45,398 bases of DNA from positions 1 to 45,398 of the IMG/VR virus record IMGVR_UViG_3300044266_000189, one strand, 5' to 3'. This document shows, piece after piece, positions 1 through 45,398 of this stretch. The notes under the pieces were generated by a model that was given only the letters and a program-made list of their open reading frames with translations, did no database searches and was not told where the DNA came from. A program made the position numbers and the translations under genes. Within the stretch, counting starts at the first letter, position 1. The number at the start of each line of letters is the position of its first letter. Source of the stretch: a virus (taxonomy: Duplodnaviria; Caudoviricetes).

Positions 1-405
1 AAAATGTCCACTCAGGTTAAACGAATTGGTTGTTCAAACCTAAAAACTTTAATTGAAAGTAACAAACTGGTTATTAATGACTTTGATACCATTTCTGAAT
101 TAACAACATTTGTGGCCAGCAAGAGTTCTTTTGCTGCTGAAGATGATGCTAATGATGATATGGTTATGGGTTTAGTAATGTTTGCGTGGGCAACCACTCA
201 AAAATACTTTAGAGAAATTGTAGCCCATGATGTTCGTAAGACATTACAACTTGAAAACATGAATCAAATGGATGAAGATGTTCTGCCGGCACCAGTTATT
301 GAGAACGGATTGGAGCATAATTTCATCTTAGAAGGCGGTGATGTTTGGGAAAAAGCAGACTCAAACCAACCTTATGCGCAGTATTTTAGGGAATTCGGTC
401 GGTAA
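1..405 (+). CDS. gp17: Terminase large subunit, C-terminal part (begins upstream of window)
   Basis: KRIGCSNLKTLIE...ELTTFV...DDMVM nuclease-domain motifs of T4-like gp17; directly before tail sheath. Confidence 0.9.
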   Translation, partial: KMSTQVKRIGCSNLKTLIESNKLVINDFDTISELTTFVASKSSFAAEDDANDDMVMGLVMFAWATTQKYFREIVAHDVRKTLQLENMNQMDEDVLPAPVIENGLEHNFILEGGDVWEKADSNQPYAQYFREFGR

Positions 406-483
406 TCTCTAAATACCGTGTTACATAAATATCACTATGGTGTCATAACTGCCAAATAAATCATAATATCAAGGAGATAACAA

Positions 484-2238
484 ATGGCATTTCAAGTCTC
501 TCCAGGCGTAAATGTTTCTGAAGTCGATTTAACAACAGTCGTTCCTTCAGTTCTAACTACAGCCGGTGCATTTGCTGGAGCTTTTCAATGGGGTCCAGTT
601 AACAAAATTATTCAAATTCCTAGCGAAATCGATTTAGCTAAACGATTTGGTAATCCAGATAGCAACACATATACATCATTCTTTACTGCTGCTTCTTTCT
701 TGGCATACGGTAATAATCTTCAACTTGTTCGTGCTGCTAATAATACTGCTTACAACGCTTCATCAAACGTAAGTGCAAGTTCAGGACAAGTACAAAGCTT
801 TGTACAAGTTACAAATAATGATGTGTTCCAAGCACAATTCTTACAAAATTTGACCAATGGTAACGCTTACGGTCCAATCGTTGCTAGATATCCAGGTGCT
901 TTAGGTAACTCACTCACAATTTCTGTTCTTGATGCTGGTCTTGCCAGTTCATTTGCTACTTGGAACGTAAACGGTGTTGGTGTTTCTAGTTACTTTACTG
1001 CTGCTCCAGGTACTTCTACACAAGGTGCTGCTGTTGGTGCTTCCAATGACGAAATTCACATGGTAGTTGTTGATACTGGTGGATTGTTTACGGGTACAAA
1101 GAATACAGTTTTAGAAGTATTCCCATTCATGTCTAAAGGTGCTGACGCTAAAGATCCATTAGGCAACTCAAACTATTACAAAAATTACATTTATAATAAC
1201 TCACAGTACATTTATGTAATGGATCCTCCACAGTATTCAAATACTTCATCTACATGGGGTAAGACATTAGCAAATACAAGTTATGCTACTTTAGGTAATA
1301 GTGTTACTACTGGTCCTAACTATGTTACTTTGGGTAACGGATCTGATGCTCAACCTACTGATGCTGATTTAGAAAATGCTTATTCTTTGTTCCAAAACAA
1401 AGATGCAGTCAATATCGATTTGGTAATGACTGGTGCAGCTGATATAACAGTTCAACAGTATGTAATCGACAATATTGCTAACTATCGTTTGGATTGTGTG
1501 GCGTTTGTATCGCCTCCTTCTTCTGCTGTTATCAATCAGCCAGGTTCTGAAGCTGCAAACATTACTACATGGAACAACTCATTGGCACGTTCAACATCTT
1601 ATGCTGTTGCCGACTCTGGTTGGAAGTATATGTTTGACAAATATAACAACGTATATCGTTGGATACCATTGAACGGTGATATCGCCGGTCTTTGTGTCAA
1701 CACCGACAATGTTCGTGATCCATGGTTCTCACCTGCTGGTTTCAACCGTGGCAGCCTGAAGAATGTTGTTAAGTTAGCATGGAATCCAAACAAGACTTAT
1801 CGTGATACAATTTACTCTTTGGGTATCAATCCTGTTGTAACATTCCCATCTAATGGTACATTGTTATACGGTGATAAGACACTACAAGCTAAACCATCTG
1901 CTTTCGACCGTATCAATGTTCGTAGATTGTTCCTTGTATTAGAGAAAACAATTTCAATTGCTGCTAAGTATTCATTGTTTGAATTCAATGATGCCTTCAC
2001 ACAAGCACAGTTTGTTGCTCTGGTATCTCCATTCTTGAGAGATGTTCAAGGTCGCCGTGGTATTCAAGACTTCAAGGTAGTTTGTGATTCTACAAATAAT
2101 ACCCCACAAGTTGTTAATGCTAACCAGTTTGTTGGTGACATTTACATCAAACCTGCTCGTTCTATCAATTTCATCCAGTTGAACTTTGTTGCTGTTAGAA
2201 CAGGCGTTGACTTCACAACAGTCGTTGGACAGTTCTAA
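484..2238 (+). CDS. gp18: Tail sheath protein
   Basis: MAFQVSPGVNVSE start; PWFSPAGFNRG, RINVRRLF, IKPARSINFIQLNF motifs; SD AAGGAG. Confidence 0.97.
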   Translation: MAFQVSPGVNVSEVDLTTVVPSVLTTAGAFAGAFQWGPVNKIIQIPSEIDLAKRFGNPDSNTYTSFFTAASFLAYGNNLQLVRAANNTAYNASSNVSASSGQVQSFVQVTNNDVFQAQFLQNLTNGNAYGPIVARYPGALGNSLTISVLDAGLASSFATWNVNGVGVSSYFTAAPGTSTQGAAVGASNDEIHMVVVDTGGLFTGTKNTVLEVFPFMSKGADAKDPLGNSNYYKNYIYNNSQYIYVMDPPQYSNTSSTWGKTLANTSYATLGNSVTTGPNYVTLGNGSDAQPTDADLENAYSLFQNKDAVNIDLVMTGAADITVQQYVIDNIANYRLDCVAFVSPPSSAVINQPGSEAANITTWNNSLARSTSYAVADSGWKYMFDKYNNVYRWIPLNGDIAGLCVNTDNVRDPWFSPAGFNRGSLKNVVKLAWNPNKTYRDTIYSLGINPVVTFPSNGTLLYGDKTLQAKPSAFDRINVRRLFLVLEKTISIAAKYSLFEFNDAFTQAQFVALVSPFLRDVQGRRGIQDFKVVCDSTNNTPQVVNANQFVGDIYIKPARSINFIQLNFVAVRTGVDFTTVVGQF

Positions 2239-2262
2239 TAAATAAAGATATAGGAGAAAACA

Positions 2263-2817
2263 ATGACATTCAACGTAGCAGAATTTAGAGCGAATCTGAT
2301 TGGAGACGGTGCCCGTCCCAATCTATTCCAAGTAACCTTAGTGTTACCAACATTTACCAACAACTCAACTGCCGCTGGTCAAAAAATACAATTTATGGCT
2401 AAAGCAGCACAGTTACCAGGTTCTACAATTGGTCAAGTACCTTTGTATTACTTTGGTCGTGAAGTTAAGTTTGCTGGCAATCGTACTTTTGCTGACTGGA
2501 CACTACAAATTGTCAATGATGAAGATTTTGTTATCCGTAATTCTCTAGAGAATTGGATGAACGCTATCAATAGTCATGCTGGTAACTTGCGTAGTGCTGC
2601 AGCAGTTAATCAAAATGCCTACACAGTAGACGCCACAGTAACACAATATGGCAAACAAGGTAATGCAATTAACACCTATAAGTTTGTTGGTATGTTCCCG
2701 GTTGATATTGCTCCAATTGATTTGGATTGGAGTTCAAATGATACCATTGAAGAATTTGGTGCAACATTTGCTTATCAATACTGGACTAATCTCGCAAGTA
2801 CAGACGATAACGGTTAA
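2263..2817 (+). CDS. gp19: Tail tube protein
   Basis: GARPNLFQV, GREVKFAGNRTFADWT, IEEF..TFAYQYW motifs; synteny. Confidence 0.96.
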   Translation: MTFNVAEFRANLIGDGARPNLFQVTLVLPTFTNNSTAAGQKIQFMAKAAQLPGSTIGQVPLYYFGREVKFAGNRTFADWTLQIVNDEDFVIRNSLENWMNAINSHAGNLRSAAAVNQNAYTVDATVTQYGKQGNAINTYKFVGMFPVDIAPIDLDWSSNDTIEEFGATFAYQYWTNLASTDDNG

Positions 2818-2828
2818 TTATTATATTA

Positions 2829-2860
2829 GAGAGGACTTAGGTCCTCTCATTATGTTTTTT
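2829..2860 (+). terminator. Probable intrinsic terminator after gp19
   Basis: GAGAGGAC-TTAG-GTCCTCTC stem; T-run slightly displaced downstream. Confidence 0.6.
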
Positions 2861-2880
2861 TGAATTGGAAATAAAATACT

Positions 2881-4476
2881 ATGGCAGACAATAAATTTTC
2901 TCTCTTTGGCTTTACAATTGCTCGGAAGCAGCGTGATGACGCTCAATCCGTAACACCTTCCTTTTCGCCTCCAACTAATGATGATGGCGCACTTACCATT
3001 ACCTCTGCTGCCTACTATGGCACATATGTTGACTTAGATGGTACAGCTAAGAATGAAGTAGAATTAATCTCACGTTATCGTGAAATGGCAATGCAACCAG
3101 AGATTGAAGCAGCCATTGATGATATTGTAAATGAAGCAATTTGCCAAGACGATGATGGTAAGAATATCAAAATCGTTATGGATGATTTACAAGTATCAGA
3201 CAAAATCAAAAATTCTATTAAAACAGAATTTTCAACAATCCTTCGTATGCTAAATTATAACAATTTGGCACAAGATATTTTTCGTAGATACTATGTTGAC
3301 GGTAGAATGTATTACCACATTCTTATTGACCGTGAAAAACCAACAGAAGGTATCAAAGAATTACGTTACATCGACCCACGAAAACTCCGTAAGGTTCGTG
3401 AAATCAAAAAGAAAAAAGATGAACGTACTGGTGTGGAGATGATGAATGTTATCAATGAATACTATATTTTCAACGATAAGGTTACTACTGGTTCTTCTAG
3501 TAATTTTGGTCCTGTTGGCGTACGCATTACCACAGATTCCATTATCTCAGTTGTTTCTGGTCTCATGGATTCTCGCCGTGCCGTGGTACTTAGCTATCTA
3601 CACAAAGCAATCAAGCCGTTAAATCAATTAAGGATGATTGAAGATGCTACTGTCATCTATCGTATTAGTCGTGCCCCTGAGCGCCGTATTTTTTACATTG
3701 ATGTGGGTAATCTTCCAAAACTAAAGGCAGAACAATACCTCCGTGACATCATGGTAAAATACAAGAACAAACTTGTATACGATGCTAACACAGGTGAAGT
3801 TCGTGATGACCGTAAATTCTTATCCATGATGGAAGACTTCTGGTTGCCACGCCGTGAAGGTGGAAAAGGTACAGAGATTTCTACATTACCTGGTGGACAA
3901 AACTTAGGTGAGTTAGAAGATGTTAAATACTTTGAAAAGAAATTATACAAGGCGCTTAACGTACCGGTTTCACGTTTAAATCCAGAACAATCTGGTTTCT
4001 CACTTGGTCGTACCAATGAGATTACCCGTGACGAATTAAAGTTTGCTAAATTTGTTGACCGTATGCGTAACAAGTTTGCTGATTTGTTTGACCAAGCATT
4101 AAGAGTTCAGTGCGTTCTCAAAGGTATTTGTACCAATGAAGAATGGATGGAAATGAAGGAACATATCTATTATGACTTCATTAAAGACAACAACTTTACT
4201 GAACTTAAAGATGCTGAGTTGATGAAAGAAAGGTTGTCTTTATTGGCTTCCGTTGATCCATATACTGGTCGTTATTTCTCACAGAATTGGATTCAACAAA
4301 ATGTATTGCGTTTGACTGACGATGAAATCAAGAAAATGCAAGAAGAAATTGATGAAGAAAAAGAGATGGGTCTTGGGTTACCAGTAAGTGTTGGTAATGA
4401 AGTATCACAACAAATGATGATGTCAGGTGTACCAAAACAACCTGATAATCCATCAGATGAAGAAGCGGATGAATAA
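2881..4476 (+). CDS. gp20: Portal vertex protein
   Basis: SYLHKAIKPLNQLRMIEDA.VIYRISRAPERRIFYIDVGNLPK, EDFWLPRREGGKGTEI. Confidence 0.98.
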   Translation: MADNKFSLFGFTIARKQRDDAQSVTPSFSPPTNDDGALTITSAAYYGTYVDLDGTAKNEVELISRYREMAMQPEIEAAIDDIVNEAICQDDDGKNIKIVMDDLQVSDKIKNSIKTEFSTILRMLNYNNLAQDIFRRYYVDGRMYYHILIDREKPTEGIKELRYIDPRKLRKVREIKKKKDERTGVEMMNVINEYYIFNDKVTTGSSSNFGPVGVRITTDSIISVVSGLMDSRRAVVLSYLHKAIKPLNQLRMIEDATVIYRISRAPERRIFYIDVGNLPKLKAEQYLRDIMVKYKNKLVYDANTGEVRDDRKFLSMMEDFWLPRREGGKGTEISTLPGGQNLGELEDVKYFEKKLYKALNVPVSRLNPEQSGFSLGRTNEITRDELKFAKFVDRMRNKFADLFDQALRVQCVLKGICTNEEWMEMKEHIYYDFIKDNNFTELKDAELMKERLSLLASVDPYTGRYFSQNWIQQNVLRLTDDEIKKMQEEIDEEKEMGLGLPVSVGNEVSQQMMMSGVPKQPDNPSDEEADE

Positions 4477-4507
4477 ATAGGTAACCATTATTTTTGGAGA
4501 TTAGAAA

Positions 4508-4711
4508 ATGTCAGAATATTCAACACGAAACGTTATTGATTATGCTATGGATCAAGATGGAGTAAAATTTAGAGAAGAACTTTATGGAGCAATCCACGAT
4601 AAGGTTACTGCTCATATTGCTGCAGCTAAACAAGCTGTAGCACAAAACATTTTCCCTGCTGGGGAAGAAGCAGAAGTATCACATGAAGAATCTTCTGCCG
4701 ATACCGAATAA
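4508..4711 (+). CDS. Small acidic prohead core protein (gp67-like position)
   Basis: Small acidic ORF after portal, SD GGAG, late-promoter-like ATAAATA upstream. Confidence 0.6.
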   Translation: MSEYSTRNVIDYAMDQDGVKFREELYGAIHDKVTAHIAAAKQAVAQNIFPAGEEAEVSHEESSADTE

Positions 4712-4740
4712 ATATAGAAAAATTTAGAACAAGGTAAAAA

Positions 4741-5325
4741 ATGGCAAACAAATATACTTTTCAGGTGTTACGAGACACCACAACGGACTCCGTTATTAAG
4801 TTAACTGGAACTTTTGATGGTAGTACCGGTAACGAATTGAATGTGGCCCGTATCTCAGCAAATAGTTTAAGTAATGCGCTTGCGACAAACGGGTATTTGG
4901 TTGCAAATTCTCAAGGCGGTGCTGCAAATACTGCACTACCATACTACGACCTACAACTTACAGGCCTAAAATACTATGTAAACTTTCCAGTTTCAAGCCC
5001 TTTGGGTTCGGTTGAGATATTCTGGTCAGGCAACAACACAGGTACAGCAGCTTCTTCTTATGCAAATTCAGCCACTATTTTCCACTTACAGGGTCAAGGT
5101 GAATTTGGTTTAGGAGAACAACTACCTTCCATTATAAACAACTCTGGTTTAGGTACTGCAAATACAATTGGTAACGGTGATTTGGGTATTACAACAACAG
5201 GCGCAACTGCCAATGCCGCATATACATTAATTATTTCTTTGCGTAAGAATAACTCTATGTACCAACGTGGTCAGTTGAACGATCCTGCTGCATTCAACTA
5301 TGGTGCATACAAAATAACACCATAA
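4741..5325 (+). CDS. Hypothetical, probable virion protein
   Basis: G/A/N/S/T-rich 194 aa ORF in head module, AATAAATA upstream. Confidence 0.6.
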   Translation: MANKYTFQVLRDTTTDSVIKLTGTFDGSTGNELNVARISANSLSNALATNGYLVANSQGGAANTALPYYDLQLTGLKYYVNFPVSSPLGSVEIFWSGNNTGTAASSYANSATIFHLQGQGEFGLGEQLPSIINNSGLGTANTIGNGDLGITTTGATANAAYTLIISLRKNNSMYQRGQLNDPAAFNYGAYKITP

Positions 5326-5330
5326 TTAAA

Positions 5331-5618
5331 ATGTTAACATTTAAAGAATTTTTAAATGAAGCTAATACACAAAAGTATGGTAGAAAAAAAGTTATTAGGG
5401 TTCGTGTAAGAAAAGGCAAGGTACAAAGAAACAAAATTTTTTCTTCACAACCTGGTTGGACAATTCGTGGCGGTAAGTTAGTACGAATGAGTTACAAAGA
5501 ACGTAGAGATAGAAAGATGGGGGCTCAAATGGGTCAACACAAAAAGGCAGCAAAGTTAAAACAAACAATAAGAAAAGCCAAAATATCAAAAATTAAAAGA
5601 GGCGCATTAGGACTATGA
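5331..5618 (+). CDS. Basic prohead core protein (gp68-like)
   Basis: K/R-rich, LTFKEFLNE start, overlaps gp21 start; synteny. Confidence 0.65.
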   Translation: MLTFKEFLNEANTQKYGRKKVIRVRVRKGKVQRNKIFSSQPGWTIRGGKLVRMSYKERRDRKMGAQMGQHKKAAKLKQTIRKAKISKIKRGALGL

Positions 5619-6259
5619 AACTTATTAAAGAAATTAATGAAACGGTAAATTATATTACCGAAGGTACAGATGGTAAAAAGGAACTCTTTATTGAAGGTCC
5701 TTTCCTTGTTGCCGAAAGAAAAAACAAGAATGGCCGTTTGTACGAATACAACACGATGAAGAAAGAAGTTCATCGTTACACAGAAGAATATATTAACAAA
5801 CATCGTGCTTTTGGAGAACTAGGTCATCCTGATACTCCAACCATTAATTTAGACCGTGTATCACATATGATTGTAGGTCTTAAAGAAGATGGTACCCAAT
5901 GGATTGGTAAAGCTAAAATTCTTGACACACCAATGGGTCAAATTGCTCGTAACCTCATCGAAGGTGGCGCCCAATTAGGTGTATCGTCAAGAGGTATGGG
6001 TTCGTTGAAAAACGTTAATGGTGTTAATGTTGTTCAGAACGATTTTTATCTAGCCACAGCGGCAGATATAGTAGCAGATCCTTCCGCACCTGGTGCTTTT
6101 GTACAAGGTATTATGGAAGGTAAGGAATGGATGTTAGTAAATGGTGTATGGACAGAACAATATGTTGAAGAAGCGAAGAAGCAAATTCGTGAAGCTTCCA
6201 AACAAGATATTGAACGAGTAAGTCTACACATATTTGAAAACTTCATGAAAAAACTTTAA
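5615..6259 (+). CDS. gp21: Prohead protease
   Basis: AFGELGHP, LDRVSH, GVSSRGMGS, DIVADPSAP motifs. Confidence 0.97.
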   Translation: MKLIKEINETVNYITEGTDGKKELFIEGPFLVAERKNKNGRLYEYNTMKKEVHRYTEEYINKHRAFGELGHPDTPTINLDRVSHMIVGLKEDGTQWIGKAKILDTPMGQIARNLIEGGAQLGVSSRGMGSLKNVNGVNVVQNDFYLATAADIVADPSAPGAFVQGIMEGKEWMLVNGVWTEQYVEEAKKQIREASKQDIERVSLHIFENFMKKL

Positions 6260-6260
6260 A

Positions 6261-6268
6261 TATAAATA
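6261..6268 (+). promoter_or_regulatory. T4-type late promoter TATAAATA
   Basis: Exact consensus upstream of gp22; gp55 encoded in window. Confidence 0.75.
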
Positions 6269-6296
6269 TATCCAATAAATCAAGGAGATTTTCAAA

Positions 6297-7487
6297 ATGG
6301 GAAAATTTAATCTGACCGAAGCCGCTAAAGACATTCTTTTAGGCGAAGGATCTAAAGAAACTTTTGATGCAAACATCAAGTCTAAAATGGCTCAACGTGG
6401 TGGTGAAAAAGCCCCTCACGGTGAAGTTGGTGCTGACAAGTTACCTACATCTACTGTTGCTGGTCAACAAGATGTTGGTGAAATTGGCCAATCACCAGAA
6501 GAAACTGATGACAAGTTGCCTGAGTATACAAAAGGTACTCCATCTGCAACTCCTCCAGGTGCTACACCTCCTGTAGGTTCAGAAAAAGACGGTGTTGGTA
6601 TTTCCAAACCACAAGGTCAACCAGGAGAAACTATGGGTCGTCATGATTTAACTCAAACAGCTCAAGCTGCCGCTACAGATTACGAAGCAATTCGTGACCG
6701 TATCGCTGGTAAATTGGCACCACAAATGATGCAAGCAAATGCAGGTGCTACATTCCAGTCTTATGCTGAAGATATGGACGCAATGTTCTCTGGTGAGAAT
6801 CTTTCTGAAGAATTCAAAACTAAAGCTTCTACAATTTTTGAAGCTGCCGTATTAAGCCGTGTTGATGCAATTGTTGAAGAAGTTGAATCACAATTGATGG
6901 AACAATTTGATATTGCTGTTGAGCAAGTCAAAGAAGAAATGGCTGCTAAAGTTGATGATTACCTCAACTATATGGTAGAAGAATGGATGAAAGAAAACGA
7001 AGTTGCAATCGAGAAGTCTCTCCGTGCTGAAGTTGCCGAAGATTTCATGGTTGGACTCCGTAACTTATTTGTTGAACACTATATCGACATTCCAGATGAG
7101 AAGGTTGATGTTGTTGAAGAATTGGCTGCCAAAGTAGAAGAATTAGAATCTTCTTTGAACGAGCAAATCAACAAAGGTGTTGAACTTACAAAAGAAATCA
7201 ACGAACAAAAGAAAACAGAGGCAATCTACACAGCGTGTGAAGGCCTGACTCAAACTCAAGTAGAAAAATTGAAATCGCTCGCAGAGAACGTAGAATTTAC
7301 TACTGAAACAGAATTTCAAACTAAATTAACCACTTTGAAAGAATCATATTTCAAAGCTGATGTTAAGGTAGCTGATGGTTCTGATTTAAACGAAGGCGTT
7401 GAAGTTGAAGAAGAAAAGAAATCCGTTTCTAGTGACCCTTCAATGGATGTATACGCTAAAGCAATTTCACAAACTTTGATTAAGTAA
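6297..7487 (+). CDS. gp22: Prohead scaffold/core protein
   Basis: LSEEFKTKASTIFEAAV, VDDYLNYMVEEWM, LKESYF; acidic coiled coil before capsid gene. Confidence 0.93.
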   Translation: MGKFNLTEAAKDILLGEGSKETFDANIKSKMAQRGGEKAPHGEVGADKLPTSTVAGQQDVGEIGQSPEETDDKLPEYTKGTPSATPPGATPPVGSEKDGVGISKPQGQPGETMGRHDLTQTAQAAATDYEAIRDRIAGKLAPQMMQANAGATFQSYAEDMDAMFSGENLSEEFKTKASTIFEAAVLSRVDAIVEEVESQLMEQFDIAVEQVKEEMAAKVDDYLNYMVEEWMKENEVAIEKSLRAEVAEDFMVGLRNLFVEHYIDIPDEKVDVVEELAAKVEELESSLNEQINKGVELTKEINEQKKTEAIYTACEGLTQTQVEKLKSLAENVEFTTETEFQTKLTTLKESYFKADVKVADGSDLNEGVEVEEEKKSVSSDPSMDVYAKAISQTLIK

Positions 7488-7519
7488 TTAATCTTAATAC
7501 ATAACATAAGGATAATAAA

Positions 7520-8854
7520 ATGTATTTGACAGAAGAACTACAAAAGAAATGGCAGCCTGTTTTGGAGCATCCAGAACTTGATGACATTAAAGACCCATAC
7601 AAGAAAGCTGTTACAGCACTTGTTTTGGAAAATCAACAACAAGCTATGGCTAAAGACCGTCAAGTATTGAACGAAACTTCTGATACTGGTCCTACAAACG
7701 TTGCTGGTGGTGTTCAAAACTTTGACCCAATCCTCATCTCTTTGGTACGCCGTGCTCTCCCAAATCTAATCGCTTATGACGTTGCTGGCGTTCAGCCAAT
7801 GACTGGTCCTACCGGTTTGATTTTTGCAATGCGTGCTCGTTACGCTGCTCAGAACGGTTCAGAGGCATTCTACAACGAAGCCAACACAATCTGGTCTGGT
7901 CAACAATCTGCAAATGGTCCATTCAATAACTACGGTTTTGCTGGTACAACTGCAACTGACACTTCAAACAGCGCTATTGCTAACGAAGCTTCTAACCAAT
8001 TCACAACTGGTATCGGACTACAAACCGCCGTTGCTGAACAGTTAGGTGCCGACTCTGCAAATAGTTTCCAACAAATGGCATTCAGCATTGAGAAAGTTAC
8101 TGTAACTGCTCAATCACGTGCTTTGAAAGCTGAGTACTCTTTAGAACTCGCACAAGACTTGAAAGCAATTCATGGTCTTGATGCTGAAACAGAATTGTCT
8201 AACATTCTGTCTACAGAAATCCTCGCTGAAATCAACCGTGAAGTTATCCGTACAATCTACACAACTGCTGTTGTAGGTGCTCAGTATGGTACAACTACTG
8301 CTGGTTACTTTGACTTAGATACTGACTCTAACGGCCGTTGGTCTGTTGAGCGTTTCAAAGGTCTAATTTTCCAAATCGAACGTGATGCTAACGTAATTGC
8401 AAAACAAACTCGTAGAGGAAAAGGTAACGTGTTAATCGTTTCTTCTGACGTTGCTTCTGCTATGGCAATGGCTGGTGTTCTTTCTTACACACCTGCTCTC
8501 CAAGCTGACTTGCAAGTAGATGATACAGGTAACACATTTGCTGGTTTGTTACATGGCCGCATCAAAGTGTATATCGACCCATACTATGGCGGTTACACAT
8601 CTAACCAAGAATTGGTAACAGTTGGATATAAGGGTTCTTCTCCTTATGACGCTGGTTTGTTCTATTGCCCATACGTTCCATTACAAATGGTTCGTGCAGT
8701 AGACCAGTTTACCTTCCAACCTAAGATTGGATTTAAGACTCGCTACGGCATGGTCGCAAACCCATTCGCACAAGGTTTGACACAAGGTAACGGTATCATC
8801 AACCCACGTAGCAACGTTTACTATCGCATTTTTGGAGTGAAAAATTTAATGTAA
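7520..8854 (+). CDS. gp23: Major capsid protein
   Basis: GVQPMTGPTGLIFAMR, SRALKAEYSLELAQDLKAIHGLDAE, FQPKIGFKTRYG. Confidence 0.98.
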   Translation: MYLTEELQKKWQPVLEHPELDDIKDPYKKAVTALVLENQQQAMAKDRQVLNETSDTGPTNVAGGVQNFDPILISLVRRALPNLIAYDVAGVQPMTGPTGLIFAMRARYAAQNGSEAFYNEANTIWSGQQSANGPFNNYGFAGTTATDTSNSAIANEASNQFTTGIGLQTAVAEQLGADSANSFQQMAFSIEKVTVTAQSRALKAEYSLELAQDLKAIHGLDAETELSNILSTEILAEINREVIRTIYTTAVVGAQYGTTTAGYFDLDTDSNGRWSVERFKGLIFQIERDANVIAKQTRRGKGNVLIVSSDVASAMAMAGVLSYTPALQADLQVDDTGNTFAGLLHGRIKVYIDPYYGGYTSNQELVTVGYKGSSPYDAGLFYCPYVPLQMVRAVDQFTFQPKIGFKTRYGMVANPFAQGLTQGNGIINPRSNVYYRIFGVKNLM

Positions 8855-8901
8855 GCTGTTGTTTACATTACATTAAATCACCAATAAGAGTGATAATTAA
8901 G

Positions 8902-8928
8902 AAGGGAACCGAAAGGTTCCCTTTTTTT
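8902..8928 (+). terminator. Intrinsic terminator after gp23
   Basis: AAGGGAACC-GAAA-GGTTCCCTT followed by T run. Confidence 0.9.
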
Positions 8929-8931
8929 GTG

Positions 8932-8939
8932 TATAAATA
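8932..8939 (+). promoter_or_regulatory. T4-type late promoter TATAAATA
   Basis: Exact consensus immediately upstream of endonuclease ORF. Confidence 0.7.
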
Positions 8940-8965
8940 CATATAGTTTTTAAGCAAATTAATAT

Positions 8966-9565
8966 ATGAAACCCACTTACCTTTACATAAAACAACACAC
9001 CAAAACAGGTTTAAAGTACTTTGGTAAAACAACAAAAGATCCAATTCAATATTTGGGTTCAGGAAAACATTGGAAACGACATATTAAAAAACACGGTGAA
9101 TTTGTTGAAACTTTATGGTATCAATTGTTTACAAGCAAAGAACAAATTATAAATTATGCTTTGAAATTTTCAAAAGAAAACAATATAGTGGAATCTAAAG
9201 AATGGGCAAACCTTAAAGACGAAAATGGTTTAGATGGAGGTTTTGATAAAGGTGGTTGGTCATTGGAACAAATTGAAAATTTTAGACAAAAACAAAAAGA
9301 AAGATGGTCTAAAGGTTTAGTTGATCCAGAAAAACTTAGATTATCTCGTATCGGTTTTAAACAACCAGAATCACAAAAGAAAACGGTTGCTGAAAAATTA
9401 TCATCCGAATGGATTGTAACAGACCCAAAAGGACAATCCACAAGAATTAAAAATTTACAGAAATTTTGTAAAGAGAACGGATTAGACCAAGGAAACATGG
9501 TTAAAGTTTCCAAAGGTTATATTAAACAAAACAAAGGGTGGAAGTGTGTTAAAATAGACACCTAA
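8966..9565 (+). CDS. Free-standing GIY-YIG-family (Seg-like) homing endonuclease
   Basis: N-terminal YLYIK...KYFGKT...YLGSG variant of GIY-YIG; C-terminal helical DNA-binding-like domain; lies between gp23 and gp3. Confidence 0.7.
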   Translation: MKPTYLYIKQHTKTGLKYFGKTTKDPIQYLGSGKHWKRHIKKHGEFVETLWYQLFTSKEQIINYALKFSKENNIVESKEWANLKDENGLDGGFDKGGWSLEQIENFRQKQKERWSKGLVDPEKLRLSRIGFKQPESQKKTVAEKLSSEWIVTDPKGQSTRIKNLQKFCKENGLDQGNMVKVSKGYIKQNKGWKCVKIDT

Positions 9566-9573
9566 ATAACCTT

Positions 9574-10098
9574 ATGACAGCACTACTCAGAACCCCTCAA
9601 AACAATAATCTACTTCAACCGACCAAGTTTCTAATGGCGTTTGATAGGATACCTAATGTTCAATATTTCTGCCAAGCAGTAAATATACCTGGAATGCAAC
9701 TAGGCGCAGCCCCATTAAACTTTCCTGGTATAGACGTAAATGCACCTGGTACCAAAATGATGTATAATCAGTTGGCCATGACATTTACCGTAGATGAGGC
9801 GATGAAGTCATGGCAAGATATCCACTCTTGGTTCCGTTCCATTGCGTCTCCAACAGGCACCGATGAGAGGAATAGGTTGTCAGCACTACAAAGTAACAGG
9901 AAAGGTACCAAATCTTATTCTGATGCCACTTTGACGGTACTATCTGCCTTGAATAACCCATTGTTCCGTGTACGATATTATAACTGTTTCCCCATCTCTT
10001 TATCGGATATTCAGTTTGATACTAAGTTATCCGCGGATGACATTATTACTTCCGATGCCATCTTTATGTTCGATTATTTTGATTTTGAAACCGCTTGA
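9574..10098 (+). CDS. gp3: Tail completion/sheath stabilizer protein
   Basis: LQPTKF...YFCQAVNIPG...VDE...SDATL...FPISLS.IQF pattern; synteny before uvsY. Confidence 0.85.
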   Translation: MTALLRTPQNNNLLQPTKFLMAFDRIPNVQYFCQAVNIPGMQLGAAPLNFPGIDVNAPGTKMMYNQLAMTFTVDEAMKSWQDIHSWFRSIASPTGTDERNRLSALQSNRKGTKSYSDATLTVLSALNNPLFRVRYYNCFPISLSDIQFDTKLSADDIITSDAIFMFDYFDFETA

Positions 10099-10123
10099 CA
10101 AATAAAAAAATGTGTAATATAAT
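10095..10123 (+). promoter_or_regulatory. sigma70-type promoter for uvsY/uvsW
   Basis: TTGACA-17 nt-TATAAT perfect consensus. Confidence 0.85.
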
Positions 10124-10154
10124 ATACATTTTATAGACTGTTTTAAATATAATT

Positions 10155-10589
10155 ATGGAAAATCTTGAACAAGTATTGAAAATGTGGGAATCAGATGCAG
10201 ATATGGACCAGACTGAACCTGGTAAAGAACTGTTAAAGATTCCAAAATATCATAACAAATATCTCAGTATTCTCACCAAACATAAAATTGCCTCAAAGAA
10301 GGCACATTTTGATTATCTCCGTATGCGTAAGGTAAAGTGGGAATACTATACAGGTAAAATGTCACAGGAAGAACTGGATGAATATGGTTGGGAACCATTT
10401 CAGTTTACACTCAAATCCGACATTACTACATACTTAGAAGCAGATACAGATTTAATTAAACTGCTTGAGAAAAAGGTATATCATGAAGAAACCATATCGG
10501 TGATTGAATCTATCATGAACGAATTAAAACAAAGAACATGGCAGTTGCGTGACTTTATATCATGGGAAAAATTCATTGGCGGACAGTAA
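10155..10589 (+). CDS. uvsY: Recombination mediator UvsY
   Basis: KIPKYHNKYL, WEYYTGK, YLEAD motifs; synteny. Confidence 0.9.
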   Translation: MENLEQVLKMWESDADMDQTEPGKELLKIPKYHNKYLSILTKHKIASKKAHFDYLRMRKVKWEYYTGKMSQEELDEYGWEPFQFTLKSDITTYLEADTDLIKLLEKKVYHEETISVIESIMNELKQRTWQLRDFISWEKFIGGQ

Positions 10590-12069
10590 TTTAATTATTA
10601 CCAAAAAAGATGAGGTATATGTAAAGATAACTTGCGAGAAACATATCGCTAGAGAGTTGTCGGAGTTTTTCACATTCTTTGTTCCTGGTTACCAATTTGT
10701 TCCTGCCTATCGTAACAGAATTTGGGATGGCAAGATAAGACTTTTTAATCTTCAAACATATTCGTTATATCGTGGTCTTTTAAATTATGTGGAACAGTTT
10801 TGTGAAGAAAGAGACTACACCTTTCAGTATGATGACGGACTGGAAGTTGAAGATGAGTTTAGTTTGTATCATGCCAAAAAGTTTGCTGACGAATTAAACA
10901 TACATTCCAATGGCAAACAAATTGAGGTAAGAGAACATCAATTAAATGCCTTTGTTCATGCCATGCAGAAACGGCGAGCGTTACTGGTTTCACCAACGGC
11001 ATCTGGCAAATCTCTCATCATCTATCTACTCTTTCAACAGTTACAGAAATACCAAAATTTAAAAGGTCTTGTTATTGTACCAACGACCTCACTTGTAGAA
11101 CAGTTATACTCCGACTTTGGTGATTATAACAACGGCGAAATGACCAATGTTCACCGTGTTTACCAAGGCAAAGAAAAAGAATCTGACAAAGACTTAATCA
11201 TTTCCACATGGCAGTCATTATACAAGATGCCGACCGAATATTTCAAGCAGTTTGATTATGTTATTGGTGACGAAGCTCACTTATTCAAAGCACAATCACT
11301 TACCACCATTCTCACCTCTTGTGTTAATGCCAAATATCGTATTGGTCTTACTGGTACACTTGATGGCACCAAAACACACAAACTGGTCCTAGAAGGTCTT
11401 TTTGGTCCTGTTCGTAAAGTTATTACGACAAAAGAACTTATCGATAGTGATAAGTTGGCTAAATTTGAAATTAAATGTCTTGTATTAAAACATACCGATG
11501 AAGAATGTTTGGCGGCAAAAGACATGACTTACCAAGAAGAAGTTGACTATCTTATTTCACATGAGTCCAGAAATAAATTCATTAAAAATCTTACAGTTAG
11601 CTTAGGTAAAAATACTTTGGTTTTGTTTCAAATGGTTGACAAACACGGCAGAATCCTGTACGATATGATAAGACAAACAGAGAAGATTGGCAATAGAAAA
11701 GTATTCTTTGTTTATGGTGGTACAGAAACTTCTGACCGTGAAGAAATAAGAAAGATTATGGAGGTAGAAAACGATGCTATTATTGTGGCTAGTTTTGGGA
11801 CTTTTTCTACTGGAATTAATATTAGGAACTTGCATAACATTATATTTGCGATGCCAACTAAATCAACCATTCGAACTCTGCAAAGCATTGGAAGGGGCCT
11901 ACGACAGGCTGATGGCAAAGAAGTAGCCATTCTATATGATATATCGGATGACTTACGGCATAAAAAACATATGAATTACACACTAAAACATTTCGTGGAA
12001 AGAACTAAGATATATAATGAGGAGAAGTTCCCATTTAAAATATACAAGATAGGACTAAAAAATGCCTGA
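10576..12069 (+). CDS. uvsW: UvsW SF2 RNA-DNA/DNA helicase (TTG start inferred; ORF open from 10549)
   Basis: WDGKIRLF, SPTASGKS, DEAH, GLTGT, QSIGRGLR. Confidence 0.95.
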   Translation: MADSNLIITKKDEVYVKITCEKHIARELSEFFTFFVPGYQFVPAYRNRIWDGKIRLFNLQTYSLYRGLLNYVEQFCEERDYTFQYDDGLEVEDEFSLYHAKKFADELNIHSNGKQIEVREHQLNAFVHAMQKRRALLVSPTASGKSLIIYLLFQQLQKYQNLKGLVIVPTTSLVEQLYSDFGDYNNGEMTNVHRVYQGKEKESDKDLIISTWQSLYKMPTEYFKQFDYVIGDEAHLFKAQSLTTILTSCVNAKYRIGLTGTLDGTKTHKLVLEGLFGPVRKVITTKELIDSDKLAKFEIKCLVLKHTDEECLAAKDMTYQEEVDYLISHESRNKFIKNLTVSLGKNTLVLFQMVDKHGRILYDMIRQTEKIGNRKVFFVYGGTETSDREEIRKIMEVENDAIIVASFGTFSTGINIRNLHNIIFAMPTKSTIRTLQSIGRGLRQADGKEVAILYDISDDLRHKKHMNYTLKHFVERTKIYNEEKFPFKIYKIGLKNA

Positions 12070-12448
12070 GTATAAAACACAAATAGTTAAATTACAAAAT
12101 GGAACTGACTTGATTGCAAATGTATCTGTTAATGGTTTAGATTCTTATATTTTAGAAGAACCAATGGAATTTGGTTTGGATGGAAATGGTCGTCAAGTAG
12201 GTTTGGTAATGAAACATTTCTTGCCAGTACAGTTATTGAAAACAAACTCGATTGAAATCCATTCTAAAGATATTTTGTCCGTATTGGAACCAGAAGATGA
12301 ATTCTCCGAATATTATATCAATACGGTATCTAAGATTAAAAAATTGTTAGAAGTTAAAGAATTAGTCTCCGAAATGGATGACGATGAATTACAGTCTATG
12401 ATTAATGAATTTGAGGACTTACAACATTATGGAAATACATTACATTAA
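12062..12448 (+). CDS. Conserved hypothetical protein between uvsW and gp55
   Basis: IVKLQNGTDLIA start typical of the ORF at this position in T4-like phages. Confidence 0.7.
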   Translation: MPEYKTQIVKLQNGTDLIANVSVNGLDSYILEEPMEFGLDGNGRQVGLVMKHFLPVQLLKTNSIEIHSKDILSVLEPEDEFSEYYINTVSKIKKLLEVKELVSEMDDDELQSMINEFEDLQHYGNTLH

Positions 12449-12472
12449 TACTTTCAACCAAGGACATACTCG

Positions 12473-12501
12473 ACTATACACACTTGTCAAGCACATGTCA
12501 A
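12473..12501 (-). promoter_or_regulatory. Antisense sigma70-type promoter
   Basis: Minus strand TTGACA (12501-12496), 17 nt, TATAGT (12478-12473). Confidence 0.55.
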
Positions 12502-12519
12502 TAACATTATGTGGTAATT

Positions 12520-13056
12520 ATGGCGACTAAGAAAAAAGAATACGTTAATAATGGTGACTTTCTTAAAGCACTAATTGAATATAAAGAGAAGTGTAAAGAG
12601 GCAAAAAAGAATAAGACACCTCCTCCTGCAATTCCTAATTATATTGGCGAATGCTTCATGAAGATTGCTGAAGGACTATCACATAAACCAAACTTCATTA
12701 ATTACACCTATCGTGATGAAATGATATCGGATGGTATTGAGAACTGCCTAATGTACTTCTCCAATTTCGATCCTACTAAGTCCAAGAATCCTTTTGCCTA
12801 CTTTACTCAAATCATCTATTTTGCCTTTCTACGAAGAATCTCCAAAGAAAAGAAACAAACCTATGTCAAGTACAAAGCTACTGAACAAATGGGTATACTT
12901 GATGAGTTTGAGTTAATGGAATTTGAAGATGGTACCACTAAACAGTTTGAACTGTACGACAATATCTCCGAGTTTATTGGTAACTTTGAAGAAGCTAAGA
13001 AAGCAAAGAAAGCGGTAAAGAAGCCCAAAGGTATTGAAAAATTCGTAGAGGAGTGA
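12520..13056 (+). CDS. gp55: Late transcription sigma factor
   Basis: YVNN..F, YIGECFMKIAEGLSHKPNF, NPFAYFTQIIYFAFLRRI.KEKKQ. Confidence 0.96.
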   Translation: MATKKKEYVNNGDFLKALIEYKEKCKEAKKNKTPPPAIPNYIGECFMKIAEGLSHKPNFINYTYRDEMISDGIENCLMYFSNFDPTKSKNPFAYFTQIIYFAFLRRISKEKKQTYVKYKATEQMGILDEFELMEFEDGTTKQFELYDNISEFIGNFEEAKKAKKAVKKPKGIEKFVEE

Positions 13057-13060
13057 TATA

Positions 13061-13228
13061 ATGTATAAAGTAACATATTATCTAACACCTACACAAGGTT
13101 CTGTATGTGATAAAATGTTTGACACATTCCATGATGCAATTCAATTTGCCAATAAAAGACCCATTGATTCAATAATTGAAATTAAATATTATGACAACGT
13201 TGACGCCAGAAAACCAGACAGGAACTAA
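13061..13228 (+). CDS. Hypothetical 55 aa protein (not in ORF track)
   Basis: MYKVTYYLTP...RKPDRN*; SD GAGGAG upstream; fills gp55-gp47 gap. Confidence 0.55.
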   Translation: MYKVTYYLTPTQGSVCDKMFDTFHDAIQFANKRPIDSIIEIKYYDNVDARKPDRN

Positions 13229-14294
13229 AGTAGCAATCATTACAGACCAACATTTTGGTGCTCGTAATGATTCAATTAATTTCTTAGACTATTATGAATC
13301 TTTCTATTCTGGAACGTTTTTTCCTACTCTCGATGATAATGGTATAGATACTGTACTCATTCTCGGAGATACTTTTGACCGAAGGAAGTATGTTAACTTC
13401 TATTCATACAAAAGAGCTAGGGAAATGTTCTTTGATAAACTTGCAGCAAGAAATATCAAAGTATTCATGCTCGCAGGTAACCATGATACTTATTTCAAAA
13501 ACACCAACGAAGTAAACTCGATCCGGTTATTATTACAAGAATATACCAACATTACCGTAATTGATTCACCTCAAACAATTTATGTAAAAGATACTCACAT
13601 CTGCATGATGCCTTGGATTTGCCAAGAAAATCATCAAGAATCTATGTTTGTATTATCCGATACTGATGCTGATATTTGTATGGGACACTTTGAAATTGCC
13701 GGCTTTGCTATGCATCGTGGTATGCCATCACATGAGGGATTAAATCGTGATTTATTTAAGCGTTTTTCTGTGGTCTTTTCTGGCCATTATCACCACCGGT
13801 CTGTTCAGGATAACATTCGATATTTGGGCAATCCGTACGAGCTCACATGGCAAGACTATAATGACCCTCGTGGTTTTCATCTATTTGATTTATCTACTCA
13901 GCATTTGGAATTTGTACAAAATCCTAACGTAATGTTTCACCGTATCACTTATGATGATAAAGAAAATACCATTACAGAGATTTTGGAAAAAGATTTAAAC
14001 AAGTATACCGGTACCTATGTTAAGGTTGTGGTAGTAAACAAAACTAATCCACATCTGTTTGACCGGTTCATGGACAAATTATACAAGGTTAATCCTATCG
14101 ATATTACCATTGCCGAGGACTTTTCTGACTTGACAGAAGGCGTAGAAGATGATATGATTAATGAAGCTGAAGATACTATCACGATTATTAATAAATTTGT
14201 AGATGGCATTTCAGAAGAACACATTGACAATGATAAACTCAAAACAGTATTAAAAGAACTGTATGTTGAGGCATTAAACCTAGAACAGGCATGA
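13191..14294 (+). CDS. gp47: Recombination endonuclease subunit (Mre11/SbcD-like)
   Basis: TDQHFG, GDTFDRR, GNHD, GHF, SGHYH phosphoesterase motifs. Confidence 0.95.
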   Translation: MTTLTPENQTGTKVAIITDQHFGARNDSINFLDYYESFYSGTFFPTLDDNGIDTVLILGDTFDRRKYVNFYSYKRAREMFFDKLAARNIKVFMLAGNHDTYFKNTNEVNSIRLLLQEYTNITVIDSPQTIYVKDTHICMMPWICQENHQESMFVLSDTDADICMGHFEIAGFAMHRGMPSHEGLNRDLFKRFSVVFSGHYHHRSVQDNIRYLGNPYELTWQDYNDPRGFHLFDLSTQHLEFVQNPNVMFHRITYDDKENTITEILEKDLNKYTGTYVKVVVVNKTNPHLFDRFMDKLYKVNPIDITIAEDFSDLTEGVEDDMINEAEDTITIINKFVDGISEEHIDNDKLKTVLKELYVEALNLEQA

Positions 14295-16006
14295 TTATAT
14301 TTCAAAAAGTCCGTTGGAAGAATTTCTTATCAACAGGCAACAGTTTTACAGAAATTGATTTCTTACGGTCACCAAACACATTGATTGTTGGTAATAATGG
14401 TGCGGGTAAGTCTACTATACTGGACGCACTTTGTTTTGGTCTTTTTGGTAAACCATTTCGTAAGATTAATAAACCACAACTATTAAACTCTATCAATAAC
14501 CAGGCAGCGTTGGTTGAAATTGAGTTTATGATTGGCAAGAAACAATATAAGGTCATTCGTGGTATCAAACCAAATACATTTGAGATTCTCCAAAATGATG
14601 TATTGTTGAATCAAGATGCTGCAGCAAAAGATTATCAAGATTACTTGGAAAGATTCATTCTCAAGTTAAATTATAAATCTTTTACACAAGTGGTAATTCT
14701 CGGTTCGGCATCATTTGTTCCGTTTATGCAATTATCTCCTGCTGACCGAAGAGCAATCATCGAAGATTTGTTGGACATTGGTATCTTCTCATCAATGAAT
14801 GGTGTTGTCAAAGAAAGAATGTCAGAGATTAAAGAACAAACAACCACAAACAAACATCAAATGGAACTTACGGCTGAAAAGATTAAGTTCCAAAAACAAA
14901 ACATTGAAGAACACAAAACTCGGTCTGATACCGAAATTAGTAAAAAGAAAAAAGAAATCAATGAGAGTATTGACCAAAACTTTACTCTACAAAAAGATAT
15001 TGAATTGATCCAAAAACATATCGATGTATTACAAAGCAAAATACAAGATAAACTGGCAATAGAAAAGAAAAGCACCAAACTGATACAGTTGGAATCCAAA
15101 CTAGAATCTCGTTTGAAAAAATTAGATAAGGAGTATAAGTTCTATGAAGAAAACCAAGACTGTCCAACCTGCAAACAAGGTATCGCTGACACCTTTAGAC
15201 GTAGCCAACTTGCTGGAATCGATAAAACAAAAGGAGAAATTGGAGTTGGAATCCAGGATATTGAAACAAAAATCCAAGAGGCGAACAACCGTATCGAAGA
15301 AATCCAAAAAATAGTTAAACATATACAGGAGCACAACAATGAAATCGTCAAACACAACTCAACCATTGCAGCAATTAATACTTACATTAATAAACTCCAA
15401 AAGGAAATTGAAGAACTTGCCGCCACTAAAAACAATCTTGAGGATGAAAACGACAAGTTAAAAGAACTCCAACAAGAACTTTCGGATTTACTTGAAGCAC
15501 AGAAAGAAATTTCTGAACAAAAGCAATATTATGAATTTGCAGGTTCTTTGTTAAAAGATACTGGTATCAAAACTAGAATCATCAAACAATACTTGCCTAT
15601 TATGAATAAGTTGATTAACAAGTATTTGGTTGCAATGGACTTCTTTGTAAACTTCAACATCAATGAATCGTTTGAAGAAACCATTAAGTCTAGGCACCGT
15701 GATGAGTTCTCTTATGCCAACTTCTCAGAAGGTGAGAAGATGCGTATTGACCTGGCGTTGTTGTTTACATGGCGCCAAGTAGCCAAGTTGAAGAACAGTA
15801 CCAACACCAATCTGTTAATTCTTGATGAAGTATTTGATTCATCTTTAGATGGTGTTGGCACAGAAGAATTTTTAAAGTTAATCAAGGAGATGGGTACAGA
15901 TACAAATGTATTTGTTATCAGCCATAAAGGCGACCAACTGTTTGATAAGTTTAGGTCAATAATTAAATTCAAAAAGGTCAATAATTTCAGCCAGATAGAA
16001 AAATAA
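14291..16006 (+). CDS. gp46: Recombination ATPase subunit (Rad50/SbcC-like)
   Basis: Walker A GNNGAGKS, CPTC zinc hook, FSEGEKMRID signature, LILDEVFD. Confidence 0.97.
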   Translation: MIIFQKVRWKNFLSTGNSFTEIDFLRSPNTLIVGNNGAGKSTILDALCFGLFGKPFRKINKPQLLNSINNQAALVEIEFMIGKKQYKVIRGIKPNTFEILQNDVLLNQDAAAKDYQDYLERFILKLNYKSFTQVVILGSASFVPFMQLSPADRRAIIEDLLDIGIFSSMNGVVKERMSEIKEQTTTNKHQMELTAEKIKFQKQNIEEHKTRSDTEISKKKKEINESIDQNFTLQKDIELIQKHIDVLQSKIQDKLAIEKKSTKLIQLESKLESRLKKLDKEYKFYEENQDCPTCKQGIADTFRRSQLAGIDKTKGEIGVGIQDIETKIQEANNRIEEIQKIVKHIQEHNNEIVKHNSTIAAINTYINKLQKEIEELAATKNNLEDENDKLKELQQELSDLLEAQKEISEQKQYYEFAGSLLKDTGIKTRIIKQYLPIMNKLINKYLVAMDFFVNFNINESFEETIKSRHRDEFSYANFSEGEKMRIDLALLFTWRQVAKLKNSTNTNLLILDEVFDSSLDGVGTEEFLKLIKEMGTDTNVFVISHKGDQLFDKFRSIIKFKKVNNFSQIEK

Positions 16007-16039
16007 GTTTAGGTGTTAATTTTATGAAAGATTATTATA

Positions 16040-16207
16040 ATGGGATTAGGCCCTCCGGTATGTACCAAATGTAGAGTTATAAAAATTCTAATTGATATAC
16101 ATCCATATTGGAAATGTCCTATTTGTAATGAAACTAAATGTGACAAAAATTTATGGGAATTATCAAAAGAAGAACAAACAGAATATCAAAAAAGGATAGC
16201 AAAATGA
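16040..16207 (+). CDS. Small zinc-ribbon-like protein (55 aa, not in ORF track)
   Basis: MGLGPPVCTKC...WKCPIC; two CxxC; ATGA overlap with next gene. Confidence 0.6.
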   Translation: MGLGPPVCTKCRVIKILIDIHPYWKCPICNETKCDKNLWELSKEEQTEYQKRIAK

Positions 16208-16779
16208 GTGATATAATTAGCTTTGACACAGTAGAACTGGCAAAAACACCCACGGCCTCGCCACTTGCAGTAATACCAACATTCAAGTTGGTTGGTGAAG
16301 ATAATCCAATTCTTGGAGAAGTAATGCCAGAATTTGATTTTAGTAAACCACCAGTAAACCCAAATGAGTTTGCTTCGTCTTTGGTTGAGACCTGTAAAGC
16401 AAATAAAGGTTATGGTTTAGCTGCCAATCAATGTGGTTTTAGACACCGAGTATTTGTAATGGGTGCCGAAAACAACTATGTGGCACATTACAATCCAAAA
16501 GTGATTAAAGAATATGGTGAGGCACATATGGTAGAAGGATGCCTTTCTTTCCCATTACTAGGTTTGAGTATTACCAGACCTTCTATGATTGATGTGGAAT
16601 ACCAAGACTTTAATGGAGAAACCAAAACGGCAACTTATTCTGGCATATCTGCTCGTTGTTTCTTACATGAGCTTGACCACATGAATGGAATCGTGTATAC
16701 TAGTCGTGCTAAACCAATGGCATTACAGTCTGGTTTAAAGAAGCGTAACAAACTAATGAAAAGTTTAAGAATAAAATAA
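16204..16779 (+). CDS. def: Peptide deformylase
   Basis: GYGLAANQ, EGCLS, HELDH motifs. Confidence 0.95.
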   Translation: MSDIISFDTVELAKTPTASPLAVIPTFKLVGEDNPILGEVMPEFDFSKPPVNPNEFASSLVETCKANKGYGLAANQCGFRHRVFVMGAENNYVAHYNPKVIKEYGEAHMVEGCLSFPLLGLSITRPSMIDVEYQDFNGETKTATYSGISARCFLHELDHMNGIVYTSRAKPMALQSGLKKRNKLMKSLRIK

Positions 16780-18047
16780 TGGCAACACCTATTGAATATG
16801 TAGAAAAACAATGGAAAGAGTGGTCTGAAAAGAACACTTCTTTTGAACACATCGATGAAGAAAGCATGAAAGAAATCCTCATCAAGGATTTAACATATGC
16901 TTCTCAAATGGATGTTCGTGAATATACTTTATACCAAAAATGGTGTGAAGTAAAAGAACGATATCCATTACATGAAGAAACTATTATTACACAAATGACA
17001 GGAGCTAAACTAGAAATGGTTTATCCTGAACAGAAAAAATTAGTACAAGAAGTCAAAAACAACTTCTGGATGCCACAAGAGCCAGATGATTATGAGAAGT
17101 TGAAACCTATCATGGTACTTTCAAATGGTCCTGATGCCGAAACTTGGAATGCTGTTCGTACCTTTTCTTCTACAATGAAGAACAATTCTAATATTGGTCG
17201 TAACCTATTTTATATTTTAACTGATGAAGTAACAGGCAAATACCTTGGTGTTATCTGTATCTCCTCAGACTTCCTGGACTTGACTCCGAGAGATAATGCA
17301 ATTGGATGGTCGAGAGACGTAAAAACACAACAACACATGATTAATCATACTGCAATCGGTTCTACGATTGTTCCGTTACAACCTCTAGGTTTTAATTACA
17401 TGGGTGGTAAATTATTGGCTCTCATGTGTTTATCCGACACAGTTCAGAAAGATTGGAAACGACAATATGGCGACACACTTGTTGGTGTTACAACCACATC
17501 ATTATACGGAAAAACAAAAGCAGGAGGTCTATCGCAGTATGATGGCCTCGACCACTGGAACGCTATGGGATTTTCGTCAGGTTCGGTTGCCTTTGAACCT
17601 TCAAGGTCAACAAAGAAATTGGTTTTCGATTGGATAAAAGAAAATCATACTCGTAAATATTTTGAATGGTGGGAAGCCAAGAACACACAAGGACTACCAC
17701 TCAAACGTGACCACAAAAATCGGTCATTGAATTTTGCCTACTCTAAGCTTGGCATTCCAAAAGAACTGATTCGTACCGAACACCAACGTGGTATTTACTT
17801 TAGTCCACTTTATAATAACACCAATGAATTTCTCCGCAAGGAGATTGATGATTCTAAACTGGTAAAAATGTTTGATACCAGTGAAGAAGCCCTTGCCAAT
17901 ATTTGGAAAACCAAGTATGCTAAGGGTCGTATTAGGCAATTACAGAAAAAAAATAATGTTTCTTATGAAACACTTTTCTATGATGACCTAATATATTTGT
18001 CTTGGGAAGAAACCAAGGCCAAATATCTTCCCCAAGTGGGTAGATAA
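16779..18047 (+). CDS. DUF4338/DruA-like protein, possible GNAT fold (paralog A)
   Basis: IGRNLFYIL..GKYLGVI, IVPLQPLGFNYMGGKLL, TTSLYG, SQYDG; motifs shared with 38825..39934. Confidence 0.6.
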   Translation: MATPIEYVEKQWKEWSEKNTSFEHIDEESMKEILIKDLTYASQMDVREYTLYQKWCEVKERYPLHEETIITQMTGAKLEMVYPEQKKLVQEVKNNFWMPQEPDDYEKLKPIMVLSNGPDAETWNAVRTFSSTMKNNSNIGRNLFYILTDEVTGKYLGVICISSDFLDLTPRDNAIGWSRDVKTQQHMINHTAIGSTIVPLQPLGFNYMGGKLLALMCLSDTVQKDWKRQYGDTLVGVTTTSLYGKTKAGGLSQYDGLDHWNAMGFSSGSVAFEPSRSTKKLVFDWIKENHTRKYFEWWEAKNTQGLPLKRDHKNRSLNFAYSKLGIPKELIRTEHQRGIYFSPLYNNTNEFLRKEIDDSKLVKMFDTSEEALANIWKTKYAKGRIRQLQKKNNVSYETLFYDDLIYLSWEETKAKYLPQVGR

Positions 18048-18121
18048 AATCGAACACATAACAGTAGTTTTGTGTTTTTTTATTAATTGGAAACTGTGTT
18101 TCCTTTTTTGTGGAGTTTATA

Positions 18122-19285
18122 ATGAAGTTAAATTTTGATGTAAATAAATCTTTGGAACTTTCGCCGCCAAAATATCTTAAAGGTATTAAATTTAAAAAGC
18201 GTATAGTATTAAACCGAAATAAAGTAACATATCCAAAACAAAATAATCCTAGATTGTTGAATATTGTTGCCGAAAGAATTCCTGAAATTCGAGATTCTTT
18301 TTTAGTTAATGGTTTTATTCATTCGTGTCCACCACCAACAATTAAAGTTGATCCTAATAATTCTGACCGTTTTATTGGTTTATCTGGTTATCATCGTAAT
18401 GCTGCAGCCGAGCAAGCAGATTGTGACACTATGATATATGATGTCTTGGAGTTTGATTCTCCTTTAGATGAAAGAAAACACCGAATTATTAGTAATCATC
18501 ATATTGTTCCTGTTATACCCAACACATTAGATGATTTGGTTAAACAAGTTTTAGAAGCTGTAAATAACAATGAAATTCCTAATGATGAAAATGAGATTAA
18601 AGATTTCATTAAAATTATTGCAGCAGATAAAACTGATGAAAACAAAAATGTAATCTATAAAAGATTTCGAAAATTTAAATCTTCTTCTTCTACCCTATTA
18701 TGTTATCATGCAGGAAAAGGAGAAAATTCCACAAAAGAATTAGCTATTAATCTAGATTTACCGTATTCAGGAGATAAAAATTTTACAAAATCGGGAAAAC
18801 TAGGATATATTACTAGTCAACCTACGCCTAGAATTGCTTTGTTTGATGCAAAAACACTTTTTAGAAAAAAAGGTTCTAAACAAAAAATTCAATTTTATGC
18901 ATACATTTCTTCTCCGTTAGAAGGTGCCGGGTTAAGAAAACAAAGAAAAATATTTAAATCTAAATTTGAAAATTTTATACTATCAGATTGCCAATCAACT
19001 AAAAATGAAATCGAAAAATTAGGTTTGAAGGTTAGTTTAGATGATATCATTAAAAATCATCCTATCCAATTTGTTGGATTTCTTCCACAAGATATTTCTC
19101 CGGATCCATTTAAAAATGGTAGAGCAAAAGAGGAAACTATTGTTGATTGTAATGGTAATCCTGTGAATTTAACAGAACAAAAAACAAACCGACTACTTGA
19201 CGTGCGTATCAGGAATAAAGTGGAAGAAATTTTAGGTACAAATGAAGATATGCCACAAGAACTTCTTGACATTATGAATATATAA
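18122..19285 (+). CDS. Hypothetical protein with ParB/Srx-like N-terminal domain
   Basis: NPR...I..SF...G...PP....LSGYHR pattern; very AT-rich; SD GGAG. Confidence 0.55.
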   Translation: MKLNFDVNKSLELSPPKYLKGIKFKKRIVLNRNKVTYPKQNNPRLLNIVAERIPEIRDSFLVNGFIHSCPPPTIKVDPNNSDRFIGLSGYHRNAAAEQADCDTMIYDVLEFDSPLDERKHRIISNHHIVPVIPNTLDDLVKQVLEAVNNNEIPNDENEIKDFIKIIAADKTDENKNVIYKRFRKFKSSSSTLLCYHAGKGENSTKELAINLDLPYSGDKNFTKSGKLGYITSQPTPRIALFDAKTLFRKKGSKQKIQFYAYISSPLEGAGLRKQRKIFKSKFENFILSDCQSTKNEIEKLGLKVSLDDIIKNHPIQFVGFLPQDISPDPFKNGRAKEETIVDCNGNPVNLTEQKTNRLLDVRIRNKVEEILGTNEDMPQELLDIMNI

Positions 19286-19294
19286 TGTTATGAT
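19266..19294 (+). promoter_or_regulatory. sigma70-type promoter
   Basis: TTGACA-17 nt-TATGAT with TG extension. Confidence 0.7.
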
Positions 19295-19348
19295 GTTAAT
19301 ACTTGCAATACGCAAGGATTTTTTAACTTTACTATGGAGTATTATATT

Positions 19349-19612
19349 ATGAGCAATTTATCTGCTAAACAAAAGATGTTGAACGCTTTACAACAACCTT
19401 CTGGTTACAACACTTTTACAGTCAAACAAGCACAACGCCGTTTCGGCATTACCAATGTTACAGCCCGTATTGATGAGTTACGTCAAGAAGGTCATGTAAT
19501 CTACACCAACAAGAAGATTGTTGATGGTAAGAAAGTTGCTTTCTATCGCATGGGCAAACCAACTAAAGGTCTTGTTAAGGCCGCACTCAAAGCTGGTTAC
19601 ACATTAGCCTAA
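19349..19612 (+). CDS. Small basic winged-HTH-like protein
   Basis: T.KQAQRRFGITNVTARIDELRQEGH.IYT...YRMG; own promoter and terminator. Confidence 0.65.
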   Translation: MSNLSAKQKMLNALQQPSGYNTFTVKQAQRRFGITNVTARIDELRQEGHVIYTNKKIVDGKKVAFYRMGKPTKGLVKAALKAGYTLA

Positions 19613-19621
19613 TCTTTGTAT

Positions 19622-19643
19622 GGGGACTTTGGTCCCCTTTTTT
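19622..19643 (+). terminator. Intrinsic terminator
   Basis: GGGGAC-TTTG-GTCCCC-TTTTTT. Confidence 0.85.
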
Positions 19644-19660
19644 AAATTATCGGAGCACAA

Positions 19661-20479
19661 ATGGAAATTTCAATTAAAAAAGAAGATTTACAAACAAAAA
19701 GTCTGTTTGTAGCAACACCAATGTATGGCGGCCAAAATCACGGTCTCTATATGAAAGCCTGCCTTGACTTACAAGGTATGTGTATGCAATATGGCATTCA
19801 AATCAAATTCTCATTCCTGTTTAATGAGTCCCTAATTACACGAGCAAGAAATTATCTTGTTGACGAATTTATCCATCGTTCCGATTGCTCTCATATGTTG
19901 TTTATCGATTCTGATATTCACTTCAACCCACAAGACGTTATTGCTTTATTGGCTATGGACAAAGATGTATCTGGCGGTCCTTATCCTAAGAAAGCAATTA
20001 AATGGAAATCTGTTAAGACTGCCGTTAAAAAGAATCCTGATATTGAAGAAGGTGACTTAGCAAAAGTAACAGGTGATTATGTTTTCAATCCAGTTAAAGG
20101 TACAGCACAGTTTAATGTTTCAGAACCACTTGAAGTATTAGAAATTGGTACTGGATTCATGATGATTAAGCGTGATGTGTTTGCTAAGATGGAAGAAGCA
20201 TATCCAATGATTCGTTATAAACCTGACCATGTAGGTCAAGCACACTTTGACGGTTCTCGTTACATTCATGCTTTCTTTGATACTGTAATTGATACAGAAG
20301 ATTCTATCACAGGTGGTGGTTCAGACCGTTACTTATCAGAAGATTATATGTTCTGTCAAATGTGGCGTAAGATTGGTGGTACAATTCATCTCTGTCCTTG
20401 GATGAGAACATCTCATATTGGTACCTATCATTTCCAAGGAGATATGCCAGCAGTTGCTAACTATGTTGGAGAAATGTAA
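19661..20479 (+). CDS. GT-A fold glycosyltransferase-like protein
   Basis: VATPMYGG, ESLITRARN, LFIDSDI (DxD), GTGFM, YLSEDYMFC. Confidence 0.75.
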   Translation: MEISIKKEDLQTKSLFVATPMYGGQNHGLYMKACLDLQGMCMQYGIQIKFSFLFNESLITRARNYLVDEFIHRSDCSHMLFIDSDIHFNPQDVIALLAMDKDVSGGPYPKKAIKWKSVKTAVKKNPDIEEGDLAKVTGDYVFNPVKGTAQFNVSEPLEVLEIGTGFMMIKRDVFAKMEEAYPMIRYKPDHVGQAHFDGSRYIHAFFDTVIDTEDSITGGGSDRYLSEDYMFCQMWRKIGGTIHLCPWMRTSHIGTYHFQGDMPAVANYVGEM

Positions 20480-21036
20480 TGCGTACACCTGATGGTAAAA
20501 GTACTGTAAGTGAACCGCCAAAGGAATGGTTAGATGAGTATTACGCTACCAATTTCCAATCAATGGCTAACACAGTTTGGACACTATCACAAATTCCTCA
20601 AGAGGAAAAAATTAAAAATCTAACCAAGTCATCACGATTGGTTAGGGAAGCACCGTACCATCCTGGTTATGAAGATGCTTCTGTAAGTGATATTGTTAAA
20701 GCATCACAATCGGCCACTACAGGTGGTCGTAAGTTTGATGGCGGTAAATTGCAGTATGGTTTAGTACCACCAAACGCACTTAAAGCAACAGTAGAGATTT
20801 TAACTTTTGGTGCAGAGAAGTATGAACCTGATAATTGGAAATATGTACCAGATGCTAAGCGTAGATACTTTGATGCCTTAAATCGGCACCTTTGGGCTTG
20901 GAAATCTGGTGAACAAAATGACCAAGAAACTGGTAAGAATCACTTGGCACACGCCTTGTGCTGCTTGATGTTTTTGTATGAACATGATACAATTGATTTT
21001 TTAGATAATGGAGAAGTAAATGAAACTTTCGAATGA
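20479..21036 (+). CDS. dATP/dGTP diphosphohydrolase-domain (DUF5664-like) protein
   Basis: GRKFDGGK..Y.LVP, FGAEKY..DNW, ALNRHL..W, D.ETG..HLAHA.CC. Confidence 0.8.
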   Translation: MRTPDGKSTVSEPPKEWLDEYYATNFQSMANTVWTLSQIPQEEKIKNLTKSSRLVREAPYHPGYEDASVSDIVKASQSATTGGRKFDGGKLQYGLVPPNALKATVEILTFGAEKYEPDNWKYVPDAKRRYFDALNRHLWAWKSGEQNDQETGKNHLAHALCCLMFLYEHDTIDFLDNGEVNETFE

Positions 21037-21694
21037 AACCTTAACCGTATTGAAAAACTTTGCTGGCATTAATCAAGGTTTGAAATTCAAAAAAGGTACC
21101 ACACTAACCACAATTTCTGGTAGTAAAAATGTTATGGCACAAGCTGAAGTCAAAGATAGTTTTGATGATGAGTTTTGTGTTGAAGATTTGAATGAATTCC
21201 TATCAGTACATTCTTTGTTCAAAGACAAAGCAGAATTGGTATTTGATGATAAGAATATTAACTTTCAAAATGGCCGTCAAAAGATTAAATATCGTAAGAC
21301 TGCTGAGAGTATGATTACTCTACCACCAGAAAAAACTTTGAATCTTCCTACTAAAGATGTTGAGTTTACTTTGACTGCTGAAGATTATGAGTGGATTTTA
21401 AAGACTTGTTCTGTGTTAAAGTCTCCTAACATTTCAATTGAATCTGATGGTACAACAGTACAGATTGTTACTTTTGACCAAGCAAACGATTCAGCACACA
21501 CCAACTCATTACAGATTGGTGAAGGTGATGGCCAAAAGTATAAGATTGTTTACAACACCGATAACTTTAAGATGATTCCTGGTACATATGCTGGCGTAAT
21601 CTCTTTCAAAGGTCTAACTCATTTCACCAATACTAAAGATAGTATTCAGTATTGGATTGCTAATGAGAAAAAAGGTACAGTAGTTCCTGCTTAA
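21020..21694 (+). CDS. gp45: Sliding clamp
   Basis: MKLSNETLTVLKNFAGIN, DLNEFL, YWIA.E. Confidence 0.93.
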   Translation: MKLSNETLTVLKNFAGINQGLKFKKGTTLTTISGSKNVMAQAEVKDSFDDEFCVEDLNEFLSVHSLFKDKAELVFDDKNINFQNGRQKIKYRKTAESMITLPPEKTLNLPTKDVEFTLTAEDYEWILKTCSVLKSPNISIESDGTTVQIVTFDQANDSAHTNSLQIGEGDGQKYKIVYNTDNFKMIPGTYAGVISFKGLTHFTNTKDSIQYWIANEKKGTVVPA

Positions 21695-22299
21695 TGGAAC
21701 CTTTAGTAATTGATGATTTCTTACCGGTAGAGTTTCAGGACTCTATCGTAAGATTACTTACTGGCCATGAATTTCCTTGGAATTTTTATCCTTATTCTGT
21801 AAGTGAAAAAGAATATCCTTTAGATGAACATTATCACATCGATGAACCATTTAAAGAACATATTCAATTTCGTCATGTATTTGCCTTAGAAGGTGAAATC
21901 AAAAGTCCTTTCTTCCAATATATTTCACCACTAGTAGGTGAGTATCAACAAAGATTAGGAGAACAAAATACATACTTACAAAGGGTCAAAGCCAATCTAT
22001 TGATGCCTCAATCAGGAACAACAACACAACAACCACACACAGATGGTATGCGTTTGATTGATGGACAATATAATAGTATTGGTAGAAAAACATTATTGTA
22101 CTATGTAAATGATTCAGATGGTGATACAATAATGTATGATAAGTATTTTCTAGGTCAACCTTTAGGCTTGGTAAAAGAATATAAACGTATTACTCCAAAG
22201 AAAGGTCGAGCAGTAATATTTGATTCAAATATGATTCATGGCGGTAGTTGTCCTACTACTTCTGATTATAGAATGGTAATAAATTGTGTTTTTAATTAA
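21694..22299 (+). CDS. 2OG-Fe(II) oxygenase
   Basis: PHTD...LYYVNDSDGDT...PKKGRAVIFD...H...R.VIN. Confidence 0.85.
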   Translation: MEPLVIDDFLPVEFQDSIVRLLTGHEFPWNFYPYSVSEKEYPLDEHYHIDEPFKEHIQFRHVFALEGEIKSPFFQYISPLVGEYQQRLGEQNTYLQRVKANLLMPQSGTTTQQPHTDGMRLIDGQYNSIGRKTLLYYVNDSDGDTIMYDKYFLGQPLGLVKEYKRITPKKGRAVIFDSNMIHGGSCPTTSDYRMVINCVFN

Positions 22300-22319
22300 T
22301 TATATTATGGGAGTATTGA

Positions 22320-23255
22320 ATGAGCGAACATTTATTATGGGTGGAGAAGTATAGGCCACAAAGAGTGGAAGACTGCATCTTGCCTGATGCAATCAAAGCC
22401 ACGTTTCAGGAGTATGTCAATAGAAAAGAAATACCGAACTTACTATTATCTGGTAGTGCCGGCGTTGGTAAAACTACAATCGCAAAAGCTCTCTGTGAAG
22501 AAGTTGGTTGTGACTATATGGTTATCAATGGCTCTGATGAGTCTGGTATTGATGTTCTTCGTACTAAAATTAAAAGCTACGCCTCATCAGTTTCTCTCAT
22601 GGGTGGAAGAAAGGTTATTATAATCGATGAAGCAGACTATCTCAATCCTAATTCAACTCAACCAGCGTTGCGTGGTGCAATTGAGGAGTTTTCTTCAAAC
22701 TGCTCGTTCATATTCACCTGTAATTATAAAAATCGTCTCATTGATCCAATCCACTCTCGTTGTTCTGTGGTCGATTTCAAAATCAACGGTGCTAAACAAG
22801 CAATGGCTGCACAATTCTTTAAGAGAGTTGAGTGGATTCTTGAACAAGAAGGTGTCAAGTATTCGAAAGATGTTGTCGCAGCAGTCATTACAAAGCATTT
22901 CCCGGACAATCGTAGGGTTCTTAACGAACTTCAGCGCTATGCCGTTTCTGGAACTATCGATGCTGGTATTCTTACCTCTGTTGCTGATATACAACTTAGC
23001 GAATTGGTCACATCGTTAAAAGATAAAGACTTTGCTTCCGTTCGAAAATGGGTAACGAAAAATCTTGACAATGATCCTGTTAAAATCTATCGTAAATTAT
23101 ACGAAACTCTTTATGAATCGTTGAAACCTCAATCAGTACCTCAACTGGTTCTTCATCTTGCCAAGTATCAATATCAAGCTGCATTTGTTCCTGACCATGA
23201 GTTGAACATGGTGGCTTGCCTCACCGAAATTATGGTAGATTGTGAGTTCAAGTGA
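22320..23255 (+). CDS. gp44: Clamp loader large subunit
   Basis: WVEKYRP, GSAGVGKTT, IIDEAD, HSRC. Confidence 0.97.
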   Translation: MSEHLLWVEKYRPQRVEDCILPDAIKATFQEYVNRKEIPNLLLSGSAGVGKTTIAKALCEEVGCDYMVINGSDESGIDVLRTKIKSYASSVSLMGGRKVIIIDEADYLNPNSTQPALRGAIEEFSSNCSFIFTCNYKNRLIDPIHSRCSVVDFKINGAKQAMAAQFFKRVEWILEQEGVKYSKDVVAAVITKHFPDNRRVLNELQRYAVSGTIDAGILTSVADIQLSELVTSLKDKDFASVRKWVTKNLDNDPVKIYRKLYETLYESLKPQSVPQLVLHLAKYQYQAAFVPDHELNMVACLTEIMVDCEFK

Positions 23256-23710
23256 TGACTAAAGAAGAACTCATGAATGAACTTGGTCTTGCCGGTGAAA
23301 AAATTGTAATTAATATGTTATCGGAAGAAGGTTGTAAAATCAAAACTTCCGTTGACAAATATGATTCCGAAAAAGATTTATTGGTAGATGGTCAATATAA
23401 AGTTGAAGTGAAAACACAGGTTCCATTTGTAATGCAAAATGCTTTTACATTTAAACCTAATCAACTTCGTAAATGCCGGTCTGTCGATGTTCTTTATTTT
23501 GTTTCCGTTCCTCCTCCTAGACACCAAGACAAATGGGCCGGATGGATTTTCAGAGCAGAACCAAAAAACTTTGTAACCAGAAATTACAAAACTAAAGATG
23601 GTCGTGATATGGTATTAATTGACCGTGAACAATCTGCTTTGATTCCAGTCAAGAAAATGACGGATGAAGAAGTAAAGGAACTTCAAAAATACACAGTTTC
23701 GGGGTATTAA
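23252..23710 (+). CDS. Hypothetical, PD-(D/E)XK nuclease-like
   Basis: G.AGE...D....D.....VEVKT pattern. Confidence 0.55.
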   Translation: MMTKEELMNELGLAGEKIVINMLSEEGCKIKTSVDKYDSEKDLLVDGQYKVEVKTQVPFVMQNAFTFKPNQLRKCRSVDVLYFVSVPPPRHQDKWAGWIFRAEPKNFVTRNYKTKDGRDMVLIDREQSALIPVKKMTDEEVKELQKYTVSGY

Positions 23711-23711
23711 T

Positions 23712-24101
23712 ATGCCGGATCTGTTTAAAGAGATTGTACCTTCCATTCTTCAAACCAAGAAGAATCCCTTTAGAGACGAACTAGACTATAAAGACTATGT
23801 GCCTTTTGTGGTCAATCGTGCCTTGTCGTACCACCAAGACTGTGTTCTATATGCCAACGAGATGAATATCAATCCGTCTTTGGATAAGGATATGCAGTAT
23901 TTGTTTTATCTAAATACAATAAGGTCAATGAAACGGAAATTTCAACCGTGGCAGAAATCATTGGCTGACAAAGATATAGAAGCCGTTAAGAGGTATTTTG
24001 GTTATTCTAATGAAAAAGCCAAAGAAGCTTTGCGTATTCTAAATGATGAACAAATCGCTGAAATAAGAACAAAAACAGAAAAAGGCGGAGTGACAAAGTA
24101 A
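23712..24101 (+). CDS. gp62: Clamp loader small subunit
   Basis: Y.PFVVNRALS, ANEMN, YFGYSNEKA.EAL.IL. Confidence 0.93.
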   Translation: MPDLFKEIVPSILQTKKNPFRDELDYKDYVPFVVNRALSYHQDCVLYANEMNINPSLDKDMQYLFYLNTIRSMKRKFQPWQKSLADKDIEAVKRYFGYSNEKAKEALRILNDEQIAEIRTKTEKGGVTK

Positions 24102-24508
24102 TGATTTCAATTATAGATTTAGTTGAAGTTACATTAGGTGAAAAAGATGATTTCTTGAAAGTTCGTGAAACTCTTACACGCATCGGTGTAGCTTCCAAAA
24201 AAGACAGAATATTATACCAATCTTGCCATATTTTACATAAGCAAGGCAAGTATTATATTGTGCATTTCAAAGAACTATTTGCTCTTGATGGTAAACCTTC
24301 CGATATTTCTGAAAACGATTTATCTCGCAGAAATGCTATCGCTAAGTTATTGCAAGACTGGGGTTTGGTTAAAGTAGTAAATCAAAAACAAATTGAAACC
24401 CCTGCACCAATATTTCTCTCTCAAATCAAAATTCTTTCACACAAAGAAAAAGATGATTGGGAATTAACACCAAAGTACAACATTGGAAAAAAGCCGTTGA
24501 GTTATTAA
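24101..24508 (+). CDS. regA: Translational repressor RegA
   Basis: DDFLKVRETLTRIGVAS, LYQSCHILHKQGKYYIVHFKELFALDG. Confidence 0.97.
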   Translation: MISIIDLVEVTLGEKDDFLKVRETLTRIGVASKKDRILYQSCHILHKQGKYYIVHFKELFALDGKPSDISENDLSRRNAIAKLLQDWGLVKVVNQKQIETPAPIFLSQIKILSHKEKDDWELTPKYNIGKKPLSY

Positions 24509-24526
24509 TTTATTGAAAGATTCGTT

Positions 24527-25108
24527 ATGACTAGAGAAACAAGTAAAGCAATTGAACGTAGAAGTACCGATAAACGTTTTGCTGAAAGATATATTATAGG
24601 TGATGTGATTGACATTGGAGCAGGTGATGACGGCGTTGGTGCACACAGAAATCTATTTCCAAATATCACAAGCGTAAGAGATTGGGACTTGCCTGACGGT
24701 GACGCTATGCTTATGGCTAGTGTACCAGATAATACCTACGATTGTGTGCATAGTAGCCATTGTTTGGAACATATGGTAGACGCAAATACCGCAATGTTTA
24801 ATTGGATACGGGTTGCCAAACCAGGTGGTTATATTGTAGTATTGGTTCCTGAAGAAGATTTATATGAACAAGGTGTCTGGCCAAGTACTTACAACGGAGA
24901 CCATAAACATACATTTACCATTACCAAATCCAGTAGTTGGAGTCCGGTAAGTATCAATGTGATAAATTTTCTTTACCAGTTTACCGAAAGAGTAGACATT
25001 CTTAAAATTGAATTGATAGACCATAACTTTGATTATAGTCTACCGAGAACAGACCAAACTTTAGGTCCTAGTGAATCGGCAATTGAATTCATTTTAAGAA
25101 AAAAGTAG
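24527..25108 (+). CDS. Class I SAM-dependent methyltransferase
   Basis: VIDIGAG, YDCVHSSHCLEH, RVAKPGG. Confidence 0.85.
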   Translation: MTRETSKAIERRSTDKRFAERYIIGDVIDIGAGDDGVGAHRNLFPNITSVRDWDLPDGDAMLMASVPDNTYDCVHSSHCLEHMVDANTAMFNWIRVAKPGGYIVVLVPEEDLYEQGVWPSTYNGDHKHTFTITKSSSWSPVSINVINFLYQFTERVDILKIELIDHNFDYSLPRTDQTLGPSESAIEFILRKK

Positions 25109-25122
25109 GATAAATATTAATA

Positions 25123-25216
25123 CTGGTTCAGAGGTACCAGCAAAAGAAACCTCCACTACGGACATGCCTTCGGGGTGTCCATTTTTGATAAACTCGCTTA
25201 ATATAAGGAGAACTAT
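25123..25216 (+). promoter_or_regulatory. Structured hsp20 5' leader: H-type pseudoknot, UUCG hairpin and ROSE-like anti-SD hairpin
   Basis: CTGGT/ACCAG crossed by GAGGT/ACCTC; GGACATGCC-TTCG-GGGTGTCC; CTCGCTT pairs with AAGGAG SD. Confidence 0.6.
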
Positions 25217-25654
25217 ATGTTCACAACTCTGCAATCCCTCAATAAAACTTTTGATCCATTCTCTATCGGCTTTGACCGTGTTTTGGATGACATCCGTGAA
25301 ATTACTGAAACGGCTGCCAAGAATGTTTCAAAGTATCCCCCATACAATATCAAAAAAGTAAATGACAAGAAGTGGGTCATTGAAATGGCAGTTGCTGGTT
25401 TTGCCAAGTCTGATATTGAATTGTCTTTGGATGGTAACAAACTTACCGTTAGTGGTGCTGCACAAGAAGATGATGCTGAACCATTTGAAGGTTATGCTTT
25501 CAAAGGTATCGCTAATCGTGATTTTTCACATACATTTAAAATTGCCGATAAAGTTGAAATTGGTAATGCCGAAATGGTAAATGGCATGTTAAAAATCTGG
25601 TTGGAATCTTTGTCACAAACCCAAGACAACATCAAGAAAATTGCCATCAAGTAA
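25217..25654 (+). CDS. hsp20: Small heat shock protein Hsp20 (IbpA-like)
   Basis: YPPYNI, IEMAVAGF, KGIANRDF, A.MVNGML.I. Confidence 0.95.
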   Translation: MFTTLQSLNKTFDPFSIGFDRVLDDIREITETAAKNVSKYPPYNIKKVNDKKWVIEMAVAGFAKSDIELSLDGNKLTVSGAAQEDDAEPFEGYAFKGIANRDFSHTFKIADKVEIGNAEMVNGMLKIWLESLSQTQDNIKKIAIK

Positions 25655-25665
25655 TTGGTATTAAT

Positions 25666-25705
25666 AAGGAGGTTGGTTGACAACCTCCTTTCTTTGTGAT
25701 ATAAT
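25666..25705 (+). promoter_or_regulatory. hsp20 terminator hairpin overlapping a sigma70 promoter
   Basis: AAGGAGGTTG-GTTGA-CAACCTCCTT-TCTTT; TTGACA (25677)-17-TATAAT (25700), ATG 6 nt downstream (probably leaderless). Confidence 0.75.
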
Positions 25706-25711
25706 TATACT

Positions 25712-25924
25712 ATGAAAAATCCTGATATGAATCCACAGGTAAAACCTGTACTCAAAAAAGTTCGTGCTAAGAATGGCACGGATATCTTCTACACCTATTC
25801 TAATTGGAATACACATGAAATTGACGGTGTAACTTTTCTTCCTGTAGTAAAAGAAGTACCCAACAATTATAAAAATCAAGTGATACATTACATGAGAAAA
25901 GATAATATGGAGTATGTGAAATGA
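25712..25924 (+). CDS. Hypothetical protein
   Basis: 70 aa ORF at predicted TSS; chained overlap with next ORF. Confidence 0.65.
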   Translation: MKNPDMNPQVKPVLKKVRAKNGTDIFYTYSNWNTHEIDGVTFLPVVKEVPNNYKNQVIHYMRKDNMEYVK

Positions 25925-26127
25925 GTAAATTGACTGAACATCAATTACTGACAAATCGTAAACGAATTTTTAATCCAAAAAATAAGAATGATGTTGAATT
26001 ATTAAAACAATTTTTAGTTAAAAATAGTTGGGGTTCTCCCTGCCCTTTTATTTTGGAAGAACCATATCTAACTATACCTGATATGATTAAAGATAAGTAT
26101 ATTAAACTAGCATTGGGGATTCGATGA
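25921..26127 (+). CDS. Hypothetical protein
   Basis: 68 aa ORF, SW...CPF.LE.PY..IP.M motif. Confidence 0.65.
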   Translation: MSKLTEHQLLTNRKRIFNPKNKNDVELLKQFLVKNSWGSPCPFILEEPYLTIPDMIKDKYIKLALGIR

Positions 26128-26297
26128 TTGATTGGTTAATGTATTCTGGTTGTAATATCACCTTGAAAATAAATCCATTTCATTGGAGATTGTCTTGCAA
26201 GTATAATCACAGTAACGATGTATGGGAACAAGATGCTTTAGTAATTGAATTGTTGCCTATTACTATTCGTATGTGGTTTGATAATGGTGAATGGTAA
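26124..26297 (+). CDS. Hypothetical 57 aa protein (not in ORF track)
   Basis: MIDWLMYSG...NPFHW...WFDNGEW*; ATGA and TAATG overlaps on both sides. Confidence 0.6.
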   Translation: MIDWLMYSGCNITLKINPFHWRLSCKYNHSNDVWEQDALVIELLPITIRMWFDNGEW

Positions 26298-26875
26298 TGA
26301 TACCTAGAAAACTAGTACCTCTCGATAGAATAAAACTCGTTGACCACTTTATGAATGATATTGTGGACAATGATAGACGTTTGCGTTTTGGTTATGAAGC
26401 ACCTGATACCGCTGTAAAAGAATATATTAAAAGTTCTATTGACTTTGATTATGGGTATGATAACATTTGGTTTGTGGTTGATGAAGGTGACAGAATTGTA
26501 GCAACTTGTCATGTGTCAATCAACCGTGAAACGAATACTGCTGAAATGGGTTGTACCGTTTCTCCAGATTATCGTAATCAAAAAGTTGGTCAAGAATTAT
26601 TTAATCGTGGTGTAACTTGGGCTAGAATGGCTGGTGCTGAACATGTGTTTATGCACTGCTTGTCTGAAAATAAAATCATTCAACATATTGCCAAAAAAGG
26701 TGGTATGACAGTAGTTACAATTGATCCAACAGAAAAAGAATCCACAATTCATGTGAAACAAAATCGATTTGAAGCAGGATTCAAAGACTATATTATGGAT
26801 ACAATTGCTGTTTATGATATGGCAGTAAGGCAACAATATTTCTTCACTAAGAAATTTCTAAAAGGATTTGTATAA
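26297..26875 (+). CDS. GNAT-family N-acetyltransferase
   Basis: AEMGCTVSPDYRNQKVGQELF motif A; CLSEN...IAKK.GM. Confidence 0.85.
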   Translation: MIPRKLVPLDRIKLVDHFMNDIVDNDRRLRFGYEAPDTAVKEYIKSSIDFDYGYDNIWFVVDEGDRIVATCHVSINRETNTAEMGCTVSPDYRNQKVGQELFNRGVTWARMAGAEHVFMHCLSENKIIQHIAKKGGMTVVTIDPTEKESTIHVKQNRFEAGFKDYIMDTIAVYDMAVRQQYFFTKKFLKGFV

Positions 26876-27237
26876 TGCAGTATTGGGGAAAACACTTAAT
26901 TATCGATGCCAAAGGATGTGATATTTCCAGAGCCACCGATCCAGAATATATCAAGCATTTTACCAAAGAACTGGTAAGACAGATTGAAATGGTAGCTTAT
27001 GGTGAACCCCAGGTGGTCCATTTTGCGGATGGAACTGATTTGGCAGGTTGGACAGTCATACAGTTAATTGAAACTTCCAACGTCACAGGACACTTCCTAG
27101 ACCATAATGGAGACCTTTACCTTGATGTGTTTAGTTGTAAAACCTTTGAGGAACAACGAGTTATAGATTGTTTAGAACATTTCTTTTCACCTGATGAAAT
27201 TAAATCTCAGGTATTGATAAGGGATGCTCGGTCATAA
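26875..27237 (+). CDS. speD: Pyruvoyl-dependent AdoMet decarboxylase-like proenzyme
   Basis: WGKHLIIDA..C, QLIETSN.T.HF, YLDVFSCK. Confidence 0.8.
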   Translation: MQYWGKHLIIDAKGCDISRATDPEYIKHFTKELVRQIEMVAYGEPQVVHFADGTDLAGWTVIQLIETSNVTGHFLDHNGDLYLDVFSCKTFEEQRVIDCLEHFFSPDEIKSQVLIRDARS

Positions 27238-27302
27238 ATAAGCGTAAGTGAGCAGGTACAGAGCGATACAATTATTGGGTCAATTTACTAAGGAGAGACC
27301 TA

Positions 27303-27806
27303 ATGAAGTTAAGTATAGTTGGTTGTCCCGATAAAAAACGCTTTAGACCCTTTGTTAAACGGGCTGCTCTTTTCTACGCAGAACAATTGCTAACTCCAAG
27401 AACACTAGAGAATTTTACTTTAAGAATAAAGTTTAATTCAAAGTTGGATGCTTATGGATATGCCTCAGCAACAGAATTTTCACCAAGTAATAAACCAAGA
27501 CAGTTTGAAATAGAATTACATCCTGGCATTGGTGCTTCTGATATATTGAAAACATTGGCACATGAAATGGTTCATGTAAAACAATATATCAAAGGTGATG
27601 TTAATATGAAACTTACTCGTTGGAAAGGCATGAGAGTTGATGATGTGGATTACTGGACTCAGCCTTGGGAAATAGAAGCACACGGATATGAATCCGGTCT
27701 ATTTACTAAATTTGCTGTTAAAGAAAAACTTTGGGAAGTATTTAAAGGTGTACAGAATCCGGATTCACCTATTGATTCTGAGCCACTTGGCTGGATTCAA
27801 ACATAG
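27303..27806 (+). CDS. Zn metallopeptidase-like protein
   Basis: TLAHEMVHVKQY (HExxH) and PWEIEA. Confidence 0.75.
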   Translation: MKLSIVGCPDKKRFRPFVKRAALFYAEQLLTPRTLENFTLRIKFNSKLDAYGYASATEFSPSNKPRQFEIELHPGIGASDILKTLAHEMVHVKQYIKGDVNMKLTRWKGMRVDDVDYWTQPWEIEAHGYESGLFTKFAVKEKLWEVFKGVQNPDSPIDSEPLGWIQT

Positions 27807-28380
27807 CATTTACTAGCATTTCAAACTGTTCATCACCATATTGATAATCTTCTAGTATCTCTAGCATTTTATCACATACCTCTAAAACTCGATTATGATT
27901 TTTGATATTTTCTTCTCGTTGTTTGATTTGGGTGGCAATAAAAGCTTTTAGTATATTCTCACCCTCTTTTTTCTTTTTGGTTTTGGCCAAGAATTTTTCT
28001 AGTTTGTTTATGGAATTAATGCAAATTGAAATCTGTTCCCTCAAATAGTTTTTCTCTCTTTCAATATCCATTTTCATAGATACGACCAAGTTACCCAATT
28101 CAGGATCAATTTGTTCCATGAAGATGTTAATTATTCTTGCAAGATTATTCATGGCTTCATCACGAAGATTTGGATTCATTTCATATTTTCCTGTTGTATC
28201 AAAATGTTTTCTACGGACAGGATCACTTAATATGGAATATGCTAGATTGATTTGTTTGAATTTTTCTTCATCACCATCAACTCTATCTGGATGGTATCGT
28301 TGAGCCAGTATACGAAACTTCTTTTTGATTTCATCATCTGTGGCTTGTGGAGGAACTTCTAGTATGGTATATGGATTCAT
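27769..28380 (-). CDS. J-domain (DnaJ-like) protein
   Basis: NPY.ILEV...IKKKFR.LA..YHPD...F..I..AY.ILSDP..R..D. Confidence 0.9.
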   Translation of the reverse strand: MNPYTILEVPPQATDDEIKKKFRILAQRYHPDRVDGDEEKFKQINLAYSILSDPVRRKHFDTTGKYEMNPNLRDEAMNNLARIINIFMEQIDPELGNLVVSMKMDIEREKNYLREQISICINSINKLEKFLAKTKKKKEGENILKAFIATQIKQREENIKNHNRVLEVCDKMLEILEDYQYGDEQFEMLVNAMFESSQVAQNQ

Positions 28381-28417
28381 GCTAATATATAGGATGAAAA
28401 AAATACCAAAAAAGTTA

Positions 28418-28446
28418 TTGACATACAGAAAAAGTGCCTATATAAT
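28418..28446 (+). promoter_or_regulatory. sigma70 promoter of leader peptide/tRNA operon
   Basis: TTGACA-17 nt-TATAAT perfect consensus; predicted TSS at or near A of ATG 28453. Confidence 0.9.
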
Positions 28447-28452
28447 AGAACA

Positions 28453-28530
28453 ATGAAAAACATATTTACGAACTCCTCAACACATTATACACCAGGGAAT
28501 AGTCCATGGTGTGAAGGGGTTCGTCTGTAA
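28453..28530 (+). CDS. Putative leaderless attenuator leader peptide MKNIFTNSSTHYTPGNSPWCEGVRL
   Basis: 25-codon ORF at predicted TSS overlapping alternative hairpins; codons match downstream tRNAs. Confidence 0.7.
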   Translation: MKNIFTNSSTHYTPGNSPWCEGVRL

Positions 28531-28590
28531 ATTTTTTAGTAGTACCAGATTTATACGAACCCAAGTCTAACAACTTGGGTTTTTTGTTTT
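28468..28590 (+). terminator. Attenuator: protector 1:2, antiterminator 2:3, intrinsic terminator 3:4
   Basis: 1=ACGAACTCCT (28468-77); 2=AGGGGTTCGT-CT-GTAAATTT (28515-34); 3=AGATTTATACGAACCC (28547-62); terminator AACCCAAGT-CTAACA-ACTTGGGTT-TTTTGTTTT (28558-90). Confidence 0.8.
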
Positions 28591-28594
28591 CCGT

Positions 28595-28668
28595 TTCTCG
28601 TTGGTGTAATGGTAGCACAAGGCACTCCAAACGCCTTGGCGGGAGTTCGATTCTCTCACGGGATGCCA
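28595..28668 (+). tRNA. tRNA-Trp(CCA)
   Basis: Cloverleaf, loop CT-CCA-AA, TTCGATT, G73, encoded CCA; U1-U72 and A31-C39 mismatches. Confidence 0.85.
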
Positions 28669-28676
28669 GTTTTATT

Positions 28677-28751
28677 CGGAGATTAGGCTAGTGGCAAGTC
28701 GCTCGGTTTGGGACCGAGAAATCGAATGTTCGATTCATTCATCTCCGACCA
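28677..28751 (+). tRNA. tRNA-Pro(TGG)
   Basis: CGGAGAT/ATCTCCG acceptor, CTCGG-TT-TGG-GA-CCGAG, A73, CCA. Confidence 0.93.
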
Positions 28752-28774
28752 TGTTGTTTCCATACAACAGTCGC

Positions 28775-28802
28775 TTGACTTATTGTGTGGTTCGTGTATA
28801 AT
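28775..28802 (+). promoter_or_regulatory. Internal sigma70-type promoter in tRNA array
   Basis: TTGACT-16 nt-TATAAT, preceded by TGTTG...CAACA inverted repeat. Confidence 0.6.
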
Positions 28803-28826
28803 GGTTTACTTAAATGTGAGTAACAA

Positions 28827-28982
28827 AATATTATAGTTAAATGTTATCAAGGTATCGTGTATAGACGTATACACTATTCGGGCCTAACTGGCGAGGGACA
28901 GGTCCTGAGATAACTGCTTAGTCGCTATGGGATGGGCGCACCAGACCCCTAAATGGAGCAGATAACATTTAATTATGATATT
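28827..28982 (+). ncRNA. Unknown structured RNA 1
   Basis: 22-bp closing stem with two G-U pairs; GC-rich interior with hairpins and possible pseudoknot. Confidence 0.7.
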
Positions 28983-28991
28983 AGTTTCAAT

Positions 28992-29067
28992 TCCGGTCAA
29001 GCAAACACGGTGTAGGCGGAGGACTGTTAATCCTTGAAGCGTGGTTCGATTCCACGGACCGGAGCCA
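28992..29067 (+). tRNA. tRNA-Asn(GTT)
   Basis: TCCGGTC/GACCGGA acceptor, CT-GTT-AA loop, G73, CCA; A at position 8, weak D stem. Confidence 0.9.
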
Positions 29068-29073
29068 AAAAAT

Positions 29074-29157
29074 GAAGCAGAAGCATCAATGGTGATGCAC
29101 TGGACTGTAAATTCAGCGCCTCTGGCACGCTTGGTTCGATCCCAAGATGCTCCACCA
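29074..29157 (+). tRNA. tRNA-Tyr(GTA)
   Basis: CTGGA-CT-GTA-AA-TTCAG, long variable arm, A73, CCA; two acceptor mismatches. Confidence 0.8.
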
Positions 29158-29201
29158 GATTTGAAATACGCTTTCTACTAAATATGTAGAAGGAGATTAT
29201 T

Positions 29202-29630
29202 ATGAAACAAAGACAAAATAGTTTTACTGATAATGAATTGATTGAAGCATATAATCAAGAAAAACATTTGGGTAAACTAGCAGTAAAATTTAAAGTTCCA
29301 CATATACAAATGTGGAGAAAATGTAAACAATTAGGATTACAATTTGGTAATGGTGGTGGTAATAATGGAAAGTTTTTACTGGATGATGTATTAAAAGGTT
29401 TACATCCATATTATCAAACTAATAAATTAAGAAAACGATTAATTCGTGAAGGTGTTTTTGAGAATAAATGTTTTTGTTGTGGAATTACTGAATACAACAA
29501 TAAACCAATTGTAATGCAGTTAGACCACGAAAATGGAGATAGTTCAGACCATCGTAAAGAAAATTTAAGGTTGTTGTGTCCTAATTGCCATTCTCAAACC
29601 GAAACATGGTGCGGTAAAAATAAACCATAA
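29202..29630 (+). CDS. HNH homing endonuclease inserted in tRNA array
   Basis: C..CG...LDHENG...D.R.ENLRLLCPNCH; SD AAGGAG. Confidence 0.9.
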   Translation: MKQRQNSFTDNELIEAYNQEKHLGKLAVKFKVPHIQMWRKCKQLGLQFGNGGGNNGKFLLDDVLKGLHPYYQTNKLRKRLIREGVFENKCFCCGITEYNNKPIVMQLDHENGDSSDHRKENLRLLCPNCHSQTETWCGKNKP

Positions 29631-29633
29631 AAA

Positions 29634-29729
29634 AACAGGAGGCCTTGTGTCTGTCAAGCTCACGACCTGTTAAAATAAATGTGAGTGGGAGTTTGTTAGT
29701 TTATCCTTCAGTAGAAGCCAAACTGACAC
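29634..29729 (+). ncRNA. Putative pseudoknot plus hairpin RNA element
   Basis: AACAGG/CCTGTT crossed by GCTCAC/GTGAGT with A-rich linker; TGTTAGTTT/AAACTGACA stem. Confidence 0.45.
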
Positions 29730-29732
29730 CTT

Positions 29733-29806
29733 GCCTTTTTAGTTAAATGGTATAACGCTTGACTTGTAATCATGAATTGTTGGTTCGATTCCATCAAGAG
29801 GCACCA
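29733..29806 (+). tRNA. tRNA-Thr(TGT)
   Basis: GCCTTTT/AAGAGGC acceptor, CT-TGT-AA loop, TTCGATT, CCA. Confidence 0.9.
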
Positions 29807-29824
29807 ATTTTAAGGAGAGTAAAG

Positions 29825-29987
29825 AATTATTATAGTGAAGTGTTTTGCTCGTTATTGTTGAGCGGCATAAACCCCCTGTCGGGTTTCGCTGGATACGGCA
29901 CCGCAAAGTATACAAGAAAACACGCCAGACATTTTAGCATGTGGGCTGGTAGGAAGGGAAGCTACAAAACACTTCACTATAATAATT
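29825..29987 (+). ncRNA. Unknown structured RNA 2
   Basis: Perfect 23-bp terminal inverted repeat enclosing a GC-rich multi-hairpin interior. Confidence 0.7.
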
Positions 29988-29989
29988 TG

Positions 29990-30066
29990 GGGCCTTTAGC
30001 TCAGTTGGTTAGAGCAGTCGGCTCATAACCGTCAGGTCGTTGGATCATACCCAACAAGGCCCACCA
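29990..30066 (+). tRNA. tRNA(CAT), probably Ile2 (lysidine, reads AUA)
   Basis: GGGCCTT/AAGGCCC with C4-G69, C5-G68 TilS-type determinants; resembles E. coli tRNA-Ile2; atypical T loop ATCATAC. Confidence 0.8.
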
Positions 30067-30084
30067 AGTTTACCAAACAAAGCA

Positions 30085-30113
30085 TTGACTTTGTTTATAA
30101 GTAATGATATAGT
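30085..30113 (+). promoter_or_regulatory. sigma70-type promoter for tRNA-Gly-like RNA and tRNA-Gly
   Basis: TTGACT-17 nt-TATAGT with TG extension. Confidence 0.7.
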
Positions 30114-30122
30114 ATTACATAT

Positions 30123-30189
30123 GCGGTGTGTGATAGCACGATTTAAGATTCCCTCTTAAATTATCTGAGCAAAGCAGACCACCGCTCCA
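30123..30189 (+). ncRNA. Non-canonical tRNA-Gly-like RNA (67 nt)
   Basis: GCGGTG/CACCGC-T-CCA acceptor, mini D hairpin, 8-9 bp anticodon stem with TCC loop, T arm lacking TTC. Confidence 0.75.
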
Positions 30190-30190
30190 T

Positions 30191-30264
30191 GCGGGATTAG
30201 TTTAGTGGTAAAACTGGAGATTTCCAATCTCCTGTCGTCAGTTCGATTCTGACATCCCGCTCCA
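30191..30264 (+). tRNA. tRNA-Gly(TCC)
   Basis: GCGGGAT/ATCCCGC, GGAGA-TT-TCC-AA-TCTCC, U73, CCA. Confidence 0.95.
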
Positions 30265-30444
30265 TTATTGAGGATGTGAGAGAAAGAAAAGGAATCCTAA
30301 CTGTTAAGGAGAAACACTATCCTAGCAATATCGTATCCACTATCCGGAGATTTTCTACCATCCCAAAAGTAGAATGAAAGCGTGAGGTCTAGGAGATGGG
30401 TTTTTAAAGCCATCTTAAACACACAACAGTATCCTCAATAATGG
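30262..30444 (+). ncRNA. Unknown structured RNA 3
   Basis: 15-bp closing stem CCATTATTGAGGATG/TATCCTCAATAATGG starting at the tRNA-Gly CCA; internal stems TCCTAG/CTAGGA, TTCTAC/GTAGAA, AGATGG/CCATCT. Confidence 0.6.
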
Positions 30445-30544
30445 ATTTTTTCGATAATACTTATCAAAACATATCATAATTCAAATAAGTCTTTTTTTAA
30501 GTTTTATCGTATAGATAATATTATGATTAACTTTTGGAGATATC

Positions 30545-31003
30545 ATGTCAATTACAATTAATAATTTAGAAAGTGCCTTAGCAGGTGAAAGCCAAGCACA
30601 CATCAAGTACCGTTACTTTGCAAAGATTGCTCGTGAGAATGGTCATGAAGATGTAGCAAAACATTTCGAGCATACAGCAGACCAAGAGTTGCTTCATGCT
30701 TGGGGACATTTGGAATTACTTATCGGTAAACCAAGTACCAAAGAATGTTTAGAAAAGGCCATTGAAGGTGAAACATATGAATTTACCACAATGTATCCAA
30801 AGTTCTTAGAAAATGCAACTAATGAAAAGAACGCACAAGCAACTGTTGAGTTTGTAGAACAAATTGCAGAATCAAAAGAACATGCTGACCAGTTTAAGCA
30901 GAAATTAGAAGTTTTGAATAAAGCCGAAAAACGTTTTGCTGCTTTGAAGAAAGTAGAAGAACGTCATGCTAATGCCTATAAACAAGTTTTGGAGAACCTA
31001 TAA
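30545..31003 (+). CDS. rbr: Rubrerythrin (ferritin-like diiron domain)
   Basis: NLESALAGESQAH.KY..FA, E..HA, GETYE...MYP.F, E..HA. Confidence 0.92.
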   Translation: MSITINNLESALAGESQAHIKYRYFAKIARENGHEDVAKHFEHTADQELLHAWGHLELLIGKPSTKECLEKAIEGETYEFTTMYPKFLENATNEKNAQATVEFVEQIAESKEHADQFKQKLEVLNKAEKRFAALKKVEERHANAYKQVLENL

Positions 31004-31134
31004 TGCGTAGATACTATCGTTGTGTGGTTTGTGGCCACATCCTTGAAGAAGCAGATTACTTAGCACTACCTGATGAAGTTACTTGTCCTGAATGTGGTGT
31101 ATCCAAAGAGGATTATGAATTAGTAGTTGAATAA
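31003..31134 (+). CDS. Rubredoxin-like protein (43 aa, not in ORF track)
   Basis: CVVCGH...LPD...CPECGVSKEDY; TAATG coupling to rubrerythrin. Confidence 0.88.
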   Translation: MRRYYRCVVCGHILEEADYLALPDEVTCPECGVSKEDYELVVE

Positions 31135-31174
31135 GTAATGGAGTAACCGGTTTTCGGTGATTAAAGGAGATATT

Positions 31175-31321
31175 ATGACTAAAGAAATTAAACCCATCAA
31201 AGCTACACCAAAAAGAGTACCTATGATTGAAGGTCGTAAAAACATTCCAAATGTTAAGAACCGAGGACCGGTCTCAGCAAAGTCATCAGCGCCAATGCGT
31301 AGAAGTGGGAGAGGAAGATGA
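31175..31321 (+). CDS. Small basic protein (48 aa)
   Basis: MTKEIKPIKATPKR...APMRRSGRGR*; SD AAGGAG. Confidence 0.65.
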   Translation: MTKEIKPIKATPKRVPMIEGRKNIPNVKNRGPVSAKSSAPMRRSGRGR

Positions 31322-31464
31322 ATCTAAAAGGTGCAGACGAAACTCAAAAAGATCCAGTTCAAGAGCAAGATGAAAAAAATCTAGACGATGAGTTCCACCG
31401 TATTGAACAGGAACAAGAACAGAGAAAAAAATTTAAAGAACCTAGTGCAGCGATTTGGCCATGA
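31318..31464 (+). CDS. Small acidic protein (48 aa)
   Basis: MNLKGADETQKD...DDEFHRIE...AAIWP*; ATGA overlap, GGAGAGG upstream. Confidence 0.6.
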   Translation: MNLKGADETQKDPVQEQDEKNLDDEFHRIEQEQEQRKKFKEPSAAIWP

Positions 31465-31534
31465 TTTCCATCCAAGTAATAAGTATTGAACCTATTACAA
31501 TAAATGTAAATGCAATAATTGGTAATTTGTTCAT
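31442..31534 (-). CDS. Small hydrophobic protein (30 aa)
   Basis: MNKLPIIAFTFIVIGSILITWMEIMAKSLH*; SD GAGG. Confidence 0.5.
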   Translation of the reverse strand: MNKLPIIAFTFIVIGSILITWMEIMAKSLH

Positions 31535-31563
31535 AACGACCTCAAGTTATTTCTAATATATAG

Positions 31564-31683
31564 TTATTTTTGGCTCACAGTTGTTGGTTTTTTCTGATCC
31601 CTTATATCCGATTCTAATACCATTAGTGTAAGCACTAACGCCAGTACTCCTATGAATACTGTTGGTTGTAATCCTTTTTTCAT
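31564..31683 (-). CDS. Small single-TM protein (39 aa)
   Basis: MKKGLQPTVFIGVLALVLTLMVLESDIRDQKKPTTVSQK*; ATGA overlap with upstream minus ORF. Confidence 0.55.
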   Translation of the reverse strand: MKKGLQPTVFIGVLALVLTLMVLESDIRDQKKPTTVSQK

Positions 31684-32108
31684 TTGTATAACTTAAAGAA
31701 GTAAGTAATGAGTGCCGAAACAGTCATACACCACCAGAATAATTCTTGGACTTTGTGGCGGTCAGCATCCATTAATTTTTCTTCTTCTTCCTTTTCTTTT
31801 CTTAGTTTAAGTTTCAAAGACTCAATTTCATTCCATGCTTGGTGACCATATTTCGATATGGCTTGAGCTTTGATTTTTTGTACTTCCTTTTCGTGAGCTT
31901 TTTGCTTTTCATAAGCTTCAAAAGCTCTAAATTCTTCTAAAGATTGTTCGTATGCTTTTCTAGCTGCAGCTTGCATACGTTGTTTGTGTTGGTCTTTGAC
32001 GGCATTTTCCATTGTGGCTTGTTGGTCCCCAACAATACCACCTAGGTCTTTGCTCATTTGATTGGCGCCTTTGAGCACATTCACGCCACTAGATAATGGA
32101 TCTAACAT
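31680..32108 (-). CDS. Hypothetical coiled-coil protein with C-terminal TM helix
   Basis: KYG..AW.EI motif, hydrophobic C-terminus; minus-strand TATAAATA at 32178-32185. Confidence 0.75.
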   Translation of the reverse strand: MLDPLSSGVNVLKGANQMSKDLGGIVGDQQATMENAVKDQHKQRMQAAARKAYEQSLEEFRAFEAYEKQKAHEKEVQKIKAQAISKYGHQAWNEIESLKLKLRKEKEEEEKLMDADRHKVQELFWWCMTVSALITYFFKLYK

Positions 32109-32128
32109 TAAAATATACCGTTATTTGG

Positions 32129-32157
32129 TTGACAAAAAAGACAAAAAATAGTATACT
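32129..32157 (+). promoter_or_regulatory. sigma70-type promoter for gp43 operon
   Basis: TTGACA-17 nt-TATACT. Confidence 0.8.
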
Positions 32158-32200
32158 TTAATTCAAATCATTGTATATATTTATAAAGGAAAAACGTGGT

Positions 32201-32512
32201 ATGAACATTCAAATCTTAAAATTGGTCACTGGAGAAGAAGTTTTAGCGGAAATTGAATCTCAGGATGAATCTTGTTATGTGCTGGTCAATCCAGTCGGTA
32301 TTGCAGTAGTTCGTGGTAAAGATGGTCAACCTAGTGTAGGTCTAGCACCATTTCCACTTCATAGTGAACAAAAGACTGGAGCCACTATTGACATACCTAA
32401 GCGTAGTGTAGTATACTCTTATGTTCCAGCGGAAGATTTCATTAACAATTATAATCAAATCTTTGGTTCTGGTATTGTAGTTCCTCCAACGAAACAAATC
32501 ATTACAGGTTAA
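32201..32512 (+). CDS. Conserved hypothetical protein preceding DNA polymerase
   Basis: ILKLVTGEEVLA...YNQIFGSGIVVP motif typical at this position. Confidence 0.8.
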   Translation: MNIQILKLVTGEEVLAEIESQDESCYVLVNPVGIAVVRGKDGQPSVGLAPFPLHSEQKTGATIDIPKRSVVYSYVPAEDFINNYNQIFGSGIVVPPTKQIITG

Positions 32513-32513
32513 A

Positions 32514-35051
32514 TTGAGTAACTTTTATACTAATGTACAAAGCTTCGGTAATAATATTCTTTATCGAGGTATTCAAAATGGTAAAGCGGTGAGGGAGAGA
32601 ATTGAATATTCTCCTTCACTCTTTATTCCTTCCAAAAAGATAACTAACTTCACCTCACTCGATGGTGATTATCTCGACCAAAAACTCTTTGGTGATATTC
32701 GTGCAGCAAGAGAATACATCAAGCAGTTCGATGGCATTCCTGGCGCACCAAAGATTTATGGACAAACTCGGTTCGAGTATGCTTATATTGCAGACCAACA
32801 TCATGGTATGGTCGATTATGATTTTGACAAAGTTCAAATTGCCGTAATCGATATCGAGGTGGGTTCTGAAAATGGTTTCCCTGATCCATATCAAGCAAAC
32901 GAACCCATCACAGCCATTTGTATCAAGTTTCTAAATCAAGCACCTTTCGTGTTTGCCTGTGGTGAATATGAAGTTCAAGGTAATGAAGTATACATTCGTT
33001 GTAAAGACGAATACAATCTTTGCAAACAATTCATGGAGTTTTGGAAAGACAAATATCCTGATATTGTAACCGGTTGGAATACAAAGTTCTTTGATATACC
33101 ATATCTCATCAATCGATTCAGAAAAATTCTTGGTGAACCTGAAACTAAGAAGTTATCTCCTTGGTCTTATATCTCCGAGCGAAACACCATAATTAATGGT
33201 CGACAGATGACTGCTTATGGTCTACTTGGTGTTGAATCACTTGACTATATTGAATTATACAAATGGTACGCACCTGGCGGTAAGTCACAAGAATCTTATC
33301 GTCTTGATGCAATTGCACAAGTAGAACTTGGTGAAGGTAAAATCTCATATGATGAATATGATAACCTACACTCATTGTATCGTTTAAATTTTCAAAAGTT
33401 TATTGAGTATAACATTAAAGACGTTGAACTTATTATTAAACTGGAAGATAAACTAAAACTGCTTGAGTTGGCCGTAACTCTTGCCTATGATACTAAGACA
33501 AACTTTGAGGATGTCTTTGCACAAACTCGTATGTGGGATTCATTGACCTATTCTTATCTGTTTGAGAAAGGCATCATTGTACCACCAAGAGTAATCAAAG
33601 AAAAAGATTCTGCCTTTGAGGGTGCTTATGTTAAAGAGGTACAAGTTGGTAAACACGATTGGGTGGCATCATTTGACTTGAACTCATTGTATCCGCATTT
33701 GATGATGCAATACAATATCAGTCCTGAAACACTCATCAATCCAGAAAACTATACAGATGACATGCGTGATATTCTCTCGCAAGGTATTTCTGTTGATAAG
33801 ATGTTGGCCAAAAAAGTTGATTTGTCTAAATTGAATGGTGCAACAATTACTCCTAACGGACAATTCTTTCGTACAGACTTCCAAGGTTTCTTACCAAAGA
33901 TGATGGAAGAAATGTATACTGACCGTAAGAAGTTTAAGAAGTTGATGCTTCAAGCAAAACAGGAATATGAAAATGAAACTGACAATTCCAAAAAGTACGA
34001 AATTGAAAAACGTATTGCAAAGTACAATAACATCCAATTGGCTAAGAAAGTATCACTTAATTCTGCTTACGGTGCTCTTGGTTCTCAGTATTTTAGATTT
34101 TATGATTTGCGTATGGCTCTTGGTGTTACTACCGCTGGACAATTATCTATTCGGTGGATAGAAGGTAAGATTAACGATTGGATGAACAAAATATTAAAGA
34201 CTGAAAATGAAGATTACGTTATTGCGAGCGATACTGATTCCATTTATCTTAACCTTGGTCCTCTTGTTACGAGTATCGTTAAAACACCGACTGAAACTCC
34301 TAAAATTATCACCATCATGGATAGAATCTGTGAAGATAAAATTCAACCATATATTGATAGAAGTTACCAAGAGTTGGCTTCGTATGTTAACGCATATCAG
34401 CAGAAGATGGAAATGAAACGAGAAGGTTTGTCCAATGTAGGAATCTGGACTGCCAAGAAACGATACATTCTCAATGTGTATAATAATGAAGGTGTTGCAT
34501 ATAAAGAACCACAACTTAAAGTAATGGGTCTTGAAATGGTGAAGTCATCAACACCTGCCGTTATTCGTGAGAAGATGTATGAGTTGATTAAATTGTTGGT
34601 GACGGGTACAGAAGATGATGTACATAAGTTTATTGAAGATTTCAAAGAACAATTTAAAACATTACCACCTGAAGATATTTCTTCACCAAGAGGTTGTAAT
34701 GGTTTGGCTAAATACTATGATTCGGTAACATTGTATAAACTTGGTACACCAATTCATGTTAAAGGTGCCATTCTCTATAATCATTATCTCAAAGAAAAAG
34801 GATTAACTAAAAAGTATCCTTTGATTCAAGAAGGTGAAAAACTGAAGTATAGTTACCTTAAAACACCAAATCATTTTAAGAATACCGTAATATCTTTTCC
34901 CGGTAGATTACCAAAAGAGTTTGGGCTTGACAATTATATCGATTATGATTTACAATTTGAAAAGTCATTTATAGAACCCATCAAAGTTATTTTGGATTGT
35001 ATGGGATGGACAACAGAAAAAATAAGTAGTCTGGAGGACTTCTTCTCATGA
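32514..35051 (+). CDS. gp43: Family B DNA polymerase
   Basis: ExoI DIE, SFDLNSLYPH, KVSLNSAYG, SDTDS; uninterrupted. Confidence 0.98.
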   Translation: MSNFYTNVQSFGNNILYRGIQNGKAVRERIEYSPSLFIPSKKITNFTSLDGDYLDQKLFGDIRAAREYIKQFDGIPGAPKIYGQTRFEYAYIADQHHGMVDYDFDKVQIAVIDIEVGSENGFPDPYQANEPITAICIKFLNQAPFVFACGEYEVQGNEVYIRCKDEYNLCKQFMEFWKDKYPDIVTGWNTKFFDIPYLINRFRKILGEPETKKLSPWSYISERNTIINGRQMTAYGLLGVESLDYIELYKWYAPGGKSQESYRLDAIAQVELGEGKISYDEYDNLHSLYRLNFQKFIEYNIKDVELIIKLEDKLKLLELAVTLAYDTKTNFEDVFAQTRMWDSLTYSYLFEKGIIVPPRVIKEKDSAFEGAYVKEVQVGKHDWVASFDLNSLYPHLMMQYNISPETLINPENYTDDMRDILSQGISVDKMLAKKVDLSKLNGATITPNGQFFRTDFQGFLPKMMEEMYTDRKKFKKLMLQAKQEYENETDNSKKYEIEKRIAKYNNIQLAKKVSLNSAYGALGSQYFRFYDLRMALGVTTAGQLSIRWIEGKINDWMNKILKTENEDYVIASDTDSIYLNLGPLVTSIVKTPTETPKIITIMDRICEDKIQPYIDRSYQELASYVNAYQQKMEMKREGLSNVGIWTAKKRYILNVYNNEGVAYKEPQLKVMGLEMVKSSTPAVIREKMYELIKLLVTGTEDDVHKFIEDFKEQFKTLPPEDISSPRGCNGLAKYYDSVTLYKLGTPIHVKGAILYNHYLKEKGLTKKYPLIQEGEKLKYSYLKTPNHFKNTVISFPGRLPKEFGLDNYIDYDLQFEKSFIEPIKVILDCMGWTTEKISSLEDFFS

Positions 35052-36079
35052 TATTTCTAACATTCTTATGTGCATTAGCACTTTCAGGCATTGCGGCTTG
35101 GTACTCAGTAATTGGTCTAGCGGCCATCTTTACTGGTGCCTTTTGGCCAATCGTTTTGATGGGTTCGGTCTTAGAAGCCAGTAAACTGGTTACTACATCA
35201 TGGTTATATCGTAATTGGAAGACCTGCCCACTTTTATTGAAAACATATTTAACGACTGCTGTTGTTATCTTGATGTTAATTACTTCTATGGGTATTTTTG
35301 GATTCTTGTCCAAATCACACATCGATTCGACACTAGATGCTGGCGCCAACAATGTAGAAGTTAAGACACTCAATCAACAAGAAAAGATTGCCAAAGAACG
35401 ATTGGATTATTTGTTGGCTCGTGCCAAGGATCCATCTACAGCAAGCAATCGTTTAGATAAACAGATTCAAGATACACAAAAAGAATTGAATGACATTAGT
35501 AAGAAGAAGTTACCATTACTAAAAGAATCCAATAAACTGGTAGCTGAAGTTGGACCTATCAAGTATGTTGGTGATATGATTTATGGTACTGATGATGATA
35601 ATGCCATCGATAAAGCAGTTCGTCTGGTAATCATGTTGATTATGGTTGTATTCGATCCATTGGCTGTGTTATTATTGATAGCAGCAAATATGTCGTTGAG
35701 AATGGAAAGAAACCCTGGTAAACCTATTGTGAAAAACGGTGAAGTTGTTGGTTTAACTCCTTCTGATATTCCGGTATTCGTACCTGAGAAAAAAGTGGAA
35801 GAACCTAAACCACCAAAAGAACCTCCAAAAGAAGATAAGGTTGAAGTACAAAAACAAAACATCGTTGAGATAAGAGAAGAACCTCCTATCGTAATTGATG
35901 GTGCTTCGGAAGAAAGTATTCCTCCTCTCACAAGCAAAAGAGAAGTACATCATGCACCTGGTATTTTTAGTGAAGAACATCATGAACCAGAACCGGCTAA
36001 AAAGTTAGAGCCTAAGTATGATTATGATGCTGAGTATGCGTTTAAAGAAAAAGAGAAATTAGATGGTGGTGATTTTTAA
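35048..36079 (+). CDS. Hypothetical membrane protein
   Basis: N-terminal TMs, TSMGIFGFLSK, EVGPIKY, VFDPLAV; Pro/Glu-rich tail. Confidence 0.75.
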   Translation: MIFLTFLCALALSGIAAWYSVIGLAAIFTGAFWPIVLMGSVLEASKLVTTSWLYRNWKTCPLLLKTYLTTAVVILMLITSMGIFGFLSKSHIDSTLDAGANNVEVKTLNQQEKIAKERLDYLLARAKDPSTASNRLDKQIQDTQKELNDISKKKLPLLKESNKLVAEVGPIKYVGDMIYGTDDDNAIDKAVRLVIMLIMVVFDPLAVLLLIAANMSLRMERNPGKPIVKNGEVVGLTPSDIPVFVPEKKVEEPKPPKEPPKEDKVEVQKQNIVEIREEPPIVIDGASEESIPPLTSKREVHHAPGIFSEEHHEPEPAKKLEPKYDYDAEYAFKEKEKLDGGDF

Positions 36080-36090
36080 AGGATGATTAT

Positions 36091-37170
36091 ATGAGTATAT
36101 TAGATAAAATTAAAAAGAATAGTAGTATCAAAGAATCTGCTATTCTTTCCAAATCAAAGTTCTTTACTAGTAAAGATATGATTCCAACTTCTGTGCCAAT
36201 TATTAATGTGGCATTGAGTGGTCGTTTAGATGGTGGTTTAACACCAGGTCTTACAATGTGGGCAGGTCCATCAAAACACTTTAAGACTGCGTTTAGTTTA
36301 TTGATGGCAAAATCTTATTTGGACAAATATCCTGATGCGGCGTTATTATTTTATGATAGTGAGTTTGGTACTCCTCAGTCTTATTTCGATTCTTTTGGTA
36401 TTGACACAGAAAGAGTTTTACATACACCCCTTACTGACATTGAACAGTTAAAGTTTGATGTGATGAACCAGTTGACTAATCTTGAACGTGGTGATAAGTT
36501 GATTATCATTATTGATTCTATTGGTAACTTGGCATCAAAGAAAGAAGTTGAAGATGCTTTGGCAGAAAAGTCTGTTGCAGATATGTCAAGAGCAAAACAA
36601 GTGAAGTCATTATTCCGTATGGTAACTCCACACTTGACCATGAAAGATATTCCAATGATTGTAGTTAATCATACTTACATGGAAATTGGAATGTTCCCTA
36701 AAGCAATCGTTGGTGGTGGCACAGGTTCATACTATTCTGCCGATAACATTTTCATTATTGGTCGTCAACAAGAAAAGGAAGGTACAGAAGTTGTTGGATA
36801 CAATTTTATCATTAATGTTGAGAAGTCTCGATACGTTAAAGAGAAAAGTAAGATACCTGTTACCGTTCGTCACGATGGTGGTATTAGCCGTTGGAGTGGG
36901 TTACTTGACCTCGCTCTTGAATCAGGCCATGTCATCAAACCATCGAACGGGTGGTTCAGTAAGGTGGACCTACAAAGCGGAGTTATAGAAGATAAAAAAT
37001 ACCGTATCAAAGAAACTGATACTTCCGATTTCTGGTTGCCAATTCTAAAACAAAAATCTTTCCAGGATTTCATTCAGAACAAATACCAAATTGCTACTGG
37101 CGGTATCATACAGTCAGATGTAGAAGAAGCCTTTGAAGTGGAAACTACTAACGGAGTGGAAGATGATTGA
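36091..37170 (+). CDS. uvsX: RecA-like recombinase UvsX
   Basis: AGPSKHFKT, FYDSEFG, IDSIGNLASKKE, VGGGTG. Confidence 0.97.
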   Translation: MSILDKIKKNSSIKESAILSKSKFFTSKDMIPTSVPIINVALSGRLDGGLTPGLTMWAGPSKHFKTAFSLLMAKSYLDKYPDAALLFYDSEFGTPQSYFDSFGIDTERVLHTPLTDIEQLKFDVMNQLTNLERGDKLIIIIDSIGNLASKKEVEDALAEKSVADMSRAKQVKSLFRMVTPHLTMKDIPMIVVNHTYMEIGMFPKAIVGGGTGSYYSADNIFIIGRQQEKEGTEVVGYNFIINVEKSRYVKEKSKIPVTVRHDGGISRWSGLLDLALESGHVIKPSNGWFSKVDLQSGVIEDKKYRIKETDTSDFWLPILKQKSFQDFIQNKYQIATGGIIQSDVEEAFEVETTNGVEDD

Positions 37171-37486
37171 AGGTCTTGATTTCTGTTACATCTATCCAAA
37201 AGATGATACACAGGCGGTACATATTCGTTTACTAGAAGGACCTTACAAAGGTACCATTTACAAATATGGTAAGGTAAAGTTTGAAGAAAAAAATGAACAA
37301 GTGTATTTACTTTTTGCTTACGATGTGTTAGAATCACCAGTAGGTAAACCCAAGAAATTGGAAAAAGATGAATCATTCAAGAATTATATTGGTGATTTAT
37401 TGGTTGAAATTATGAGTAGTAATATTGAACAGGAAGTAATTGATGAAGCTGGAACAAGCGATATTAAAGAATCTGATTTACAATGA
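37163..37486 (+). CDS. Hypothetical, gp40-like position
   Basis: Between uvsX and gp41 as T4 gp40; GPYKG.IYKYGKV, F..YIGD.L. Confidence 0.6.
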   Translation: MIEGLDFCYIYPKDDTQAVHIRLLEGPYKGTIYKYGKVKFEEKNEQVYLLFAYDVLESPVGKPKKLEKDESFKNYIGDLLVEIMSSNIEQEVIDEAGTSDIKESDLQ

Positions 37487-38828
37487 GGATTATTTAAGAA
37501 AAGTATTACCATTTTTAAAATCTGATTATTTCTCCGACAGAACGGAGAGGACACTATTCAATGAAATTACATCATTCACGGAAACTTACAATTCTTCACC
37601 ATCGATTGAAGCAATTGGTATTGCCGTCAAAGAAAAGAGTAATCTTACAGATGACGAAGTTAAGGGATGTGAATCGTATCTCCAAGAAATTGAGGCAAAT
37701 GGCAAAGCAGAAACCGAGGTTCAATGGCTTGTTGATAAAACAGAAAAGTTTTGTCAAGAGAAAGCGGTCTACAATGGTGTATTACGGGCTATTTCAATTC
37801 TCGATGGTAAAGACAAAAGCCATGACAAAGGTGCGATTCCCTCTATATTATCGGACGCTTTGGCCGTCTCTTTTGACACAACCGTAGGTCATGATTACTT
37901 AGAAGATAGTGATGACCGATTTGAATTCTATCACAGGAAAGAAGAACGTATTCCATTTGATTTGGACTACTTCAATAAGATTACTAAAGGTGGTCTGCCT
38001 GCTAAGACACTTAATATTGCTTTGGCTGGAACTGGCGTTGGTAAGAGTTTATTCATGTGCCATGTCGCTGCTTCTTGTATGGTACTTGGCAAGAACGTAC
38101 TGTATATCACAATGGAGATGGCAGAAGAAAAGATTGCAGAACGTATTGACGCAAATCTTCTTAATGTAAGTCTTGATGACTTGATGGACCTTCCGAAAGA
38201 TATGTATGATAAGAAGGTTGCCAAAGTTCGTGAAAAGACTTATGGTAAATTAATCATCAAAGAATATCCAACCGCATCTGCTTCTGTAACTCACTTTAGG
38301 ACACTACTCAATGAACTTAATCTTAAACGTAGTTTTAAACCTGATATTATTTTTGTTGATTATCTTAACATCTGTTGTTCTTCTCGTATTAAAGCCGGTG
38401 CTAACATTAATTCATACACCTATGTCAAGTCGATTGCTGAAGAACTTAGAGGTCTTGCAGTTGAGTATAACGTACCTGTTGTTTCTGCCACGCAGACTAC
38501 TCGTTCAGGATTTACAAGTAGCGATCCAGGTCTTGAGGACACCAGTGAATCATTCGGACTCCCAGCCACCGCAGACTTGATGTTTGCTTTGATTTCTTCC
38601 GAAGATTTGGAAGAACTTGGTCAATTAATGGTGAAACAATTGAAGAATCGATATAATGATCCAACATATTACAAACGATTTACAATTGGTGTTGACCGTG
38701 CCAAGATGAGACTATATGATGTTGAACAATCAGCACAACAAGGTATTGCTGATGCCGGTAAAGCACCAGTCGGTGCCTTCAACAAAATTAAACATGAGAA
38801 AAAATCATTTGACGGGTTTAAAGTATGA
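37443..38828 (+). CDS. gp41: Replicative DnaB-like helicase
   Basis: LAGTGVGKSLFMCH, IKEYPT, VDYLNI, SATQTTR, QLKNRY. Confidence 0.97.
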   Translation: MKLEQAILKNLIYNEDYLRKVLPFLKSDYFSDRTERTLFNEITSFTETYNSSPSIEAIGIAVKEKSNLTDDEVKGCESYLQEIEANGKAETEVQWLVDKTEKFCQEKAVYNGVLRAISILDGKDKSHDKGAIPSILSDALAVSFDTTVGHDYLEDSDDRFEFYHRKEERIPFDLDYFNKITKGGLPAKTLNIALAGTGVGKSLFMCHVAASCMVLGKNVLYITMEMAEEKIAERIDANLLNVSLDDLMDLPKDMYDKKVAKVREKTYGKLIIKEYPTASASVTHFRTLLNELNLKRSFKPDIIFVDYLNICCSSRIKAGANINSYTYVKSIAEELRGLAVEYNVPVVSATQTTRSGFTSSDPGLEDTSESFGLPATADLMFALISSEDLEELGQLMVKQLKNRYNDPTYYKRFTIGVDRAKMRLYDVEQSAQQGIADAGKAPVGAFNKIKHEKKSFDGFKV

Positions 38829-39934
38829 TATTAGAAAGAGCTGATGCTCTCCATGTAGCAGAATCTTTTCACGATTACTTTAGTAATATTGGAAGTACCG
38901 AAGAATACATGCGTGATGAGAAGTTAAAAAATTTGGCTGATATGCCAGCTTCTTTATTTCCACCTGAAGATGATTTGTTCTCCGATTTCTCCATGCATCC
39001 TAAAGATATGGACATCGAAGTATCTGAAATACCATCACAACAATTCCAAACATTATTGGACATTACCAGTTCACATATCAATAAAACACCAGTTGGTAAG
39101 AATATACAATTGGTAGCAAAGGAAAAGAACTCAGGAAAGATTCTAGGATTCATTCGTTTAGGTTCACCAGTAATCTATATGAAACCTCGAAATGAACTCT
39201 TGGGGCAAGTTTGGATTCAACAGGAAGATACTGCCAAACGATTCAATGCTTCTACTGTGATGGGTTTTGTAATTGTACCATCTCAACCATTTGGTTTTAA
39301 TTACCTTGGTGGTAAACTTCTATCTGCCATTTGTACCAGTCATACTGTAAGAGAAATTTGTAATAAGAAATATGACATGAATGTTTGCCTGTTTGAAACC
39401 ACCAGTTTGTATGGTTCTACTAAACAGGTATCACAATATGATGGCATGAAACCTTATATTAGATTCCAAGGTCTAACTGAATCGGATATTGTACCAATGA
39501 TGCACGGTGAACGATATACTAATCTAAAGGCTTTTGTGGAAAGTAAAGTTGGAGATTTGTTGGCTGGAGATACGTCAAGTACCAGTAGAAAATTAAGAAC
39601 ATTTACCAAGATGATTGCTCTTACTAAAGCTGCACTTAAAGGTACACCTGAAGGGGAGGCATTCTCTTTAACGATTGAGAACGCCAAAAAGTTGACAGAA
39701 AAGAAAAGATATTATACATCTGATTATGGTTTTAAGAATTCTGTTGATTACATGAACTGTAAAACAGATACTTTGATACCAGGTGAGAATTACCATAAAC
39801 ATGAATTGCCTAATATTATTGAATGGTGGCGAAACAAAGCTATAAATAGATACGAAACCCTTAAAAATGAGGGTAGGTTAAGAACAGAACTTGAAGTATG
39901 GACTTCAGGTAAAGACATTCAAATCATTAGGTAA
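38825..39934 (+). CDS. DUF4338/DruA-like protein, possible GNAT fold (paralog B)
   Basis: GKILGFIRLGSP, IVPSQPFGFNYLGGKLL, ETTSLYG, SQYDG. Confidence 0.6.
   Translation: MILERADALHVAESFHDYFSNIGSTEEYMRDEKLKNLADMPASLFPPEDDLFSDFSMHPKDMDIEVSEIPSQQFQTLLDITSSHINKTPVGKNIQLVAKEKNSGKILGFIRLGSPVIYMKPRNELLGQVWIQQEDTAKRFNASTVMGFVIVPSQPFGFNYLGGKLLSAICTSHTVREICNKKYDMNVCLFETTSLYGSTKQVSQYDGMKPYIRFQGLTESDIVPMMHGERYTNLKAFVESKVGDLLAGDTSSTSRKLRTFTKMIALTKAALKGTPEGEAFSLTIENAKKLTEKKRYYTSDYGFKNSVDYMNCKTDTLIPGENYHKHELPNIIEWWRNKAINRYETLKNEGRLRTELEVWTSGKDIQIIR
39841..39848 (+). promoter_or_regulatory. T4-type late promoter TATAAATA
   Basis: Exact consensus ~90 nt upstream of 39938 ORF. Confidence 0.5.
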
Positions 39935-39937
39935 GAC

Positions 39938-41119
39938 ATGGCCACAAAAATAACCAATGACGGTTTATCTTCAACTGAAAGAACAAGGCGACAAGAATTA
40001 GGTTCAGCTTGGATTTTGCGTAGAGCATTAAAAGACAATCAAAGATATACAAAATGGGAAGATATTACCAAAGATGAAAAATACGATGAGTTAGCAGGTC
40101 GAAAAGGAATATATCCTCAAGTTACTGCTGAATGGTTAAAAGTATTTTTCTTACAACAACAAAAAATGTTGCAAGAATTTTCCAATCCAAAATTTACAGA
40201 ATTTAATAGAGAATATGGATTCATGGAATTCATATCAAATTTAGTTTCAAAAGAATATGGTATTTCAAAAAAAGATACTTGGGATCCTGCTGATATTTGG
40301 TGCATTAAGAACGAAAAAAAAGTAATATCGGATATTCAAAAACTCATAAACAAAAAAGAATTTCCAACTATCGGTGAATTAAATGCCTACTTGAGAACAG
40401 CATTTAAAGAAAGAATCATCGTTGGTATATCTTTAAAAAAGATTTCGGGCAAACAAGCAAAATATGAAGAAGTGAATGTTGATGGTTTTGAATTTCCAGA
40501 AACTAAAAAACCATCTTTTAAGACATCTTATTTAAGAGTTGATTTATCATTGAAGTCCGGAACAAAAGGAAAAACTTCTGCGCCTCAAGCCAAGTATGCA
40601 GATTTTTGGTTAGATAGTGAAGAAGATGGTAAAAAGGTTACATATAAAATTGAAATTGGAGCAACTAGTGGTTCAAAATATACATTTACAAAGTTTGAAT
40701 CCAAATCAACTGCAGCCACAAAAGCTAAACTAGGTAAAGCAAAAGCTGAATATGTAAGACAGTTGTTCAAAGAATATAAAATTCCTATTGCCGAATCTGC
40801 TCTAGACTATCCTAAAGATACAGCAGAATTCTTAGAAAGACAAGAAGAATTTCTAAAGATGTTTAGGCAGATTAAATCAAACAGAAATATAATAACAAAT
40901 GTTTCGACTGAAGAAGAATTTTTACAAAACATGAAAAATTATTTTATGAATATGGAAAAAGGCAAACCAGTAACGGCAAATAATAAGTGCCAGCAACTTG
41001 CTGTATTTGCTGGATTAGCTAAACTTTCAAAAGATAAGTTGGCTGAATTAGGTACAAAAATAGTATTCGCTGGTCAGAAAAAAGGTGAAGAATTTGGACC
41101 TTTTGGAAAATTATATTGA
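39938..41119 (+). CDS. Hypothetical, restriction-endonuclease-like (PD-(D/E)XK) protein
   Basis: QE...DTWDPADIW...IVGISLKK pattern; Lys-rich. Confidence 0.55.
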   Translation: MATKITNDGLSSTERTRRQELGSAWILRRALKDNQRYTKWEDITKDEKYDELAGRKGIYPQVTAEWLKVFFLQQQKMLQEFSNPKFTEFNREYGFMEFISNLVSKEYGISKKDTWDPADIWCIKNEKKVISDIQKLINKKEFPTIGELNAYLRTAFKERIIVGISLKKISGKQAKYEEVNVDGFEFPETKKPSFKTSYLRVDLSLKSGTKGKTSAPQAKYADFWLDSEEDGKKVTYKIEIGATSGSKYTFTKFESKSTAATKAKLGKAKAEYVRQLFKEYKIPIAESALDYPKDTAEFLERQEEFLKMFRQIKSNRNIITNVSTEEEFLQNMKNYFMNMEKGKPVTANNKCQQLAVFAGLAKLSKDKLAELGTKIVFAGQKKGEEFGPFGKLY

Positions 41120-41128
41120 GAATAAATT

Positions 41129-41407
41129 ATGTCATTAATTGATTTTGATAAGTTGGCACAACAGTATGATACAGAAGATGACTTTGGTTTTTCTGCTGTA
41201 TCGGAAGAAGAATACAATTCAGTTATTAACAATACTGCCAAAACAGCAGATGATTACAAGGCTCGTTTAGTTGAAGTTGAAAAGATTATTATTCCTTTTC
41301 TCACCAAGTTACATTCTACTGGAGACAAAGAATACATATATTGGCCTAATAGAACTCCTATTATAGAGAAACAAATAGAAAGAATTTTAAAACTGACAAG
41401 AGATTAA
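41129..41407 (+). CDS. Hypothetical protein
   Basis: DDFGFSAVSE, IIPFL..L, YIYWPNR. Confidence 0.75.
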   Translation: MSLIDFDKLAQQYDTEDDFGFSAVSEEEYNSVINNTAKTADDYKARLVEVEKIIIPFLTKLHSTGDKEYIYWPNRTPIIEKQIERILKLTRD

Positions 41408-41409
41408 TT

Positions 41410-42132
41410 ATGACTGCAACTGTGATTATACCAACAACTGGTTCACCAGATGTTTATAAGGCTATTGAATCTGTATTAAATCAAACATATGATACCAAAT
41501 GTTATATTGTTTGTGATGGACCAGATTATGTTTATGCCGTAAAGAATTTCGTAAAACAATTTGAGAAACATCCAAATTATAAAAATATTGTTGTATGTAA
41601 CTTACCCATCAATGTCGGTGCCAAAGGTTTCTATGGTCACCGTGTCTACGCAGCATTCACTCATCTAATCGATACAGAATATGTCATGTACCTTGACCAA
41701 GATAATTGGTTGGCAGACCGCCATGTACAAACTTGTATTGAAACTATACAGAAACGAAACCTTGATTGGTGTTATTCACTAAGACAAGTACATGATAAAT
41801 CTGGTAACTTTGTTTGCTTTGATGATTGCGAATCATTAGGTAAATGGCAAACATATCATGGTACACATCATATAGATACTAATAGTTATTGCCTTAAAAC
41901 GCCGGTTGCGATATCATTAGCTAGCGCTTGGCATGGCGGTTGGGGACAAGACAGAGTATTTCTACAGGCAGTAACACAACACTATCAAAAGTGGGACTGC
42001 ACAAACGAATACACAACACACTATCGTGTTGATGGTGGTAAAGGTTCTGTTACGGCAGATTTCTTTACCAATGGTAATGAAGTGATGATGAAAAAATATG
42101 ATGGGAAATATCCATGGCGAACAAAAACTTAA
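41410..42132 (+). CDS. GT2-family glycosyltransferase
   Basis: TVIIPT, AIESVLNQTY, IVCDG, YLDQDN. Confidence 0.85.
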   Translation: MTATVIIPTTGSPDVYKAIESVLNQTYDTKCYIVCDGPDYVYAVKNFVKQFEKHPNYKNIVVCNLPINVGAKGFYGHRVYAAFTHLIDTEYVMYLDQDNWLADRHVQTCIETIQKRNLDWCYSLRQVHDKSGNFVCFDDCESLGKWQTYHGTHHIDTNSYCLKTPVAISLASAWHGGWGQDRVFLQAVTQHYQKWDCTNEYTTHYRVDGGKGSVTADFFTNGNEVMMKKYDGKYPWRTKT

Positions 42133-42980
42133 TCATTGGTGGATTCACAAACTACGGCATTAATCAATTAAAACCTTGGGTACTATCAGCAAAAGAAGTT
42201 GCTGGTGATAATGAGGTTGTTCTTGTAACAGGAAACACAACAGACGAAACAGTAGATTGGTTGAGAGACCAAGGTGTTGTTATTGTTCCTATGTTACAAG
42301 TGAATAATGTTCCTATTCATGTGCTTCGTTTCCTATCAATCTATGATTACCTACACAAGTATTGGCAAGAATATAATTATGTGGTCACTACTGATGTCAA
42401 AGATGTTTATTTCCAAGCGGACCCATTTAAAATCTTTGATAACAAATATTACCAAGATAACAATTTTAAACTTGTTGTTGCTTCAGAAGGTTTGAAATAT
42501 AAAGATGAAGCATGGGGTAATGAGAATCTCATGCAAGCTTATGGTCCTTATGTTTATGAACAATTTAAAGATAATGAAATCTTTAACGTTGGAACATTCG
42601 GTGGCGTATCGGAGTATGTTAAAGATATGGTGTTCAACATCTTCACTAATGCAATCAACCGACCAATTCCTATTTGCGACCAAGCCGTATTCAACGTATT
42701 AATCAATACACAACCATTTAAAGATATTGCTTTCTATACACACGATTGGGCTTGTGAGTTGGGAACAGTTATGGATCCGTCTAAGATTGAAGGATTCAGA
42801 CCTAACTTGTTGTTTAGTGAACCAATTTGGAAAGATGGAGAGGTTAGAGTGCCTCCTATGGGTGCAACATTATTCCCTATTGTTCACCAATATGACCGTG
42901 TACCAGAATTGAAGAAATTTGTACAAGAGAAATATGGCCAAGAAGATGATTCACAGGTATTTGTTTATAGGACAACATAA
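42114..42980 (+). CDS. Glycosyltransferase-like (GT-A) protein
   Basis: RF..IY, TDVKDVYFQ.DPF, DQAVFN, IVHQYDR. Confidence 0.75.
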   Translation: MANKNLIIGGFTNYGINQLKPWVLSAKEVAGDNEVVLVTGNTTDETVDWLRDQGVVIVPMLQVNNVPIHVLRFLSIYDYLHKYWQEYNYVVTTDVKDVYFQADPFKIFDNKYYQDNNFKLVVASEGLKYKDEAWGNENLMQAYGPYVYEQFKDNEIFNVGTFGGVSEYVKDMVFNIFTNAINRPIPICDQAVFNVLINTQPFKDIAFYTHDWACELGTVMDPSKIEGFRPNLLFSEPIWKDGEVRVPPMGATLFPIVHQYDRVPELKKFVQEKYGQEDDSQVFVYRTT

Positions 42981-43795
42981 TGAGTAAGATTTCAATTGTA
43001 ACTGCTTTCTACGACATTGGTCGTGGAGGTTGGACACCAGATAAAGGCCTGCCGCATTACCTACAAAGGTCGACAGATACTTACCTAGAACGGTTCAGTC
43101 ACCTATGTAAGTTGGAAAATGATATCACCGTATTCACCTCTGAGGAGTTAAAGTACAAATTAATTGATATCTGTAAAGACCGTATGGACAGAACAAACAT
43201 TGTTCCAATGGATCCTTATGGTTATTTTTCTCCAATGAAAGATTTGATTGCTAAAACTCAAAATGATCCTAAGTTCAAAGACAGAGTTAATCCACAACAG
43301 GTAAGAAATCCAGAATATTGGAATCCTGATTATGTTCTTGTTACAAATCTAAAAGCATACTTTACAAACATGGCGGTAAAATATGACTATGTGAGAAATG
43401 ATATGGTTGCTTGGATTGATTTTGGTTATTGCCGTAGTGAGAAAAATATTCCTGTTAGCAAAGTGTGGGATTATGATTTTGATCCTACAAAAATTCATTT
43501 GTTTAATTACAAAGACTATGATAACAGACCAATAGAACATGCCGTATTGAATAATGATGTTTATATCTTGGGTGCCAAAGTTGTTGCACATAAAAATTTG
43601 TGGCCAAAAATGTCTGACTTGATGACACAATCGTTTCTTGATTTACAAGAGAAAGGTCTAGTCGATGATGACCAAGGCCTTTGGTTACAATCATATATAA
43701 AAGAACCTGAAGCATTTGAATTACATAAAATTCCTGACCATCAGTTTGGGCACGATCCATTTGTATTGTTTAACGAATTTAATAATAAAGTATGA
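42980..43795 (+). CDS. HtrL/YibB (WlaTC)-like glycosyltransferase
   Basis: ISIVTAFYDIGRG, AWIDFGYCR, DDDQ. Confidence 0.75.
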   Translation: MSKISIVTAFYDIGRGGWTPDKGLPHYLQRSTDTYLERFSHLCKLENDITVFTSEELKYKLIDICKDRMDRTNIVPMDPYGYFSPMKDLIAKTQNDPKFKDRVNPQQVRNPEYWNPDYVLVTNLKAYFTNMAVKYDYVRNDMVAWIDFGYCRSEKNIPVSKVWDYDFDPTKIHLFNYKDYDNRPIEHAVLNNDVYILGAKVVAHKNLWPKMSDLMTQSFLDLQEKGLVDDDQGLWLQSYIKEPEAFELHKIPDHQFGHDPFVLFNEFNNKV

Positions 43796-44415
43796 TTGAT
43801 AATTATGAAATGATTGAACCTGGTCATTGGTTTCAAAGTAAACCCACAGGTGAAATAATGAAGTATGATACTAACTACATTCAGTATTATACTACAATGG
43901 ACTTTCGGATGTCCAAACTCCGATTTGATTTACTTTCAAAATATGTAGAATTTAATTCTGTATGCGACTTTGGTTATGGTGACGGAGCATTCTTAAAATA
44001 CTCACACGATAATAATAAAGAATGTTTTGGTCATGATATCTCAGATTATCCTTTACCTGAAGGAATTAAATTCATACCCAATATTGAGGATATTGATGTT
44101 GATGTTATGACCTTCTTTGATTCCATAGAACATCTTCCATTTCCTCATATTCATCTATTTCTAAGTTCAATTAAAACCAAATATGTTATGATATCGTTGC
44201 CTTGGATGCACGAAAGAATGGGTGCTGAATGGTTTAGAACATGGAAACACCGTAAAGAGAATGAACACTTCCACCACTTTGATTCACATGGTCTAATCAG
44301 ATTGGTAGACAAAGCTGGATTCACACCAATTCATATTTGTAATCATGAAGATGAGATCCGTAAATCAGTATCATATCTTCCAAATATCTTAACTATTATT
44401 GCAAAAAAGAGATAA
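43792..44415 (+). CDS. SAM-dependent methyltransferase
   Basis: VCDFGYGDGAFL, GHDIS, FFDSIEH. Confidence 0.8.
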   Translation: MIDNYEMIEPGHWFQSKPTGEIMKYDTNYIQYYTTMDFRMSKLRFDLLSKYVEFNSVCDFGYGDGAFLKYSHDNNKECFGHDISDYPLPEGIKFIPNIEDIDVDVMTFFDSIEHLPFPHIHLFLSSIKTKYVMISLPWMHERMGAEWFRTWKHRKENEHFHHFDSHGLIRLVDKAGFTPIHICNHEDEIRKSVSYLPNILTIIAKKR

Positions 44416-44417
44416 TC

Positions 44418-45161
44418 ATGAGAGTATACCTTAGTTGTACGGCAAATCTAGGAGACTTTTTAAATTCATTTCCTGTTTTGTCTGGTCTACATAAACAATA
44501 TGGAAAATTTGATTTCGTTATCAAAGATGGGTTAAAAAAGTTTAGAGGTATCAAAGAGTTCTTGGTCAATCAAGATATGTTCTCATCCGTTGAGTTTGAT
44601 ACGGATGTCTTTATGTATGGTAATGTCATCAACCTAAGTTCTTGGACCAGAGAGGATCAAAATAATCCTAATCGACCTATCGAGACTTGTCGTTATGAGA
44701 ATTGGTTGAGAGACAACTATCCTAATTTACAGTTTGAAGTTGATGATGATGTTCAAATTTTGGTACCTGAAATGGATATTGAAATTGAAGATACTTATTA
44801 TTGTGGTGACCGTTGGGATGCTCCTGATATTGACACAAGAAGAAAAAGTTCTGTGCTGGCTCATTTGAACGAATTTAAATTCTTATCTTATGAAAATTCA
44901 TTATCAACTAACGCATACATCATTAAGAACTTAAAGAAACCATTTATCACCAACTTTACTGGTGTTGCTGTACTTGCTGACTTACTAAATGTTCCTTCTT
45001 ATGTTGTATGGAAAGCAGAAGATTGGAATCCAGAATTTAGAAAAGGTGATAACTGTTATTGGGACAATGGCAAAGATATCAATAAAGTATTCCAAAAACA
45101 TTTCTATGGAAATCGTAAATCAAAATTAGTACATAATGACGAATTGGAAAGTTTACTGTGA
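44418..45161 (+). CDS. GT9 (heptosyltransferase)-like protein
   Basis: NLGDFLNSFPVL start; FITNFTG.A.LAD..NVP. Confidence 0.55.
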   Translation: MRVYLSCTANLGDFLNSFPVLSGLHKQYGKFDFVIKDGLKKFRGIKEFLVNQDMFSSVEFDTDVFMYGNVINLSSWTREDQNNPNRPIETCRYENWLRDNYPNLQFEVDDDVQILVPEMDIEIEDTYYCGDRWDAPDIDTRRKSSVLAHLNEFKFLSYENSLSTNAYIIKNLKKPFITNFTGVAVLADLLNVPSYVVWKAEDWNPEFRKGDNCYWDNGKDINKVFQKHFYGNRKSKLVHNDELESLL

Positions 45162-45398
45162 TTGTTAATATTTCTGAAGGTGTGTTCGGTGGTCCACTAC
45201 GCAATGGTGATTTGATTGGTGTGGCCAATGTTATTGCACATCTGAGAAAACAAACACCAGAAATTAAGTTTCACATGAAACAGGGTTCAGTAAATTCTGC
45301 TGAGTATGTACAACAGTTCTACCAATTTATGTTAGAAAAAACTGATTACTTCTCCAAAGAACCAGGTTTACAAGAGTTAGCATGGCGCAGAGTTAATC
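45158..45398 (+). CDS. Partial GT9-like protein (runs off window)
   Basis: GTG start overlapping previous stop; LRNGDLIG motif; open to window end. Confidence 0.5.
   Translation, partial: MIVNISEGVFGGPLRNGDLIGVANVIAHLRKQTPEIKFHMKQGSVNSAEYVQQFYQFMLEKTDYFSKEPGLQELAWRRVN

Follow-up and report, generated by a model that had tools for sequence, protein, structure and literature searches.

Leader-peptide attenuators such as trpL, hisL, leuL and pheL, the multivalent thrL and ilvL, and pheM of pheST are the closest described counterparts of the element reported here, and T-box riboswitches, in which a long structured stem makes direct contact with the tRNA and whose antiterminators use a UGGN motif, form a second point of comparison. 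It has long been asked why phages have tRNA genes of their own, and codon compensation, replacement of degraded host tRNAs and escape from tRNA-cutting defences are under discussion (PMC11025619). A switch that turns on phage tRNA genes upon slow decoding would state what the phage measures, and it would take attenuation in its classical form a step further, into a closed loop that yields the tRNA itself. The locus described below carries, at the head of a phage tRNA island, a leader and hairpin element that dozens of relatives have kept. From its sequence and from folding models we interpret it as a transcription attenuator that is coupled to the ribosome and controls the entry into phage tRNA genes, in this phage wholly so for tRNA-Trp and tRNA-Pro. 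We put the probability of this reading at about 0.8.

The window, that is, the whole stretch of 45,398 nt that was analysed, derives from a T4-like phage and is a fragment, the virus record being about 27% complete; the sequencing runs that contain most of it are freshwater metagenomes, and no RNA run is listed among them. It encodes sheath, portal and major head proteins, the gp55 late sigma factor (at 12511), the clamp loader, regA and a family B polymerase. The tRNA island lies between regA and the polymerase gene and comprises, all on the plus strand, tRNA-Trp(CCA) (28595..28668), tRNA-Pro(UGG) (28677..28751), tRNA-Asn(GUU) (28992..29067), a weak-scoring tRNA-Tyr(GUA) (29074..29154; 28.1 bits in Rfam at a gathering score of 29, and called by ARAGORN at lowered threshold), tRNA-Thr(UGU) (29733..29806), a tRNA with CAU anticodon that was called Met (29990..30066) and, finally, tRNA-Gly(UCC) (30191..30264). 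Genes with a CAU anticodon can be lysidine Ile tRNAs (PMC1524935). The island also contains an HNH endonuclease gene (29202-29630), with a CTAAATA box and a hairpin over its ribosome-binding site upstream, and a tRNA-shaped RNA directly before tRNA-Gly (30122-30190) which ARAGORN and Rfam both missed and which has matches in 71 of the 297 redundant loci collected in this work, the best of them 91-96% identical. Four non-coding stretches, 28841-28972, 29634-29732, 29829-29978 and 30265-30445, match 11, 4, 3 and 12 loci, respectively; three of the four are closed by long terminal stems, they belong to no Rfam family, and they are candidates for structured RNAs within the island.

The leader begins with a sigma-70-type promoter, TTGACA-17-TATAAT (28418..28446, plus strand; -35 at 28418-23, -10 at 28441-46), which scores 12/12 and is the sole site to do so among the 44 promoter sites found in 26000-36000. 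In agreement with the preliminary description, its predicted start is the A of an ATG (28453) located 7 nt after the -10 element and preceded by no purine-rich Shine-Dalgarno sequence. This ATG opens a predicted leaderless ORF of 25 codons (28453..28530, plus strand; MKNIFTNSSTHYTPGNSPWCEGVRL*) which uses 17 different amino acids (p=0.012 as compared to window proteins, 0.053 as compared to base shuffles) and whose peptide has no match in Pfam. Overlapping the -10 element is a TATATA box (28439..28444, plus strand), likely a variant late promoter of the gp55 type with a predicted start near 28450. A TA[TAC]ATA box is found 5-8 nt before the ATG in all 21 leaders of the close family, the sigma-70 -35 element in only 6 of them, and within the window TAAATA stands upstream of 5/8 late genes versus 1/13 other genes. 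The T4 late promoter consensus is TATAAATA at -13 to -6 (PMC1524935). The invariable box, the sporadic -35 element and the likeness to the T4 late consensus suggest that the leader is likely transcribed late across the family, with an early promoter added in this window.

Between a conserved 167-aa gene and the leader sits a DnaJ-domain gene (27769-28380, minus strand) that is absent from this position in the relatives compared. It is an insert, the distance from anchor to terminator being 755 nt here versus 117-158 nt in 16/18 relatives, and since its start shows the TATATA-N5-ATG arrangement seen at the leader ORF, we regard it as a likely late gene, leaderless and pointing away from the leader. 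The stretch 28431-28570 is identical at every letter in one sequencing run (X1), a match that is not independent because this run may be the source sample; metagenome contigs over the leader provided no usable variants except for a one-base loop insertion at 28568.

The preliminary description had proposed that three segments of the leader RNA pair in mutually exclusive ways, and the individual helices are borne out by folding. Segment 1 (28468..28477), which is weakly conserved, pairs with segment 2 (28515-24) when the ribosome is absent: the duplex reaches z=-2.5 and is present in the minimum free energy structure of the whole leader (-43.0 kcal/mol, terminator included). Segment 2 at its full extent (28516..28534) consists of a G run with core (28516/17-24), a 2-nt bulge and an extension (28527-34), and pairs through 28517-34 with segment 3 (28547..28562) in a helix of 8+8 bp with the 2-nt bulge at -16.0 kcal/mol. 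The stop codon had been placed inside segment 2 as 28515-24; the TAA (28528-30) lies outside these limits and inside the extended arm of the 2:3 helix. The 3' end of segment 3 (28557-62) doubles as the 5' arm of an intrinsic terminator (28557..28590, plus strand; stem 28557-82, U tract 28580-90) of -13.2 kcal/mol, and the U tract ends closely before tRNA-Trp, which begins at 28595. The duplex of segment 3 with the upstream 80 nt reaches -13.4 as compared to -7.2+/-1.7 in dinucleotide shuffles, 2/500 of which are as low. The parts of the leader element are not due to chance.

How these structures would respond to translation was addressed with a folding model in which the bases beneath the ribosome are forced open. 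For a transcript up to 28566 the model predicts the 2:3 helix at P=1.00 with the ribosome at A-site codons 4-19, and a freed terminator arm with the ribosome at codons 20-26. The full leader without ribosome is predicted to terminate at P=1.00, and at equilibrium the terminator retains 45-100% in the stalled states of the full leader, so that read-through needs kinetic trapping, with 2:3 forming before the terminator. The trp attenuator likewise relies on 2:3 forming first. Counted from the first base in the P site, the bacterial mRNA channel takes up a further 11 nt (PMC7282821). With such a channel and Trp19 in the A site, coverage ends at 28515 and 28516 is the first base of the G run, which leaves a margin of zero. 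The earlier caution that a stall at the Trp codon (28507) may partly cover segment 2 falls away if the ribosome covers 11 nt, by just this margin; with a footprint 3 nt larger than assumed the model has a Trp19 stall terminate. Trp19 is the final codon at which a stall leaves segment 2 free in the model, and in 62/82 leaders 9-15 nt separate the last Trp codon from segment 2. In silico, then, a ribosome at the end of the ORF masks segment 2 and a ribosome at the control codons does not, as is expected of an attenuator.

From this we propose the following course of events. A ribosome likely starts on the leaderless ATG, translation of which we infer. Should it read beyond Trp19, it would cover segment 2 and the terminator would form; should it stall at or before Trp19, segment 2 would stay free and capture the 5' arm of the terminator, and transcription would continue into the tRNA genes. 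If no ribosome loads, the folding predicts termination. With a mini-gene and stop/go hairpins placed before tRNA-Trp and tRNA-Pro, the phage would thus likely make more of both tRNAs only on stalling.

Loci for comparison were collected through two neighbouring proteins (the best 80 of 576 and the best 80 of 405 matches), through segment-2/3 patterns and through terminator-only patterns, to a redundant total of 297. The close family comprises 21 unique leaders, the window included, and was retrieved by a search that fixed the last five codons and neither start nor frame. All 21 nonetheless have an in-frame ATG and no internal stop, the frame being open from an ATG just behind the TATATA-type box to the shared last codons, and in 20/21 the start is the first ATG after the promoter box. 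Their distances from ATG to segment 2 fall into five length classes only, 54, 57, 60, 63 and 66 nt. When terminators close to tRNA genes were collected without selecting on segment 2, an antiterminator (z<-2) was found at 76 of 87 unique ones; over all loci 84/94 tRNA-proximal terminators have an antiterminator and 10/94 have none. In two of the latter (L081 and L086) a tRNA gene follows within 10 nt of the terminator and there is no leader, which is a case of either leakiness or decay. Terminators of the same shape in cellular genomes mostly lie just 3' of a tRNA gene, and 21 of 23 such matches lack an antiterminator (duplex -6.0 to -8.9).

Both the short ORF and the 2:3 pairing are thus kept in homologous loci, and the 2:3 helix as well as the terminator covary across relatives. 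Segment 3 binds its own upstream region at -12.3 and foreign ones at -8.1 kcal/mol (0/20000 permutations over 39 distinct segments 3, a comparison that ignores relatedness). Covariation in 2:3 amounts to 31 double changes in 5/8 pairs, a level reached in 0/500 shuffles and above all slid controls (plain MAFFT alignment of 34 sequence types, relatedness again ignored). In an alignment anchored on the G and C runs, 172/210 cells at positions 5-10 are paired versus 112+/-7.5 expected, likewise irrespective of relatedness and leaving out two loci that have no anchor (L278, L300). Terminator and inner arm together are 96.5% paired with 17 double changes in 20 close leaders, and the terminator stem has compensatory changes in 2/9 pairs across 20 leaders; the covariation involves several distinct pair sets. 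The 1:2 helix, by which the preliminary description had completed a trp-type 1:2/2:3/3:4 logic, does form here and is significant in 10/24 short and in just 1/56 long leaders. We take it to be probably a local extra and not part of the conserved core. Of the trp-type logic the frame of the ORF, the covarying 2:3 helix and terminator and the ribosome model agree, and the 1:2 arm is poorly conserved. In accordance with the poor conservation of segment 1, the exact pattern of segments 1, 2 and 3 gave 45 matches, none of them homologous. The 11 loci reached through the adjacent DnaJ gene include none with tRNAs, and of the isolated phages found with blastn, the 40 of 247 records that were listed match the tRNA part only. 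Rows were dropped where the terminator was missing or the match a chance one (L214, L244, L246), or where the ORF was not assignable or the locus leaderless (L118, L303 and, for covariation, also L155 and L073).

Some loci depart from the common arrangement. The leader has been lost from L152, L162 and L287, and in the first two of these a sigma-70-like promoter is placed such that its start would fall in the 5' arm of the terminator, which would disable the hairpin. A full 39-codon leader followed by a terminator and tRNA-Gln is found at 2390-2740 of a contig in a Methylophilaceae MAG (L373), next to genes which resemble, as named by eye, rpmB, dut and coaBC; unrelated sequence follows near the contig end, so that the assembly is possibly chimeric. 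If real, this locus would be a cellular copy or a clue to the host. A 24-codon member before tRNA-Ser (L364, 1810-1940) on a 2-kb contig binned as Bacteroidia is likely a phage fragment. Finally, the leader of L260 (4932-5030) is of another kind: codons for Ile, Val, Ala, Glu and Gly abound in it, and the tRNAs that follow are those for Glu, Ala, Ile, Val, Gly and Glu, which is the strongest mirroring of tRNAs by codons that we have seen.

Which tRNAs depend on the switch is a matter of the promoters behind it. The two internal promoter-like sites noticed earlier are both present: TTGACT-16-TATAAT at 28775..28802 (plus strand, 11/12), which would let the distal genes bypass the switch, and a second site at 30085..30113 (plus strand, 10/12). 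tRNA-Trp and tRNA-Pro precede the first of them and are reached by read-through only, and thus they alone depend wholly on the switch; the original notion of a gated array holds in that tRNA genes are the output and has to be narrowed to the head of the array. Directly upstream of the internal -35 element lies a palindrome (TGTTGT...ACAACA, 28752-28770), possibly a protein-binding site, which precedes internal promoters in many relatives; the stretch 28752-28810 has matches in 32/297 redundant loci. Among the long-leader arrays with room for a promoter between terminator and first tRNA, 27/39 have a sigma-70-like one there, so that the switch is often not the sole entry. Its likely role is to add conditional output on top of other entries; only the first tRNAs of arrays with short leaders would have no entry besides it.

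The likely sensing codons of the window leader are cognate to the two gated tRNAs and lie at 28492..28509 (plus strand): Pro14 (CCA, 28492), Pro18 (CCA, 28504) and Trp19 (TGG, 28507). Since this member is short and only two tRNAs depend on it wholly, the predictions for these three codons are sharp. We counted as gated all tRNAs that follow the terminator and precede the first internal promoter, dropping 4/32 loci in which no internal promoter was found. In the remaining 28 loci a codon for the gated type occurs upstream of segment 2 in 74/77 cases as compared to a permutation mean of 60.2 (0/20000); tandem runs of control codons are not found in the leaders. Gated types other than Trp have a mean of 2.0 codons versus 1.2 (15 short leaders; p=5e-5). 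Of the variable codons in 16 short leaders, 56.5% match amino acids of the leader's own array versus 45.6% in shuffled pairings (0/20000; p=0.002 without three Leu-rich loci). Long leaders (31-49 codons), which stand before arrays of up to 29 tRNAs, contain 19-20 amino acids in 44/45 cases; for comparison, 36-mers of window proteins contain all 20 with P=0.0008. Short leaders precede reduced arrays, and the number of amino acids follows array size (rho=0.81, n=45). The window leader is a trimmed version of this family, the long forms of which have 19-20 amino acids before 20-29 tRNAs. Some of its codons (three for Ser, and those for His, Cys, Glu, Lys, Ile and Phe) have no tRNA in the island. 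Two sister loci (L102 and L269) differ jointly in the Trp codon and in tRNA-Trp, and the window has neither tRNA-Ala nor Ala codons, whereas three sisters with sequenced arrays have both, as do the nearest relatives by neighbouring protein (the 99/97 clade). The tree of the neighbouring protein offers 1-2 independent pairs for each amino acid, and among the 12 rows listed none reaches significance; with so few, the match of codons and tRNAs may partly be shared ancestry. Co-evolution of codons and tRNAs is suggested by these comparisons.

But could the same structure measure something other than the supply of particular tRNAs? A gauge of translation speed or coupling would share the structure with our attenuator and differ in the quantity sensed: codon identity would be minor, any slowdown such as ribosome shortage, antibiotics or host shut-off would open the switch, and the codon match would be inherited. 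It would sit well with the identical state predicted for stalls at any of codons 4-19, with the many leader codons that lack a cognate phage tRNA and with a number of phylogenetically independent pairs too small to show co-evolution. However, it is at odds with the 74/77 match and the enrichment of non-Trp gated types, with the joint change of Trp codon and tRNA-Trp between L102 and L269, with the parallel absence or presence of tRNA-Ala and Ala codons in the window and its three sisters, and with the occurrence of nearly all 20 amino acids in the long leaders, and we consider it unlikely.

The covarying segment 2 also bears on a second proposal, namely that the hairpin is nothing more than a leaky terminator, there to stop incoming transcription or to trim the precursor of the tRNAs, that promoters set the tRNA levels, and that the ORF is a by-product or encodes a small trans-acting peptide. 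Such shapes do end bacterial tRNA genes, promoters downstream are common, and 10 of the 94 phage cases lack an antiterminator, two of them with a tRNA right behind. Yet this proposal leaves unexplained why segment 2 covaries, why length changes preserve the frame and why amino-acid content tracks array size despite sequence drift, and the lack of a Pfam match for the peptide does not speak for a trans-acting product; it appears very unlikely to us. Least probable, and barely to be credited, is a switch that works independently of the ribosome, either like a T-box, by pairing of UGG with the CCA of uncharged tRNA, or through a phage protein that stabilises 2:3. The TGG invariant in 20 aligned close leaders would be in keeping with it, but this TGG invariably forms a codon in the frame of the ORF, lies outside the 2:3 helix and has disappeared along with tRNA-Trp from L269, and Rfam has no T-box or other cis-regulator match to the element at gathering score or at E<=5. 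Identity with a T-box riboswitch as such was rejected, there being no Rfam match.

What purpose would an attenuator of tRNA genes serve? We infer a negative feedback, in which the tRNAs made would accelerate decoding at just those codons through which their shortage had been sensed. The greatest benefit would come late in infection, and in cases where tRNA molecules disappear and do not just lack their amino acid: additional tRNA remedies a loss of tRNA and not amino-acid starvation, which is an argument and not a result. Any cause of slow decoding, cleavage by anticodon nucleases among them, fits the evidence equally. More tentatively, and with somewhat less than an even chance of being right, the element may serve these lake phages as a programmable tRNA thermostat, the codons of which are edited in step with the tRNAs behind the terminator and which provides replacements on demand, including after cutting by host defences. 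The leader codons would then be a record of the tRNAs that run short in the host.

In the literature we found no description of attenuation of tRNA genes; supplements and subscription catalogues of predicted phage RNA motifs could hold one. The string 'attenuat' does not occur in PMC3014915. Why a phage should step up its tRNA output, as the element here is proposed to do, becomes understandable from work on the supplementation of tRNAs against tRNA-cleaving defences, in which rescue hinged on a strong promoter of the phage tRNAs (PMC11555353), a topic also treated in PMC10264068 and PMC11464382. Different from our locus, it is promoter strength that matters there, and 'attenuat' occurs 0 times in the main text of PMC11555353. 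Attenuators that sense translation stalls in general, such as those of whiB7 and vmlR (PMC10274678, PMC9226507), likewise combine a uORF with a terminator/antiterminator pair to report translation problems, and differ in that they control cellular stress or resistance proteins, whereas here the codons follow the tRNA block. With T-box riboswitches the element shares that tRNA status would set the choice between terminator and antiterminator; it is set apart from them in being an ORF and in leaving unmatched the Rfam model, with its stem I and specifier loop and its antiterminator bulge. The closest likeness is to attenuators of the trpL/thrL type, with which it has in common a short ORF between promoter and regulated genes, overlapping segments 1 and 2, mutually exclusive 2:3 antiterminator and 3:4 intrinsic terminator, and predicted termination upon fast as well as upon absent translation. 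Unlike these, it has a leaderless start and a weakly conserved 1:2 helix, it has one to three codons for each of several tRNAs in place of tandem control codons, its output is phage tRNA genes and not genes of amino-acid biosynthesis or synthetases, and its product itself reads the sensing codons. Taken together, the structural logic is the known one of the trp and thr type; what sets the element apart is that tRNA genes are the output and that tandem control codons are dispensed with.

Follow-up and report, generated by a model that had tools for sequence, protein, structure and literature searches.

Why phages carry tRNA genes is an old open question, and a short open reading frame (ORF) ahead of a phage tRNA array gives it a specific form: do the codons of the ORF mirror the tRNAs that follow, and could their translation decide whether these tRNAs are made? 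The window, i.e., the whole stretch of DNA that was analysed, is a virus record of 45,398 bases from a T4-like phage, as indicated by genes for tail sheath, portal, major head protein, a gp46-like nuclease, clamp loader, DNA polymerase, UvsX, and helicase. No close cultured relative was found (best identity 52% for the DNA polymerase and below 40% for the upstream protein), and the leader region gave no match to cultured relatives except for tRNA-Trp. Relatives sought via the neighbouring DnaJ-domain gene yielded J-domain matches only and were left out of the samples.

The leader ORF (28453..28530, + strand) runs in frame from ATG to stop and encodes 25 residues (MKNIFTNSSTHYTPGNSPWCEGVRL), its position and codon list being as given in the first-pass annotation. 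Seven tRNA genes follow on the same strand: Trp(CCA) (28595..28668) and Pro(UGG) (28677..28751), which form the first block, then Asn(GUU) (28992..29067), Tyr(GUA) (29074..29157), Thr(UGU) (29733..29806), a tRNA with anticodon CAU (29990..30066), and Gly(UCC) (30191..30264). A gene for an HNH endonuclease (29202..29630, +) is inserted within the array. Six members of this inventory, all seven of which had been proposed earlier, are found by ARAGORN; tRNA-Tyr(GUA), with a weak score and two acceptor-stem mismatches, appears at relaxed thresholds only (ARAGORN with -ps90; Rfam 28.1 bits, against a gathering score of 29). In sequence, the tRNA with anticodon CAU groups with neither the initiator-like nor the elongator-Met-like CAU tRNAs of the clade but falls in a separate class, and by tRNA identity rules we take it to be, in all likelihood, Ile2, which reads ATA after lysidine modification.

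By standard wobble, the seven tRNAs read 13 of the 24 leader codons, and each has a cognate codon in the leader; both observations had been made at first pass and are reproduced here. The same tRNAs read 18.5% of the 13,267 codons in the 52 coding sequences (CDSs) of the window. Among 12,019 24-codon CDS stretches of the contig, at least 13 readable codons occur in two, and coverage of all seven tRNAs in six. An overlap no greater than in shuffled ORFs had been named as the outcome that would speak against the match; the observed overlap exceeds that of base shuffles of the leader (P=0.0008). The probability of the codon match is also low when the peptide is held fixed and synonymous codons follow contig usage (P=0.00017) or when random sets of 7 of 27 tRNAs are drawn (P=0.0003). 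The match of leader codons in the window is real and above chance. Stop codons in the other frames carry no information, since any ATG followed by A creates a TGA in frame +1.

The remaining 11 of the 24 codons lack a tRNA in the array. The complete relative G001 (161.8 kb) has as its only tRNAs the six of its own array, so the missing cognates are probably not encoded elsewhere in the genome to which the 45 kb contig belongs. The count of 17 different residues given in the first-pass annotation is correct, and no residue run is longer than two over the 25 codons, yet this diversity is only mildly unusual (16 or more residues in 5% of 24-codon CDS stretches). Likewise, a choice of isoacceptor codons against usage stands for ATA (0.15) and GGG (0.03) and fails for ACA (0.43) and CCA (0.46), which are the commonest Thr and Pro codons of the contig.

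The surroundings of the ORF suggest how such codons could act. A sigma70-type promoter (TTGACA-17-TATAAT, 28418..28446, +) matches the consensus at 12 of 12 positions, and its -10 box lies 6 nt from the ATG, where transcription would start. None of the 18 family members has a motif resembling a Shine-Dalgarno (SD) sequence in the 16 nt 5' of the ATG (a TTGAC-like -35 box is present in seven of them), and the promoter stands 6 nt from the ATG, so the ORF is likely leaderless. Predicted folds place segment 1 (codons 6-9, 28468..28477) opposite segment 2 (28515..28524), formed by the last codons, G-V-R; the 1:2 helix encloses an inner hairpin (28488..28513) in which ACA CCA (Thr-Pro) pairs with TGG TGT (Trp-Cys). 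Segment 2 may pair instead with segment 3 (ACGAACCC, 28555..28562), which is common to the antiterminator and to the intrinsic terminator, whose 5' arm it forms. The terminator hairpin and its U tract (28557..28590, +) lie directly 5' of tRNA-Trp. The ORF alone folds at -24.7 kcal/mol (z=-3.6), the whole leader reaches z=-4.3, and the 1:2, 2:3, and 3:4 helices are mutually exclusive according to predicted folds and covariation. With a short ORF, present by sequence, between promoter and terminator, and an intrinsic terminator with a U tract ahead of the genes to be regulated, the phage leader has the structural features of a classical attenuator, its helices being predicted.

This arrangement, together with the codon match, argues with good confidence for a ribosome-driven transcription attenuator ahead of the array, in which slow codons would lead to read-through into the tRNA genes. 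A ribosome would load at the 5' AUG and, on reaching the end of the ORF, would cover segment 2, upon which the terminator would form and transcription would stop before tRNA-Trp. A ribosome that dwells between about codon 3 and codon 15 (or as far as codon 18 with one of the footprints) would break the 1:2 helix and leave segment 2 free to form the 2:3 antiterminator, and the tRNAs would be transcribed. A shortage, at the ribosome, of the tRNAs that the array encodes would thereby likely lead the phage to make more tRNA. Additional tRNA genes are of use only where tRNA itself is lacking, so the likely signal would be a depletion of tRNA in the infected cell and not starvation for amino acids.

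A model of the ribosome footprint on the nascent RNA largely agrees with these steps. With the A site at codons 3-15, segment 2 takes the terminator arm with a probability of about 1.0, and with the A site at C20 and beyond it does so with at most 0.23. For codons 16-19, P18 among them, the outcome varies with the assumed footprint, and W19 (at most 0.32) is at or just beyond the edge of the modelled sensing range. Most relatives behave alike, their sensing range ending just before W. When no ribosome is present in the nascent RNA model, the 1:2 pairing is favoured in the window (antiterminator 0.35) and the 2:3 pairing in most relatives. In an equilibrium model the terminator of the window remains at about 0.45 even at its lowest, which would require the switch to act kinetically.

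Both the ORF and the predicted RNA switch recur beyond the window. The same RNA core was found at 24 viral loci (duplicates counted), and every one carries an in-frame ATG ORF whose stop lies just past segment 2. In 23 of them tRNAs lie downstream; the remaining contig stops at the terminator. Leaders of the 18 family members span 22-25 codons, and the promoter, ORF, terminator, and their fixed spacing are present in the window and its homologs. Terminators were also chosen blind to ORF and antiterminator, and dropped if they had no tRNA and a flank of less than 500 nt; the combination of ORF and antiterminator then accompanied 38 of 49 terminators preceding tRNAs versus 0 of 19 others in a first sample, and 15 of 24 versus 1 of 53 in a second. 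Across 39 aligned sequences, the eight-pair antiterminator helix (2:3) is paired in 86.9% of cells and shows 12 two-sided changes, including C-G/U-A and G-C/U-A. None of 500 shuffles was as high in paired cells, changed cells, or the covariation score, the other two of the five measures were no higher than shuffles in these 39 sequences (some rows of which are out of register), and every control with a slid helix had fewer paired cells.

Searches for the C-terminal pattern returned mostly chance matches; of 65 distinct sequences, 19 combined a short ORF with a tRNA no more than 300 nt away, and two others carried an ORF and a terminator on contigs that end early. At 80 loci selected through the upstream gene, leaders are mostly long before full arrays and shorter before reduced ones, and no leader was seen at the smallest arrays of that set (Thr/Met or Gly/Met). 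A GTDB scan found a single 2 kb contig from a Bacteroidia bin, possibly phage DNA, with an ORF, a terminator, and tRNA-Ser.

The first-pass annotation had suggested a permutation across related phages, and such tests drew on 61 curated leaders, 37 of which have complete arrays. Array size correlates with the number of different leader residues (Spearman 0.79, n=37), and when the 20 complete reduced arrays are permuted among their leaders, z is 5.1. For 18 leaders, one per lineage, z is 7.4 with every residual positive, in a set hand-picked after the table had been seen. A rule-based set, in which 186 candidate blocks were narrowed to 120 with 3-18 tRNA types and then to 29 clusters, spurious ORFs being kept and relatives standing for the window's own family, gives z=6.4 in frame with 22 of 29 clusters positive. 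The other frames of these 29 clusters have no excess (z=-1.3 for +1, -1.5 for +2, and -0.4 for the reverse strand). Leader codon content does, by this test, track the tRNA set between lineages.

Loci with two leaders provide a control for genome composition. Each leader of L077 matches its own tRNA block better than the other (18 of 31 codons versus 7 of 31, and 19 of 34 versus 7 of 34), and the leaders of L047 do so at 9 versus 7 of 24 and 20 versus 6 of 33. At L064, a leader rich in Asn, His, and Thr codons precedes Asn, His, and Thr tRNAs, and one rich in Ile and Lys precedes Lys and Ile tRNAs. Within the clade of the window, the leaders of L240, L288, and L329 each contain five or six Leu codons and precede arrays headed by tRNA-Leu. 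These comparisons of sequence support a leader codon content that tracks tRNA content between lineages and between blocks of one locus.

They also bear on the idea that the ORF is a general gauge of translation speed, similar to that of whiB7, in which any stall is a trigger and the match was inherited as leader and array shrank together from an ancestor with a full set. Such an origin accommodates the codons without a tRNA in the array, which include three Ser codons, Phe, His, and Lys inside the sensing range, as well as the 17-20 different residues in leaders of full arrays. It cannot yield complementary leaders within one locus (L077, L047, and L064) or the Leu-rich leaders before Leu-led arrays, and the frame-specific codon excess also speaks against it. 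It is considered unlikely, and differs from the preferred attenuator tuned to its tRNA set in degree, the machinery being the same.

Closer to the window, the match becomes less specific, which counts in favour of a general gauge. Array permutation among the 13 closest family members still gives z=2.6 (p=0.01), and a cognate codon is present for 83 of 95 tRNA types over 13 complete family arrays. All seven tRNAs of the window are covered by 7 of 17 other family leaders too, and the array of the window reads 0.39-0.62 of the codons of other family leaders versus 0.54 of its own. The original claim that the leader mirrors its array stands between lineages and gives way as an exact, genome-specific mirror: nine sister pairs, taken from a partly resolved tree with three paired by judgement, split six to three (p=0.25). 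Some exceptions are marked. A cognate leader codon for tRNA-Glu(UUC) accompanies 2 of 8 complete family arrays carrying that tRNA, and one for tRNA-Arg(UCU) 0 of 3; L204 matches at 2 of 22 codons, and L240 has a Leu(CAG) tRNA but CTA codons in its leader. Tracking among close relatives is weak. A post hoc split gives a first-block signal (z=2.1, n=14; pairs five to none with two ties, p=0.03) and no tracking for blocks behind internal promoters (z=0.75, n=10); it was devised after the Glu exception had been seen and is a lead only. The match appears to be mostly a family trait, the leader probably being adapted to the tRNAs typical of its lineage and lagging recent gains and losses; the same good confidence extends to the preferred explanation as a whole, of which this is a part.

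Codon identity within the family might also be set by something other than decoding. Family leaders prefer ACR (52 of 57 versus 48% in the contig), ATA (16 of 22 versus 15%), and GGR (12 of 17 versus 21%), at homologous positions that are not independent. That isoacceptor choice follows array content, as had been thought, found no backing, with none of five tests between arrays significant; for Thr, ACR is preferred regardless of whether Thr(GGU) is in the array (54 of 61 versus 13 of 15). The adjacent CCA-TGG pair had been taken to point to the first two tRNAs of the array. This was rejected: of 18 family leaders, only one has CCA directly before the invariant TGG, and TGG is base-paired in the inner hairpin at P>0.5 in all 18, its partner being ACA-CCA/TCA. 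Consequently, three of the seven matches (ACA, CCA, and TGG) are partly structural and may be held by the inner hairpin.

These hairpin pairings, the indifference of Thr codons to the array, and the identity of the G-V-R codons with the antiterminator strand would all suit a leader whose codons are set by RNA structure and A-richness, its ORF merely parking a ribosome on segment 2 or being incidental. Such constraints predict no single-frame match to each lineage's own tRNA block. They are also opposed by a single event in the window's clade, where neither a Trp codon nor tRNA-Trp is present at L329 and both are at its sister L288. As an explanation of the whole pattern, structure is very unlikely.

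Control need not be confined to the leader. Two internal sigma70-like promoters, at 28775..28802 (+, 11/12) and 30085..30113 (+, 10/12, extended -10), are kept in relatives (47 loci). The former usually stands directly 5' of tRNA-Glu in relatives, and the genome of the window has no tRNA-Glu. Five of the seven tRNAs are 3' of these promoter-like sites, which would bypass the attenuator for them, and the first block (Trp, Pro) would depend on it most directly. Further layers of control are compatible with a phage or host protein, or the timing of infection, throwing the switch, and with the peptide or the short terminated RNA acting in trans; liberated attenuator RNAs are described as acting in trans in Sinorhizobium (PMC6614838). 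The middle of the peptide varies freely and the peptide differs wholly between lineages, however, and it is the RNA geometry that is kept; a match between codons and tRNAs, moreover, requires decoding. Action of this kind is highly improbable as the main function.

Leader-peptide attenuators are familiar from amino-acid operons, including the trpL, hisL, thrL, and ilv leaders. The phage leader resembles those of the pheL-pheA type in its short ORF, alternative hairpins, and U-tract terminator; for pheL, alternative 1:2, 2:3, and 3:4 hairpins are described, with stalling freeing segment 2 (PMC3082878). It was not assigned to the classical group (trpL, pheL, hisL, thrL): it has no run of one residue and its targets are phage tRNA genes rather than biosynthetic enzymes or synthetases. 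Unlike those leaders, it also lacks an SD sequence, has segment 2 inside the ORF, and would restore tRNA instead of an amino acid. The 19-20 residues in relatives with full arrays, and perhaps the 17 of the window's leader, a number reached by about 5% of CDS stretches, are reminiscent of the mycobacterial whiB7 upstream ORF. In the account of Mycobacterium smegmatis, this ORF contains all residues but Cys, its composition sets the shortages sensed, and single codons suffice, one Trp codon being enough (PMC10274678). The whiB7 system differs, being chromosomal, Ala-enriched, and driving a transcription factor, with no match to a downstream tRNA inventory. Leader peptides that begin at the transcription start are described for Deinococcus deserti, where attenuation of aminoacyl-tRNA synthetase genes is predicted (e.g., cysS; PMC4007540); they differ as single-residue sensors placed before protein genes and are not from phages. 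T-box riboswitches, described as reading tRNA status to choose between terminator and antiterminator (PMC4695836), bind uncharged tRNA directly and have no ORF. A T-box was rejected here, as Rfam gave no T-box match, whether at the gathering score or with E relaxed to 5. No published account of attenuation of phage tRNA genes was found in full-text searches of a collection with few subscription papers.

Overall, the leader is likely an attenuator fitted to the tRNAs of its lineage rather than an exact mirror of each genome. According to one current view, phage tRNAs replace host tRNAs that are destroyed on infection (PMC10264068). A switch that raises tRNA genes when cognate decoding slows is predicted by this replacement view, and codon compensation does not need it. 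Leader-peptide attenuation would thereby be extended from amino-acid supply to tRNA supply, and the leader would be a ready-made sensor for the loss of particular tRNAs. We lean slightly towards a general form of this proposal, in which each tRNA block of large T4-like phages carries its own mini-gene written in its codons, and loss of host tRNAs (e.g., to anticodon nucleases) would turn on the matching phage tRNAs. If true, the leader codons would constitute a genomic record of the tRNAs that a phage loses in its host.

The tRNA array and its 3' flank harbor several conserved non-coding elements on the plus strand. One of these, closed by a stem (28830-28975, +), follows the first internal promoter and precedes tRNA-Asn; it is conserved in 22 loci, within tRNA arrays, and an Rfam search returned no match for it. 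Upstream of the CAU tRNA, another element (29824-29990, +; z = -3.95) is closed by a stem of more than 20 bp and matches 19 loci, some of them through the closing stem alone; it likewise had no match in the Rfam search. A conserved non-coding stretch upstream of tRNA-Thr (29632-29730, +) has matches in 6 loci. The stem-closed element located 3' of tRNA-Gly (30265-30445, +) is present in many relatives; its ends are conserved, whereas its central part varies, and no Rfam match was found at E-values up to 5.

Directly 3' of the second internal promoter (30085) lies a tRNA-like RNA (30123-30189, +), called as a tRNA neither by ARAGORN nor by the Rfam search. The region comprising the promoter and this element has matches in 103 loci, with changes that appear compensatory. 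The acceptor stem of the tRNA-like RNA (GCGG...CCGC, with a 3' end of UCCA) is presumably of the Gly type; the D arm is shrunken, and the anticodon-like stem is long, with a loop of 5 nt. The T loop of the neighboring CAU tRNA (29990-30066, +) reads ATCATAC, the usual U54/A58 pair appearing to be exchanged for A/U; a similar T loop occurs in another locus (L226).

Ahead of the HNH gene, a hairpin (29171-29193, +) buries the Shine-Dalgarno-like AAGGAG of that gene (29202), an arrangement resembling those that block translation of homing endonucleases in T4. On the opposite strand, a DnaJ-domain gene (27769-28380, -) is flanked by a conserved 167-aa gene and the leader; it is absent from this position in most relatives.

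The L064 locus (IMG/VR 3300029288_000066), whose array contains Asn, His, Thr, Lys, and Ile tRNAs in multiple copies, has two leaders, each matched to its own tRNA block. The first tRNA of L329 (= L282) is a tRNA-Leu with the anticodon AAG, which is rare in bacteria; the leader 5' of it uses five different Leu codons. Four loci (L258, L267, L272, and L283) retain the terminator and tRNA block and have no dedicated leader. In L267, L272, and L283, the stop codon of the upstream gene lies 23-25 nt 5' of the terminator, an arrangement that may substitute for the leader.
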